From positions 1-62,821 of the forward strand of contig JBKOZJ010000015.1 of the NCBI GenBank assembly GCA_046725875.1: 62,821 bases of DNA, read 5' to 3'. Positions within the stretch are counted from its first letter, which is position 1; every line of letters starts with the position of its first letter. This document shows positions 1 through 62,821 of the stretch, piece by piece. The translations under genes and the position numbers were made by a program. A model generated the notes under the pieces. It did not search any database. It saw only the letters and a program-made list of their open reading frames with translations, and was not told the origin of the DNA. The DNA comes from Actinomycetota bacterium. GTDB lineage: Bacteria; Actinomycetota; Actinomycetes; JAKEEW01.

Positions 1-135
1 CTCGGTGCGCGGCCGGTGCCACGCCGCCCGGTGCGCGCGGTGCTGGGTCGCGCCGGCCACCCAGCCCCAACCCGGCCCGCGCCGCCGCTGCCGGTCGGGT
101 GGGACCCGGGGGCAGGGAGGAGTGAGCCGGCATGA
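1..135 (+). CDS. 3' end of upstream gene (partial), probably part of the glycosyltransferase cluster
   Basis: Frame 1 is open from base 1 to TGA at 133-135, overlapping the next ATG (ATGA coupling). Product not recognisable. Confidence 0.4.
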   Translation, partial: LGARPVPRRPVRAVLGRAGHPAPTRPAPPLPVGWDPGAGRSEPA

Positions 136-1154
136 CCCGACGACGTGTCCTGGTGGCTCGACTAGACAGCGCCGGCGATGTCCTGCTCGCCGGGCCGGCC
201 GTGCGCGCCGTGGCGGCCGCGGCCGATGAGGTGATTTTCCTATGCGGGCCGCGCGGCCGAGCTGCGGCCGATTTGCTGCCTGGGGTGGATCGCATGCTGA
301 CGTGGCGGGCGCCGTGGATCGACCCGGACCCCTACCCCGTCGAGCGAGGCGACGCCGTCCGGCTGGTGTCGCGGGTCATCGCAGCGCGGGTCACCGAGGC
401 GCTCATCCTCACGTCGTACCACCAGTCAGCGCTGCCGCTCGCGCTGCTGCTCCGCCTGTCCGGGATCCGGCGAATCGCGGCCATCAGCGACGACTATCCC
501 GGCTCGCTGCTCGACCTGCGCTACCGGCTCGATGACGACATCCCGGAGGCCGAGCGTTCGCTCGTGCTCGCCGCGGCCGCCGGATTTCGGCTACCTCCCG
601 GCGACGACGGGCGCTTGCGGATTCGCGAGCCGCTGCCGGACGTGGGCGGCATCGTCGGCGAGCCCGGATATGTCGTCGTCCACCCGGGCACAGAGGCGCC
701 GGCCCGGGCCTGGCCCCCGGTGAACGCCGCCGCCGCGGTCCGCCTGCTCACCGAGGCTGGGCAGCGAGTCGTCGTCACCGGCTCGCCGGACGAGCGGAGC
801 CTCACGCAGTACGTGAGCGGCGAGTTCGGTATCGACATCGGTGGCCGTACCGATCTGCCTCAGCTCGCGGCCGTATGTGCCGGGGCCGCAACCGTCGTGG
901 TGGGCAACACCGGTCCAGCACACCTGGCGGCCGCCGTCGGCACGCCGGTTGTCTCCCTGTTCGCGCCGACTGTGCCGGCACAGCGGTGGGCACCGCACGG
1001 AGTCCCGACCATCCTGCTCGGCGACCAAACCGCTCCATGCGCCGGCACCCGGGCGAGGAACTGTCCGGTTCCAGGGCATCCATGCCTCGCCGGTGTAACG
1101 CCCGAAGACGTCGTCGAAGCGGTTGGCAAGCTCGTGGGGGTGCCCGCGGCATGA
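132..1154 (+). CDS. Glycosyltransferase family 9 (ADP-heptose heptosyltransferase-like)
   Basis: RLDSAGDVLL N-terminus, VHPG...RAWP, and NTGPAHLAAAVGTPVVSLF motif typical of GT9. Confidence 0.9.
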   Translation: MTRRRVLVARLDSAGDVLLAGPAVRAVAAAADEVIFLCGPRGRAAADLLPGVDRMLTWRAPWIDPDPYPVERGDAVRLVSRVIAARVTEALILTSYHQSALPLALLLRLSGIRRIAAISDDYPGSLLDLRYRLDDDIPEAERSLVLAAAAGFRLPPGDDGRLRIREPLPDVGGIVGEPGYVVVHPGTEAPARAWPPVNAAAAVRLLTEAGQRVVVTGSPDERSLTQYVSGEFGIDIGGRTDLPQLAAVCAGAATVVVGNTGPAHLAAAVGTPVVSLFAPTVPAQRWAPHGVPTILLGDQTAPCAGTRARNCPVPGHPCLAGVTPEDVVEAVGKLVGVPAA

Positions 1155-2116
1155 GGATCTTCGCCTGGCACGTTCACGGGTCCTGGATGACCGCGTTCGT
1201 CCACGGTCCGCACGACTACCTCGTTCCGGTCACCACGGCCCGCGATGCCGACGGTCTGGGCCGAGCCACGACCTATCGCTGGCCGCCGCAGGCCCGCGAG
1301 GTCAGCCCGGCGGAGCTGCGGCATTCCGAGGTGGACCTCGTCGTTCTGCAGCGCCCGCACGAGCTTGACCTGACGGCCGAATGGCTGGGCCGGCGACCCG
1401 GCCGAGACGTCCCAGCGGTCTACGTCGAGCACAACACCCCGGCCGGACACGCTCCGTCGACAAAGCACTTCCTCGCCGACCAGGACGCAATCCCCGTCGT
1501 GCACGTCACGCACTTCAACAACCTGATGTGGGACAGCGGCCGGGCACCCGTGCTCGTCGTCGAACACGGCATCGTCGATCCGGGCTATCGCTACTCCGGC
1601 GAATGGCCGCGAGCTGCGGTCGCCGTCAACGAGCCGCGACGCCGGGGCCGGGTGAGCGGCCTCGACCTGCTACCCGATTTCTGCGTCGCGGCACCGGTCG
1701 ACGTTTTCGGCATGGGCGTGACCGGCCTTCCAGACGTGCTCGGCCTGCCGGCGCCGTCGATGTGGACGTACGACGACCTGGCGCAGCCCGCGCTTCATGC
1801 GGAGATGGCAAAGCGTCGCGTTTATATCCACCCATACCGCTGGACCTCGCTCGGCCTGGCGCTGATCGAGGCCATGCACCTTGGCATGCCGGTCGTCGCG
1901 CTCGCGACGACGGAGGCGGTCGAGGCCGTACCACCCGAAGCAGGTGTCATATCCACTCGAGTCGACCGGCTCGTCGAAGCAGTTCGCCGGTTCGTGACCG
2001 ACCCGCACTGGGCCAGGCAAGCCGGAAAGGCGGCCCGGCAGGCGGCAACCGGACGGTACTCGCTCGCCCGGTTCATCACTGACTGGGACCGGGTGTTCAA
2101 GGAGGTAACCCGATGA
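1151..2116 (+). CDS. Glycosyltransferase (GT-B, family 4-like)
   Basis: MRIFAWHVHGSW start at ATGA overlap with previous stop; SLGLALIEAMHLGMPVV motif. Confidence 0.85.
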   Translation: MRIFAWHVHGSWMTAFVHGPHDYLVPVTTARDADGLGRATTYRWPPQAREVSPAELRHSEVDLVVLQRPHELDLTAEWLGRRPGRDVPAVYVEHNTPAGHAPSTKHFLADQDAIPVVHVTHFNNLMWDSGRAPVLVVEHGIVDPGYRYSGEWPRAAVAVNEPRRRGRVSGLDLLPDFCVAAPVDVFGMGVTGLPDVLGLPAPSMWTYDDLAQPALHAEMAKRRVYIHPYRWTSLGLALIEAMHLGMPVVALATTEAVEAVPPEAGVISTRVDRLVEAVRRFVTDPHWARQAGKAARQAATGRYSLARFITDWDRVFKEVTR

Positions 2117-3330
2117 AGATCGCCATGGTTTCCGAGCACGCCAGCCCGCTGGCCCCGATCGGCGGGGTCGACGCAGGTGGCCAGAACATCTATGTCGCCG
2201 CCCTCGGAAACGCGCTCGCCAAGGCGGGCCACCACGTCACTGTCTACACCCGGCGAGATGCGCCGGAGCTTCCGGACGAGGTGACGGTGCGGCCGCGATT
2301 CACCGTCTGCCACGTGCCGGCGGGGCCGGCCAAATACGTGCCAAAGGACGACCTGCTGCCCCATATGGGGGAGTTCGGCGCTTACCTCGCCGAGACGTGG
2401 TCTCGCCGACCGCCCGACTTGGTGCACTCGCACTTCTGGATGAGCGGGCTGGCCTCCTTGGTAGGGGCGCGCGATCTCGGGCTTCCGGTGGTCCAGACGT
2501 TCCACGCACTGGGCATCGTCAAGCGGCGCTACCAAGGCCGCAAGGACACCAGCCCGCCCGGCCGGCTTCGGCTGGAAACCGCGATCGCGAAGAACGTGGA
2601 CGCGATCGTGGCTACATCCACCGAGGAGCTCTTCGAACTGATCCGGCTGGGCGTCCGCCGACGCGCGATCAGCGTGATCCCGTGCGGCGTCGATCTGGAG
2701 ACGTTCTGCGCTGACGGCCCCGCTGCCGAGCGGAATGGCCGGCCGCGGCTGCTGGTCGTGGGGCGGCTGGTCGAGCGTAAGGGCGTCGACACAGCTATCC
2801 AGGCAATGCGCGCGATCCCGCGCGCCGAGCTCCTGGTCGTCGGCGGTCCACCGGCCGATGGGCTGCGCCGCGACCCCGAGGTGCGCCGGTTGCGCGCCGT
2901 TGCTCGGGAGCAGGGCGTGGCTCGCCGGGTGAAGTTCCTGGGCCAGCTGCCGCACAACGACGTTGCGGCGCTCATGCGTTCGGCCGACGCGGTCGTCTGC
3001 GTGCCGTGGTACGAACCGTTCGGGATGGTGCCGCTCGAGGCGATGGCCTGTGGCGTGCCGGTGGTCGTGTCGGCGGTCGGCGGACTGGTCGATACCGTCA
3101 TCCCCGGCACCACAGGTGTGCACGTACCGCCGCGGCGGCCGGACGCCCTCGCAGCCGCGCTCCGGAAGCTGCTCGCAGACCCGACCGGGCGGGAGGGCTA
3201 CGGGATCGCTGGAAGCGACCGGGCGAGATCGCGCTACTCGTGGGACCGCATCGGCCGCGAAACTCTCGGCGTCTACCAGCGAGTGCGGGCCGAGCGCGAA
3301 GGTCGGCGCGTGGCCCGGAGCGGTGCCTGA
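2113..3330 (+). CDS. Glycosyltransferase family 4 (MshA-like)
   Basis: SEHASPL..GGVDAGGQN, HSHFWMSG, EPFGMVPLEAMACG motifs; ATGA coupling. Confidence 0.9.
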   Translation: MKIAMVSEHASPLAPIGGVDAGGQNIYVAALGNALAKAGHHVTVYTRRDAPELPDEVTVRPRFTVCHVPAGPAKYVPKDDLLPHMGEFGAYLAETWSRRPPDLVHSHFWMSGLASLVGARDLGLPVVQTFHALGIVKRRYQGRKDTSPPGRLRLETAIAKNVDAIVATSTEELFELIRLGVRRRAISVIPCGVDLETFCADGPAAERNGRPRLLVVGRLVERKGVDTAIQAMRAIPRAELLVVGGPPADGLRRDPEVRRLRAVAREQGVARRVKFLGQLPHNDVAALMRSADAVVCVPWYEPFGMVPLEAMACGVPVVVSAVGGLVDTVIPGTTGVHVPPRRPDALAAALRKLLADPTGREGYGIAGSDRARSRYSWDRIGRETLGVYQRVRAEREGRRVARSGA

Positions 3331-4055
3331 TGCGTCCAGACGTTACCGGTCAGCTGCGCGAGCTCCAGGAGGCGCTAGACCGATTCGAACCATGGGTGGA
3401 CACGGTCGCCGACTGGGGTGAGCGGCTTGCCGATGTGCTGCGCCGTGGGGGCCGCCTGCTGACCTGCGGCAACGGTGGGAGCGCGGCCGAGGCGCAGCAC
3501 CTGGCCGCCGAGCTCGTCGGTCGGTTCCAGTCCGAGCGTAGGCCGTTCTCCGCCATTGCATTGCCGGCGGACACCGCATCGCTGACCGCGATCGGCAACG
3601 ACTACGACTTTGACCAGGTCTTCGCGCGGCAGGTGGTCGCGCACGGCCGGACCGGCGACGTGCTCATGCTGATGTCCACCAGCGGGATGAGCACGAACGT
3701 ATTGACCGCGGCGAACGCTGCCCGGGCGTACGGCATCACCACATGGGCCTTGACCGGGCGCGGCCCGAACCCATTGGCATCCGCCTGTGACGATGCCGTC
3801 GCTGTACCGGCGGACCAGACCGCCACCGTCCAAGAGGTACACCTCCTGGCCGTCCACCTGCTCTGCGCGGCAGTCGATCAAGCGCTCGACGTCTGCGTGC
3901 CGTCCGGTCCCGTCAGTGTCGAGCGGGAGCCGCGGACTGCTTCCCGGCCCGCAGCTCTGGCCCGGCGTCCAGCCGATCAGGTCATCCCGGCTCGGCGGCG
4001 GATCCGGCCGGCGATGCCTACGGCGGCCAGCCGGGCGGACCGCGCAGCCGGGTGA
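3330..4055 (+). CDS. gmhA: Sedoheptulose-7-phosphate (phosphoheptose) isomerase, SIS domain
   Basis: CGNGGSAAEAQHLAAELVGRF, TAIGNDY, STSG, QEVHL; TGATG overlap with previous stop. Confidence 0.9.
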   Translation: MRPDVTGQLRELQEALDRFEPWVDTVADWGERLADVLRRGGRLLTCGNGGSAAEAQHLAAELVGRFQSERRPFSAIALPADTASLTAIGNDYDFDQVFARQVVAHGRTGDVLMLMSTSGMSTNVLTAANAARAYGITTWALTGRGPNPLASACDDAVAVPADQTATVQEVHLLAVHLLCAAVDQALDVCVPSGPVSVEREPRTASRPAALARRPADQVIPARRRIRPAMPTAASRADRAAG

Positions 4056-4119
4056 CAGTACAAGAGCCTTGACCGAGCGCGGCGACCCTCCAATGTCGGC
4101 CGCGCAGCAGGAGGTTGAG

Positions 4120-4821
4120 ATGAGCGGTCCGGGCACGGTCCTCGTGACCGGGGGAGCGTCGGGCCTTGGCCGGGCGGTGGTGGAGGCGGTGGCGAAGGCC
4201 GGCGGGCGTCCGCTGGTCCTCGACATCACGTCGCCTCCACCCGAGCTGGCCCAGGTAAGCGAGGGCTACGAGGAGGTCGACCTCGCGGACGGTCGCGCCG
4301 CGGAGGAGGCCGTGCGGGCGCTTGCCCAGGCGGCGGGCGGCTTGGATGCCGTGTTCACGGCGGCCGGCATCGACCGGTGCGGCCCGCTGGGCGACGTGGC
4401 TGCCGACGAGTGGGAACGTGTGCTGCGGGTGAACCTGCTCGGAACCGCCGCGGTAGTCCGGGCAGCACTGCCCTACCTGCAAAGGTCCTCCGGCCGGGTG
4501 GTGACATGCGCGTCCACCCTCGGTCTGCGCGGGTTCGCCGACGCGACCGCGTACTGCGCGTCAAAGTTCGGTGTCGTCGGCTTCACCCGGGCCCTCGCCG
4601 CCGAGACGGCCGGCCGGGTGGGCGTCACGCTGCTCATCCCGGGTGGCATGGCGACCGCGTTCTTCGACGCGCGGGACGAGCAGTACAAACCGCCCTCGGA
4701 CGCGCGGCTGAACCGGCCCGAGGACGTCGCGGCGGCGGTGCTCTTCGCGCTGTCGCAGCCGGCCGGCTGCGAGATCCGCGAACTCGTGGTCTGCCCATCC
4801 GAGGAGCCGTCGTGGCCGTGA
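4120..4821 (+). CDS. SDR family oxidoreductase
   Basis: TGGASGLG and YCASK motifs; GGAGG just upstream of ATG 4120 (alternative ATG 4093). Confidence 0.9.
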   Translation: MSGPGTVLVTGGASGLGRAVVEAVAKAGGRPLVLDITSPPPELAQVSEGYEEVDLADGRAAEEAVRALAQAAGGLDAVFTAAGIDRCGPLGDVAADEWERVLRVNLLGTAAVVRAALPYLQRSSGRVVTCASTLGLRGFADATAYCASKFGVVGFTRALAAETAGRVGVTLLIPGGMATAFFDARDEQYKPPSDARLNRPEDVAAAVLFALSQPAGCEIRELVVCPSEEPSWP

Positions 4822-5963
4822 CCGGGGAGCAGGCTGACGATTCGCATCCCCGCGCAGGTGCGCCCGACGTCTTGGTTCTCCGCGCGCTCGGGCTGGGCGA
4901 CCTGCTCACGGGGGTCCCTGCGCTTCGTGCACTCCGGCGCGGGCTCCCTGCCCACCGGATCGTGTTGGCTGCGCCCGAAGTTCTGCGGCCCCTGGTTGCA
5001 CTGACCGGCGCGGTCCATGCCATGCTCCCCACCGAGGGGTTGCGCCGGCTCGAGTGGCCGGTCCGGCCGCCGGCGATCGCCGTGAACCTGCATGGCCGGG
5101 GGCCCGAGAGCCACCGCCTGCTGCTCGCGCTTGCCCCGGGCCCGCTGCTCGCCTTCGCGAACCCGAGCCTGCCCGGCGTCGGAGGTCCGGGCTGGGACGA
5201 GGAGGAGCACGAGGTCGTTCGGTGGTGCCGGCTGGTTCGCTCGTACGGGGTACGCGCCGATCCCAGCGACCTCATGCTTCGACTTCCGGCCAGCCCGAGC
5301 GTCGCCCCGGGCGCCGTAGTCGTCCATCCGGGTGCCGGGGACCCACGCCGGCGCTGGCCGGTCGATCGGTACGCAGCCGTGGCTCGCCACGCGCAACAAG
5401 CCGGCGAGCGCGTCGTCGTCACCGGATCGGCCGATGAGGCGGGCCTGGCAGTGCGGGTCGCGCGGCAGGCCGGCCTACGCCCGGATGCAGTCCTCGCCGG
5501 TCGGCTCGGTCTCGGCGATCTTGCGGCACTTGTGTCCACGGCCCGACTCGTCGTTGCCGGTGACACTGGGATCGCGCATCTGGCGACCGCCTACTGCACC
5601 CCCTCGGTGCTGCTGTTCGGGCCGACACCGCCCGCCCAGTGGGGACCGCCGCCGGAAAGGCGCCAGCACATCGTTCTGTGGAAAGGCCCGGCGGGACTCG
5701 CCGCGATCGGTGTGGCCGAGGTTGTCGCGGCCGTCGACCGCGCGCTCGATCATTTCGCCCGCGAGCTGGATGTGATCGCGTACGGCAAGACCCAAGGCGT
5801 GGCTGCGGTCACTGGCGTTCCAGGGACACATGTTGGCTCCCCTCGACGAGCCAAATCGCGCGGTTTACTCCAACCGGATCGGGCGGTGATGAGCCCGAGA
5901 CGTGGCGGGTTTCCTGACCATCCTGATCGGGCGGCGGCGACCGGGGTGAATGGCGTGGGCTGA
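4818..5963 (+). CDS. Glycosyltransferase family 9 (second copy)
   Basis: LRALGLGDLLTGVPALRAL, VHPGA..RRWP, DTGIAHLATA; GTGA overlap with SDR stop. Confidence 0.85.
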   Translation: MTGEQADDSHPRAGAPDVLVLRALGLGDLLTGVPALRALRRGLPAHRIVLAAPEVLRPLVALTGAVHAMLPTEGLRRLEWPVRPPAIAVNLHGRGPESHRLLLALAPGPLLAFANPSLPGVGGPGWDEEEHEVVRWCRLVRSYGVRADPSDLMLRLPASPSVAPGAVVVHPGAGDPRRRWPVDRYAAVARHAQQAGERVVVTGSADEAGLAVRVARQAGLRPDAVLAGRLGLGDLAALVSTARLVVAGDTGIAHLATAYCTPSVLLFGPTPPAQWGPPPERRQHIVLWKGPAGLAAIGVAEVVAAVDRALDHFARELDVIAYGKTQGVAAVTGVPGTHVGSPRRAKSRGLLQPDRAVMSPRRGGFPDHPDRAAATGVNGVG

Positions 5964-6125
5964 GCGCTGCGATCCTGGGGTTGTCGATTGCGCCGGGACT
6001 GGCCTGCCGTGCCGGGGCTCGGTCCGTGGACCGCCGTTGTCGATCCAACGTTCGACCCGCTCGAGTCCGAGCAGAGCGATCATCAGAACGACCGGCAGCG
6101 CCAGCGCCAGGACCGCATACTCCAT
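5865..6125 (-). CDS. Small single-pass membrane protein
   Basis: MEYAVLALALPVVLMIALLGLERVERW preceded by GAGGTG SD; 3' tail overlaps GT9 tail. Confidence 0.5.
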   Translation of the reverse strand: MEYAVLALALPVVLMIALLGLERVERWIDNGGPRTEPRHGRPVPAQSTTPGSQRSAHAIHPGRRRPIRMVRKPATSRAHHRPIRLE

Positions 6126-6270
6126 CGGGACCACCTCTGAACTAACCGCACGGCGGTTTCGTTCCATCCCTCTGGTGTCGCTCCTTCATCCTCTGACATG
6201 TCGCCCACCCGAGACACGCGTGTGACCCGCACGGCCTACGCAAATCCCCCGAATGCCAGACATGGACATG

Positions 6271-7230
6271 TCATGCCGCACGTAGCTCAGGGAGGACGCG
6301 GTCCCGGTAGAACTCGAAGAACCCATCCTGCTCGGGTCCGATCTGCGCGATGTAAACCTCGTCGAAGCCCGCGTCGACGTATTCCTTCACCGCTCGCACG
6401 TGCTCGCCCACGTCGTCCCCGCACACCTTCGTCGACGCAATCATGTCCTCGGTGACGAGCGCGGACAGCTGCTCGAAATGGCGCGGCATCGGAAGCAGCT
6501 GTGCTGCCTCGCCGGGAACAAGCTCGTTGGGCCAGCGCTCGTGAACCGTTTTGCGGGCGGCCGCCGCGTCCGAGGCCCAGCAAACCTTCAGCCCGGCCTG
6601 GGTGGATTTCTCAGCGCCGCCCAAGTCGCGGAACGTCGCCACGGCGTCGGCCTGCGGCTTGGTGCTGATAAACCCGTCCGCGATTTGCGCCGCGAGCTTG
6701 ATGGATTGTGGTCCAAAGCCGGACATGTAGATCTTCGGTGGTTCGCTGGGCAGCGTGTAGAGGCGTGCGGTGTCAACCGTGTAGTGGGGCCAGCGACCAT
6801 CCACCACCTTTCCGGTCCACAACTCACGCATGATCTCTACGGCTTCCGCGAGCATCTCGCGCCGTTCCCGGGCACTCGGCCAGCGCATTCCGACAACATG
6901 CTCGTTGAGCGCCTCGCCGGTCCCGATACCCAGCGTGAACTTGCCGCCCGTGATTACGGCGCTGGTCGCCGCGGCCTGCGCCACGACCGCCGGGTGCATG
7001 CGTCCGATCGGGCAGGTCACCGCCGTACCGATGGGCAGATTGGTGGTCTGCGCGAGCGCACCGATCACCGACCACACAAACGGGCTGTTGCCCTGCGCGT
7101 CATTCCACGGATGGAAGTGGTCGGAGATCCACAGCGCTTCGAAGCCGGCGTACTCCGCCATCCGCGCCTGGTCGATGAGCTCCCTTGGACCGAACTCCTC
7201 GCACGACAGGAAGTAGCCGAACCGCGTCAT
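6271..7230 (-). CDS. LLM-class F420-dependent oxidoreductase (G6PDH-like family)
   Basis: GYFLSCEEF, ISDHFHPW, GTGEALNEH motifs. Confidence 0.9.
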   Translation of the reverse strand: MTRFGYFLSCEEFGPRELIDQARMAEYAGFEALWISDHFHPWNDAQGNSPFVWSVIGALAQTTNLPIGTAVTCPIGRMHPAVVAQAAATSAVITGGKFTLGIGTGEALNEHVVGMRWPSARERREMLAEAVEIMRELWTGKVVDGRWPHYTVDTARLYTLPSEPPKIYMSGFGPQSIKLAAQIADGFISTKPQADAVATFRDLGGAEKSTQAGLKVCWASDAAAARKTVHERWPNELVPGEAAQLLPMPRHFEQLSALVTEDMIASTKVCGDDVGEHVRAVKEYVDAGFDEVYIAQIGPEQDGFFEFYRDRVLPELRAA

Positions 7231-7260
7231 GCTGGTCGTCCTCTCTGACCCTGGGGTGGT

Positions 7261-7536
7261 TCACGGACGAGTTTCCGCCGGCACAGGGGAACCGGCGCCT
7301 AGGATCTTGGCCGCTTGCCGCCGTCGCGCCCCGGCGCGTAGGCGCTCCGGATCGACCTCACGGGCCGGGAACCGCCGCAGATACTCGGCTTCCAGCGCGC
7401 GCATCCTGGTCGAGTGGGTGGACAGCGCTTGCTCGGAGCCGTGCCGCAGGGTCTCCAACCGCGTCTCGAGGAGGTGCCCGAGCTCGCGGAGCAGGTCGTC
7501 GTCGGGCAGCGCCGCAGGATGGATCCCGCACTCCAT
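7261..7536 (-). CDS. DUF6158-like small actinobacterial protein
   Basis: LPDDDLLRELGHLLETRLETLRHGSEQALSTHSTRMRALEAEYLRRFP pattern. Confidence 0.75.
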   Translation of the reverse strand: MECGIHPAALPDDDLLRELGHLLETRLETLRHGSEQALSTHSTRMRALEAEYLRRFPAREVDPERLRAGARRRQAAKILGAGSPVPAETRP

Positions 7537-7673
7537 AGTGATCGCTCCGGGTGGGTCGCTGCTGGCTCGCTCAAGTGGTACGCGAGGCCCGCATACCCCA
7601 CCGGATCCGGTTCTCACCACGCCGTTCTCAGAGAAGCTGGTGGGGTGGAGCGTGGAGCCGCAGAGGTCTAGTC

Positions 7674-8096
7674 TCAGCCGACCAGCTGGCTGCTCCGGCT
7701 GCTTTCCGCCGCCCGCCGGCTGTTCTCCTCCACCCAGCAGCGGACGATGTCTCGGACCGAGATGATGCCGACGACCTCGTTTTGGTCCACGACGATCAGA
7801 TGCCGGAAGCCGCCTCGGGTCATCGCCTCCGCCGCCTCCTCGAGGGTCCAGGTTGGGGCGGCGAAGACCAGGTCGCTGGTGAGGTGGGCCGCGGCAAGCT
7901 CGGTATCGGGGTTCTGGCCCGTGCCGATGGCCTCGAGAACGTCGCGCTCGGTCAGGATGCCGATGCCGGACCGGTCGGAGTCGAGGACCACCGCCGAACC
8001 GACCTTACGCTTCACCATGAAACCAGCGGCCTCCCGAAGCGTATGCGCTGGGCCGATCGACAAAACAACGTTGCTCATCCCGTCACGGACCAGCAT
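7674..8096 (-). CDS. CBS domain protein
   Basis: MLVRDGMS start with AGGAGG SD; GILTERD and FRHLIV...GIISVRDI CBS pair. Confidence 0.9.
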   Translation of the reverse strand: MLVRDGMSNVVLSIGPAHTLREAAGFMVKRKVGSAVVLDSDRSGIGILTERDVLEAIGTGQNPDTELAAAHLTSDLVFAAPTWTLEEAAEAMTRGGFRHLIVVDQNEVVGIISVRDIVRCWVEENSRRAAESSRSSQLVG

Positions 8097-8213
8097 CTGG
8101 GCACCTCCTGGGCGTCGCATTTCGGCGCTGCCACCCGGTCACCGGCCGCTTGGGACGCGTGACGACCGGCCCGGCGAGCGAGACGGCATACGTCCGTGCT
8201 CCCCAATCGTGCA

Positions 8214-8235
8214 CTTGTGAAAACGCCCTCACAAG
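8214..8235. promoter_or_regulatory. Palindrome CTTGTGA-N8-TCACAAG (operator or terminator stem)
   Basis: Perfect 7-bp inverted repeat between hisN stop and CBS gene start. Confidence 0.4.
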
Positions 8236-8247
8236 CACCCAATTCGC

Positions 8248-9030
8248 TCAAGGCTTCAGGGCGGCGAGCACCTCGTCGTGCAGCTTGCCGTTGGTGGCCA
8301 AGGCGCTCCCTCCGCCGGGGCCGGGAGCGCCGTCGAGATCGGTGAACCGACCCCCGGCCTCGGTGACGATTACGTCCAGGGCGGCCAGGTCGTGCAGGTC
8401 CACTTCGGGCTCGGCTGCCACGTCGACAGCCCCCTCCGCGACGAGCATGTACGACCAGAAGTCACCGTAGGCCCGAGTCCGCCAGCACGCATCCAGCAGA
8501 GCCAGAAACACATCTCGGCGGCCGACCGCGCGCCAGCCCCCGAGGCTGGAATAGGAGATGGAGGCGTCCGCGACCGCCGAGACATCGGATACCCGGCAGC
8601 GGGTTGCCGACATGAGGCTCCGCCCGGTGAAAGCACCCAACCCCCTTGATGCCCACCACCGGCGGTTCAGCGCCGGCGCGGAGACCACGCCAACGACGAC
8701 CTCGTCTCCCTCCATGAGGGCGATCAGCGTGGCCCATACCGGAACGCCCCTGATGAAGTTCTTCGTGCCGTCGATCGGGTCGATAACCCAGCGACGCTGC
8801 CCGCTGCTCGTCGCTCCGAACTCCTCGCCGACGATCGCGTCCCGCGGCCGGACCCGGGCAAGTGTCGCGCGCATCCGCTCCTCGACCGACCGGTCCGCAT
8901 CCGTTACCGGAGTGAGGTTGGGCTTGGACTCAACGACGAGATCGAGGGCGCGGAAGCGGTCCATTGCCGTCGCGTCGGCGCTGTCCGCGAGAACATGCGC
9001 AAAGCGCAGGTCGTCGTCATAGCCGGCCAT
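8248..9030 (-). CDS. hisN: Histidinol-phosphatase (inositol monophosphatase family)
   Basis: MAGYDDDL.., TPVTDAD, WVIDPIDGTKNF, RTRAYGDFWSY. Confidence 0.92.
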   Translation of the reverse strand: MAGYDDDLRFAHVLADSADATAMDRFRALDLVVESKPNLTPVTDADRSVEERMRATLARVRPRDAIVGEEFGATSSGQRRWVIDPIDGTKNFIRGVPVWATLIALMEGDEVVVGVVSAPALNRRWWASRGLGAFTGRSLMSATRCRVSDVSAVADASISYSSLGGWRAVGRRDVFLALLDACWRTRAYGDFWSYMLVAEGAVDVAAEPEVDLHDLAALDVIVTEAGGRFTDLDGAPGPGGGSALATNGKLHDEVLAALKP

Positions 9031-9242
9031 GACCGAGCACGCTAGCGCGAATGTCGGGCTTCCGTGGATCATCCCGGCCAGCGGATTGCGTGGTCGCGGC
9101 GGCGTCTGAGGCCGGGAAGGCAGCAGCACCGGGAACAACTCGGGATCGGGTGATCCCGCCGTCGAGCCCGACCCGCGACTTCAGCGTCGATCTGTGCCGG
9201 GTGCCCGCTCGTAGGCATGCGTGGGACGGGAAGATAGCCGCT

Positions 9243-9821
9243 GTGGAAGATCTCCTTGCTGAGAGAGCTGGAGCGGACGGTCCAGGTCTGGCCGTGGGCG
9301 TCGTCCGCCTCCTTGCCGACGAGCCGCGGCTGCCCGCGTTCGCGGCCGTCGTTCTTGGCCGCCGTTCGACAAGTGAGGTGGCGGCGGCCGCGGGTCTGAC
9401 CACTAGGGAGTCCGTCAGGATGTTGGCCCGACTGGAGGCCGGTGGCCTGGTTGACCGGGACGAGGACGGCTGGCGGCCGCGCCCCGACCGACTGCGAGCG
9501 GCAGTCTCGCTCGCGCGGTCAACCCAAGAGCCGCCCGACTTCGGCAACGTGGCCGCAGAGGCTGCCGCGGTACTTCGGATCTTCCTCCCGCACGGGCGGT
9601 TGGCCCAAATGCCGGCGCAGCGCGGCAAGCGCCGCGTCGTGCTCGACCACATCGCCCGCGTCTTCGAGCCGGGCGTCCGCTACCGCGAGCGCGACGTCAA
9701 CGCGCTGCTACGCGCGTTCTATGACGATTACGCCACGTTGCGCCGTTACCTCGTCGACGAGGGCTTCCTGGCCCGTGCGGGTGGCGAGTACTGGCGGGTC
9801 GGCGGAACCATCTTGGTCTGA
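9243..9821 (+). CDS. DUF2087 domain protein with N-terminal HTH
   Basis: C-terminal FEPGVRYRERDVNALLR..YDDYATLRRYLVDEGFL.R..GEYWR; start codon uncertain. Confidence 0.8.
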   Translation: MEDLLAERAGADGPGLAVGVVRLLADEPRLPAFAAVVLGRRSTSEVAAAAGLTTRESVRMLARLEAGGLVDRDEDGWRPRPDRLRAAVSLARSTQEPPDFGNVAAEAAAVLRIFLPHGRLAQMPAQRGKRRVVLDHIARVFEPGVRYRERDVNALLRAFYDDYATLRRYLVDEGFLARAGGEYWRVGGTILV

Positions 9822-9959
9822 TCCGCGTAACTGATCAGCCATGGCCGCCCGGGCGACGAGCAGGGGATCGGGATGATCTGAACCGTGTTGATCGGCTGAA
9901 CGTGATCGCAGTGGGGCCGCGCGCCCGCCGATCAGGGCTGGTCGGGTAGGGAGGGCGAG

Positions 9960-10423
9960 GTGCTGGATACCGTCTTCGGTCTTCCGACCCACACCATCCT
10001 GGTGCACGCCGTTGTTGTGCTCGTCCCGGTGGCGGCACTGGCCACGATCGCCGTCGCCATGTACCCGCGCTGGCGGACCCGGTTTGCCGGCTGGCTGGTC
10101 CTCGTTAATGCGGCGACCGTCGTTCTGACGTGGATCACCCGGGAGGCCGGTAAGAAGCTCTTCGAGCGGCTGGACCGGGTCGGGGGGCCGAGGTCGCCGA
10201 GCACCATCGCGCGCTCGGCCTGCAGCTGGTCTGGTTCGTGCTCGTGCCGTTCGCGCTGAGCGTCTTGACGTGGCTCGTCTCGCGACGCAGAGTAACCGGT
10301 CCAGCCTCGGCCGTCGTCGCACTCCTGACGGCAGTCGCGGCCGCTGTGGTGGTTTATGAGGTGATCCGCGTCGGCCACTCCGGCACCGAGGCCGTCTGGC
10401 GCGACTTCGTGAAAAACACCTAA
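9960..10423 (+). pseudogene. DUF2231-like membrane protein split by a 1-nt frameshift in a G6 tract (10182-10187)
   Basis: GLPTHTILVHAVVVLVP in one frame; EVAEHHRALG...RVGHSGTEAVW in another. G7 instead of G6 joins them. Confidence 0.75.
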
Positions 10424-10547
10424 GCAAGAGATCGCGGCCAGGGCTGGAGTACGCGCACCGCGACTGCCGTGCTATGCCCGAGCCCGCGACGAGGCAGCGC
10501 TCTGAGCCAGCGGAGGTCAGGGGTGGCTGCAGATGATAGGAGACGGA

Positions 10548-11027
10548 ATGGACTGGGCGGGATGGGCGGTGTTCGGGCTGCTGGCGACCGGGTTGCTCAC
10601 CATCGTCCTGATCGCCGCGCAGCTAGGCGGCCTGACCCGGATGGACCTGCCGCTCATGCTCGGCACGCTGTTCGTTGCGGACCCGGATCGCGCGAGAGTG
10701 GTGGGGTTGTTCATCCATCTTGCGAACGGACAGGTGTTCGCCCTCGTATACGCCGCAGTGTTCGCGGTCCTCGGCTGGAGTGGTGCGTTGCTCGGTGCCG
10801 CCATAGGCCTGTTGCACAGCGGGCTGGCGCTGACGGTGCTTGTCCCGCTGCTGCCCGGCGTGCATCCACGGATGGCGTCGGAGCGTGCGGGTCCAGAGTC
10901 AGTGGGTGCGGTCCTGGAGCCGCCCGGACTGTTCGGCCTCAATTACGGCCGTCAGACGGCGATCGCGGCGGCCGTCGCTCACGTCGGGTACGGAATGCTG
11001 CTCGGGCTCACTCTTGGTCCGTCGTAG
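10548..11027 (+). CDS. Hypothetical 4-TM membrane protein
   Basis: AGGAG SD; hydrophobic helices with intramembrane His residues. Confidence 0.75.
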   Translation: MDWAGWAVFGLLATGLLTIVLIAAQLGGLTRMDLPLMLGTLFVADPDRARVVGLFIHLANGQVFALVYAAVFAVLGWSGALLGAAIGLLHSGLALTVLVPLLPGVHPRMASERAGPESVGAVLEPPGLFGLNYGRQTAIAAAVAHVGYGMLLGLTLGPS

Positions 11028-11218
11028 CTCGTCGCATCTCCTGGACGGCGACCCTGGCAGCGCCGAGGAAACCCGCGATGCTGGCGGAACGGCTGGCGTA
11101 GGCCTGGAGATGGGCACCTCTGCGTGGCGCCCAAGCGAGGGAAGTGGGGGTCGGCCGCACCACCACGCCTGCGGCGCGCTCAACAAAGGGATGTCGACCA
11201 AGGCGCGGGGCAGTGACA

Positions 11219-13162
11219 CTAGTGGCGCTCAGTCTGGCTTCGTGGCGGCCCGGCCTCCCGAAGCGCGAGAGCGGCCTGAAGTAGCGCGGCGTGCGTGAGC
11301 GCCTGCGGATAGTTGCCCAACGGGTCGCCGCTCCCCGGATCCGCCTCCTCGGCGAACAGCCCAACCTCCCCCCCGAACCGGACGAGGCTGCTGAACAACT
11401 CCATGGCCTGGTCGATCCGGCCAAGCCGGGCTAGGGCCTGCACCAGCCAGAACGAGCACGGCAGGAAAGCTCCCTCACGGCCGGCCAACCTGTCCTCGCC
11501 GGGCCGGTACCGGTACACCAAGGGACCGCCAGCGCTGAGGTCATGCCACACCGCCTCCACCGTGCCGACCACGTACGGCGCTTCCGGCTCGTCGAACTCT
11601 AGGATCGGCAGGAGCAGCAACGCCGCATCCAGACCCGCGTCGCCGTAGGCACGCACCAGTGTCGGGCGGTCTGCGTCATGACCATTGGCGAGGATCTCGG
11701 CCCTCAACCGGGTCCGCGCCACCGTCCATCGGGCCCGTCGCCGCTGCGACGTGCGATACGAGTCGGCAAGCGCAAGCGCCCGGTCCAAGGCCAGCCAGCC
11801 CATCAGCTTCGAGTGCACGTAGTGCCGAGGTTCGCCGCGCACCTCCCACACGCCAGCGTCCGGCTCGCGATACCGGCGGGCCACGAGATCCGCGAAGCCG
11901 GCCACCATCCGCCACGTCTCCGCGAAAAGTACATATCCCGCGCGGTCCAACAAGTACGCCGCGTCCACCACCCAGCCGTACACATCCAGCTGGTGCTGCA
12001 GCTTGGCCCCGTTGCCAACCCGCACCGGTTGGCTATGGGCATAGCCGGGCCAGCCGTCGAGCTCCCGCTCGGTCGGCACGGGCTTTCCATCGAGGGTGAG
12101 CACCACCGGTAGACGCGGGCGATCGAGCCGACTGGCGTGCAACAGCCAATAGAGGAACGCCTTCGCCTCTTCGGCCTTGCCCAGGCCGAGGAAGGCGGCG
12201 GTGCCGATGCTGGCGTCTCGGGGCCAGGCGTAGCGGTAGTCCCAGTTCCGGCTGCCGCCGAGCTGCTCGGGCAGCGACGTCGTGGGTGCTGCCACCGGGG
12301 CTCCGGATGGGGAGTACGTCAGGAGCCGCAAGGTGAGCAGGCTGCGCACCACCATGTCGCGCAGTGGACCGTCGTAGTCAATGCCCAGTGACCACTCCCG
12401 CCACCACCGATCGGTCCAGCACAGCGCATCCCAGCCGGTCTCTGCCGACACGTGGACAAGAGGCTCGTGACGGGCGGCGGTGAGCGCTATGGTCAGTGGC
12501 CGCCCGGGCTCGACCGTGATCTCGATCGTCCGACCAGGTTCGACCACGGGTCCCGGAGATGCGTGCAAGGCGAGTGCCAGGTCGCCCCAGGAGCACACGA
12601 CCGCCGCGGAGCGGCGTTCGGTGCGCGGCATCCGCCGTTCTGCTCCGCGGCGCGGGTCGTACCGTAGGCGCACTGTGCCGACGCGGCCGCGGGCCTCGAT
12701 GCGACGGACCAGCAACATCTCAGGGCGAAGCGTGCCGACCTGCCCTACCACCATCCCTTCCACCAGGCACAGGTGGCCACCGCCGGGAACGGACCACACG
12801 GTCTCGGCCACGGTGGAGCCCGGAAGGTAACGTCTCCGGACGACCGCCGCGTCTCGGGTGGGGCCGAGCAGGAAGCAGCCGCGCTCCTCCCCGCCGACTA
12901 GCCTGCCGAACACCGGCTCACCATCGAAGCGGGGCAGACACAGCCAGTCGATCGAACCGGACGGCGCACACAGCGCCGCTGTGCGGGTATCGCCGATCAG
13001 CAGGTAGTCCCCGATCCCAAACTCTCGATCGTCGTCGGGCAACCTTGCCGTCCTTTCCGCATGACCTGCCCAACTGGCTTCTAAGGTGAACCTGCCCGGG
13101 CCGTATCGATCGTGGCTTCTCCGCCAGGCCATCGGTTCAAGGGACTTAGGAGAGCCTTCCAC
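11219..13162 (-). CDS. Glycoside hydrolase family 15 (glucoamylase/trehalase-like)
   Basis: GDYLLIGD..TAAL, AAPTTSLPE..GGSRNWDYRYAWPRD, EGAFLPCSFW, LGNYPQALTH; true start probably downstream of 13162. Confidence 0.92.
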   Translation of the reverse strand: MEGSPKSLEPMAWRRSHDRYGPGRFTLEASWAGHAERTARLPDDDREFGIGDYLLIGDTRTAALCAPSGSIDWLCLPRFDGEPVFGRLVGGEERGCFLLGPTRDAAVVRRRYLPGSTVAETVWSVPGGGHLCLVEGMVVGQVGTLRPEMLLVRRIEARGRVGTVRLRYDPRRGAERRMPRTERRSAAVVCSWGDLALALHASPGPVVEPGRTIEITVEPGRPLTIALTAARHEPLVHVSAETGWDALCWTDRWWREWSLGIDYDGPLRDMVVRSLLTLRLLTYSPSGAPVAAPTTSLPEQLGGSRNWDYRYAWPRDASIGTAAFLGLGKAEEAKAFLYWLLHASRLDRPRLPVVLTLDGKPVPTERELDGWPGYAHSQPVRVGNGAKLQHQLDVYGWVVDAAYLLDRAGYVLFAETWRMVAGFADLVARRYREPDAGVWEVRGEPRHYVHSKLMGWLALDRALALADSYRTSQRRRARWTVARTRLRAEILANGHDADRPTLVRAYGDAGLDAALLLLPILEFDEPEAPYVVGTVEAVWHDLSAGGPLVYRYRPGEDRLAGREGAFLPCSFWLVQALARLGRIDQAMELFSSLVRFGGEVGLFAEEADPGSGDPLGNYPQALTHAALLQAALALREAGPPRSQTERH

Positions 13163-13174
13163 ATCGCACGCATG

Positions 13175-13726
13175 CTATTGGCCGATACGCCCGTCAATGC
13201 GCTCGCGGAGGAGATCGGCGTGCCCGTTATGGCGGGCGTACTCCTCGATCATGTGCACGAGCAGCTCGCGCAGCGAGATTGGTTCACCCTCGGAGTCACG
13301 GCCGAGGAAGCCGAGGTCGTGGTCGCGCGTGAACTGCTCAGCGAAGGCGATCTCCTCGCGCCACGCCAGCCACGCCTCCTCGACGACAGCAGGGTCGGCG
13401 ACTGCCCCATTGAAGTCGGCGTCGGGGTCGGCGTCGGTTTGGTAGCGCTTCGGTAGATCGAGCCCGGCGAACCTGCGGCGGAACCAGCCGCGTTCCACCT
13501 CGGCCAGGTGCCGGACCAGGCCGAGCAGTGACATCGTGGACGGTTCCACGGCGCGGCGGGCCAGTTGCTCGGCATCGAGCCCATCGCATTTCAGCTGCAG
13601 CGTCAGCCGCTGGCCGCGCAGAAACTCGTTCAGCGTCGTCCGCTCATCCGCCAGCCGCGGGCCGCCTTCACGCGGGTCGGCGCCAGGATCGAGGAACCTG
13701 TCCGCCCGGTGTTGTGGCGTGGTCAC
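13175..13726 (-). CDS. DinB/DUF664 family protein
   Basis: SLLGLVRHLAEVERGWF and HMIEEYARHNGHADLLRERIDG. Confidence 0.9.
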   Translation of the reverse strand: MTTPQHRADRFLDPGADPREGGPRLADERTTLNEFLRGQRLTLQLKCDGLDAEQLARRAVEPSTMSLLGLVRHLAEVERGWFRRRFAGLDLPKRYQTDADPDADFNGAVADPAVVEEAWLAWREEIAFAEQFTRDHDLGFLGRDSEGEPISLRELLVHMIEEYARHNGHADLLRERIDGRIGQ

Positions 13727-13963
13727 GCCGACCGAGACTACTCGGACAGCCGGCGTGGACCCGGCTGCACGTGAGCAGGGCCTCGAGGACCGCTCCTACC
13801 CGTGCCCGCGGTGCGTTGGGTTGGCCGAGAGGGTCGTGGCCAGCCGGGCGGTCAACGCAGCGTTAGAGCAGGAGGAGGCCGCTGACCACGGCGCACCGAC
13901 TCGTCGACGTCACCCCGGGTAGGACGGGCCGGCAATTAGGGTCTGTGCGGCTTCGGGAGGCGC

Positions 13964-15034
13964 TCAGTCGCCCTCGCGGCGTTCGCGGGTGCGGAGCAAT
14001 CGGCGGAGTGAGGCAAGTCGGGCCGGATCTGCATGCCCATCCGCAACCCACTGGTCAAGCGCGCAGTCGGGCTCTTCGTGTGAGCAGCCCCGAGGGCAGT
14101 TTGCAGTGCCTTCCTCGAGGTCGGGAAACGCGTGGATCACGCGACGCAGGTCGACGTGCGCCAGCCCGAAGCTGCGAACACCGGGTGTGTCGATCACCCA
14201 ACCCCACGGGCCCCATGGCGTTTCTGCGCGGGCAGTGCGGGCCGAGGCGTCTGGCGAGTCCGCCGAATCCGTGGGTGGCAGGGCGAGCGCGACGGCCGAC
14301 GCCGATGTGTGGCGGCCGCGGCCGGTCACCGGATTTACCTCGGCGGTTTGGCGGCGGGCGTCCGGCACGAGCGCGTTGACGAGAGTGGACTTACCGACGC
14401 CCGAATGCCCGACAAGCACGCTGACCCGTCCGGCGAGCCGTTCGCCCAGCGGCTGTAGATCGCCGCCGCGCATCGTCACCACAAAGGGCACACCAAGCGG
14501 CGCGTAGATCGCCAGCAGCGGCTCCGGCGGCGCAAGGTCGGCCTTGGTGAGGCCGAGCAGCGGATCGAGGCCGGCGTCGTAAGCGGCGACCAGGCAGCGG
14601 TCGACCAGCCGCGGCCGCGGCTCGGGATTGGCGAGTGAGGTGACGATGACCATCTGATCCGCGTTGGCGACTATGACTCGCTCGACCGGGTCAGTGTCGT
14701 CGGCCGTCCGCCGCAGCACCGACCACCTCTGCTCGACCCGTACGATCCGCGCCAGCGCATCTGGCCCGCCCGACAGATCACCGACGATGGCCACCCGATC
14801 GCCGACGACGACACCCTTGCGCCCCAGCTCGCGTGCCTTTATCGCGTACACCCGAATGTCGCCGACCAGGCAGGTGTGGCGCCCGCGGTCGACGGCAAGC
14901 ACCATGCCTTCGGCGGCGCTCTCGTGCTTCGGCCGGATTCGAGTGCGTGGCCGGGAGCCGCGTCTCCCTGGGCGGACCCGGACGTCGTCCTCGTCGAGTT
15001 GCCGGGCGGAGCTCCGGCGGTCGGGCGGGGTCAG
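13964..15034 (-). CDS. rsgA: Ribosome small subunit-dependent GTPase A
   Basis: VANAD, TKAD, GHSGVGKS, GRGRHT, DTPGVR, CPRGCSH..C zinc site. Start proposed at CTG 15034; first canonical start is ATG 14905. Confidence 0.92.
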   Translation of the reverse strand: MTPPDRRSSARQLDEDDVRVRPGRRGSRPRTRIRPKHESAAEGMVLAVDRGRHTCLVGDIRVYAIKARELGRKGVVVGDRVAIVGDLSGGPDALARIVRVEQRWSVLRRTADDTDPVERVIVANADQMVIVTSLANPEPRPRLVDRCLVAAYDAGLDPLLGLTKADLAPPEPLLAIYAPLGVPFVVTMRGGDLQPLGERLAGRVSVLVGHSGVGKSTLVNALVPDARRQTAEVNPVTGRGRHTSASAVALALPPTDSADSPDASARTARAETPWGPWGWVIDTPGVRSFGLAHVDLRRVIHAFPDLEEGTANCPRGCSHEEPDCALDQWVADGHADPARLASLRRLLRTRERREGD

Positions 15035-16323
15035 CCGGATCTCCCGAGCATCGACAACCAGCGGGTGGTGAAGTCTGGCATGGTCTTCGCGGTCGTGGCG
15101 ACGTTCTCGATCTCGATTCCTGGTACGGCCAGGCCGAGGACGGCAGCCGCGGTGGCCATTCGATGGTCGTCGTAGGTCCGGAAGATCCCACCGTGAAGCG
15201 CCCGCGGCCGGATCACCAGCCCGTCCGGCAACTCGGTGACGTCACCGCCGACCGCGGTCAGCTCGGTGGCGAGACAGGCGATCCGGTCGGCCTCGTGGCC
15301 TCGTACATGCGCAACGCCGGTGAGTCGCGATGGCGTACGGGCAAGCGCCGCGAGCGCCGCGACCACCGTGAGCAGCTCGCTCGCGTCGGAGAGGTCTGCG
15401 GCTATCCCGTCGAGGCGGACACCCTCGACCATGAGTCCGGCGCCGGTGCGAGTTACCCGGGCGCCCATCGCGGCGAGGATGCCGCGCAGTCCGTCGCCCG
15501 GCTGGCGGGTGCACGTCGGCCAGTCCGGCACCGTGACGCGGCCGCCGGTCAGTAGGGCGGCGGCGAGGAAGGGCGCGGCGTTGGACAGGTCGGGCTCAAT
15601 ATTGACGACGCGTCCGGAAATCGGGCCCGGCGCCACTCTCCAGGCATCCGGATCTCGATCGTCCACCTCGACACCGACGGCCCCGAGCTCGTTAACCGTC
15701 ATCGCGATGTGCGGGAGCGACGGCAGCGGCGGACCGGCGTGGTGTACTTCGACCCCCTTCTCCCACCGCGGGCCGGTCAGCAGAAGGCCGGACACGAATT
15801 GCGAGGACGCCGACGCGTCTATGGTCACGGCACCGCCCCTGGCGCCGTTCCCGTAGACGGTGAACGGGAGGGATGCGTGCCCGCCGTCGTCCACCCGCGC
15901 GCCGAGCGTGCGCAGCGATTCGATCGTTGTATGTATAGGGCGCTCGCGCGCCCGCGGATCGCCGTCGAAGGTGACGGGTATCGCGCCGAGAGTGGCGACC
16001 GGCGGCACGAACCGCATCACGGTGCCGGCCAGTCCGCAATCGATTCGTATCGGTGTTTCTTCCGCTGGGAAGCGCGGGCTTTGCGAGGCGGGGATCGGCG
16101 TCACTTGCCAGGAGCCGCGGTCATCGGTGATGCCGGCGCCGAGTGCGCGCAGGGCCGCAGCCATAAGCCGCGTGTCTCTGGCCCGCAGGGGATTCCGGAG
16201 CACGGATGGGCCGCTGGCAAGCGCCGCGAGTACGAGCGCTCGGTTTGTTTGCGACTTCGACGGTGGCAGGTCAACGGTGGCCTTGATCGGCCCGTCCGCC
16301 GTCGGCGCTGCCCATGTCCCCAC
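15031..16323 (-). CDS. aroA: 3-phosphoshikimate 1-carboxyvinyltransferase (EPSP synthase)
   Basis: SKSQTNRAL, DCGLAGTVMRF, SSQFVSGLL, DHRMA. Confidence 0.96.
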   Translation of the reverse strand: MGTWAAPTADGPIKATVDLPPSKSQTNRALVLAALASGPSVLRNPLRARDTRLMAAALRALGAGITDDRGSWQVTPIPASQSPRFPAEETPIRIDCGLAGTVMRFVPPVATLGAIPVTFDGDPRARERPIHTTIESLRTLGARVDDGGHASLPFTVYGNGARGGAVTIDASASSQFVSGLLLTGPRWEKGVEVHHAGPPLPSLPHIAMTVNELGAVGVEVDDRDPDAWRVAPGPISGRVVNIEPDLSNAAPFLAAALLTGGRVTVPDWPTCTRQPGDGLRGILAAMGARVTRTGAGLMVEGVRLDGIAADLSDASELLTVVAALAALARTPSRLTGVAHVRGHEADRIACLATELTAVGGDVTELPDGLVIRPRALHGGIFRTYDDHRMATAAAVLGLAVPGIEIENVATTAKTMPDFTTRWLSMLGRSG

Positions 16324-16579
16324 CCGGCAAAGCTATCTGTTTGGGGCGCCGCAAGGCGAAAGGCAGCGAGCGCCCGGTCGCGGGCGGCCACGCCAAGATC
16401 GATGAGCTGCCTCAGCCTGATCGTGGAGCCGGAGACCGCATCGGTGGGCAGAAGGCTGCCATCGCGGAACTGTCGTGTCCGTCATTGCGACACGTCTTTG
16501 CGACAAGGATCATGGGCGACGATGTGTCGCCGCGAGGACGCACACTCGTTGCGTCAACGTACTGGCCCTGGAGGAGCTC

Positions 16580-17008
16580 GTGCCCGATCTCCCCGAGTCG
16601 GTAGCCCGGTCGCGTTTCGCCGCGGCTTCGGTGGCCCGCCTCGCGACCGTTGACGAGCAGGGCAGGCCGCATCTGGTCCCGATCGCCTTCGTGGTGGACC
16701 GCGACCGTATCTATACGGCCGTTGATCGCAAGCCCAAGACCACCCGTAACCTCCAGCGCCTCGCCAACATCCGGGCCAACCCATACGTGGCGGTACTGGT
16801 CGACCATTATGAGGACGACTGGATGCAGCTGTGGTGGGTCCGCGCCGACGGGCGGGCCAGCATCATCGACTCCATCCCGGAAATGACGGGACCGCTGGGA
16901 CTGCTTGCGCAGCGGTATCGGCAATATGGAGAGCAGACGCCGGAAGGCCCGGTCATTCGCGTCGATGTCGACCGCTGGCGCGGCTGGGCCTATGCGGTCA
17001 CGGAGTGA
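16580..17008 (+). CDS. PPOX-class F420-dependent oxidoreductase (Rv0121-like)
   Basis: ARLATV....PHLVP, TAVDRKPK, LVDHYEDDW..LWWVRADG; GGAGG SD. Confidence 0.85.
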   Translation: MPDLPESVARSRFAAASVARLATVDEQGRPHLVPIAFVVDRDRIYTAVDRKPKTTRNLQRLANIRANPYVAVLVDHYEDDWMQLWWVRADGRASIIDSIPEMTGPLGLLAQRYRQYGEQTPEGPVIRVDVDRWRGWAYAVTE

Positions 17009-18299
17009 GGCGGTGGAGGTCACGAGGGAAGAGGGTGACCTCACGGATGTTCGCGGCACCGACGAGGCGAGCGACCCAGCGCTCGAGACCAATAGCGAAG
17101 CCGCCGTGCGGCGGCATGCCGTGCCGGAAGGCTGCAAGATACCCCTCGTACGGTTCCGGTGGCTGAGTTGATGCGGCGAGCGCGGCGAGGTAGTCCTCGT
17201 AGCGATGCAGCCGTTGCCCACCGGTGACCAGCTCAAGGCCGCGGAACAGGACGTCGAAGGAGTTGGAGTACTGCGGACGAGCCGGGTCAGGGTGGGTATA
17301 GAACGGTCGCTTCACCATCGGATAGCCGATCACGGCGAGGAACTCCGAGCCATGCTCCTTCAGACCCCAGTCGGATAGCCATCGCTCGTGCGGCGGCGCG
17401 AGATCGGGCTCGGCAGAAAGGTCCACGCCCAGGTCCTTTCCGATCATCTCTAGAGCGTCCGCGAAGTGGACGGTTGGGATGGAGTCGGGGACTGCCGGCA
17501 CGGCGGCGTTGAGCAACCCGATCTGCCGCACGCACCGATGTGCGATCTCCTCGACCATTCCGCTGATCGCGTCGCGCACAACAGCCAGGACATCGAGGTG
17601 GTCGTCGATGAAGCCGAACTCGACGTCCAGGGATGTGTACTGCGCGAGGTGCCGGGCCGTATCGTGCGGCTCCGCTCGGAAGACCGGCCCGACCTCGTAG
17701 ACCCGCTCGAACACTCCGACCAGCATCTGTTTGTAGAGCTGCGGGCTCTGCGCGAGATACGCCTGCTCTCCGAAGTAGTCCATGGGGAAGACGTTTGCGC
17801 CGCTCTCTGTGGCAAACGCCACGACTTTCGGTGTGTGTACGGCGACGAACCCCTTAGTTTCAAGCGCCGCCCGGAAGCCAGCCACCGAGGCCGCGGCAAG
17901 CAAAGGTGGCGCGGCCAGCCGCTGGTGGCGCAGCGCGACGGCCGCGTTGTCGAGGATCGTCGGCAGCGAAGCGGAGACCGCCGGACGGTAGAGGTCGAAC
18001 GGCGGTGGCTCGGCAAGGGAGGACAGCACTTCGATCTCCGGGTCGACGACCTCTACCCCACCCGGTGCCGCCGGGCTGGTGACCGCCGTTCCGGTTACCC
18101 GGACCGCGGTCTCCTCGCCGATCTCGGCGAGCCGGGCGCGCGCCGCGTCCTCCCGTACGACGACCTGGGCGAGGCCGGTGCGGTCGCGCACGATCAGGAA
18201 CGAGACGGCGGCAAGCTGGCGTCGGCGGTGGACCCAGCCGGCGAGCGTGACGTGCCGGCCCGCGGCGGCTGGCAGCTCGATCGACAAGATCCGTTGCAT
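16998..18299 (-). CDS. aspS: Non-discriminating (archaeal-type) aspartate--tRNA(Asn) ligase
   Basis: ~433 aa; YLAQSPQLYKQ, FRAEPHDTARHL, GMPPHGGFAIGLER; lacks the bacterial GAD insertion. Confidence 0.9.
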   Translation of the reverse strand: MQRILSIELPAAAGRHVTLAGWVHRRRQLAAVSFLIVRDRTGLAQVVVREDAARARLAEIGEETAVRVTGTAVTSPAAPGGVEVVDPEIEVLSSLAEPPPFDLYRPAVSASLPTILDNAAVALRHQRLAAPPLLAAASVAGFRAALETKGFVAVHTPKVVAFATESGANVFPMDYFGEQAYLAQSPQLYKQMLVGVFERVYEVGPVFRAEPHDTARHLAQYTSLDVEFGFIDDHLDVLAVVRDAISGMVEEIAHRCVRQIGLLNAAVPAVPDSIPTVHFADALEMIGKDLGVDLSAEPDLAPPHERWLSDWGLKEHGSEFLAVIGYPMVKRPFYTHPDPARPQYSNSFDVLFRGLELVTGGQRLHRYEDYLAALAASTQPPEPYEGYLAAFRHGMPPHGGFAIGLERWVARLVGAANIREVTLFPRDLHRLTP

Positions 18300-18346
18300 G
18301 CCCGATGACGATAACCGACGCCCCATGGCCCCACCGAGTCGATCAC

Positions 18347-18444
18347 CGTTCGATTCGCATGAACGGCACCTTCACTCCATAGGTTTGAGCGAACGTGCCG
18401 TTCATCTCCCGCCGGATCGAGTCAACGTGCCGTTCACTCGAACG
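18347..18444. repeat. Nested inverted/direct repeat in the aspS-SRAP divergent spacer
   Basis: ATGAACGGCAC (18359-69) pairs with GTGCCGTTCAT (18395-405); AACGTGCCGTTCA repeated at 18392 and 18424. Confidence 0.7.
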
Positions 18445-18533
18445 ACCGTCTTCGTCGCGGTAGGCGGCAAGCGGTGAGGCGCCGGCGTCGTTCGAGAGCC
18501 TGTTTCGTGGGTGGCGCGTGGAAGGCTGGTCGT

Positions 18534-19304
18534 ATGTGCGGACGATACTCATCGGCGCGTGACCCGGGTGACCTGGTCGACGAGTTCGAGGTCGAGCAGG
18601 TGCCTGACGACTTCGAGCCGGTCGGCGCAAATTACAACGTCGCGCCGACCAACCCGGTCTATGCGGTGGTCGAGCGGCTGCCCCGCGGTGACGACGGCAA
18701 GGTGCTCGAGCGGGCCGAGGGCGTGCGGCAGCTGCGCGTGGTCACCTGGGGACTCGTCCCCTCATGGGCGAAGGACCCGAAGACCGGTTACAAGATGATC
18801 AACGCACGCGTTGAGTCGGTGGCGGAGAAGCCGGCGTTTCGGCGCGCGTTCGCGTCGCGCCGGTGCCTGGTCCCGGCCGATGGCTATTACGAGTGGTTTG
18901 GCGAGAAGGGCCGCAAGCAGCCCTATTTCATTCGGCCGCAAGACGGCTCCGTGCTGGCGATGGCGGGTCTGTACGAGTTTTGGCGGGACGACAGCCGCCC
19001 TAAAGATGACGCGCTCGCCTGGCTTGTTACGTGCGCGATCATCACGACCACCGCCGAGGACGAGCTCGGTCACATCCATGACCGAATGCCGATGTTCGTC
19101 GAGCGGGAGCGCTATGACGCGTGGCTCGATCCCAACCTCAGCGATCCCGACAAGCTGCGCAAGCTTCTCGTACCCGCTTCGCCTGGCCGGCTTGCGGCGT
19201 ACCCAGTGTCGACGCTGGTCAATGACGTCGCCAACAACGGCCCGGAGCTTCTGGAGCGCGTACCGGACGAGCAGGTGATCGCTAAGGACGCACCGCTCTT
19301 CTGA
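18534..19304 (+). CDS. SOS response-associated peptidase (SRAP/HMCES)
   Basis: MCGRY N-terminus, NYNVAPT, WGLVPSW, INARVE, IHDRMP. Confidence 0.95.
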   Translation: MCGRYSSARDPGDLVDEFEVEQVPDDFEPVGANYNVAPTNPVYAVVERLPRGDDGKVLERAEGVRQLRVVTWGLVPSWAKDPKTGYKMINARVESVAEKPAFRRAFASRRCLVPADGYYEWFGEKGRKQPYFIRPQDGSVLAMAGLYEFWRDDSRPKDDALAWLVTCAIITTTAEDELGHIHDRMPMFVERERYDAWLDPNLSDPDKLRKLLVPASPGRLAAYPVSTLVNDVANNGPELLERVPDEQVIAKDAPLF

Positions 19305-19385
19305 TTCGTTGCTCACTTCCGTTGGGTGAGATGCTCGTGGCGCTTTCTGCCGCGGACAGCCGCGTCCCCCGCCTCAGGCAGGGAA

Positions 19386-19528
19386 AACGGTGGACCGTAA
19401 CGCAGAAAATCCGGGCAGATCCGGCGGTTCGATGGACTGTGGGAGCGAGAAATCGGGCCTGTCGGTCCAGCCCGTGGTCCAACGATCTTCGAGGACGCTG
19501 ATCGGTTTCGCTCTCACGGTCCACCGTT
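19386..19528. repeat. REP/MITE-like element with perfect 13-bp terminal inverted repeats
   Basis: AACGGTGGACCGT (19386-98) and ACGGTCCACCGTT (19516-28). Confidence 0.65.
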
Positions 19529-19581
19529 CGAGTAGGAAGCCTTGTCTCGGCGTCGGGGGCACCCCGTGGCAGGCTGCCCGG

Positions 19582-20304
19582 GTGGACACCGTCCTGAACG
19601 TGCCGACATCGGTCGGGGAGGCGCGCGCGATTGTCGCAGCCCCGGATGGCTCGCTGAAGGCGGTGCTCGTTCTTGGCCACGGCGCGAGCGGCGGGATCCA
19701 AGCGCCTGACCTGGCCGCGCTGGCACGCCACCTGCCGGGCCGGGGCGTCACTGTTGTACGAGTTGAGCAGCCGTGGCGGGTCGCGGGAAAGAAGGTGGCG
19801 CCGCGCCCGCCCGTACTCGACCAAGCCTGGCTGGAGATCCTCCCCGCACTTCGGGTCGTTCTCGATCTGGAGGCTGCCAGCCCCGCGCGTCGGCACTCGG
19901 CTCCTGCTCGGAGCCGGCCCGCCACGAGGCGGCGGGCCGGAGGCGCCCCTCGCCTGATCGTTGGCGGTCGCAGCGCCGGGGCCCGAGTGGCGTGCCGCAC
20001 CGCGCTTCGGACTGGCGCGGCCGGGGCTCTAGCGCTCAGCTTCCCGCTCCACCCACCGGGCCGGCCGGAACGCTCTCGGGCGGGCGAGCTGCTCGAGGCG
20101 GGCGTGCCGACCTTGGTCATTCAGGGCGAGCGGGATCCGTTCGGGCGACCGGAGGAGTTCCCTGAAGGACCGTACGACCTGGTGCCGGTGCCCGCTGCTG
20201 ACCATGGCCTCGCCGTACCCAAGAATGCCGCGGTCACCAGGGCGGAAGCCCTTGGTCTCGTGGTCACCAGTACCACCACTTGGATCAACGACATGCTGGA
20301 CTGA
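19582..20304 (+). CDS. Alpha/beta hydrolase (KANL3/Tex30-like)
   Basis: LGHGASGG, GGRSAGARVA, FPLHPPG, QGERDPFG, ADH. Confidence 0.88.
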   Translation: MDTVLNVPTSVGEARAIVAAPDGSLKAVLVLGHGASGGIQAPDLAALARHLPGRGVTVVRVEQPWRVAGKKVAPRPPVLDQAWLEILPALRVVLDLEAASPARRHSAPARSRPATRRRAGGAPRLIVGGRSAGARVACRTALRTGAAGALALSFPLHPPGRPERSRAGELLEAGVPTLVIQGERDPFGRPEEFPEGPYDLVPVPAADHGLAVPKNAAVTRAEALGLVVTSTTTWINDMLD

Positions 20305-20377
20305 TGCGGCGGAAACTGGCGGCGTGAACCAGTCCCGCGTGGCCGGCTCGGCTAGCCAGTGATCTCGGTAACGGCCG

Positions 20378-20403
20378 GGAATCACAGCGGCATTACGGCT
20401 GTT
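20378..20403 (+). promoter_or_regulatory. SigR/SigH-dependent autoregulatory promoter
   Basis: Exact GGAAT-N18-GTT consensus upstream of sigR. Confidence 0.85.
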
Positions 20404-20628
20404 GCGCACCACGAGGGCAGTTCCGCACCCAGATGTCGTACACCCAAACAAGGAGGCACCGAGCGCATGCTCGTTGACGGCGCGAGCCGGATCTCCCCGC
20501 TTGACCTGCCCGAGTGGCCGATCGGCGGCGGATCGGCGCACCGACTATCCTCCCGCTCCGGAATGGGTAAGCATGAACCCGTGGTCCGGCGCGGTAGCGT
20601 CGGTGGCGAGTCGGAGGAGGTGGGTCCG

Positions 20629-21225
20629 GTCGCCGAGACCACCGCGGAGCGCACGGCGAGGTTCGAGCGGGATGCGCTGCAGTATCTCGACCAGCTCTAC
20701 TCGGCTGCGCTGCGGATGACCCGCAATCCCGCCGACGCCGAGGACCTGGTCCAGGAGACATACGCGAGGGCCTACGCGTCGTTCCACCAGTTCCAGGAGG
20801 GCACGAACCTCAAGGCCTGGCTCTACCGGATCCTCACCAACACGTTCATCAACTCCTACCGGAAGCGGCAGCGGGAGCCGCAGCAGAGCGGCGCCGAGGA
20901 TGTCGAGGACTGGCAGCTTGCCCGCGCGGCGACGCACACCGCGACCGGCCTGAAGTCCGCCGAGGCGGAGGCGCTGGAGCATCTGCCGGACTCCGACGTG
21001 AAGGAAGCGCTGCAGAGCATTCCAGAGGAGTTCCGGATGGCGGTCTACCTCGCCGACGTCGAGGGCTTCGCGTACAAGGAGATCGCCGAGATCATGGGTA
21101 CGCCGATCGGTACGGTCATGTCGCGGTTGCACCGGGGACGCCGCCAGCTTCGGGAACTGCTCGAGGAATACGCTCGTGAGCGCGGCCTGGTGCCCGCGGA
21201 CGCAGGGAAGGATTCGGGCGCATGA
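20629..21225 (+). CDS. sigR: ECF sigma factor SigR/SigH (thiol-oxidative stress)
   Basis: [49 protein letters not shown]. Start proposed at GTC 20629; alternatives GTG 20620 and, for a long isoform, ATG 20467. Confidence 0.95.
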
Positions 21226-21503
21226 GCTGCGGCAGGCCGCACGAGACCCCGTGTAGCGAGGTGCTCGACGCGGTGTTCGAGTATCTCGACCACGAGATGG
21301 CCGACCCTTATCGCCGGGCGAAGATCGAGCAACACCTCGACGAGTGTGGGCCCTGTCTGGAGAGGTACGGCCTCGAGAAGGTCGTGAAGGCACTGGTCCG
21401 GCGCAGCTGCGGCCACGACGAGGTGCCGGCGGAGCTACGCGGAAAGGTGCTCGCGAAGATCCGTGCCGTCCGTATCGAGATCGAGACTCGCGACGCGCTC
21501 TGA
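21222..21503 (+). CDS. rsrA: Zinc anti-sigma factor RsrA/RshA
   Basis: [18 protein letters not shown] (HxxxCxxC); ATGA coupled to sigR. Confidence 0.95.
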
Positions 21504-21528
21504 TCAACATCGCGATGCGCTTTGATCA

Positions 21529-21564
21529 ACATCGTGCCGGGCTATCAATTTGCTCGGCACGATG
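21529..21564 (+). terminator. Probable intrinsic terminator after sigR-rsrA
   Basis: CATCGTGCCG...CGGCACGATG stem followed by ATTTCAATTTT; preceded by duplicated TGATCAACATCG. Confidence 0.55.
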
Positions 21565-21990
21565 ATTTCAATTTTGTCGCTTCCTTATTCACCAGCGGCT
21601 TTCTTCGTGCCCACCAGCCGTTCGGGTGAATTGCCACTCTTGGTATTCACTTGAATGCGACATGTACTTGTCAAGAGTCTCATTGTGCGCTTTGCTTGAT
21701 CAGAGGCCGTGACCTTGGATACGGAGGCTCCTGCGGCTCTGCATTTCGGGGTTACGGCGAAGAGCACAACACATCTGGTCCCGACTCCATCGTGGCCTGG
21801 CCAGCGGAAACGCCTGCACCCACACTCCGGGTGCCCGGATAGCCGGTCAATTGGATTATTATTTCCCGGCCTGGCATTAAATAACGCGGGAATTTGCTTA
21901 CGGAAAGTAGCCGTGACATAACTTGACGCTACCGTTAGCTCAACCTTTCACTTGTCCTGAAGGTCAAAATCGGCCGCTAAAAGGAGTCCC

Positions 21991-22056
21991 ATGAAACGTA
22001 TTAGGACCTTGGTCGAGCGCTTTCTCATGTCAAATGCGGAAACGCACTGGCGATGA
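21991..22056 (+). CDS. 21-aa micropeptide MKRIRTLVERFLMSNAETHWR
   Basis: AAAAGGAG SD directly upstream of ATG; below the ORF-track cutoff. Confidence 0.6.
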   Translation: MKRIRTLVERFLMSNAETHWR

Positions 22057-22101
22057 CCATTTGTCCCAAGTGGCCGTCAGCTGAGCCGAAGGAGGAAAGC
22101 A

Positions 22102-22131
22102 GTGGCGCCAACGCCGACTTGGAACTGGTGA
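22102..22131 (+). CDS. 9-aa micropeptide MAPTPTWNW
   Basis: AAGGAGG SD (22089-95) 6 nt upstream of GTG; TGA at 22129-31. Confidence 0.5.
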   Translation: MAPTPTWNW

Positions 22132-22259
22132 GTCCTGATTCGAGGGCAGGTCGGGCCTACTGAGCCGTAGTGCGTCGGATTCAGCAAGATCAACTGATGC
22201 GGTTTGTGCTCGTCGGCCCTATCCTCGGATCAATGCCCGGCCGGCCCTCAAGGAGCGAG

Positions 22260-23669
22260 ATGCGACGGCTTCCGTTGCTCGCTCGGATCTACATTGCAGC
22301 GACGTGGCTCGCGGCGCTAGCGATCTTCGCCGTGATCCCGTCGTTGGCTGTCGATTGGTGGACGTTGGGCACGCTTGCCGTCGCCTATCTTGCCGCTGAG
22401 GTGGCAGCGAGCATCAATCTTCGGCGCACTGTGACTGTGTCCGTCTCTTTCCCCCTTGCGCTCGCCGGTGTTCTTCTTCTTCCTCCGAGCGCGGCGGCCC
22501 TTGTTGTCGCGACCGTCGTGTTCGCTGATCCGCAGCATCGAAGGTCGTGGACAAAACGGCTCTTCAACGGGGCGATGCAAGCATGCTGTGCGGCCGCGGC
22601 TGGAACGGTCTACCAACTCACCGGTGGCGGGCACGAGATCGCGAGCGGAGATTCCCTCTTCCTTCCACAGGCGTTGCTCGCAGCCATCACCTACTGTCTC
22701 GTGAACGGCTTGCTGCTGGCGGGAGTCCTGAGGACGGCGGAGGGCCTATCGCTGCCATCGGTTTGGCGGTCGATGCTCTCCAGCTCCATCGCAGGCTACC
22801 TCGGCTATGGGCTCGTGGGCGTGATCATCGCTGCCCTCTGGCATGCTGAGGGCGGCCGCGTTACCGCGCTCCTGGTCCTGTTGCCCTTGTACGTCGCACG
22901 GTGGGTGTTCGCCCAGTATGCGGAGGAGCGCGAGGCTCACGAGGCATCGGTACGCGCCCTCGTCCAAGCTGTCGAAACAAAGGACCACTACACGCGGGGT
23001 CATAGCGAGCGCGTCTCTCGGGCGTCTGTCATGATCGCAGAGCAGCTGGATCTAAGCGAGGATCGGACGGAGGCGCTCCGACTCGCCGGAATGCTTCACG
23101 ACTTGGGCAAGCTCAGTGTCCCTACCCGCTTGCTGCAGAAGTCCGGACCACTCACCGAAGCCGAATACGAAGCGATTCAACTCCACCCGGTTCGGGGCGT
23201 GGAGGTCGTCCGCGGGATCGAGTTCCTCCGGGAGGCATACAACGGAATCCTTCACCACCACGAGCGGTTCGATGGGCGTGGATACCCGCACGGGTTGGCT
23301 GGTCATCGCATCCCGGAGTTCGCCCGGGTGATCGCCGCGGCAGACGCGTTCGACTGCATGACTTCCACCCGCGCGTACCGGAGTGCTCGCAGCATCGACG
23401 AAGCCCTTGCCGAGCTTCGGCGTTGCGCCGGCGCCCAGTTCGATCCGGAGATGGTTCGAGCGCTCGAGAAAGCCGTCGGGACGAAGGGCTGGGATCCCGC
23501 GCTGGCGCCGGCGGCGACAGAGGTTCTCGATTTGCTGTCCGCGCAGTTCGACCACGACGACCCGACTGTCCAGGTGCCTTTGATTCGCGATGGTCAGCCG
23601 ACGGCGGTCGAGCCGACAGTGCGGATCGGTCCGCGTCAAGGGCGTGACCCCGGCGAGGAGTCGCAGTGA
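22260..23669 (+). CDS. Multi-TM HD-GYP c-di-GMP phosphodiesterase (HdgA-like)
   Basis: Hydrophobic N-half; KDHYTRGHSERV, LHDLGK, HHHERFDGRGYP, ADAFD..TSTRAYR; AAGGAG SD before ATG 22260. Confidence 0.92.
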   Translation: MRRLPLLARIYIAATWLAALAIFAVIPSLAVDWWTLGTLAVAYLAAEVAASINLRRTVTVSVSFPLALAGVLLLPPSAAALVVATVVFADPQHRRSWTKRLFNGAMQACCAAAAGTVYQLTGGGHEIASGDSLFLPQALLAAITYCLVNGLLLAGVLRTAEGLSLPSVWRSMLSSSIAGYLGYGLVGVIIAALWHAEGGRVTALLVLLPLYVARWVFAQYAEEREAHEASVRALVQAVETKDHYTRGHSERVSRASVMIAEQLDLSEDRTEALRLAGMLHDLGKLSVPTRLLQKSGPLTEAEYEAIQLHPVRGVEVVRGIEFLREAYNGILHHHERFDGRGYPHGLAGHRIPEFARVIAAADAFDCMTSTRAYRSARSIDEALAELRRCAGAQFDPEMVRALEKAVGTKGWDPALAPAATEVLDLLSAQFDHDDPTVQVPLIRDGQPTAVEPTVRIGPRQGRDPGEESQ

Positions 23670-24949
23670 GCGCAGCGGCTCCAATTGTCAATCGGGTGCA
23701 GCCATCCATCGCGCCGGTGCTGGTCGCCGCGGCGGGTGTATTTGTCACGACGGCGGTTGCGGTTACCGCCGCGGGCGGCCTTATCCAGCCATCGATCGCG
23801 GTTGCATTTGGGCTGATGATCGCCATCGGCGAGCTCGTGCGCATAACACTGCCTGGCGAGCGTGAGACGGCCCCGATTGGTGCTGCTGGCGCTCTCGCCT
23901 ATGCGCTCCTTCCGGCGATCGGCACGCAAACAGCCGAGCACGGTGCACTTCAGGTGGTTGCGGTGACCGCGGCCGGGATGGCACTCGGACTGCTACCCCA
24001 CGCCCTCGCTGGTCGCTCGCCCAGCATCGACTACCCGGCGCGCCGGATCCTCACGGTCGGCTTTGCTGCGTTGCTTTTCAGGCCGATCTACGTGGATCTC
24101 CCTCCTGCGGTGCTGGTCCGAGGCGTTGCTCTTACCGCATTCGTCGTCGTCGTTGCCGTGCTCGCAACCTTTGCCGATGCGTTGCTCGCCGCGGCCATGC
24201 GCCGCAGCCGGCTCGGAACCCCGCTCGGCCCAGCCTTCCAAAATGAACTACGGGCGCTGGCTGGCATCAGCTCGGCGATCGGTGCGACCGGCATCCTCGT
24301 CGCCCTTGCCACCGGCGTTATGGGATTGTGGGCGATTCCGGTTCTGTCCGTGCCGCTCCTGCTCGCCCAATTCTCCTTCCGCAGGTACTCGTCCATCCGA
24401 TCTACATACCTGCAGACCATCCGCGCCCTGGCGCGCGTGACCGAGCTTGGCGGCTACACCGAGACGGGCCACGCCGAACGCGTCGCCCGACTCGCCACGG
24501 CTGTCGGCAAGGAACTCGGCATCAGCGACGCCGAGCTTTACGACCTCGAGTACGCGGCCCTGATGCATGACATCGGCCAGCTCTCGCTAACGGATCCGAT
24601 TCCGGGAGGCGTAACTGTGATCCTCCCCGATTCCGAGCAGCGCCGCATCGCGCGGCTTGGTGCTGAAGTCATCCGGCAGGCGAAGGCGCTCGACTCGGTC
24701 GCCTACATCGTCGAGCGGCATGCGGACACCTATCGCGGACCTGACGGCGAACCAGATCCGACGCTGCCGTTGGCGAGCCGCATCATCCGAGTCGTCAACG
24801 CCTACGACGACCTGGCCAGCAACGTAGCCGACCCCGCTGGCCGAGCTCGCGTTCTCGAGCGGTTGCGGATGAGTGCCGTGTTCGAGCTCGACCCACATGT
24901 CGTCGAATCTCTGACGCGGATCCTTGACCGCACAGTGGTGTACGTCTGA
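23666..24949 (+). CDS. Multi-TM degenerate HD-GYP protein (HdgB-like)
   Basis: GHAERV and MHDIGQ present; HHE/GYP motif absent; GTGA coupled to previous gene. Confidence 0.88.
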   Translation: MSAAAPIVNRVQPSIAPVLVAAAGVFVTTAVAVTAAGGLIQPSIAVAFGLMIAIGELVRITLPGERETAPIGAAGALAYALLPAIGTQTAEHGALQVVAVTAAGMALGLLPHALAGRSPSIDYPARRILTVGFAALLFRPIYVDLPPAVLVRGVALTAFVVVVAVLATFADALLAAAMRRSRLGTPLGPAFQNELRALAGISSAIGATGILVALATGVMGLWAIPVLSVPLLLAQFSFRRYSSIRSTYLQTIRALARVTELGGYTETGHAERVARLATAVGKELGISDAELYDLEYAALMHDIGQLSLTDPIPGGVTVILPDSEQRRIARLGAEVIRQAKALDSVAYIVERHADTYRGPDGEPDPTLPLASRIIRVVNAYDDLASNVADPAGRARVLERLRMSAVFELDPHVVESLTRILDRTVVYV

Positions 24950-24950
24950 C

Positions 24951-26291
24951 GTGTTCGAGTCCGTCCTGGTCGCAAACCGCGCCGAGATAGCCCGACGCAT
25001 CATGCGGACCGCCGCAGCCATGAACATCAAAACCGTCGCCGTCTACAGCGAGGCCGACGCAGCGCTGCCTTTCGTCCAAGAGGCGACTGAGGCGATCCTC
25101 CTCGGGCCCGCACCGCCAGCCCAGAGCTACCTCGATGTAGCGGCGATCCTCGAGGCCGCTGCGCAGAGCGGGGCGGAGGCGCTCCACCCCGGGTACGGGT
25201 TCCTAGCGGAGAACGCCGACTTTGCTCAGGCCGTACTCGAGGCAGGCCTCGTGTGGATCGGTCCGACGCCGGATGCGATCGCGCGGATGGGCGACAAGAT
25301 CGAGGCACGGAACCTGATGGCAGCCGCCGACGTACCGACCGCGCCCGGATCAACTGCACCGGTCGCGACGGTTGATGCCGCGGTCGAGGAGGCGGCCGCG
25401 ATCGGCTACCCCGTGATGGTTAAGGCCGCGGCGGGTGGCGGCGGGATCGGGATGGGAGCCGCACAGGATGCGGATGCGCTTCGCCAGGTGTTCGAGACCG
25501 CCCGTACCCGCGCTGAGCGGTTCTTCGCAAACCCCGCGATCCTTCTGGAACGGTTTGTTCCACGCGCACGGCACGTCGAGGTTCAGATCCTCGGGCTCGC
25601 CGATGGCGGGGTGGTGGCGCTGGGGGAGCGGGACTGCTCGGTGCAACGCCGGCACCAGAAGATTGTCGAGGAAACACCGTCCCCGGGCTTGCCTGAGGAT
25701 GTACGCGAGCGGATGCTTGCCGCGGCCGTCCGAGCCGGAGAGGCGGTGGAGTATCGCAACGCGGGCACTGTGGAATTCCTCGTCGATCTGGATCGACCGG
25801 GCAAGTTCTACTTCCTTGAGATGAACACCCGCCTGCAGGTCGAGCACCCGATCACCGAGCTGGTTACCGGGATCGATCTGGTCGAGCAGCAGTTCACTAT
25901 CGCCGCGGGCGAGCCGGTCAGCTTCGATCCGGACACGATAGCTCCTACCGGACACGCAATCGAGCTGCGTGTGTACGCCGAGGATCCCGTGCGGTTTCTC
26001 CCCGGGCCGGGGAAGATCACTGCCTGGCGCGAACCGTCCGGCGACGGCATCCGGGTGGATGCCGGCTATGCCGAGGGCACGGCGGTCACCCCTTTCTACG
26101 ACCCGCTCATGGCCAAGCTGTGCGCGTGGGGTCCGGATCGCATCACAGGCCTCGATCGGGCAGCCAGCGCGGTAGCCGAGTTCGTGATCGAGGGTCCGAA
26201 GGCTAACCTCCCCTTCTTCACGAAGCTCCTGGCGAACGAGGAGTTTCGCACGGGCTCCTACGACACGGGCATCATCTCGCGCGTCTCCTGA
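24951..26291 (+). CDS. Biotin carboxylase (stand-alone, acyl-CoA carboxylase alpha-like)
   Basis: ANRAEIA, HPGYGFLAEN, RDCSVQRRHQK, EMNTRLQVEHP. Confidence 0.93.
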   Translation: MFESVLVANRAEIARRIMRTAAAMNIKTVAVYSEADAALPFVQEATEAILLGPAPPAQSYLDVAAILEAAAQSGAEALHPGYGFLAENADFAQAVLEAGLVWIGPTPDAIARMGDKIEARNLMAAADVPTAPGSTAPVATVDAAVEEAAAIGYPVMVKAAAGGGGIGMGAAQDADALRQVFETARTRAERFFANPAILLERFVPRARHVEVQILGLADGGVVALGERDCSVQRRHQKIVEETPSPGLPEDVRERMLAAAVRAGEAVEYRNAGTVEFLVDLDRPGKFYFLEMNTRLQVEHPITELVTGIDLVEQQFTIAAGEPVSFDPDTIAPTGHAIELRVYAEDPVRFLPGPGKITAWREPSGDGIRVDAGYAEGTAVTPFYDPLMAKLCAWGPDRITGLDRAASAVAEFVIEGPKANLPFFTKLLANEEFRTGSYDTGIISRVS

Positions 26292-26419
26292 TCGTCGCCG
26301 GCCAACACAGGTCTCGTTGGCAAGGCGAGCGGGACCAGCCGCGGATGGCCGCAGGGTAGCTGCATGATTGGATGCGACCAGGCGGTGGGACGCTGGTGGT
26401 CACAGTGAAGGGAGCGGCG

Positions 26420-26635
26420 GTGGCCGAGGAGATCAGGGCCGAGATGGTGGCCAACGTCTGGAAGGTCGTCGCCTCTGAGGGCGACACGGTTGAGGACGGC
26501 GACACCATTGTCATCCTCGAGTCCATGAAGATGGAGATCCCGGTCGTCGCCGAGTCACCTGGCCGACTCACCCAGCTCAAGGTCTCCGAAGGCGACATCG
26601 TCCAAGAAGGCGACCTCATCGCCGTCATCGGCTGA
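26420..26635 (+). CDS. Small biotin carboxyl carrier protein (TB7.3-like)
   Basis: AEMVANVWKV and LESMKMEIPV biotinylation motif. Confidence 0.93.
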   Translation: MAEEIRAEMVANVWKVVASEGDTVEDGDTIVILESMKMEIPVVAESPGRLTQLKVSEGDIVQEGDLIAVIG

Positions 26636-29600
26636 TGGTGCTAGTAGAGGCGACCTTAGGCATTTCCTCTGCACCAGTTTGATCTCTCATGCTGTCGTCG
26701 GCCAGATGTGTCGAGGCGATCACCTGCCTCTCTGCTTTCATGTAGCTCTCTATTGTCTTCCGGCTCTGGGGCTCCTCCTCGGTAACGTCGATACCGAGCG
26801 ATCCGAGATACAGCCGGTTTATGAGGCCTCGCGGGGGATTGGGCAGGCCGGCCCAGACCTGACGTCCCAGATCGAAGAGGTTCTTATCTTGCTTGTCCTG
26901 TCCACGTTCCCTGGCGAGCCGGGACTGGGTGAAGAGCGCGATTGCCAGTCCATAGCTGTCTCCGGACTTCTCGATCACAGGACGCGCTGCCGCCAACAAC
27001 TTCTCTGCCTCATCAAGCCGCTTGGTTCGCACACATAGATCAGCTAGACAGGCTTCGACGGTGGCTCTCCGCCAGTGATCTTTCTCGCGGAGAAACTCAC
27101 CGCGCGCCGCCCCGAGATGCTGTTCGGCCTCCTCGAACAACCCCTCGAGTGTAAGCATCCGGCCGAGTTCGCGGAGTAGGTCGCCAAGTGCAGCGTTCGT
27201 TTGCTGTGCTTCCCGCAATGCCGCTCGGAGGGCCCATATCCCCGACTGCAGGTTTCGCGCGGCGAAACATCCAATCGAGTAGAGGACCTTCGCAGTTTCG
27301 AGTTTGTTGTCGGTTCGACGCGCGATCGCGAGTGCTCGGCGTAGTTCGAGGCGAGCGTCTGCAGCGGAACCGAGATTCGCGAGGCAACTTCCGAGCAGGC
27401 GGCGACCCTCGACCTCCAACTCCAAGTCCCCTAGCTGGTGGCGCACCTCCACAACTCGTTGCGCTATACCGACGGTTTCCCTCGGGCGATCTCGAAGGTC
27501 GAGCATGTGCCCAAGGCGCCGCAGCAAAGCCGCTTCGCCTTTAAGATCTCCCGCGTCCCGAACATGAGGGAGAACCTGGTTAATGAGCCGTACCTGCGAA
27601 TCGACGTCACCGTGGCGGTCAAGCTCATAGAGGGCTCGCTGGGCAAGGAGCCATCCGTGCAAGACATCTCCTTGAACTACCGCCCGCAGCGCCAAAGCCT
27701 GCATGAAAGACAGCTCGGTGGTAAGCAGAACCCGCGGCGCTCGCTGCGCCGAATCAGCGAGATTGTCCGGTGGCTTCCACAAGCCATCTGGAAGTCGATC
27801 AAGCGGCCACCTAGGCGGCATGGCACGGGCCGCTATGTCCGACGCCACGAGAAGCGCCCCGATCACGCGAGTTAGCCAAGCACGGCGATCGCCTTCGTCG
27901 TCGGAGTCGCTGAGTTCGGCCGCGACCAGTTGAACCAATGGGTGAAGGTGGTAGCGCACTTCACTACCTGGGGCGCTCGAAGCTTCAACCAGGTGGGCCT
28001 CGACGAGCGTGTCGAGGAGTTGATGGGCCTTCGCTGAACGATCGTCAGTCAGTGCATTGGCAACCCAGCTCGGGAAGTCGGGGGCGCGAAGCGCTCCCAG
28101 GAAGCGGAAGAGCCGCTGCTCTTCAGACATGAGGCGGTCATACGAGAGCTTGATGCTCGCCCGGACCTCGAGGTCGCCCATCTTCAGCCAGTCGAGACGG
28201 TTATGTTCGACGGCGAGGATGCGCTCCAGCTGGCTCACCGAGAGGTGGGGATGAGTCGCGAGGCGAGCGGCGACTATCCGGAGCGCCAGCGGGAGTCCGC
28301 CGCAGTGAGCGATAAGCGCGTCGGAGGCGGCCGGCTCGGCGCTTAGCCGTTCCCCTCCAGAGATGGCGGCAACCATGTCGCGTGCCTCTCCGCCGCCGAG
28401 CGGTTGGAGAGTGAGCCGGCGCAGGCCCTCGAGGCCGGGCAGGATGCCTCGGCTTGTCATCAGGAGTGCGGTACGCGATGTGCCGGGTAGGAGATGGCGG
28501 GCTTGCTCCTCGTCGAGGACGTCGTCGGCCAAGATGATGAGGGCACGGTCTGCTATCGCCGAACGGTATAGGTTGACCCGGTCGCTGATGGACTCCGGGA
28601 TGGCCGTACCGCGGAAGCCGAGGCTGGTCAGGATGGTGCCGAGTGTGGCCTCGATCGCGACCGGGGTGCCGTTGGGTTGTCGTAGCCGGACGAACAGCTG
28701 CCCATGGGGAAAGTCGTGCGTCGCATGGTGGGCGGTGTGGAGGGCAAGCGCGGTCTTGCCGATACCCGCCGGGCCAGAGATGAGAATCCAGCGCGATCCG
28801 GGGCTGTGGAGGAGAGCGAGCAGGGTGTCCCGCTCGGCCGTACGACCGGTGAAGTCGGGTACCGTGGGCGGGAGCATGCGTGGGATCACCGGAGTTGCTG
28901 CCGTACCTCCAGGAGCGAGAACCGGTGCTTCCGCGGAGCCATCGAGTATCCGTTTGTGCATCTCGCGCAGCGTTGCGCCAGGCTCGACGCCCAGTTCCGA
29001 AACGAACAGTCTGCGCGCCGACCGGTAGACCCCAAGGGCATCCGCCGTTCGTCCGCAACGATGTAGCGCGGTCATCAGCTGCAGTCGAAGGCGCTCGTCG
29101 AGCGGCTGCTCGGCGACAAGCTGCGACAGTTCGCCGATCAGCTCCGTGCACCGACCACATGCCAGGTCGGCATCGATTCGGTCGGCGAGGGCCGCATCGT
29201 GCTCCTGCCTCATGGCGTGTGCGAGCCGCCGTATCTCGGGCAGGGCGATGTCCGCGTACGGCTCCTCATCATGCCACCGTGAAAGCCCACGGCGAAATAC
29301 AGAGGCAGCCTCGCTGGCTTTGGCCGCACTGAGCAGGGCGCGCCCCTTCTCGACATCTTCGAGAAACGAGTGATAGTCGATGGATTCCTTGGGAAGGGCA
29401 ATCATGTAGCCCGGCGCATGAGTTCGCAGGACGCCCCTTGCCAGCGCTCGGGCCTCAAGGACGCGTCTAAGCATTGAGACGTAATGCTGGACCTGCACGA
29501 TCGCCGAAGCGGTTGGCTTGTTCTGCCAAAGCGCATCGACCAAGTGATCTACCGATACCACTCGCCCGATATGTGCTAGGAGGATCGCCAGAACGGCGCG

Positions 29601-29696
29601 TTGCCGCGGAGGCCCAAGGTCAAGCGGGGTATCCGCCCGCCAGGCCGCCACCGGACCCAAGACCTGGAACCGTAAGTCAAACTCATCGGCGGTCAT
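26625..29696 (-). CDS. AfsR/SARP-family regulator: wHTH-BTAD-NB-ARC-TPR
   Basis: LRFQVLGPV, PLDERL..QLM.AL.RCGR..DAL, ELGVEPG, PDFTGR, GPAGIGKT P-loop, CGGLPLAL, RYHLHPLV; C-terminal helical repeats. Start 29696 or 29765. Confidence 0.93.
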   Translation of the reverse strand: MTADEFDLRFQVLGPVAAWRADTPLDLGPPRQRAVLAILLAHIGRVVSVDHLVDALWQNKPTASAIVQVQHYVSMLRRVLEARALARGVLRTHAPGYMIALPKESIDYHSFLEDVEKGRALLSAAKASEAASVFRRGLSRWHDEEPYADIALPEIRRLAHAMRQEHDAALADRIDADLACGRCTELIGELSQLVAEQPLDERLRLQLMTALHRCGRTADALGVYRSARRLFVSELGVEPGATLREMHKRILDGSAEAPVLAPGGTAATPVIPRMLPPTVPDFTGRTAERDTLLALLHSPGSRWILISGPAGIGKTALALHTAHHATHDFPHGQLFVRLRQPNGTPVAIEATLGTILTSLGFRGTAIPESISDRVNLYRSAIADRALIILADDVLDEEQARHLLPGTSRTALLMTSRGILPGLEGLRRLTLQPLGGGEARDMVAAISGGERLSAEPAASDALIAHCGGLPLALRIVAARLATHPHLSVSQLERILAVEHNRLDWLKMGDLEVRASIKLSYDRLMSEEQRLFRFLGALRAPDFPSWVANALTDDRSAKAHQLLDTLVEAHLVEASSAPGSEVRYHLHPLVQLVAAELSDSDDEGDRRAWLTRVIGALLVASDIAARAMPPRWPLDRLPDGLWKPPDNLADSAQRAPRVLLTTELSFMQALALRAVVQGDVLHGWLLAQRALYELDRHGDVDSQVRLINQVLPHVRDAGDLKGEAALLRRLGHMLDLRDRPRETVGIAQRVVEVRHQLGDLELEVEGRRLLGSCLANLGSAADARLELRRALAIARRTDNKLETAKVLYSIGCFAARNLQSGIWALRAALREAQQTNAALGDLLRELGRMLTLEGLFEEAEQHLGAARGEFLREKDHWRRATVEACLADLCVRTKRLDEAEKLLAAARPVIEKSGDSYGLAIALFTQSRLARERGQDKQDKNLFDLGRQVWAGLPNPPRGLINRLYLGSLGIDVTEEEPQSRKTIESYMKAERQVIASTHLADDSMRDQTGAEEMPKVASTSTISR

Positions 29697-29848
29697 GAGG
29701 CAGCCCTCTGCATCGTGACGAGGAGCGTTTGGTGACGATGTCCCGTCGAACCCAGCATGGGACACAGTCGATGACTGTGCAACTCCGAAGGGTAACCGTT
29801 CGCTGCTGACGCGACCCCTCGTCTGCAGAGCGGGCCATCGTCACCGCG

Positions 29849-29877
29849 GTTAGCGATTGGTTAGCGAAGAGTTAGCG
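29849..29877 (+). promoter_or_regulatory. SARP-type operator: 3 x GTTAGCG at 11-bp period
   Basis: Perfect copies at 29849, 29860, 29871; inverted copy CGCTAAC at 29924-30. Confidence 0.85.
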
Positions 29878-29987
29878 CCGTTCCCCAGACTCCTGACCGG
29901 TCGGCCCTGGCGTCATGTCGAGTCGCTAACACCGTCCCCCCGAATCGCCTGGTCCGCCGGAGCATCCCCGCACCGAAGAGAGCTGTC

Positions 29988-32900
29988 ATGACTGGGCGAA
30001 GCCGCACACTCCGTGGGTTAGTGCTGTTGTCGGCGACGGCCCTGTGCTGGTCGCTCCTACCGGGGTCGGTGGGTAGGTCGCCTGCGGTCACCCGCAGTTC
30101 CGTAAATGGGCAGATAGGGCCGAAGCTCCAGGTGGGCGAGCTGCCGGAGCGGCGTACGCAGAACTCCAAGACGCGCCGCAACGAGGACGGGTCGTTGACG
30201 ACGACGGTGTTCGCCGGGCCGGTGCATTACCGTGCCGGGGACGGGAGCTGGCAGCCGATCGATTCGCGGCTGCGGCCGATCGCGCAGGACGGCTATGCGT
30301 GGGCTAACGCGGCGAACTCGTTTTCGGCGCGTTTCCGCTCTTCGCCGGGTGAGGGGTTTTTGTCGTTCGGGGTGCAGGGCCAGGAGTTCCGGTTGACCTC
30401 GGTTGGGTCTCGGGCGGTGGCGGGGCGCGTGGCCGGGCCCTCGATCGAGTACGCCGGCGCGTATCCCAGCGCGGACCTGCATTATGCGGTGTTCTCGACC
30501 GGGGTGAAGGAGGTCGTCCGGCTCGCGGACGCGTCCGCGCCGACCAGTTATGAGTTCCGGTTGACCGGCCCGGCGACCGGTCCCCCACCCACGGTGGAAC
30601 GCCGGCCGGATGGCTCGTACGCGGTGGTCGTGCCGCCGCTGGCCGGTCCGGCGGTGGTGTTGGAGGCGCCGACAGTGACCGAGGCGGCCGGCCCGGGCGA
30701 GCTGTCCCCGCCGGACCCCGATGCGAAGCCGGCTTTGCGGGTCGCCAACGACGGGCGGGATTTGGTTGTGCGGGTGAGCGTGGACCCGTCCTGGCTGCAC
30801 GCGGCGGGTCGGCGGTTCCCGGTGGAGATCGACCCGACGCTGACGATCCAACCGGATGTCGAGGACGTGGTTTTCACTAGCGTTCCGGGCTACCTGCCCA
30901 ACGTGGGTGAGTGGCTCTACGTCGGCGGCGATCCTGGTGGGTCGTGGCGTCCGGCTTTGCGGTTTGACCTCAGCGCCGTGCCGGCGGGCGCCACGGTGAG
31001 CAGCGCGAAGCTCGGCCTGTTCTACGACGGCCAGTGCATCTATGTGCCCGGGGCGCCGTTCTGCGGCGGCACGAGTCATCTGATCAACGCGCATCGGATC
31101 ACGGCGCCGTGGTCGACGTCGACGACGAGTAACAACCTGTTGTTCGACTCGGTGGTGTCCGGCGGCTACACACTGCCGTATGGGGCGAGCGACCGGTGGA
31201 TGTCCTGGCCGATCACGAGCCTGGTGTCATCGTGGCTGTCCGGTGCGCAGCCGAACTATGGCGTGGTGCTGCGGCACAGCCCGGAGGTGAACAGCAGCAG
31301 CGGACCTTTTGCACCGGGTCGCCGGTACCCGGAGCCGGCCCTCCAGCCGAGGCTGGAGGTGACCTACGTCGGTGACGCGGTGAACCTGCTGGCGCCGACA
31401 ACGCTGCATTCCAACGGGGCGGAGCTGCAGTGGAGCCGGTATGTCGGGGAGACCGGCGCCGCGTTCGACCGGTACGAGGTGCACCGCAGCACCGACCCGA
31501 ACTTCACCCCGACCGCGTCGACCCTGCTGACCACGATCCGCGACGTCAACACGACCTCGTACCGGGACACGACGGCGGCGCCGTCGAAGTCGTTCACCTA
31601 TCGGGTGGTGGCGAACACGTCCCGGTCGAATCCGCGGTCGGTGATGCTGCCCGCCGACGGGCAGGCCTCCACGGTGGTCCAACCCGCCACTCCGGCGGCC
31701 GGGAAGAACACCTTCCTGTACTGGGTCAGCGGCAGCATCAACTGCGGCAACTACGGGTCGGGTGACTGGGCCCGGGTCGGCACCGAGACCGACAAGAAAT
31801 ACCGGGACCTGCTCTATTTCGATGTTCGGGCGATCCCGAAGGGCGCGGACGTCACCGACGCGAAGGTGTCGGTGTGGGAGACCTACGCGACGCCGGCAGC
31901 GGTGACCCTGGAGGCGCACCGGATCACCCGCGCGTGGAAGGAGGGCATCGGCGGGTCGGAGTGCAACGGCAGCGGCGCGACCTGGTACGAAACGGAGGGC
32001 GGGCAGCCCTGGTCGACGGACGGCGGTGACTACGACACCGCATTGGCCGGCCCGACCGTCTCGTCGCCGGCGAGCGCCTCGAGCGGGTTCCGCAACTTCA
32101 CCATCACCACCGTGGCGCAGGCCTGGGTGAACGGGAGCGTGCCCAACCATGGGCTGCTGCTGCGCGCGAGCGACGAGACGCTCAAGGCGAACAACTTTCG
32201 GGACTTCGCCACCGACGACTACCCGGCCGAGCCGAGGCTGCGGCCGAAGCTCACGGTCACCTACACCGACGGCAGCCACGCCCGCGGCCCGCAGGTGTCG
32301 ATCGCCGCGCCGGGCCCGGCCGCCACGGTGAGCGGCTCGACCGTGCAGCTGGCGGCGGCGGCCGAGGACGACCGGCGGGTGGACCGGGTCGAGTTCTTCG
32401 TCGACGGCGCGCCGGCCGGCACCGAGGACACGACCGTCCCGTTCGAGACGACGTGGGACTCGAAGTCGGTCGGCAACGGCACCCACCAGGTGACCGCGAA
32501 GGCGACCGACGACGCGGGCAACGTCACCACCTCCGCACCGGCGTCGGTCACGGTGGACAACACGGACCCGCCGGCCGGCAACATGTCCGCGCCGGCGAAC
32601 AACGCGACGGTGTCCGGGAAGGAGACGGTGGAGGCGACCGCCTCCGATGACGTGGGGGTGGCGCGGGTGGAGTTCCTGGTCGATGGTGTCCGGGTCGGCC
32701 CGCCGGTCACCAGCGGCGGACCCACGTACTCGACCACCTGGGACACCCTGGACCCGCTGGCCGGCATCTTCGACGGCCCGCACCTGGTCAGCGCGGTGGT
32801 GACCGACACCTCCGGCCAGCAGGTCACCACCGTGGCCCGCTCGGTGACCGTGGACAACCGGGGCAGCTCCAGCTATTCGGCCGGGTTCACGCTCAACGCC

Positions 32901-35900
32901 GGCACCGCCGCGGAGAACCTCTTCCCGGCGACCATGGACGAGAACACCCGGCCCGGTGTGCCGGTGCAGGACCCGTACGACCCGAACGCCGTCATCAACC
33001 CGGACGGGACCAGCGGCGGCAGCCTCCACCGCGCGCTGGGCGACGCCCCGCACGACGACGCCGGCCCGCCCCCGGCCACCTGCCCCGCCGACGCGTACTG
33101 CCCGACCGTGACGGTGAAAAACACCAGCAGCAGCGCCTGGCAGAACAGCACCGCCCAGGTGTGGTACCGCTGGTACGCCCCGAACGGGGCGATCATGTTC
33201 GAGGGCAAGTCCAGCACCGCGTTCCCGGCCAGCTTCGGCAAGAACGCCACCCAGGACTTCCCGCTGACCATCTACCCGCCCGCCCTGCCGCCCGGCGCCA
33301 GCCAGGGCACGTACCGGCTGCGGATCGACGTCTACGACCCGGCCACCGGCACCTGGTTCGCCGCCCGCGGCAACCCGCCGACCCTGGACAACCCGATCAT
33401 CATCGCGAAGAGCCTGTCCACCAAGCTCGGCCTGGAACGGTACTACCAGTACGACGCCGCCCAGCTGGGCGCGGGGATGACCTCGCTGACCAACGTGGCC
33501 AACGGGAACATGCTGGTGCGGTGGACGCCGTTCTTCGCGCCCGGCCGCGGGCTTTCCACGATGGTGGACCTGACCTACAACTCGCTGGAAGACCATTCGA
33601 AGAGCCCGGCCGGGAACAACTTCTCGCTGTCGGTCAGCGGGCTGACCCGGTTCGGTGAGCCGCTGGACATCCACCCCAACAATGCCGACGTGATCTCCGG
33701 ACGATCGAACAAGTGGGTCGAGTTCACCGACGGCGATGGCACCACCCACCGGTTCACCGACGGGGTCACCGGCGCCGACGGGATCACCCGGTTCACCGAA
33801 CCCCCCGGGGTGAACCTGTACCTGCGGTCGATCCCCACCAACCCGGACACCCGGCGGTGGGCCGTGACCCGCCCGGACAAGGTCACCTTCTACTTCGACA
33901 CCGAGGGCTTCCCGACCTCGGTGGAGGACCGCAACGGCAACACCCTCACCTTCACCCTCGAGCCGACCCCGGCCGGGGAGGACCCCGGCGGGCCCAACAA
34001 GCGGATCAAGGCGGTCACCGACGCCGCCGGCAGCCCGTCAGTGCCCAACCGCACGTTCACCATCGACTACTGGTCGAAGGACGAGGCGAAGAAGGCGCAC
34101 GTGCGCGGCAACATCCAGCGGATCACCGACCACGACCAGTCGGCGCTGGACTTCGACTACTACGACGACGGGAACCTGCTGCGGCTGACCCAGCGCGGCG
34201 GCACCACCGCCGGCGGGGAGTTCCTCGCCGACCGGTCGTTCGTGTTCACCTACACCACCTCCGACGGGTCGGGACCAGCCATCGGCGCCGAAGGGCGGGC
34301 CAACCCGGACCCGAAGACGGCCAACCAGTCCACCCGGCTGTACAGCGTCCGCGACCCCAGAGAGCACGAGACGACCTACGCGTACATGCTCGCCACCGAC
34401 GGGCAGCAGCTGCGGTGGCGGCTCAAGTCCCGCACCGACCGGCCGGAACGGGAGCAGGAGACCACGGGGCTGACCACCAGCTACGGCTACGACCTGACCA
34501 ACCGGGTCACCACCGTCACCAAGCCGGACGTCCCCCCGAAGACCCGGGTCACCCGCTACACGTACGACACCACCGGCAAGGTCACTAAGATCGTCAACCC
34601 GAACAACGAGCCCACCGACGTCAGCTGGACAGCCGACTTCAAGGTCGAAAAGGTTACCGAACCCAAGGGTGTCGCCACCCCGAGCGTGCCCGACGACTTC
34701 ACCACCAGCTACACCTACAACCCCAACGGCTACCCCACCTCCCAGACCAACCAGCTCAACCAGACCACCGCGTTGACCTACCTGGAGCTGCCGGTCGACC
34801 CGGGCGACCCCGGCAACCACCTGAGCCTGCTGGAGACCGTCACCACCCCCAGGGGGGTGGCCACCACCACCGATCCGGACGACTACCAGTGGACCTTCGC
34901 CTACGACCGGAACGCGCAGGGGAACATCATCGGGAACGTCGATACGGTCACCGACCCGACCGGCGCCCAGACCGACTACGACTACAACCCGCCCGGCGGC
35001 CCGGATGCCGGCACGCTGTCCCAGATCCACGACGCCAACGGCAATCCGCCGACGGTATTCGAGGCGTACGACCCGTCTGGGCAGCCCACCCGGGTGCGCG
35101 ACCCGCTCGGCAACCTGACCCAGTTCGGGTACGACCCGGACGGGCACCTGACCTACGTCCAGGACCCGAACCACCAGTCCGGCCCGAACGGCACCGGCAC
35201 GGACTTCCGCGCCTACCGCAGCTACTTCGACTACGACTCGTTCGGCCGGCTGGGCCGCCAGTCCGCGCCGAAGTCGACCGCCGCCGCGCGCGGCGCGCTG
35301 ATCTGGTCCAGCGTCGAGTTCGACCCCAACGACAACATCGTGCGCAGCGTCGACCCGCACGACGGGCCGGCCACCGGCGACCCCGGCGGCGGGTTCGTCA
35401 CCACCACCACCTACGACCCGATGGACCGGCCCCGGCTGACCACCGGCCCGGACACCAGCGCCGACCCGGCCGGCGAGCGGACCCTCCGCGACTACGACCA
35501 GGCCGGCCGACTGTGGAAGATCACCAAGCCGCGGGGAGTGGCCACCTCCACCACCGTTGACGATTTCACCACCATGCTCGAGTACGACCCGCTGGACCGG
35601 GTGATCCGGCAGACCGAGTACGGCACCAGCACCGCCAGCAAGCGGGTCAGCCACCTGTGCTACGACCTGGCGGGCGACCTGATCTCGCTGACCGCACCCA
35701 ACGCCGCCCTGGCCACCACGCTCACCTGTCCGGCCGCCGACACCACCGGGTTCACCACCCGCTACGAGTACGACGACGCGCACCGGCTCAAGGTCCAGCG
35801 CGACCAGGAGGGCCACCAGTCCCGCACCACCTACGACGCCAACGGCAACGTGGCGACCACCGAGCGGGACATCGACACCGTGCCCACCACGGACCGGATC

Positions 35901-38900
35901 GCGAAGACCACCTACGGCTACGACATGCGGGACACGCTGACCCAGGTGACCGAGCGGCTCACCGCCACCCGCAACCTCATCACCAAGATCGTATACGACC
36001 GGAACGGCAACCGGACCCGGGTCATCTCCCCGCGGGCCTACGACGCGGCCGCCGGGTCCAGCACGTACACGAACTACGTCACCGACTACGGGTACGACGC
36101 GTTGAACCGGCTGGTCAAGACCACGCTGCCGTTCGACTCCCGGGACGACAAGAACGGTAACGGGATAGTGGACGAGAACGAGAAGCAGTACGTGCACCAG
36201 GCCTACGACGCCAACGGGAACCTGGCTTGGTCCAGTCTCCCGGTCAGTATCCCCGGCGCCGCGTCGGTCGCCGACACCGCCAAGACGAAGCTGGAGTATT
36301 ACGACCCGGGGTGGATCCGCACCTCCGACGACCCGGTGCTGCCCCGGGTGCGGTTCGACTACACCGCCCGCGGCGAGCAGGCCCTCCGGGTCCCGGAGGA
36401 CCCCGCGCAGCCCGGCGGGGTCGACGCCAGCCAGCAGATGAGCTGGGAATACTACCCGGACGGCATGCTGAAGACCCGCAAGGACCGGGGTGGGCAGGCC
36501 ACCAGCTACCGCTATGACGCGGACAACAACCTTCTCGCCGCGACCGACGCCGCCGGGATCACCGACCCGGCCCAGACCCCGGTCGACATCGAGGTCCCCT
36601 CCTACAGCGGGTTCGACCAGCCGAACAAGGTCCGCCATCGCAAGCAGGGCGTCACCAACTGGACGTTCACCAGCTACACCTATGACCTGAACGGCAACAC
36701 CAAGCAACGCCGCGAGAACGGGCAGGAAACCGACGCCGGTAGCCAAACCGTCGCACCCCGGGTCTACCAGTTCAGCTACGACGACGCGGACCGGCTGACC
36801 GAACAGCTCGACCTGGGCACCACCTCCGCCTGCCTGAACGACCAGCGCATCTTCACCCTCTACTGGGAAACCGGGTGGGAGAGGCAGCGCGAGGTGCGCC
36901 GCGCCTCATCCACCTGCACCGCCGACGCCACCATCTGGACGAAGAAGCTGACCACCAACTGGACCCACTTCGACAACGGCAAGCTCGACCTGCTCGAGAC
37001 GAGGAACGGCGGCGGCACCCTCACCGAGCGGCACGACGTCGGCTACATCGCCTCGGGCGTCTACCTCAACGGCCACCGGGCCACCGACCAGTACCTGCTC
37101 AAACGGACCGAGACCCCGACGGCCAGCGCGGCCACCACCTGCATCAGCGGCAGCCCCTGCGACGCCGTGTTCACCTACGACGCCCGGGACCGGCTGATCA
37201 GCCACCAGCGCCGCGCCGGCGTCGCCGCGACCACCTACACCCTCGACGATCCGCTGCAACTGCTCGGCGACACCACCATCCGGGCCGGCAACGTCACCAG
37301 CGAGACCAAGAACGGGGTCACCACCACCCGCAAATACCAGGCCAACCAGCTCAAACAGGCCAGCATCGGCGGCGCGGCTCCCCTCAAGTACTGGTACGAC
37401 CCGCTGGGCAACCTCGACTGCCTCACCACCTCCACCGGCACCCAGGCCAACTGCTCACCCTCGGACAACGGCACCGCCGCGAACCTGATCAGCGACTACC
37501 GCTACGACTACCTCAACCGGCTCACCACCGCCCGCCAATACCTCGGCGGCACCACCACCCCCACCGACAAGGCCGACTACACCTACGACCCGCTGGACCG
37601 GGTGGTCAAGGAGACCGAAGCCCACGCCGGCACCGGCAACGACCGCTCCACCGCGTTCACCTTCCAGGGCGTCACCAACCTGGTCACCCAGGAGGTGCAG
37701 ACCGGCGGCACCAACCCGAAGACCAGAACCTACTCCTACGACGCCTACGGCCACCGGCTCTCGATGACCGACAAGGTCACCGGGTCCACCACGACCCCGG
37801 CCAACTACACCTACGCCCACGACGTGCACGGGTCGGTCTCCCAGCTGATCAACGACGGCAACCAGGTGCGCGCCTCCTACGGCTACGACGCCTACGGCGG
37901 CGTCGACGCCACCGGCACCGAGGCGCTGACCACCGGCGACCCCAACGCCCTGGCCCAGTTCAACCCCTACCGGTACACCGGCAAACGGCTGGACTCCGGG
38001 CTGGCCACCGGGACCGGCTCGCCGGCCGGCTACGACATGGGCGCCCGCCGCTACGGCCCGGACACCACCCGCTTCCTCCAGCAAGACATGTTCTACGGCG
38101 CGCTGGCCAACCTCGACCTCGCCCTGGACCCGCTCACCCAAAACCCCTACGCGCTGGCCGGCGGCAACCCCATCTCCTACATCGAAACCGACGGCCACAT
38201 GGTCACCAGCGATGGTGGCACCTGCTACGGCAACCCCGACTGCAGCAAGAACATGGCCGCCATGGAGATGGGTATCTCCACCGAGCAGTACGAACAGCAG
38301 GTCCTATGCGCCAACGACATGTGCGGGCGCAGCACCGAGGACATCGTCAACACGGTGACAGGCGCCGGAGAAGCCGTCGGCCGCGGAATCGCCACGGGTG
38401 GCGAGGCGGTCGGGCGTGGACTGAAGGACGCCGGCACTGCGCTGGCCTCACGCCTAGCTGACGAAGCACGGAGCCGGGCAAGGAGCTACGGCGAACGGTG
38501 GCACCGCCGCGTCACCCTCGGCATCTACGCGTGGGACGCGGCCAGGCGGAATCTCGGCAACCAATGGCAGACCCTCAAAGACCCGCTCGCCGTCGGCATA
38601 GAGTCAGCCTCCGCGGTCGAGGCGATCATGGGCGAAGGCGGCGAGCTCAAACGCGACGGCCCCTACTGCGGCAAAAAAGCCGAATGCATCACCGACGTCT
38701 CCGCTGCACCCGGCAGACTCGACGCGTTCACCACGGGACACACCATCCGCTTCGAGGACAAAGATCCTACGCGGACGAAGGTCGCCCATGAGATGCAGCA
38801 CGTCTACGACATCGAAAACGTCACCAGCCCGCTGTTCTACGGCTCCTACCTGGCGCAAGCGCCGTTCACCGGCTACAGCGGCATAAATTGGGAACGCCGT

Positions 38901-38963
38901 GGTTACGCCGTCCAGGAGGGCTACCCAGGCGTACAGCCACGTGGATGGCCATGGGGGCCATGA
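29988..38963 (+). CDS. Giant secreted Rhs/YD-repeat protein with two DNRLRE-like domains, two Ig-like domains and C-terminal HEXXH domain
   Basis: Signal-like N-terminus; RRFPVEIDPT; LRFDLS..P.GATVSSAKL / PNYGVVL and LYFDV..IP.GA.VTDAKV / PNHGLLL; RVEFFVDG/RVEFLVDG Ig repeats; many YxYD repeats; YRYTGKRLD...YDMGARRY core; HEMQH. Confidence 0.93.
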   Translation: MTGRSRTLRGLVLLSATALCWSLLPGSVGRSPAVTRSSVNGQIGPKLQVGELPERRTQNSKTRRNEDGSLTTTVFAGPVHYRAGDGSWQPIDSRLRPIAQDGYAWANAANSFSARFRSSPGEGFLSFGVQGQEFRLTSVGSRAVAGRVAGPSIEYAGAYPSADLHYAVFSTGVKEVVRLADASAPTSYEFRLTGPATGPPPTVERRPDGSYAVVVPPLAGPAVVLEAPTVTEAAGPGELSPPDPDAKPALRVANDGRDLVVRVSVDPSWLHAAGRRFPVEIDPTLTIQPDVEDVVFTSVPGYLPNVGEWLYVGGDPGGSWRPALRFDLSAVPAGATVSSAKLGLFYDGQCIYVPGAPFCGGTSHLINAHRITAPWSTSTTSNNLLFDSVVSGGYTLPYGASDRWMSWPITSLVSSWLSGAQPNYGVVLRHSPEVNSSSGPFAPGRRYPEPALQPRLEVTYVGDAVNLLAPTTLHSNGAELQWSRYVGETGAAFDRYEVHRSTDPNFTPTASTLLTTIRDVNTTSYRDTTAAPSKSFTYRVVANTSRSNPRSVMLPADGQASTVVQPATPAAGKNTFLYWVSGSINCGNYGSGDWARVGTETDKKYRDLLYFDVRAIPKGADVTDAKVSVWETYATPAAVTLEAHRITRAWKEGIGGSECNGSGATWYETEGGQPWSTDGGDYDTALAGPTVSSPASASSGFRNFTITTVAQAWVNGSVPNHGLLLRASDETLKANNFRDFATDDYPAEPRLRPKLTVTYTDGSHARGPQVSIAAPGPAATVSGSTVQLAAAAEDDRRVDRVEFFVDGAPAGTEDTTVPFETTWDSKSVGNGTHQVTAKATDDAGNVTTSAPASVTVDNTDPPAGNMSAPANNATVSGKETVEATASDDVGVARVEFLVDGVRVGPPVTSGGPTYSTTWDTLDPLAGIFDGPHLVSAVVTDTSGQQVTTVARSVTVDNRGSSSYSAGFTLNAGTAAENLFPATMDENTRPGVPVQDPYDPNAVINPDGTSGGSLHRALGDAPHDDAGPPPATCPADAYCPTVTVKNTSSSAWQNSTAQVWYRWYAPNGAIMFEGKSSTAFPASFGKNATQDFPLTIYPPALPPGASQGTYRLRIDVYDPATGTWFAARGNPPTLDNPIIIAKSLSTKLGLERYYQYDAAQLGAGMTSLTNVANGNMLVRWTPFFAPGRGLSTMVDLTYNSLEDHSKSPAGNNFSLSVSGLTRFGEPLDIHPNNADVISGRSNKWVEFTDGDGTTHRFTDGVTGADGITRFTEPPGVNLYLRSIPTNPDTRRWAVTRPDKVTFYFDTEGFPTSVEDRNGNTLTFTLEPTPAGEDPGGPNKRIKAVTDAAGSPSVPNRTFTIDYWSKDEAKKAHVRGNIQRITDHDQSALDFDYYDDGNLLRLTQRGGTTAGGEFLADRSFVFTYTTSDGSGPAIGAEGRANPDPKTANQSTRLYSVRDPREHETTYAYMLATDGQQLRWRLKSRTDRPEREQETTGLTTSYGYDLTNRVTTVTKPDVPPKTRVTRYTYDTTGKVTKIVNPNNEPTDVSWTADFKVEKVTEPKGVATPSVPDDFTTSYTYNPNGYPTSQTNQLNQTTALTYLELPVDPGDPGNHLSLLETVTTPRGVATTTDPDDYQWTFAYDRNAQGNIIGNVDTVTDPTGAQTDYDYNPPGGPDAGTLSQIHDANGNPPTVFEAYDPSGQPTRVRDPLGNLTQFGYDPDGHLTYVQDPNHQSGPNGTGTDFRAYRSYFDYDSFGRLGRQSAPKSTAAARGALIWSSVEFDPNDNIVRSVDPHDGPATGDPGGGFVTTTTYDPMDRPRLTTGPDTSADPAGERTLRDYDQAGRLWKITKPRGVATSTTVDDFTTMLEYDPLDRVIRQTEYGTSTASKRVSHLCYDLAGDLISLTAPNAALATTLTCPAADTTGFTTRYEYDDAHRLKVQRDQEGHQSRTTYDANGNVATTERDIDTVPTTDRIAKTTYGYDMRDTLTQVTERLTATRNLITKIVYDRNGNRTRVISPRAYDAAAGSSTYTNYVTDYGYDALNRLVKTTLPFDSRDDKNGNGIVDENEKQYVHQAYDANGNLAWSSLPVSIPGAASVADTAKTKLEYYDPGWIRTSDDPVLPRVRFDYTARGEQALRVPEDPAQPGGVDASQQMSWEYYPDGMLKTRKDRGGQATSYRYDADNNLLAATDAAGITDPAQTPVDIEVPSYSGFDQPNKVRHRKQGVTNWTFTSYTYDLNGNTKQRRENGQETDAGSQTVAPRVYQFSYDDADRLTEQLDLGTTSACLNDQRIFTLYWETGWERQREVRRASSTCTADATIWTKKLTTNWTHFDNGKLDLLETRNGGGTLTERHDVGYIASGVYLNGHRATDQYLLKRTETPTASAATTCISGSPCDAVFTYDARDRLISHQRRAGVAATTYTLDDPLQLLGDTTIRAGNVTSETKNGVTTTRKYQANQLKQASIGGAAPLKYWYDPLGNLDCLTTSTGTQANCSPSDNGTAANLISDYRYDYLNRLTTARQYLGGTTTPTDKADYTYDPLDRVVKETEAHAGTGNDRSTAFTFQGVTNLVTQEVQTGGTNPKTRTYSYDAYGHRLSMTDKVTGSTTTPANYTYAHDVHGSVSQLINDGNQVRASYGYDAYGGVDATGTEALTTGDPNALAQFNPYRYTGKRLDSGLATGTGSPAGYDMGARRYGPDTTRFLQQDMFYGALANLDLALDPLTQNPYALAGGNPISYIETDGHMVTSDGGTCYGNPDCSKNMAAMEMGISTEQYEQQVLCANDMCGRSTEDIVNTVTGAGEAVGRGIATGGEAVGRGLKDAGTALASRLADEARSRARSYGERWHRRVTLGIYAWDAARRNLGNQWQTLKDPLAVGIESASAVEAIMGEGGELKRDGPYCGKKAECITDVSAAPGRLDAFTTGHTIRFEDKDPTRTKVAHEMQHVYDIENVTSPLFYGSYLAQAPFTGYSGINWERRGYAVQEGYPGVQPRGWPWGP

Positions 38964-38976
38964 GAGGCGACCCAAG

Positions 38977-47863: not shown

Positions 47864-48826
47864 TCAGGGCTGGTTGGGGCTAGGGCGATACCACGGGCCA
47901 ACCGTACGCAAGGCATGTTGCAGGGCGCCGAGCAGCTCGACCCGTACTCCAACGGTCCCTTCGGCGCTCGGCTCTGACGCTTTCATCCCGGAGGCGTACC
48001 ACCGCGGCGAGAAGGGCGGCCCGGAGTCTCCCAGCCGCGCCCGGACCCCCAGCAGCAACTGCGCGTGAAGCGCGCGCAGATACGCGACGGTGTTCGTGAC
48101 TTGGGCCGGTGTCGGCCCTGGTTCGGCCTGTTTCCATGACGTGGCGAGGCGCTCCACCCACGGACCGAGCAGCGCCATGTCGACGACGTTGCGGTGCAGC
48201 AGCGCCATGGTGGCGTACGCAAGGCGATCGTCCTCCTGTTGCGTGAACACGTAGCCGGTCGGTTCGAGCAGTCGGTCGGCGATCGCGTCGAGGATGACCA
48301 TGAGCCCGCCCTCGTCGAGGTGGCGGGACCGAGCCAGCGCGCCGATGAAATCCGCGCCATGCGCGACGGCGTGGGCCCACCCGGACTTTGGGACGAAACC
48401 GCGCAGGTCGCGCTCCCGTACGAACCATCCCAGCCCTTGGTCGCCCCACCGCAGCACAGTCGTGGGGTGTACGCCGTGAATCATATTGTCCCTGTTCAGC
48501 ACGGCAGCCAGGACGAGGATCGAGTAGCTGCGGCGGAAGACGCTCTTGGTGTCGTCTTCCCCCAGACCTACCGTCAGGCCCTCGCACATCCCGTCGCCGA
48601 CCCCACTGAGCAGGTCGTCGTACACACCACGCCCGATCCACCCGGCGAAGATCTGGAAGGCGAGCTCCTCCCGAAGGCGCGGATCCGTCTCGCCCAGCAG
48701 CTCGACGAGCTCGACAGTGAGGTCGTCAAGGGGCCGGTCATCTGGTACGGCAAAGCCGTCTTCGACGACCTTCTGCCAGTAGCTGGCGTCCGTTGCGGTG
48801 CGCGTCACTGATCTCTTCCTGCTCAC
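47864..48826 (-). CDS. DUF2785 domain protein
   Basis: VFRRSYS.L, ERDLRGF....GWAHAVAHGAD, EDDRLA. Confidence 0.85.
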   Translation of the reverse strand: MSRKRSVTRTATDASYWQKVVEDGFAVPDDRPLDDLTVELVELLGETDPRLREELAFQIFAGWIGRGVYDDLLSGVGDGMCEGLTVGLGEDDTKSVFRRSYSILVLAAVLNRDNMIHGVHPTTVLRWGDQGLGWFVRERDLRGFVPKSGWAHAVAHGADFIGALARSRHLDEGGLMVILDAIADRLLEPTGYVFTQQEDDRLAYATMALLHRNVVDMALLGPWVERLATSWKQAEPGPTPAQVTNTVAYLRALHAQLLLGVRARLGDSGPPFSPRWYASGMKASEPSAEGTVGVRVELLGALQHALRTVGPWYRPSPNQP

Positions 48827-48932
48827 GGAGACAACTGAGCTCGCCGTATCATCCCAAACCTAATGTCGCGTCGGGGGGTGTCCGACTCCCGTAACCGCGA
48901 CTCCCTGTGCAACCTCCTCCTAGGCTTCTTGC

Positions 48933-50393
48933 GTGCCCTCGTTGAATGACCTGGTCCGCCAGCGCACCCAGCTATCCGAAGACGACCTAGAGTGGCTGCA
49001 CCTGCTGGTCGCGGACTGGCAACTGCTGGCGGATCTCTCGTTCGCCGACTTGGTTCTTTGGGTGCCGACCAGACGCGGCGACGGATATGTCGCAGTTGCC
49101 CAGATGAGACCGACCACGGGCCCGACTGCCTATCTCGACGACATCGTCGCGACAGAGGTGCCGCGCGGGCGGAGACCCATGATCGATACCGCGCTCGACG
49201 AGGCCAGGATCGTGCGGGAGGGTGACCCCGAGTGGCGAGACGATGTGCCGGTGCGGGTGGAGGCCATCCCGGTACGCCGGCAGGACAAGATCATCGCGGT
49301 GATCGGAAGGAACACAAACCTCATCGGCGTACGCACCCCCAGCCGACTCGAGCTGACCTACCTGCAATGCGCGACCGACCTGGCGAAGATGATCGCGGCC
49401 GGACGATTCCCGCAGCGGGACGCTCCCGTCGACCTGGACTCGGCGCCGCGGGTGGGTGACGGCCTCCTGCGTCTCGATGCTCAGGGGGTCGTTTCGTACG
49501 CGAGCCCGAACGCACTGTCGGCGTTCCGTCGGCTCGGCCACGCTGGAGATCTCGTCGGCGCCCATCTGGGCAAGACGGTCGCGACGATTGCCCGCAGATC
49601 CGGCCCTGTCGACGAGGCAGTCGAGGTGGTCGCGAGCGGCCGGGCACCGCGCGAGATCGAGGTCGAGCGCAATGAAGCAGTGGTGAAGCTACGGGCCATT
49701 CCGCTAACCCCCGACGCCAGCCGGGTCGGCGCGCTCGTGTTGGCCCACGACGTCACCGAGCTGCGGCGGCGGGAGCGCGAGCTGCTGACAAAGGACGCCA
49801 CCATCAAGGAGATCCACCACCGGGTGAAGAATAATCTCCAGACCGTGGCCGCGCTGCTCCGCCTCCAGGCCCGCCGACTCGACGAGCGGTCTGCGAGATC
49901 GGCGTTGGAAGAAGCGGTCAGACGGGTCGGCTCTATCGCGATCGTGCACGAAACGCTGTCGCTGTCCGTCGACGAGGTGGTGGCATTTGACCAGGTGGCC
50001 GACCGCATCCTGGCCATGGTCGCCGAGGTGTCTGGCGCCACCGCAGAGATCGAGATCGTCCGAGACGGCGAGTTCGGCACGCTGGCCTCCGAGGCTGCCA
50101 CGCCGCTCGCTATGGTCCTCACCGAGCTTGCGCAGAACTCCTTCGAGCACGGCCTGGCCGGCCGCATGGGGAAGCTCGAGGTCAGCGCGAGCAGGTCGGT
50201 AGGCCGGCTTCGCATGGTGGTGGCCGACGACGGGCGCGGCCTGCCACCGGGGTTCGACCCCGAGGTCGCCGGCAATCTTGGCCTGCAGATCGTCCGGACT
50301 CTTGTCGTGGGGGAGCTCGGCGGTCAGCTCGATATGGGGGAGGGCCTGGGCGGTGGCACCCGAGTGATCGTCGATCTCCCGCTTCGCACCTGA
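48933..50393 (+). CDS. pdtaS: Cytoplasmic sensor histidine kinase (PdtaS-type)
   Basis: WQLLADLSFADL, RPTTGPT, EIHHRVKNNLQ, LGLQIVRTLV. Confidence 0.92.
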   Translation: MPSLNDLVRQRTQLSEDDLEWLHLLVADWQLLADLSFADLVLWVPTRRGDGYVAVAQMRPTTGPTAYLDDIVATEVPRGRRPMIDTALDEARIVREGDPEWRDDVPVRVEAIPVRRQDKIIAVIGRNTNLIGVRTPSRLELTYLQCATDLAKMIAAGRFPQRDAPVDLDSAPRVGDGLLRLDAQGVVSYASPNALSAFRRLGHAGDLVGAHLGKTVATIARRSGPVDEAVEVVASGRAPREIEVERNEAVVKLRAIPLTPDASRVGALVLAHDVTELRRRERELLTKDATIKEIHHRVKNNLQTVAALLRLQARRLDERSARSALEEAVRRVGSIAIVHETLSLSVDEVVAFDQVADRILAMVAEVSGATAEIEIVRDGEFGTLASEAATPLAMVLTELAQNSFEHGLAGRMGKLEVSASRSVGRLRMVVADDGRGLPPGFDPEVAGNLGLQIVRTLVVGELGGQLDMGEGLGGGTRVIVDLPLRT

Positions 50394-50463
50394 TCTGAGG
50401 CGGTTCCATCGGCAGCTATGAGTTGGCGGAGATCTGCCTAGGCGTAAACGCCGATCCGCCCAA

Positions 50464-50536
50464 GGCGGCGGGTGCAAAGACCCCGCCGGCGCGGGGCGGC
50501 GGGTGCCAAAGACCCCGCCGCGGGGCGGCGGGGTCT
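50464..50536 (-). terminator. Tandemly duplicated GC hairpin terminator downstream of whiB1
   Basis: AGACCCCGCCG/CGGCGGGGTCT stem; ~31-bp unit GGCGGCGGGTGC(C)AAAGACCCCGCCG present twice. Confidence 0.7.
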
Positions 50537-50561
50537 GGTTTAAACCATGGCGTGATGGGGG

Positions 50562-50813
50562 TTATGCGGTTCGGGCGCGCGCCCTCGCATTACGGCGCTT
50601 CAGTGCGCGCCGCTCGTCCTCACTCGTTCCACCCCATACCCCAGCGTCTTGACCGGTCTCCAGCGCCCACGCGAGGCACTCATCGATTACTGAGCAACGG
50701 CGGCAGACCGCCTTTGCCTCCTCGATCTGCAGCAGCGCGGGGCCGGTGTTGCCGATCGGGAAGAACAGCTCAGGGTCCTCATCACGGCACGCAGCGCGGT
50801 GGCGCCAGTCCAT
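50562..50813 (-). CDS. whiB1: WhiB1/WblE Fe-S transcription factor
   Basis: MDWRHRAACRDEDPELFFPIGNTGPA, CRRC..C, GVWGG; GGAGGAG SD. Confidence 0.96.
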   Translation of the reverse strand: MDWRHRAACRDEDPELFFPIGNTGPALLQIEEAKAVCRRCSVIDECLAWALETGQDAGVWGGTSEDERRALKRRNARARARTA

Positions 50814-50872
50814 GCTGTCCCAACTCCTCCAGATCACCCGGCGCGTGCGCGCGCCGAGTCCGCGGCTTGTGA

Positions 50873-50890
50873 TTGTGAACGCAATCACGA
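50873..50890. promoter_or_regulatory. Rex-operator-like (also CRP-like) site upstream of whiB1
   Basis: TTGTGAA-CGCA-ATCACGA versus Rex consensus TTGTGAA-N4-TTCACAA. Confidence 0.65.
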
Positions 50891-51220
50891 ACCCACCATT
50901 TCCCTGACACCGGCGGTAAAACTGTGCACGGGATTCATGGCGGACGTCATCGGTGCGCCTCGCGCAAGCAAGGCCCACCGAACGCCAGACACGAGGCTTT
51001 CAAACGTGGAAGCGGGGCACAAGCCCTTCGCGGAAGGTTTTTCGGTTCCAGGGGTGTCTACTTCGTCACAGGCTGAGCTTGTGAGGCGGAGTCGCCATCG
51101 TTCCTTCGATCCGCAGATCGACGGGGTCTCTGAGCAAGGGGGATTACCCCGGTTGGAGTACCGCGGGGGTCGGCCGGACGCGCCGGATAGTCCTGCTGGG
51201 GCGGTCTGTAAGCTCACCGA

Positions 51221-51601
51221 GTGCCAACCCGTACACGGTCTGTCGCCCTCTCCCTGACCGCACTGATCGTTGCCGCACAGGGGGTGGCAACGCTTGCGCT
51301 CGGTCTCGGCTTGATGATCCAAAGCGTCGTCGGCAATCCCGACAGCCGGGCCGCAGCGATGCTGATCGGAGTCCTGTCGCTGCTTGGCGGTGCCGGGCTG
51401 GTGCTGTGCTCATGGGGGCTCCAGCGCGGCCGGCGGTGGAGCCGCGCGCCGGCGCTGGTGTGGCTGCTCCTGATGGTGCCGGTCGGCTGGTATCAGGTGC
51501 AGGGCGGCCTGCGCTGGGTGGGCCTTCCGCTCACGCTCCTCTCAGCGCTCGGCATTCTGCTCCTCCTGATACCGGCGAGCACCGAAGCGCTGCGCGACTA
51601 G
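51221..51601 (+). CDS. Conserved 4-TM membrane protein
   Basis: Hydrophobic; RGRRWSRAP...LL..PVGW pattern; syntenic position next to whiB1. Confidence 0.8.
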   Translation: MPTRTRSVALSLTALIVAAQGVATLALGLGLMIQSVVGNPDSRAAAMLIGVLSLLGGAGLVLCSWGLQRGRRWSRAPALVWLLLMVPVGWYQVQGGLRWVGLPLTLLSALGILLLLIPASTEALRD

Positions 51602-51635
51602 AACCCAACGAGGCCGAAGCCGAAGGCAAGATCTT

Positions 51636-52427
51636 CTATTCGTCGATCATCAGGTCGTCACGAAGCTGCGCGAGTGTCCGGGCCAGCAGCCGAGATACGT
51701 GCATCTGCGAAATGCCGATTTCCTCGGCGATCTGGGACTGGGTCATATTGCCGAAGAACCGCAGTAGGAGAATCTTCTTCTCGCGCGGCGGCAGCTTCGC
51801 CAGCAGCGGCTTGAGCGACTCGCGGTACTCGACGCCCTCCAGCTCCTCGTCCTCGGCACCGAGCGAGTCGGCGACTACGGGGGAGTCCTGCTCGCCCTGC
51901 TCCGGTACGTCCAGGGACAGAGTGCTGTAGGCGTTGGCGGACTCCAGCCCCTCGAGGACCTCTTCCTCGCTGAGCTTGAGGTGGACGGCCAGCTCGCCGA
52001 CGGTCGGCGCGCGGCCGTTCCGCTGGGAGAGTTCCGCGGTTGCGCTGGTAAGCGAGAGGCGCAGCTCCTGCAGCCGGCGGGGAACGCGGACCGCCCAGCC
52101 CTTGTCCCGGAAGTGCCGCTTGATCTCGCCGACGATCGTGGGTGTGGCGTAGGTCGAGAACTCCACACCACGCTCCGCGTCGAAGCGGTCCACTGATTTG
52201 ATCAATCCGATGGTCGCGACCTGGATCAAGTCATCCAGCGGCTCGCCCCGGTTGCGGAACCGGCGAGCCAGGTGCTCGACAAGCGGGAGGTGTATCTCGA
52301 CCAGCTTCTCCCGGATCGCGCCCCACTCGGGCGAGCCGTGCTCGACGCTCGACAGTCGGGTGAAGAGGTCGCGAGCGCCGGCCCGATCCTGGCCGTACTC
52401 CGCCCCCAGATTGAGCTCGTACGTCAC
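51636..52427 (-). CDS. SigB/SigF-family sigma factor
   Basis: DLIQVATIGLIKSVDRFD, YATPTIVGEIKRHFRD, GISQMHVSRLL. Confidence 0.95.
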   Translation of the reverse strand: MTYELNLGAEYGQDRAGARDLFTRLSSVEHGSPEWGAIREKLVEIHLPLVEHLARRFRNRGEPLDDLIQVATIGLIKSVDRFDAERGVEFSTYATPTIVGEIKRHFRDKGWAVRVPRRLQELRLSLTSATAELSQRNGRAPTVGELAVHLKLSEEEVLEGLESANAYSTLSLDVPEQGEQDSPVVADSLGAEDEELEGVEYRESLKPLLAKLPPREKKILLLRFFGNMTQSQIAEEIGISQMHVSRLLARTLAQLRDDLMIDE

Positions 52428-52822
52428 AGCAGTCCCGTTGCGCCGCGCTTCTTGGTCATGGTGATGCTGACCCGATGATTCTCGTCGGCGTCCGCTTCCA
52501 CCTCACCAGCGAGCGCATTGAGCACGGTCCAGGCGAACGTCTCGCGCGACGGGAGCCGGCCGTCCTCGGTGGGCACCGAGACGCGAAGCACGAGCGCGTT
52601 GTCAGTCAGGTGGAAATTGCAAGTCAAGTCCCCGTTCGCGACAGCCTGCGGAAGCAGCATCGCGCACGCCTCGTCCACGGCGATCCGCAGATCCTCGATC
52701 TCGTCCAGGGTGAAGTCGAGTCTCGCGGCCAACCCAGCGGTCGCCGTGCGCAGGACGGACAGGTAGGCGCTGTCGGCCGGGAGCCGTACCTGGACGAAGT
52801 CGCCGTCGGGCCGCTGGATCAC
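52424..52822 (-). CDS. Anti-sigma factor (RsbW/PrsH-like)
   Basis: YLSVLRTATAGLAARLDFTLDEIEDLRIAVDEAC; coupled to sigma gene. Confidence 0.92.
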   Translation of the reverse strand: MIQRPDGDFVQVRLPADSAYLSVLRTATAGLAARLDFTLDEIEDLRIAVDEACAMLLPQAVANGDLTCNFHLTDNALVLRVSVPTEDGRLPSRETFAWTVLNALAGEVEADADENHRVSITMTKKRGATGLL

Positions 52823-52856
52823 CGCGTCCTCCTGTCGTTGCCTGAGTGCCGCGAGA

Positions 52857-53378
52857 CTACCGCGTTACTGTCTCGTCCGCGCCGGTAGCTGGGCCACCGG
52901 CACGGCTGCCGCCCCTGGCGAGCGCCCTCAGCGCATCGCCGGTGACGCGCTGAACCGTCCATTCATCCATGGCGATCGCGCCAATCGACCGGTAGAACTC
53001 GATGGCCGGCTCGTTCCAGTCAAGCACCCACCACTCCAATCGCCCAAAGCCTCGCTCTACGCAGATGCGGGCGAGCTCGGCGAGCAGCGCCCGCCCATGT
53101 CCCTGACCACGATTGCTCGGCTTGACGTAAAGATCTTCCAGATAGATCCCGTGCCGGCCGAGCCACGTCGAGAAGTTGAGGAACCACAGCGCGAAGCCGA
53201 CGATCTCGCCGTCGTCCTCGGCGAGCAGCGCGTGGACGCGCGGATCCGGACAGAAGAGGGCCTCCTGCAGGAGGCCCTCGGTGGTCTCAACCGCACCAGG
53301 AGCTCGCTCATAATCTGCCAGCTCCTTGATGAGCTGAAGGATCGTCGGTACGTCCTCCGGGCGAGCCGATCGGATCAC
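52857..53378 (-). CDS. GNAT N-acetyltransferase (SSAT-like)
   Basis: FSTWLG.HGIYLEDLYV, RGQGHG, VLDWNEPAIEFY. Confidence 0.92.
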   Translation of the reverse strand: MIRSARPEDVPTILQLIKELADYERAPGAVETTEGLLQEALFCPDPRVHALLAEDDGEIVGFALWFLNFSTWLGRHGIYLEDLYVKPSNRGQGHGRALLAELARICVERGFGRLEWWVLDWNEPAIEFYRSIGAIAMDEWTVQRVTGDALRALARGGSRAGGPATGADETVTR

Positions 53379-53480
53379 CCAGGCAGGTTATCTCGGTGCC
53401 CCGCAAGGTCTTGATCGCGTTGCCCAGACTGTGCAGGGTCCCTGGTGGATCCCTGCGCGCAGGGCCACCATTCCGTCGAG

Positions 53481-53882
53481 CTAAGCCTGCTTGGTCTCCC
53501 AGAAGATTTTGTCGATTTGCGCGATCTTGTCGAGGAGCTGCTGGGCGACGTTCGGGTCCACGGTTCCCTTGCCGCCGGCGGAGCCGGCGAGCTTCGTGGC
53601 CTCATTGAAGAGCTGGTGGAGCTGTGGGTAGGCCTCGAAGTGGGTCGGCTTGAAGTAGTCGGTCCACAGCACCCAAAGGTGCTCCTTGACAAGCTGTGCG
53701 CGCTGCTCCTTGATGATCAATGCTCGGGTGCGGTACACCTCGTCATCGCTGCCCTGGTACTTCTCGCAGATGGCCTTGACCGACTCGGCCTCGATGCGGG
53801 CCTGGGCCGGGTCGTAAACGCCACACGGTAGGTCGCAGTGGGCGTGGACGGACACGGGACGGAACAGGCGGGAGATCCGCAT
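53481..53882 (-). CDS. sodN: Nickel superoxide dismutase precursor
   Basis: Ni-hook HCDLPCGVYDP after short propeptide. Confidence 0.97.
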   Translation of the reverse strand: MRISRLFRPVSVHAHCDLPCGVYDPAQARIEAESVKAICEKYQGSDDEVYRTRALIIKEQRAQLVKEHLWVLWTDYFKPTHFEAYPQLHQLFNEATKLAGSAGGKGTVDPNVAQQLLDKIAQIDKIFWETKQA

Positions 53883-53990
53883 TTGCACGACCCCTCTCCA
53901 CGGGTGAAGTCTTCGACTCGGAGCCTCCGGCACTCCTCTCGCCGCCGGCTCCGCACACTTTCGGACATTACTCCGCAGGGAAGGCCGGCC

Positions 53991-54311
53991 ATGGGCTGGG
54001 GGACGGCGATCGTGCGCGGTCGGTCGATGCTGCCGACGCTGCGCGATGGCGACCTGCTCCTCGTACGCTATGGCGGCCGGCCACGGTCCGGGTCGCTGGT
54101 GGTTGTCCGCCTCCCCGAAGGCCGCCCTCTCTCGGTGAAGCGCGCCGCCCATTCCACACCGGACGGCTGGTGGGTGGAGCGGGACAACCAGGCGGAGGGG
54201 GTCGACTCGTGGCTCGTCGGGGCTGTGCCGGCCGCTGACCTAGTGGCCGTCGCGGTTGCCAGGCTCTGGCCTCGCCCGCGACTACTTCGCCCGCGACCGC
54301 GCCGCCGTTGA
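53991..54311 (+). CDS. sodX: Ni-SOD maturation peptidase (S26-like)
   Basis: VRGRSMLPTL.DGD, VKR, DN....DS; divergent from sodN. Confidence 0.88.
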   Translation: MGWGTAIVRGRSMLPTLRDGDLLLVRYGGRPRSGSLVVVRLPEGRPLSVKRAAHSTPDGWWVERDNQAEGVDSWLVGAVPAADLVAVAVARLWPRPRLLRPRPRRR

Positions 54312-54373
54312 CCCGCAAATCTTGTCCGGAGGACAGGCTTCGCCCTGCACCTGGTCTGATCAGCTGTCGGGCG

Positions 54374-54937
54374 TCACGGGACGGGCAGCGCGGCCTGTTC
54401 GCGCCGGCGCTGGCGGTAGGCCGCGACGTTCGCGCGCGTCGCGCAGCGGTCCGAGCAGTACCGGCGGGACTGGTTGGTTGACGTGTCGAGGAAGACCTGC
54501 CGGCACGGCGGCGCCTGGCAGATGCCGAGCCGGCTTACCCCGCACTCAGTGCAGAACACCGCCAGGCCCATCACGGCCCCGGCCGCGTAAGAGGCGGTCA
54601 CCGTAGGTGCTCCCTCGGCGAGGTGGAGATGCCAGTCGCTGTCGTCGTGGCCGGAGATCTGCGGCTGCACTGGGTAATCCCGGAGCAACGCATTGAGCAT
54701 CTCGACTGCACGGGCCGAATCACCGGAGTCAGCGGCCTCGAAGACGGCGCGCAGCTTGCTCCGGACCCTGCGGAGGGCGATCAAATCCCGGTCGGTTGCC
54801 TTCGCTAGCCAAACGGGGTGGTCACGGAGGAAGTCGCAGAGCGTGTCGAGCGTCGCCAGCCGGTCGCGTTCGGGGTGGATCGTATCGGCCGTGTTAACCA
54901 GCCGCGCAGCGCGCTCGGAGTACGAGGTGAGCTCCAC
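54374..54937 (-). CDS. CGNR zinc-finger/ABATE domain protein
   Basis: CQAPPC..VFLDTS.N.SRRYCSDRCATR. Confidence 0.9.
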   Translation of the reverse strand: MELTSYSERAARLVNTADTIHPERDRLATLDTLCDFLRDHPVWLAKATDRDLIALRRVRSKLRAVFEAADSGDSARAVEMLNALLRDYPVQPQISGHDDSDWHLHLAEGAPTVTASYAAGAVMGLAVFCTECGVSRLGICQAPPCRQVFLDTSTNQSRRYCSDRCATRANVAAYRQRRREQAALPVP

Positions 54938-55300
54938 TTTCCACTCCCGGGTACGGATTCCGCACTAAAGGTACGTTCCCACGACGGCACGAGGGAAGTG
55001 ACCAGGTGAACTCGGGCGAAGCCGGCCATCGATTGTCCGACAATCCGTACCGACCAGCCAATATTGATCACAACAGGATCGGACGACCGCCACCCGTCGG
55101 TCTGTTCTGAGCATTGGGTCACAGGCGGGCTGGCCCGGCTAGGACGCTGCTGAACAACACCACCCTGCTGCGCGACGACCAGACGCCGCCCGGCTACGTT
55201 CTCGGTCGCCCACGTAGCGCTGCTACTTTGGGCTCCCTGCGGCCTTGCCGGATCGACGCCTGGACGCCGCTCGCGACGGGCGAGGTTATTCAGCAGCGTC

Positions 55301-55990
55301 CTAGAGGGTCATGGGCTCGGGGAGTCGCGCGCCAAGGGACACCTGCCCGCGTGCGAGGTGGTCGGTGAGCTCGGCGACAGCGTCATCCACCTCGTCCTGC
55401 TCGATGAGCTCAAGGAGCCTGGCATGCTCGGCGACCTGCTGTGGTGAGTCTTTCGAGGTCCGGGCGGCAGCGGCCATCGCCAGCCGCACATCCGCCACGA
55501 GCACGTCGGCGCATCCCGACAGCCGCCTCGACCTCAGCAGCCCGACGATCGCGCAGTGGAAGCCAAGGTGGGCGGCTACCGCTGCCTGCTGGTCCCGAAT
55601 CCGTACCGCGTTTTCGTACGAACCCAACGCAGCACGCAGCGGGAGGGTCGACGGGCGTGGCTCCTCGGTCATGGCCCGGAGGCCCGCCACCTCGAGGATC
55701 AGACGGGTACGGTAAATCTCCTCGAGGTCGGCATCCGAGAGTGAGGTCACGACCACGCCCTTGTTGTGGATGTGGCGCGCAAGTCCGTCTCGAACGAGGA
55801 TCCTCAGCGCCTCGCGGACCGTGCTGCGGCTGATACCCAGCCAGCCGGCAAGGTGTATCTCCCGTAGCGGAGTGCCCGGCTCGATCCGGCCCTCGAAAAG
55901 TGCCGCGCGAAGCTCGCTCACGGCTCGCTCCACCGCGGATGCGCCGGATTCCGCACCTCGAATGCCCCGCCTGCTCCCCGCCTGCACCAC
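55301..55990 (-). CDS. GntR-family (FCD) transcriptional regulator
   Basis: PGTPLRE..LA..LGISRSTVREAL; FH and EH FCD residues; start uncertain. Confidence 0.88.
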   Translation of the reverse strand: MVQAGSRRGIRGAESGASAVERAVSELRAALFEGRIEPGTPLREIHLAGWLGISRSTVREALRILVRDGLARHIHNKGVVVTSLSDADLEEIYRTRLILEVAGLRAMTEEPRPSTLPLRAALGSYENAVRIRDQQAAVAAHLGFHCAIVGLLRSRRLSGCADVLVADVRLAMAAAARTSKDSPQQVAEHARLLELIEQDEVDDAVAELTDHLARGQVSLGARLPEPMTL

Positions 55991-56128
55991 GGCGCCAATG
56001 ATGCCGCCTTCGCCGACGGCCCGAGCATGCAGTCCCAAACTTCGCCGACCGCATTTACCGGCTCGCGGGGAGAGCAGAGACATCGGCCGTGTTATATGCA
56101 GCTAGGGCCTCCGGCTAAGGTGCCGGTC

Positions 56129-57103
56129 ATGCTTGCAGCGGTTGCCGCCCGGTTCGCCCCCGAAGACCCGGTCTCCGCGGTGGAGATCGCCGAGCAGCCA
56201 GAGCCGGTTCCGCCAGATGAGTCATGGACGACCGTCTCCTTGCGGACGGCCTCGATCAACCAGCACGACCTGTGGACGCTGCGCGGTGTCGGCATCCGCC
56301 AAGAACAGCTCCCTATGATCCTTGGCTGTGACGGTGCGGGTGTCGACGAAGACGGTAACGAGGTCATCGTTCACGCCCTCGTCGGTGATCCGAACTGGCG
56401 CGGTGACGAGACGCTGGACCCCGCGCGTACTCTCCTGTCGGAGAAGTACCCCGGCACGTTCGCCGAGCGGGTCGCCGTGCCGCGCCGCAACCTGGTAGCT
56501 AAACCGTCCGAGCTCTCCTGGGCCGAGGCGACCTGTCTGCCGACGGCCTGGCTCACCGCGTACCGGATGTTGTTCACGAGGTCCGGTCTCCAGCCCGGGC
56601 AGACCGTCCTTGTCCAAGGAGCCGGCGGCGGCGTGGCGACCGCGCTCGTAGCGTTGGGGGCGCGAGCCGGCTTCCGGGTGTGGGCGACGACCAGGGACGC
56701 CGCCAAGGCAAAGGTGGCCACGGAGCTTGGGGCGGAGCGGACCTTCGCAAGCGGCGAGCGGCTACCCGAGCGGGTGAACGCGGTGATGGAGACGGTGGGC
56801 GCGGCCACCTGGTCGCACTCGGTTCGATCCCTCAAGCCCGGCGGCACCATCGTGGTCTCCGGCGCGACGACGGGTCCGAACCCGGAGGCGACCGAGCTGA
56901 GATCGATCTTCTACCGTCAGCTGCGGGTCATCGGCTCGACGATGGGCACCCGAGATGAGCTCGAGCAGCTCATCGCGTTCTGCCGGCAGGCCGGATTGCG
57001 ACCGCTGATCGACCACGAGTATCCGTTGGAGCGCGCTGCCGACGGCCTCACCCGGCTCGGCGACGGAAACGTAATCGGCAAGATCGTGCTCAATATCTCC
57101 TAA
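56129..57103 (+). CDS. Zinc-binding dehydrogenase/quinone oxidoreductase (MDR)
   Basis: ASINQHDLW, ILGCDGAG, VLVQGAGGGVA, IGSTMGT. Confidence 0.9.
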   Translation: MLAAVAARFAPEDPVSAVEIAEQPEPVPPDESWTTVSLRTASINQHDLWTLRGVGIRQEQLPMILGCDGAGVDEDGNEVIVHALVGDPNWRGDETLDPARTLLSEKYPGTFAERVAVPRRNLVAKPSELSWAEATCLPTAWLTAYRMLFTRSGLQPGQTVLVQGAGGGVATALVALGARAGFRVWATTRDAAKAKVATELGAERTFASGERLPERVNAVMETVGAATWSHSVRSLKPGGTIVVSGATTGPNPEATELRSIFYRQLRVIGSTMGTRDELEQLIAFCRQAGLRPLIDHEYPLERAADGLTRLGDGNVIGKIVLNIS

Positions 57104-57115
57104 CGCCAGTCCGGC

Positions 57116-57160
57116 AGAAGGGCGCCTAGCTCCAAACCGACCGGAATAAGGTGCCCTTCT
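57116..57160. terminator. Hairpin between convergent genes
   Basis: AGAAGGGCGCCT...AGGTGCCCTTCT. Confidence 0.55.
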
Positions 57161-57199
57161 ACTCCGCTCGGGCTGAAGCAAGGTGCGCGGCAACCGGGT

Positions 57200-57379
57200 C
57201 TACTCGCCGTTTTCGTCGTCGAGGCGGGCCAGCCAGGTGGCCAGACGGTCGACTGCCGTCTCGAACTCGGGGTTGAGGTCGACGAACTCGCGCAGGCGCT
57301 CGGCAACCCAGGCGAGGCTGACTTCCTCGATGCCACGGCGCGCCTCGAGCTCCTCGATGCCCCGATCTGTGAAGTACAT
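57200..57379 (-). CDS. DUF6104-like 59-aa protein (absent from ORF track)
   Basis: MYFTDRGIEELEARRGIEEVSLAWVAERLREFVDLNPEFETAVDRLATWLARLDDENGE, directly downstream of kgd. Confidence 0.88.
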   Translation of the reverse strand: MYFTDRGIEELEARRGIEEVSLAWVAERLREFVDLNPEFETAVDRLATWLARLDDENGE

Positions 57380-57458
57380 CGCGCGTCAGGCGGATGGCAG
57401 GGCGATGATTGGGGTGCCCGCCGCGGGCATCCGGCCAATGCGCAGCAGGGCGAACAAA

Positions 57459-62821: not shown

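Follow-up and report, generated by a model that had tools for sequence, protein, structure and literature searches.

A conserved Trp-tail micropeptide gene upstream of hdgA as a candidate input to the HdgA-HdgB c-di-GMP phosphodiesterase pair

What signal governs the membrane-bound HD-GYP pair that actinomycetes encode beside sigR and rsrA? The accessible parts of the literature describe HdgA and HdgB of Streptomyces venezuelae (vnz24090 and vnz24095) as a membrane-bound pair encoded in one operon, in which the HD-GYP domain is intact in HdgA, where it follows a 6-TM MASE9 domain, and degenerate in HdgB. As far as these sources extend, they give no phenotype or input signal for the Streptomyces pair and no ligand for MASE9, a domain for which S. 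venezuelae HdgA is cited as an example. In the portion of their account available, Galperin and Chou propose that MASE9 binds a ligand within the membrane. We analyzed a similar locus in the window, a 62,821-nucleotide stretch of contig JBKOZJ010000015.1, where two very short reading frames, sORF1 and sORF2, precede hdgA. These sORFs provide the orphan HdgA-HdgB signalling system with its first candidate input. A literature search, judged mainly from search listings, found no paper linking a small ORF to HD-GYP proteins, HdgA, or MASE9. HdgA and HdgB are conserved actinomycete c-di-GMP enzymes, and a genetically fixed micropeptide partner would give both the pair and MASE9 a testable input. 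Few sensors are known to be tuned by small proteins, and a c-di-GMP phosphodiesterase would then join them; dozens of genera would have retained an unannotated 21-codon gene as a single copy.

The features of the locus are as follows:
20359..21225, + strand: sigR-like ECF sigma factor gene (Pfam Sigma70_r2 and Sigma70_r4_2)
21222..21503, + strand: rsrA-like zinc anti-sigma factor gene (Pfam zf-HC2)
21627..21702, no strand assigned: noncoding block conserved with genome G003 (79% identity to G003:C16, alignment)
21880..21990, + strand: conserved region directly 5' of sORF1, candidate promoter or 5' leader (alignment with G003)
21979..21986, + strand: Shine-Dalgarno (SD) sequence of sORF1, AAAAGGAG
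21991..22056, + strand: sORF1, encoding a 21-aa type-1 Trp-tail micropeptide (profile, alignment, codon comparison, complex prediction)
22089..22095, + strand: SD sequence of sORF2, AAGGAGG
22102..22131, + strand: sORF2, a 9-codon W-x-W mini-ORF
22250..22255, + strand: SD sequence of hdgA, AAGGAG
22260..23669, + strand: hdgA, predicted six-TM MASE9-like domain with re-entrant hairpin and intact HD-GYP domain (Pfam, orthologue alignment)
23666..24949, + strand: hdgB, predicted membrane protein with degenerate HD-GYP domain (Pfam, alignment)

The sigR-like bounds are those of the listed ORF, whose true start is probably internal; the gene is 75-93% identical to the one upstream of hdgA in relatives. 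An rsrA-like gene lies upstream of hdgA in 13 of 16 flanks examined and in most of the named loci. The most likely hdgA start is the ATG at 22260 because it aligns with the M-x-x-L-P-x-x-A-R-x-Y of the orthologues, and hdgA and hdgB overlap by GTGA (23666-23669). HdgA matched Pfam HD_5 with an E value of 7.4e-41 and contains LHDLGK, HHHERFDGRGYP, and RAYR. The presence of the HD dyad, HHExxDGxGYP, and RxY[K/R] points to an HD-GYP phosphodiesterase. The match to MASE9 (Pfam PF20972), spanning residues 94-249 of the 499-aa hdgA frame, was sub-threshold (21.4 bits versus a gathering cut-off of 24.3; E 2.5e-4); as read from the sequence, a topology of six TM segments and a short hairpin fits this domain. 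The HD_5 match was weaker in HdgB (E 3e-9), in which MHDIGQ is present and the HHE...GYP motif is absent. HdgB is thus a degenerate partner that has kept the HD domain and lost GYP, encoded directly after hdgA. The pair therefore resembles that of S. venezuelae, an intact and a degenerate HD-GYP membrane protein beside sigR-rsrA, and its proteins are about 48-50% identical to Streptomyces HdgA and HdgB. The annotated neighbours are sigR, rsrA, hdgA, hdgB, a biotin carboxylase gene, and a BCCP-like gene. A metagenome scan with HdgA yielded only distant HD domains (15 loci, identity ≤51%).

As the original prediction held, two tiny co-oriented ORFs lie ahead of the overlapping HD-GYP genes. Its description of both peptides as Trp-terminal is right for sORF2, which ends in W, but not for sORF1, which ends in W-R with Trp penultimate. 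The latter has an ATG start, 21 codons, and a TGA stop, encodes MKRIRTLVERFLMSNAETHWR, and lies 204 nt before hdgA. A leave-out profile, built without the window and G003, found sORF1 at an E value of 4.4e-9 when the 104,588 stop-to-stop segments from the window's genome were searched; the next-best match had an E value of 2.3. Detection is thus far above chance. By its sequence, sORF1 belongs to type 1, defined by a length of 19-21 codons, the pattern M-x-K-I-x3-V-E-x-F-L, a Trp one or two positions from the stop (-1 or -2), an SD, and a location directly 5' of hdgA.

The sORF1 family is undescribed, with no entry in Pfam or NCBIfam, and follows the pattern M-x-K-I-x3-V-E-x-F-L-x5-7-W-x-stop. 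Profile A5 matched 67 of the 251 class genomes, spread over 43 of 137 genera; 59 of 124 HdgA-bearing genomes had no type-1 match. Linkage to hdgA is near-absolute: 63 of 68 family places lie upstream of it on the same contig and strand, at 56-308 nt (median 79), and the other five are at contig ends or breaks. Copy number is one per genome except in G122, and no further copies were found in G000, G003, two Streptomyces-like genomes, or G008. In G003, sORF1 is intact, yet no hdgA or hdgB was found in the 95%-complete assembly, whose contig stops 44 nt past the match. An SD-like motif precedes 58 of 61 members, and M1, E9, L12, and W20 are invariant in alignment A5. Between G001, G002, and G004, the changed sORF1 codons comprised 6, 5, and 3 synonymous versus no non-synonymous changes; the G000 and G003 genes differ at 12 third positions versus 7 and 6 at positions 1 and 2. 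Codon changes are thus synonymous-biased, which indicates selection on the peptide.

Comparable sORFs, which the original prediction called for upstream of orthologous genes, were also found beyond type 1. A W-tail sORF lies within 330 nt upstream of hdgA in 26 of 34 non-Streptomycetaceae loci, versus 2 of 34 on the opposite strand, a mean of 4.8 (maximum 12) in shuffles, and 0 of 17 HD-GYP loci from other phyla. The adjacency of the pair to sigR-rsrA in Streptomyces, also part of that prediction, holds; Streptomycetaceae loci, unlike the window, have no such sORF above chance level (2/24). More divergent lineages encode hydrophobic forms of 25-35 aa or forms of 8-9 aa, sharing only the Trp tail. 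The 35-aa form of G008 is present letter for letter in the Atlas, where the nearest clusters carry the name 'hypothetical protein' and belong to no Pfam family. For a stable partner acting in trans, a length of 8-9 residues is unusually small, which counts against a subunit or ligand role. A weak profile match in G006 (E 0.099) was discarded, as it lies inside a longer coding-looking sequence.

Complex prediction was performed using HdgA residues 1-228, HdgB residues 1-250, and sORF1, with three controls. The score was 0.65, the best control reaching 0.16, and the prediction supports binding. Among solved complexes, 116 of 157 reached the mark passed here, as did 2 of 215 mismatched pairs; these counts hold only roughly for the 21-aa sORF1 because the calibration set contained no proteins below 30 residues and used other alignments. 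Prediction runs agreed in at least 95% of contacts, with a partner pLDDT of at least 74. The model places sORF1 mainly on HdgA, HdgB contributing four contact residues; since replacing HdgB lowered the score to 0.16, the predicted placement depends on a putative HdgA-HdgB heteromer. W20 is predicted to contact HdgA residues 99, 102, 103, 106, 153, and 156, and L12 residues 213, 214, and 217. The tail placed in the pocket by the model is also the only part to which the 8-9 aa forms of other lineages correspond. By the positive-inside rule, every contact segment would lie in the cytoplasmic half, and export would therefore not be needed.

In lineages that have the sORF, the contacted residues K99, F102, N103, N149, Y183, and R214 show little or no variation. 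Streptomyces HdgA has R99, W102, R/H103, L149, D153, H183, and W/C214 at the predicted pocket. Eighteen membrane-domain positions are at least 85% conserved in sORF-bearing lineages; among these, the sORF-less Streptomycetaceae have replaced 5 of 6 predicted contacts versus 1 of 12 non-contacts (Fisher p 0.004), a comparison in which one clade represents one evolutionary event and the positions are spatially clustered. Among the 34 non-Streptomycetaceae loci, eight lack a W-tail sORF; F102, N103, N149, and R214 are nonetheless retained in five of these (L093, L096, L102, L106, and L112).

Our preferred reading, to which we assign a probability of roughly 0.55, is that the sORF1 product is a micro-protein subunit or ligand of HdgA-HdgB. 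The 21-residue micro-protein would be made in the cytoplasm from the hdgA-hdgB operon. Its C-terminal Trp tail (residues ~13-21) would insert into a cytoplasm-facing cavity of the MASE9-type membrane domain of HdgA, while its N-terminal amphipathic helix, with the invariant E9 and L12, would pack on the juxtamembrane helices leading to the HD-GYP domains of HdgA and HdgB. In this way it would set the pair's c-di-GMP phosphodiesterase output, either as a third subunit or as an allosteric ligand. Binding in the cell, co-transcription, and an effect on enzyme activity are the parts of this reading that we infer. The suggestion that the peptide modulates the membrane sensor domain, made before this analysis, has thus become the leading one through the predicted insertion of the sORF1 tail into the HdgA membrane domain. 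Its companion, one peptide per subunit, did not hold up: most lineages have one sORF and both subunits, and the model puts sORF1 mainly on HdgA.

Small peptides acting on sensors have precedents. MgrB and SafA, peptides of at most a few dozen residues, bind the membrane or juxtamembrane part of PhoQ and alter its output, and such peptides are often encoded in the regulon or beside the sensor. The likeness to sORF1 would be in the modelled mode of action, with no relation in sequence. The targets differ, being a histidine kinase for MgrB and SafA and a MASE9 HD-GYP phosphodiesterase pair for sORF1. Also unlike MgrB and SafA, the predicted site of sORF1 is a cytoplasm-facing cavity filled by the C-terminal Trp tail, and its gene is fixed directly upstream of that of its target.

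A more elaborate version of the subunit or ligand reading is speculative and, taken whole, improbable. The Trp-tail micropeptide would be the physiological MASE9 input, pocket occupancy gating c-di-GMP hydrolysis and tying HdgA-HdgB to the SigR-RsrA stress module. Occupancy could be set by synthesis, turnover, or oxidative damage to the exposed Trp. Streptomycetaceae would have become peptide-independent through F102W and charged pocket residues upon loss of the sORF, and the window's clade would have split the ligand into two genes, a single-Trp helix and a 9-residue W-x-W plug.

The second gene, sORF2, has a GTG rather than an ATG start, an SD spacer of 6 nt, and a TGA stop, and encodes MAPTPTWNW. 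Strong SDs also precede its counterparts in G001, G002, G004, and Sporichthya. W-x-W mini-ORFs of 7-9 codons were seen only in the window's clade, whose sORF1 has a single Trp, and every assembled genome of this clade has one between sORF1 and hdgA. Both strands of the 3.76-Mb genome contain 34 W-x-W-tail mini-ORFs of ≤13 codons, seven with an SD-like motif, and the expected density is ~0.0009 per 200 nt of one strand. sORF2 may be a lineage-specific 9-codon offshoot carrying the W-x-W that this clade's sORF1 lost, and could serve as a coupling uORF or, in a pocket of the same kind, as a minimal second ligand.

The main rival to the subunit or ligand reading is that the sORFs encode cis-acting leader peptides, which we consider possible though somewhat unlikely. 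The original prediction had named a Trp-sensing leader as its alternative. Ribosome pausing at the Trp codon(s), or arrest with a Trp-containing nascent chain at the adjacent stop, would control hdgAB expression through TnaC-like masking of a C-rich Rho-loading site just downstream or through translational coupling, and the released peptide would be functionless. Examples of such leaders are TnaC and trpL, in which a short ORF closely precedes the genes it regulates and needs its Trp to function, tnaC having a C-rich Rho site after its stop codon and trpL tandem Trp codons near its end. Trp-codon leader peptides also occur in actinomycetes, for example for trpE and trpRS1. Several properties of the sORFs suit this role. 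The distance from Trp to the stop is fixed: of 61 members, 28 end in W-x-W-x, 22 in W-x, and 10 in W-x-W. Distant lineages differ freely in the N-terminal part, down to mini-ORFs of 8-9 codons with strong SDs, and sORF2 evolves fast except for its SD, length, and W-x-W. The sORF is always on the hdgA strand, and in L094 and L099 only 23-33 nt separate the two. The spacers are C-rich and G-poor, with median C and G contents of 0.42 and 0.23 versus 0.34 and 0.34 in hdgA, and 36 of 55 have at least 1.5 times as much C as G. A conserved motif, GCTGCCGRTCCCCGTC, occurs in 37 of 56 spacers; it was rejected as coding, since neither its frame nor its distance to the ATG (35-55 nt) is consistent and its variation does not fall on third codon positions. 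The strictly fixed Trp-stop distance and the C-rich spacers of most lineages suit a leader peptide equally well.

Against this role, the window's own spacer is not C-rich (C 0.28, G 0.33) and does not contain GCTGCCGRTCCCCGTC. No consensus structure emerged from RNAalifold for the stretch between the sORF stop and hdgA in 12 lineages (4 pairs, -1.49 kcal/mol), and pairing of the hdgA SD was the same as in shuffles (0.80 versus 0.79, mean z -0.01, n=48). In the window, folding of 21975-22275 and 22095-22275 was no better than that of shuffles (z 0.19 and -0.35), nor was a long local hairpin at ~22137-22235 above them. The only terminator-like site, at 21624-21639, was at chance level, with none between the sORFs and hdgA, and an Rfam scan of 21300-22500 (E up to 10) gave five matches, all far below gathering scores. 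The stop codons are mixed (TGA 25, TAG 21, and TAA 15 of 61), which argues against a mechanism bound to a single release factor, and the last residue is highly variable. Trp lies at -2 or -1 from the stop in the sORFs, versus 12 residues before it in TnaC. Unlike TnaC and trpL, the locus has no terminator or antiterminator that we could find, the downstream genes are unrelated to Trp metabolism, and the N-terminal helix of sORF1 is under strong peptide-level selection; sensing of Trp codons needs no strong purifying selection on this helix across many families. A leader role also leaves unexplained the changes in predicted-pocket residues upon sORF loss. If correct, it would mean that the turnover of a second messenger is under the control of a new Trp-dependent leader with wide conservation. 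One peptide acting both in cis and in trans is already known, peTrpL of Sinorhizobium meliloti, described in the accessible part of PMC7298713 as a Trp-containing leader peptide that also acts in trans. According to that part, peTrpL originates in a trp attenuator and enters ribonucleoprotein complexes that it forms; sORF1 is related to it neither in sequence nor in target.

Much less probable is a role of the peptides as exported pheromones for quorum sensing, comparable to ComX, XIP, or SHP, which the membrane domains of HdgA and HdgB would sense from outside. Trp-rich C-termini do occur in XIP-type peptides, and some distant homologues, of 31 aa in Nonomuraea, 35 aa in G008, and 27 aa in Nocardiopsis, resemble a signal peptide with a short Trp tail. 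The ComX/XIP analogy, raised originally, nonetheless fares poorly: sORF1 and most type-1 members have E9 and R/K10 in the helix, charged where a signal peptide is hydrophobic, with no hydrophobic core, and the 8-9-mers of other lineages, which would be translated directly, have no export signal. No transporter, peptidase, modification, or other export or processing gene was seen among the annotated neighbours, and all predicted contacts map to the cytoplasmic side in the model and the inferred topology. By sequence, sORF1 thus appears to have neither an export or processing signal nor a dedicated gene nearby.

A further reading takes the sORFs for open frames arisen by chance in a long intergenic stretch of low GC that contains only promoters and operators. 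This would suit the 756-bp rsrA-hdgA spacer, which is AT-richer than its flanks (GC 0.49-0.58) and includes noncoding blocks conserved with G003, but is already contradicted by the comparative data: the genome-wide leave-out match, the synonymous bias, the linkage to hdgA, and the expected rarity of W-x-W mini-ORFs. In the clade of L093, L096, L106, and L112, a conserved block, GCGTTACTCTAAGTGGCG, was rejected as an sORF end, as canonical starts were lacking, and was judged a -10-like promoter box. A sigma-70 promoter scan returned no sites. The segment 21880-22025 is 72% identical to G003, and the conserved block at 21627-21702 contains an imperfect palindrome, CTTGA-N5-ACATGT-N5-TCAAG at 21650-21675, which is a candidate operator.

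The two tiny ORFs of the original prediction, sORF1 and sORF2, were confirmed in the sequence at their predicted positions in the spacer between rsrA and hdgA. The region contains the following features:

20359-21225, + strand: sigR-like ECF sigma factor, first gene of the region
21222-21503, + strand: rsrA-like zf-HC2 anti-sigma factor, directly after the sigR-like ORF
21991-22056, + strand: sORF1, peptide MKRIRTLVERFLMSNAETHWR, with the SD AAAAGGAG in front
22102-22131, + strand: sORF2, GTG start, peptide MAPTPTWNW, with the SD AAGGAGG in front
22260-23669, + strand: hdgA, membrane HD-domain gene (HD_5), overlapping the next gene
23666-24949, + strand: hdgB, membrane HD-domain gene (HD_5 without the GYP motif)
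24924-26291, + strand: biotin carboxylase ORF, as listed overlapping the end of hdgB by 26 nt
26372-26635, + strand: 87-aa biotin-lipoyl (BCCP-like) protein, after the biotin carboxylase
26625-29765, - strand: 1046-aa SARP-type regulator (Trans_reg_C, BTAD, NB-ARC, TPR)

The rsrA-hdgA spacer is 756 bp long and has a GC content of 0.49-0.58, as compared with approximately 0.64-0.69 in the flanks. An imperfect 26-bp palindrome, CTTGA-N5-ACATGT-N5-TCAAG, occurs at 21650-21675, some 320 nt upstream of sORF1, within a noncoding block shared at 79% identity with G003, a sampled relative; the palindrome looks like a transcription-factor operator. HdgA matched HD_5 with an E value of 7.4e-41 and, below threshold, MASE9 (Pfam), and its sequence carries HHHERFDGRGYP. 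For HdgB, the HD_5 match had an E value of 3e-9, and the GYP motif is lost. The window's genome is metagenome-assembled and 89% complete, and its HdgA shares only 59% identity with those of the nearest sampled relatives. The gene pair matches HdgA and HdgB of Streptomyces venezuelae, in which an intact HD-GYP protein is likewise followed by a degenerate partner. In two reports, the S. venezuelae proteins are described as a 6-TM HD-GYP protein and a 6-TM degenerate partner encoded in one operon, membrane-bound, poorly expressed, and with neither a phenotype nor a known signal (PMC6205966, PMC13232838). A preprint cites HdgA as the sole MASE9 protein studied and proposes that MASE9 binds ligands within the membrane (10.1101/2021.11.05.467447).

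A DNA search with the spacer returned three conserved blocks in one relative, G003, and one of these blocks holds a 21-codon ORF that equals sORF1 in length and shows many changes at third positions. When the DNA in front of hdgA orthologues was scanned, sORFs of 19-25 codons on the same strand turned up in nearly all lineages, among them Sporichthya, a Jiangellales MAG, Nonomuraea, Actinomadura, Nocardiopsis, Lipingzhangella, and Trebonia. A profile of ten such peptides, with the window and G003 left out, was run against 104,588 stop-to-stop segments of the window's genome: sORF1 was recovered at E 4.4e-9, and the runner-up had an E value of 2.3. In a class-wide survey of 251 sampled genomes, profile A5, built on the sORF1 family (type-1; M-x-K-I-x3-V-E-x-F-L-x5-7-W-x-stop), matched 67 genomes in 43 of 137 genera, once per genome save for two places in G122. 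With an E-value limit of 1e-50, 124 of these 251 genomes had HdgA. At 63 of 68 places, hdgA follows the sORF on the same contig and strand after 56-308 nt (median 79); the other five (G003, G004, G002, contig C33 of G122, and G210) all fell at contig ends or breaks, and in G004 an N-terminal piece of hdgA follows the sORF on the same contig. With 53 further loci added, the family set comprised 61 members and 53 distinct peptides. Searches for a type-1 copy elsewhere in the genome gave none in a complete Streptomyces genome, G034 or G008, and no Pfam or NCBIfam family covered these peptides. Overall, sORF1 is very probably a real gene that is functionally tied to hdgAB, and the original sORF observation stands on much stronger support than the sequence alone could give.

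The distinct type-1 peptides are 21 (34 peptides), 20 (17) or 19 (2) residues long. Among the 61 members, the start codons are ATG (56), GTG (4), and TTG (1); an SD-like motif precedes 58; and the tails are W-x-W-x (28), W-x (22), W-x-W (10), or other (1). E9 is invariant, and K3, V8, and L12 are found in 49, 45, and 48 of 51 distinct peptides, respectively. Pairwise comparison of the sORF1 codons of G001, G002, and G004 revealed 6, 5, and 3 synonymous changes and no non-synonymous ones. The sORF1 copies of the window's genome and G003 differ at 12 third positions versus 7 and 6 at the other positions. In the tails of distant forms, too, codons vary at their third base (GGC/GGA/GGG, GTC/GTT/GTG, and TCC/TCT, then TGG). 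At the codon level, selection evidently acts on the sORF1 peptide.

In the window's clade, the interval from sORF1 to hdgA also holds sORF2, a mini-ORF of 7-9 codons with a strong SD and a W-x-W end, at times plus one further residue. Its counterparts are MALAHWRWD in G001, MRLPSWTWG in G002, and MRLPGWSWG in G004; in the Sporichthya group, MREENWKWG is encoded at locus L078 and in G203, G104, and G052, and a close variant in G251. A scan of the type-1 loci flagged only the window's genome (G000), G203, G251, G104, and G052, and no mini-ORF at other type-1 loci; its hdgA-start heuristic missed the counterparts in G001 and in the unpublished genome G020. The G020 counterpart, at L004, ends a 28-codon frame with two copies of the Trp motif, suggesting that the mini-ORF was duplicated in tandem. 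The lineages with sORF2 are exactly those with a single-Trp type-1 peptide, most others ending in G-W-x-W-x. A comparison of G002 with G004 showed 6 differences in the 27 bases of sORF2 (four synonymous and two conservative codon changes) and 3 in the 63 of sORF1; thus, only the SD, length, and W-x-W of sORF2 are held. The chance rate of such a mini-ORF is approximately 0.0009 per 200 nt.

We consider it somewhat better than an even bet (probability about 0.55) that sORF1 is a micro-protein subunit or ligand of the HdgA MASE9 domain, located at the HdgA-HdgB juxtamembrane region. One complex prediction was performed using HdgA 1-228, HdgB 1-250, and sORF1 as the scored partner, with an alignment for each chain. 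The predicted complex supports sORF1 binding, with a score of 0.65 versus 0.16 for the best of three controls, in which HdgB was replaced; two unrelated 21-mers scored 0.01 and 0.00. The original proposal that the peptides could be ligands or modulators of the membrane domains is accordingly the favoured reading for sORF1. Of solved complexes, 116 of 157 pass the mark for this score, as do 2 of 215 mismatched pairs; these counts are approximate here as the calibration covered only proteins of at least 30 residues and the alignments were author-supplied. At least 95% of contacts agreed between runs, and the partner pLDDT was at least 74. The predicted contacts are made by sORF1 residues 8-21: W20 would touch HdgA residues 99, 102, 103, 106, 153, and 156, and L12 would touch HdgA 213, 214, and 217 and HdgB 233 and 237. 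In the orthologue alignment, K99, F102, N103, and R214 of HdgA are nearly invariant. All contact segments probably face the cytoplasm by the positive-inside rule, given loop 89-103 (DPQHRRSWTKRLFN), the short hairpin 62-88 with its PP turn, and the cytoplasmic HD-GYP domain.

The pocket was further evaluated using 18 membrane-domain positions with a conservation of 85% or more in 26 sORF-bearing lineages. In Streptomycetaceae, five of the six predicted contact positions are replaced (F102W, N103R/H, N149L, Y183H, and A213S) versus 1 of 12 non-contact positions (Fisher p 0.004); R214 is also altered, to C or W. As a single clade represents one event, it is only suggestive that the pocket change accompanies sORF absence in this family. 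A clade without a detectable sORF (L093, L096, L102, L106, and L112) keeps F102, N103, N149, and R214 and has lost K99.

It is less probable, and on balance doubtful, that sORF1 is purely a cis-acting leader peptide controlling hdgAB expression. A leader would suit several observations: Trp sits at a constant distance from the stop, N-termini vary freely, mini-ORFs occur, and hdgA is close by. It would not suit the strong peptide-level selection on the N-terminal helix, and the co-variation of the pocket would go unexplained. In single-sORF lineages, the spacers are rich in C and poor in G (medians 0.42 and 0.23, versus 0.34 and 0.34 in hdgA); C exceeds G by a factor of 1.5 or more in 36 of 55, and the motif GCTGCCGRTCCCCGTC is conserved in 37 of 56 sORF-hdgA spacers, 35-55 nt before the ATG. 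These spacers and their motif resemble the Rho-loading site behind tnaC; however, the window's own spacer is neither C-rich nor endowed with GCTGCCGRTCCCCGTC. Also against a leader, RNAalifold yielded no consensus structure, SD pairing did not exceed that of shuffles, no terminator-like site was found, and the stop codons are mixed (TGA 25, TAG 21, and TAA 15 in 61 sORFs, loci L169-L221 and earlier). The TAG and TAA share is probably far above expectation for high-GC actinomycete genes. In the form GCTGCCG(G/A)TCCCCGTC (L008, L005, L104, L176, and others), the spacer motif is followed by CTCTC and by CTTCCCC just before the SD. This form keeps no consistent reading frame, lacks a predicted pairing partner, and does not occur in the window; it is possibly a Rho-loading or protein-binding site. 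A dual cis and trans role is possible by analogy with peTrpL, a reported precedent (PMC7298713). That the peptide is instead an exported pheromone is very improbable.

In other lineages, all that is kept is the tail adjoining the stop codon, G-[VAI]-[SN]-W-x or W-x-W. This tail follows a hydrophobic helix in Nonomuraea (31 aa), G008 (35 aa), and Nocardiopsis (27 aa), and almost nothing in MRTSGVSWG, MRASGVSWG, MREGVSWA, and M(M)PEGVSWV. W-tail sORFs were counted when they had 6 or more codons, carried Trp at position -1 or -2, and lay on the same strand no more than 330 nt upstream. Comparable sORFs do precede orthologues: 26 of 34 non-Streptomycetaceae loci, the window included, have a W-tail sORF, versus 2 of 34 on the opposite strand and a mean of 4.8 (maximum 12) in 200 shuffles, although relatedness of the genomes means that the counts overstate independence, many families being spanned nonetheless. 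Chance open frames are a negligible explanation, and the probability left by the four readings falls to mixed or unforeseen roles. Two unpublished genomes contributed: G020, with one type-1 member and one sORF2 counterpart, is within the 67 of 251 and the 26 of 34, and G037, with one divergent W-tail sORF, is within the latter; no conclusion hinges on either alone. The frequency in Streptomycetaceae-like loci, 2 of 24, is at chance level, and none of 17 HD-GYP loci of other phyla had a W-tail sORF.

The eight loci without a W-tail sORF are L093, L096, L102, L106, L110, L112, L117, and L120. Among these, L093, L096, L106, and L112, from uncultured Actinomycetota MAGs, have in common the block GCGTTAC(T/C)(C/G)T(A/G)AGTGGCG, a probable -10 region located 66-127 nt before hdgA. 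Three genomes (95, 78, and 89% complete) represent the sister genus to which G003 belongs; no HdgA or HdgB match was obtained in any of them, and the sORF is also absent from G005 and G006. G003 retains the sORF, 44 nt from a contig end, so that the absence of hdgAB there reflects loss or an assembly break. Contigs end (G003:C16) or start (G005:C130 and G006:C92) 0.05-3.5 kb downstream of rsrA, and in G003 rsrA and the sORF are separated by a 930-aa NB-ARC/TPR gene. Finally, Streptomyces rsrA-hdgA spacers (L080, L083, L085, L086, L091, and others) have a common block, TCAC(T/C)CGAA(C/G)GTGCTAATC, and a TANNNT-like box, such as CCTAGGCTCC or CCTATTCTC, located 50-90 nt before hdgA; a comparable sequence, CCCTATCCTC, occurs in the window at approximately 22216-22225.
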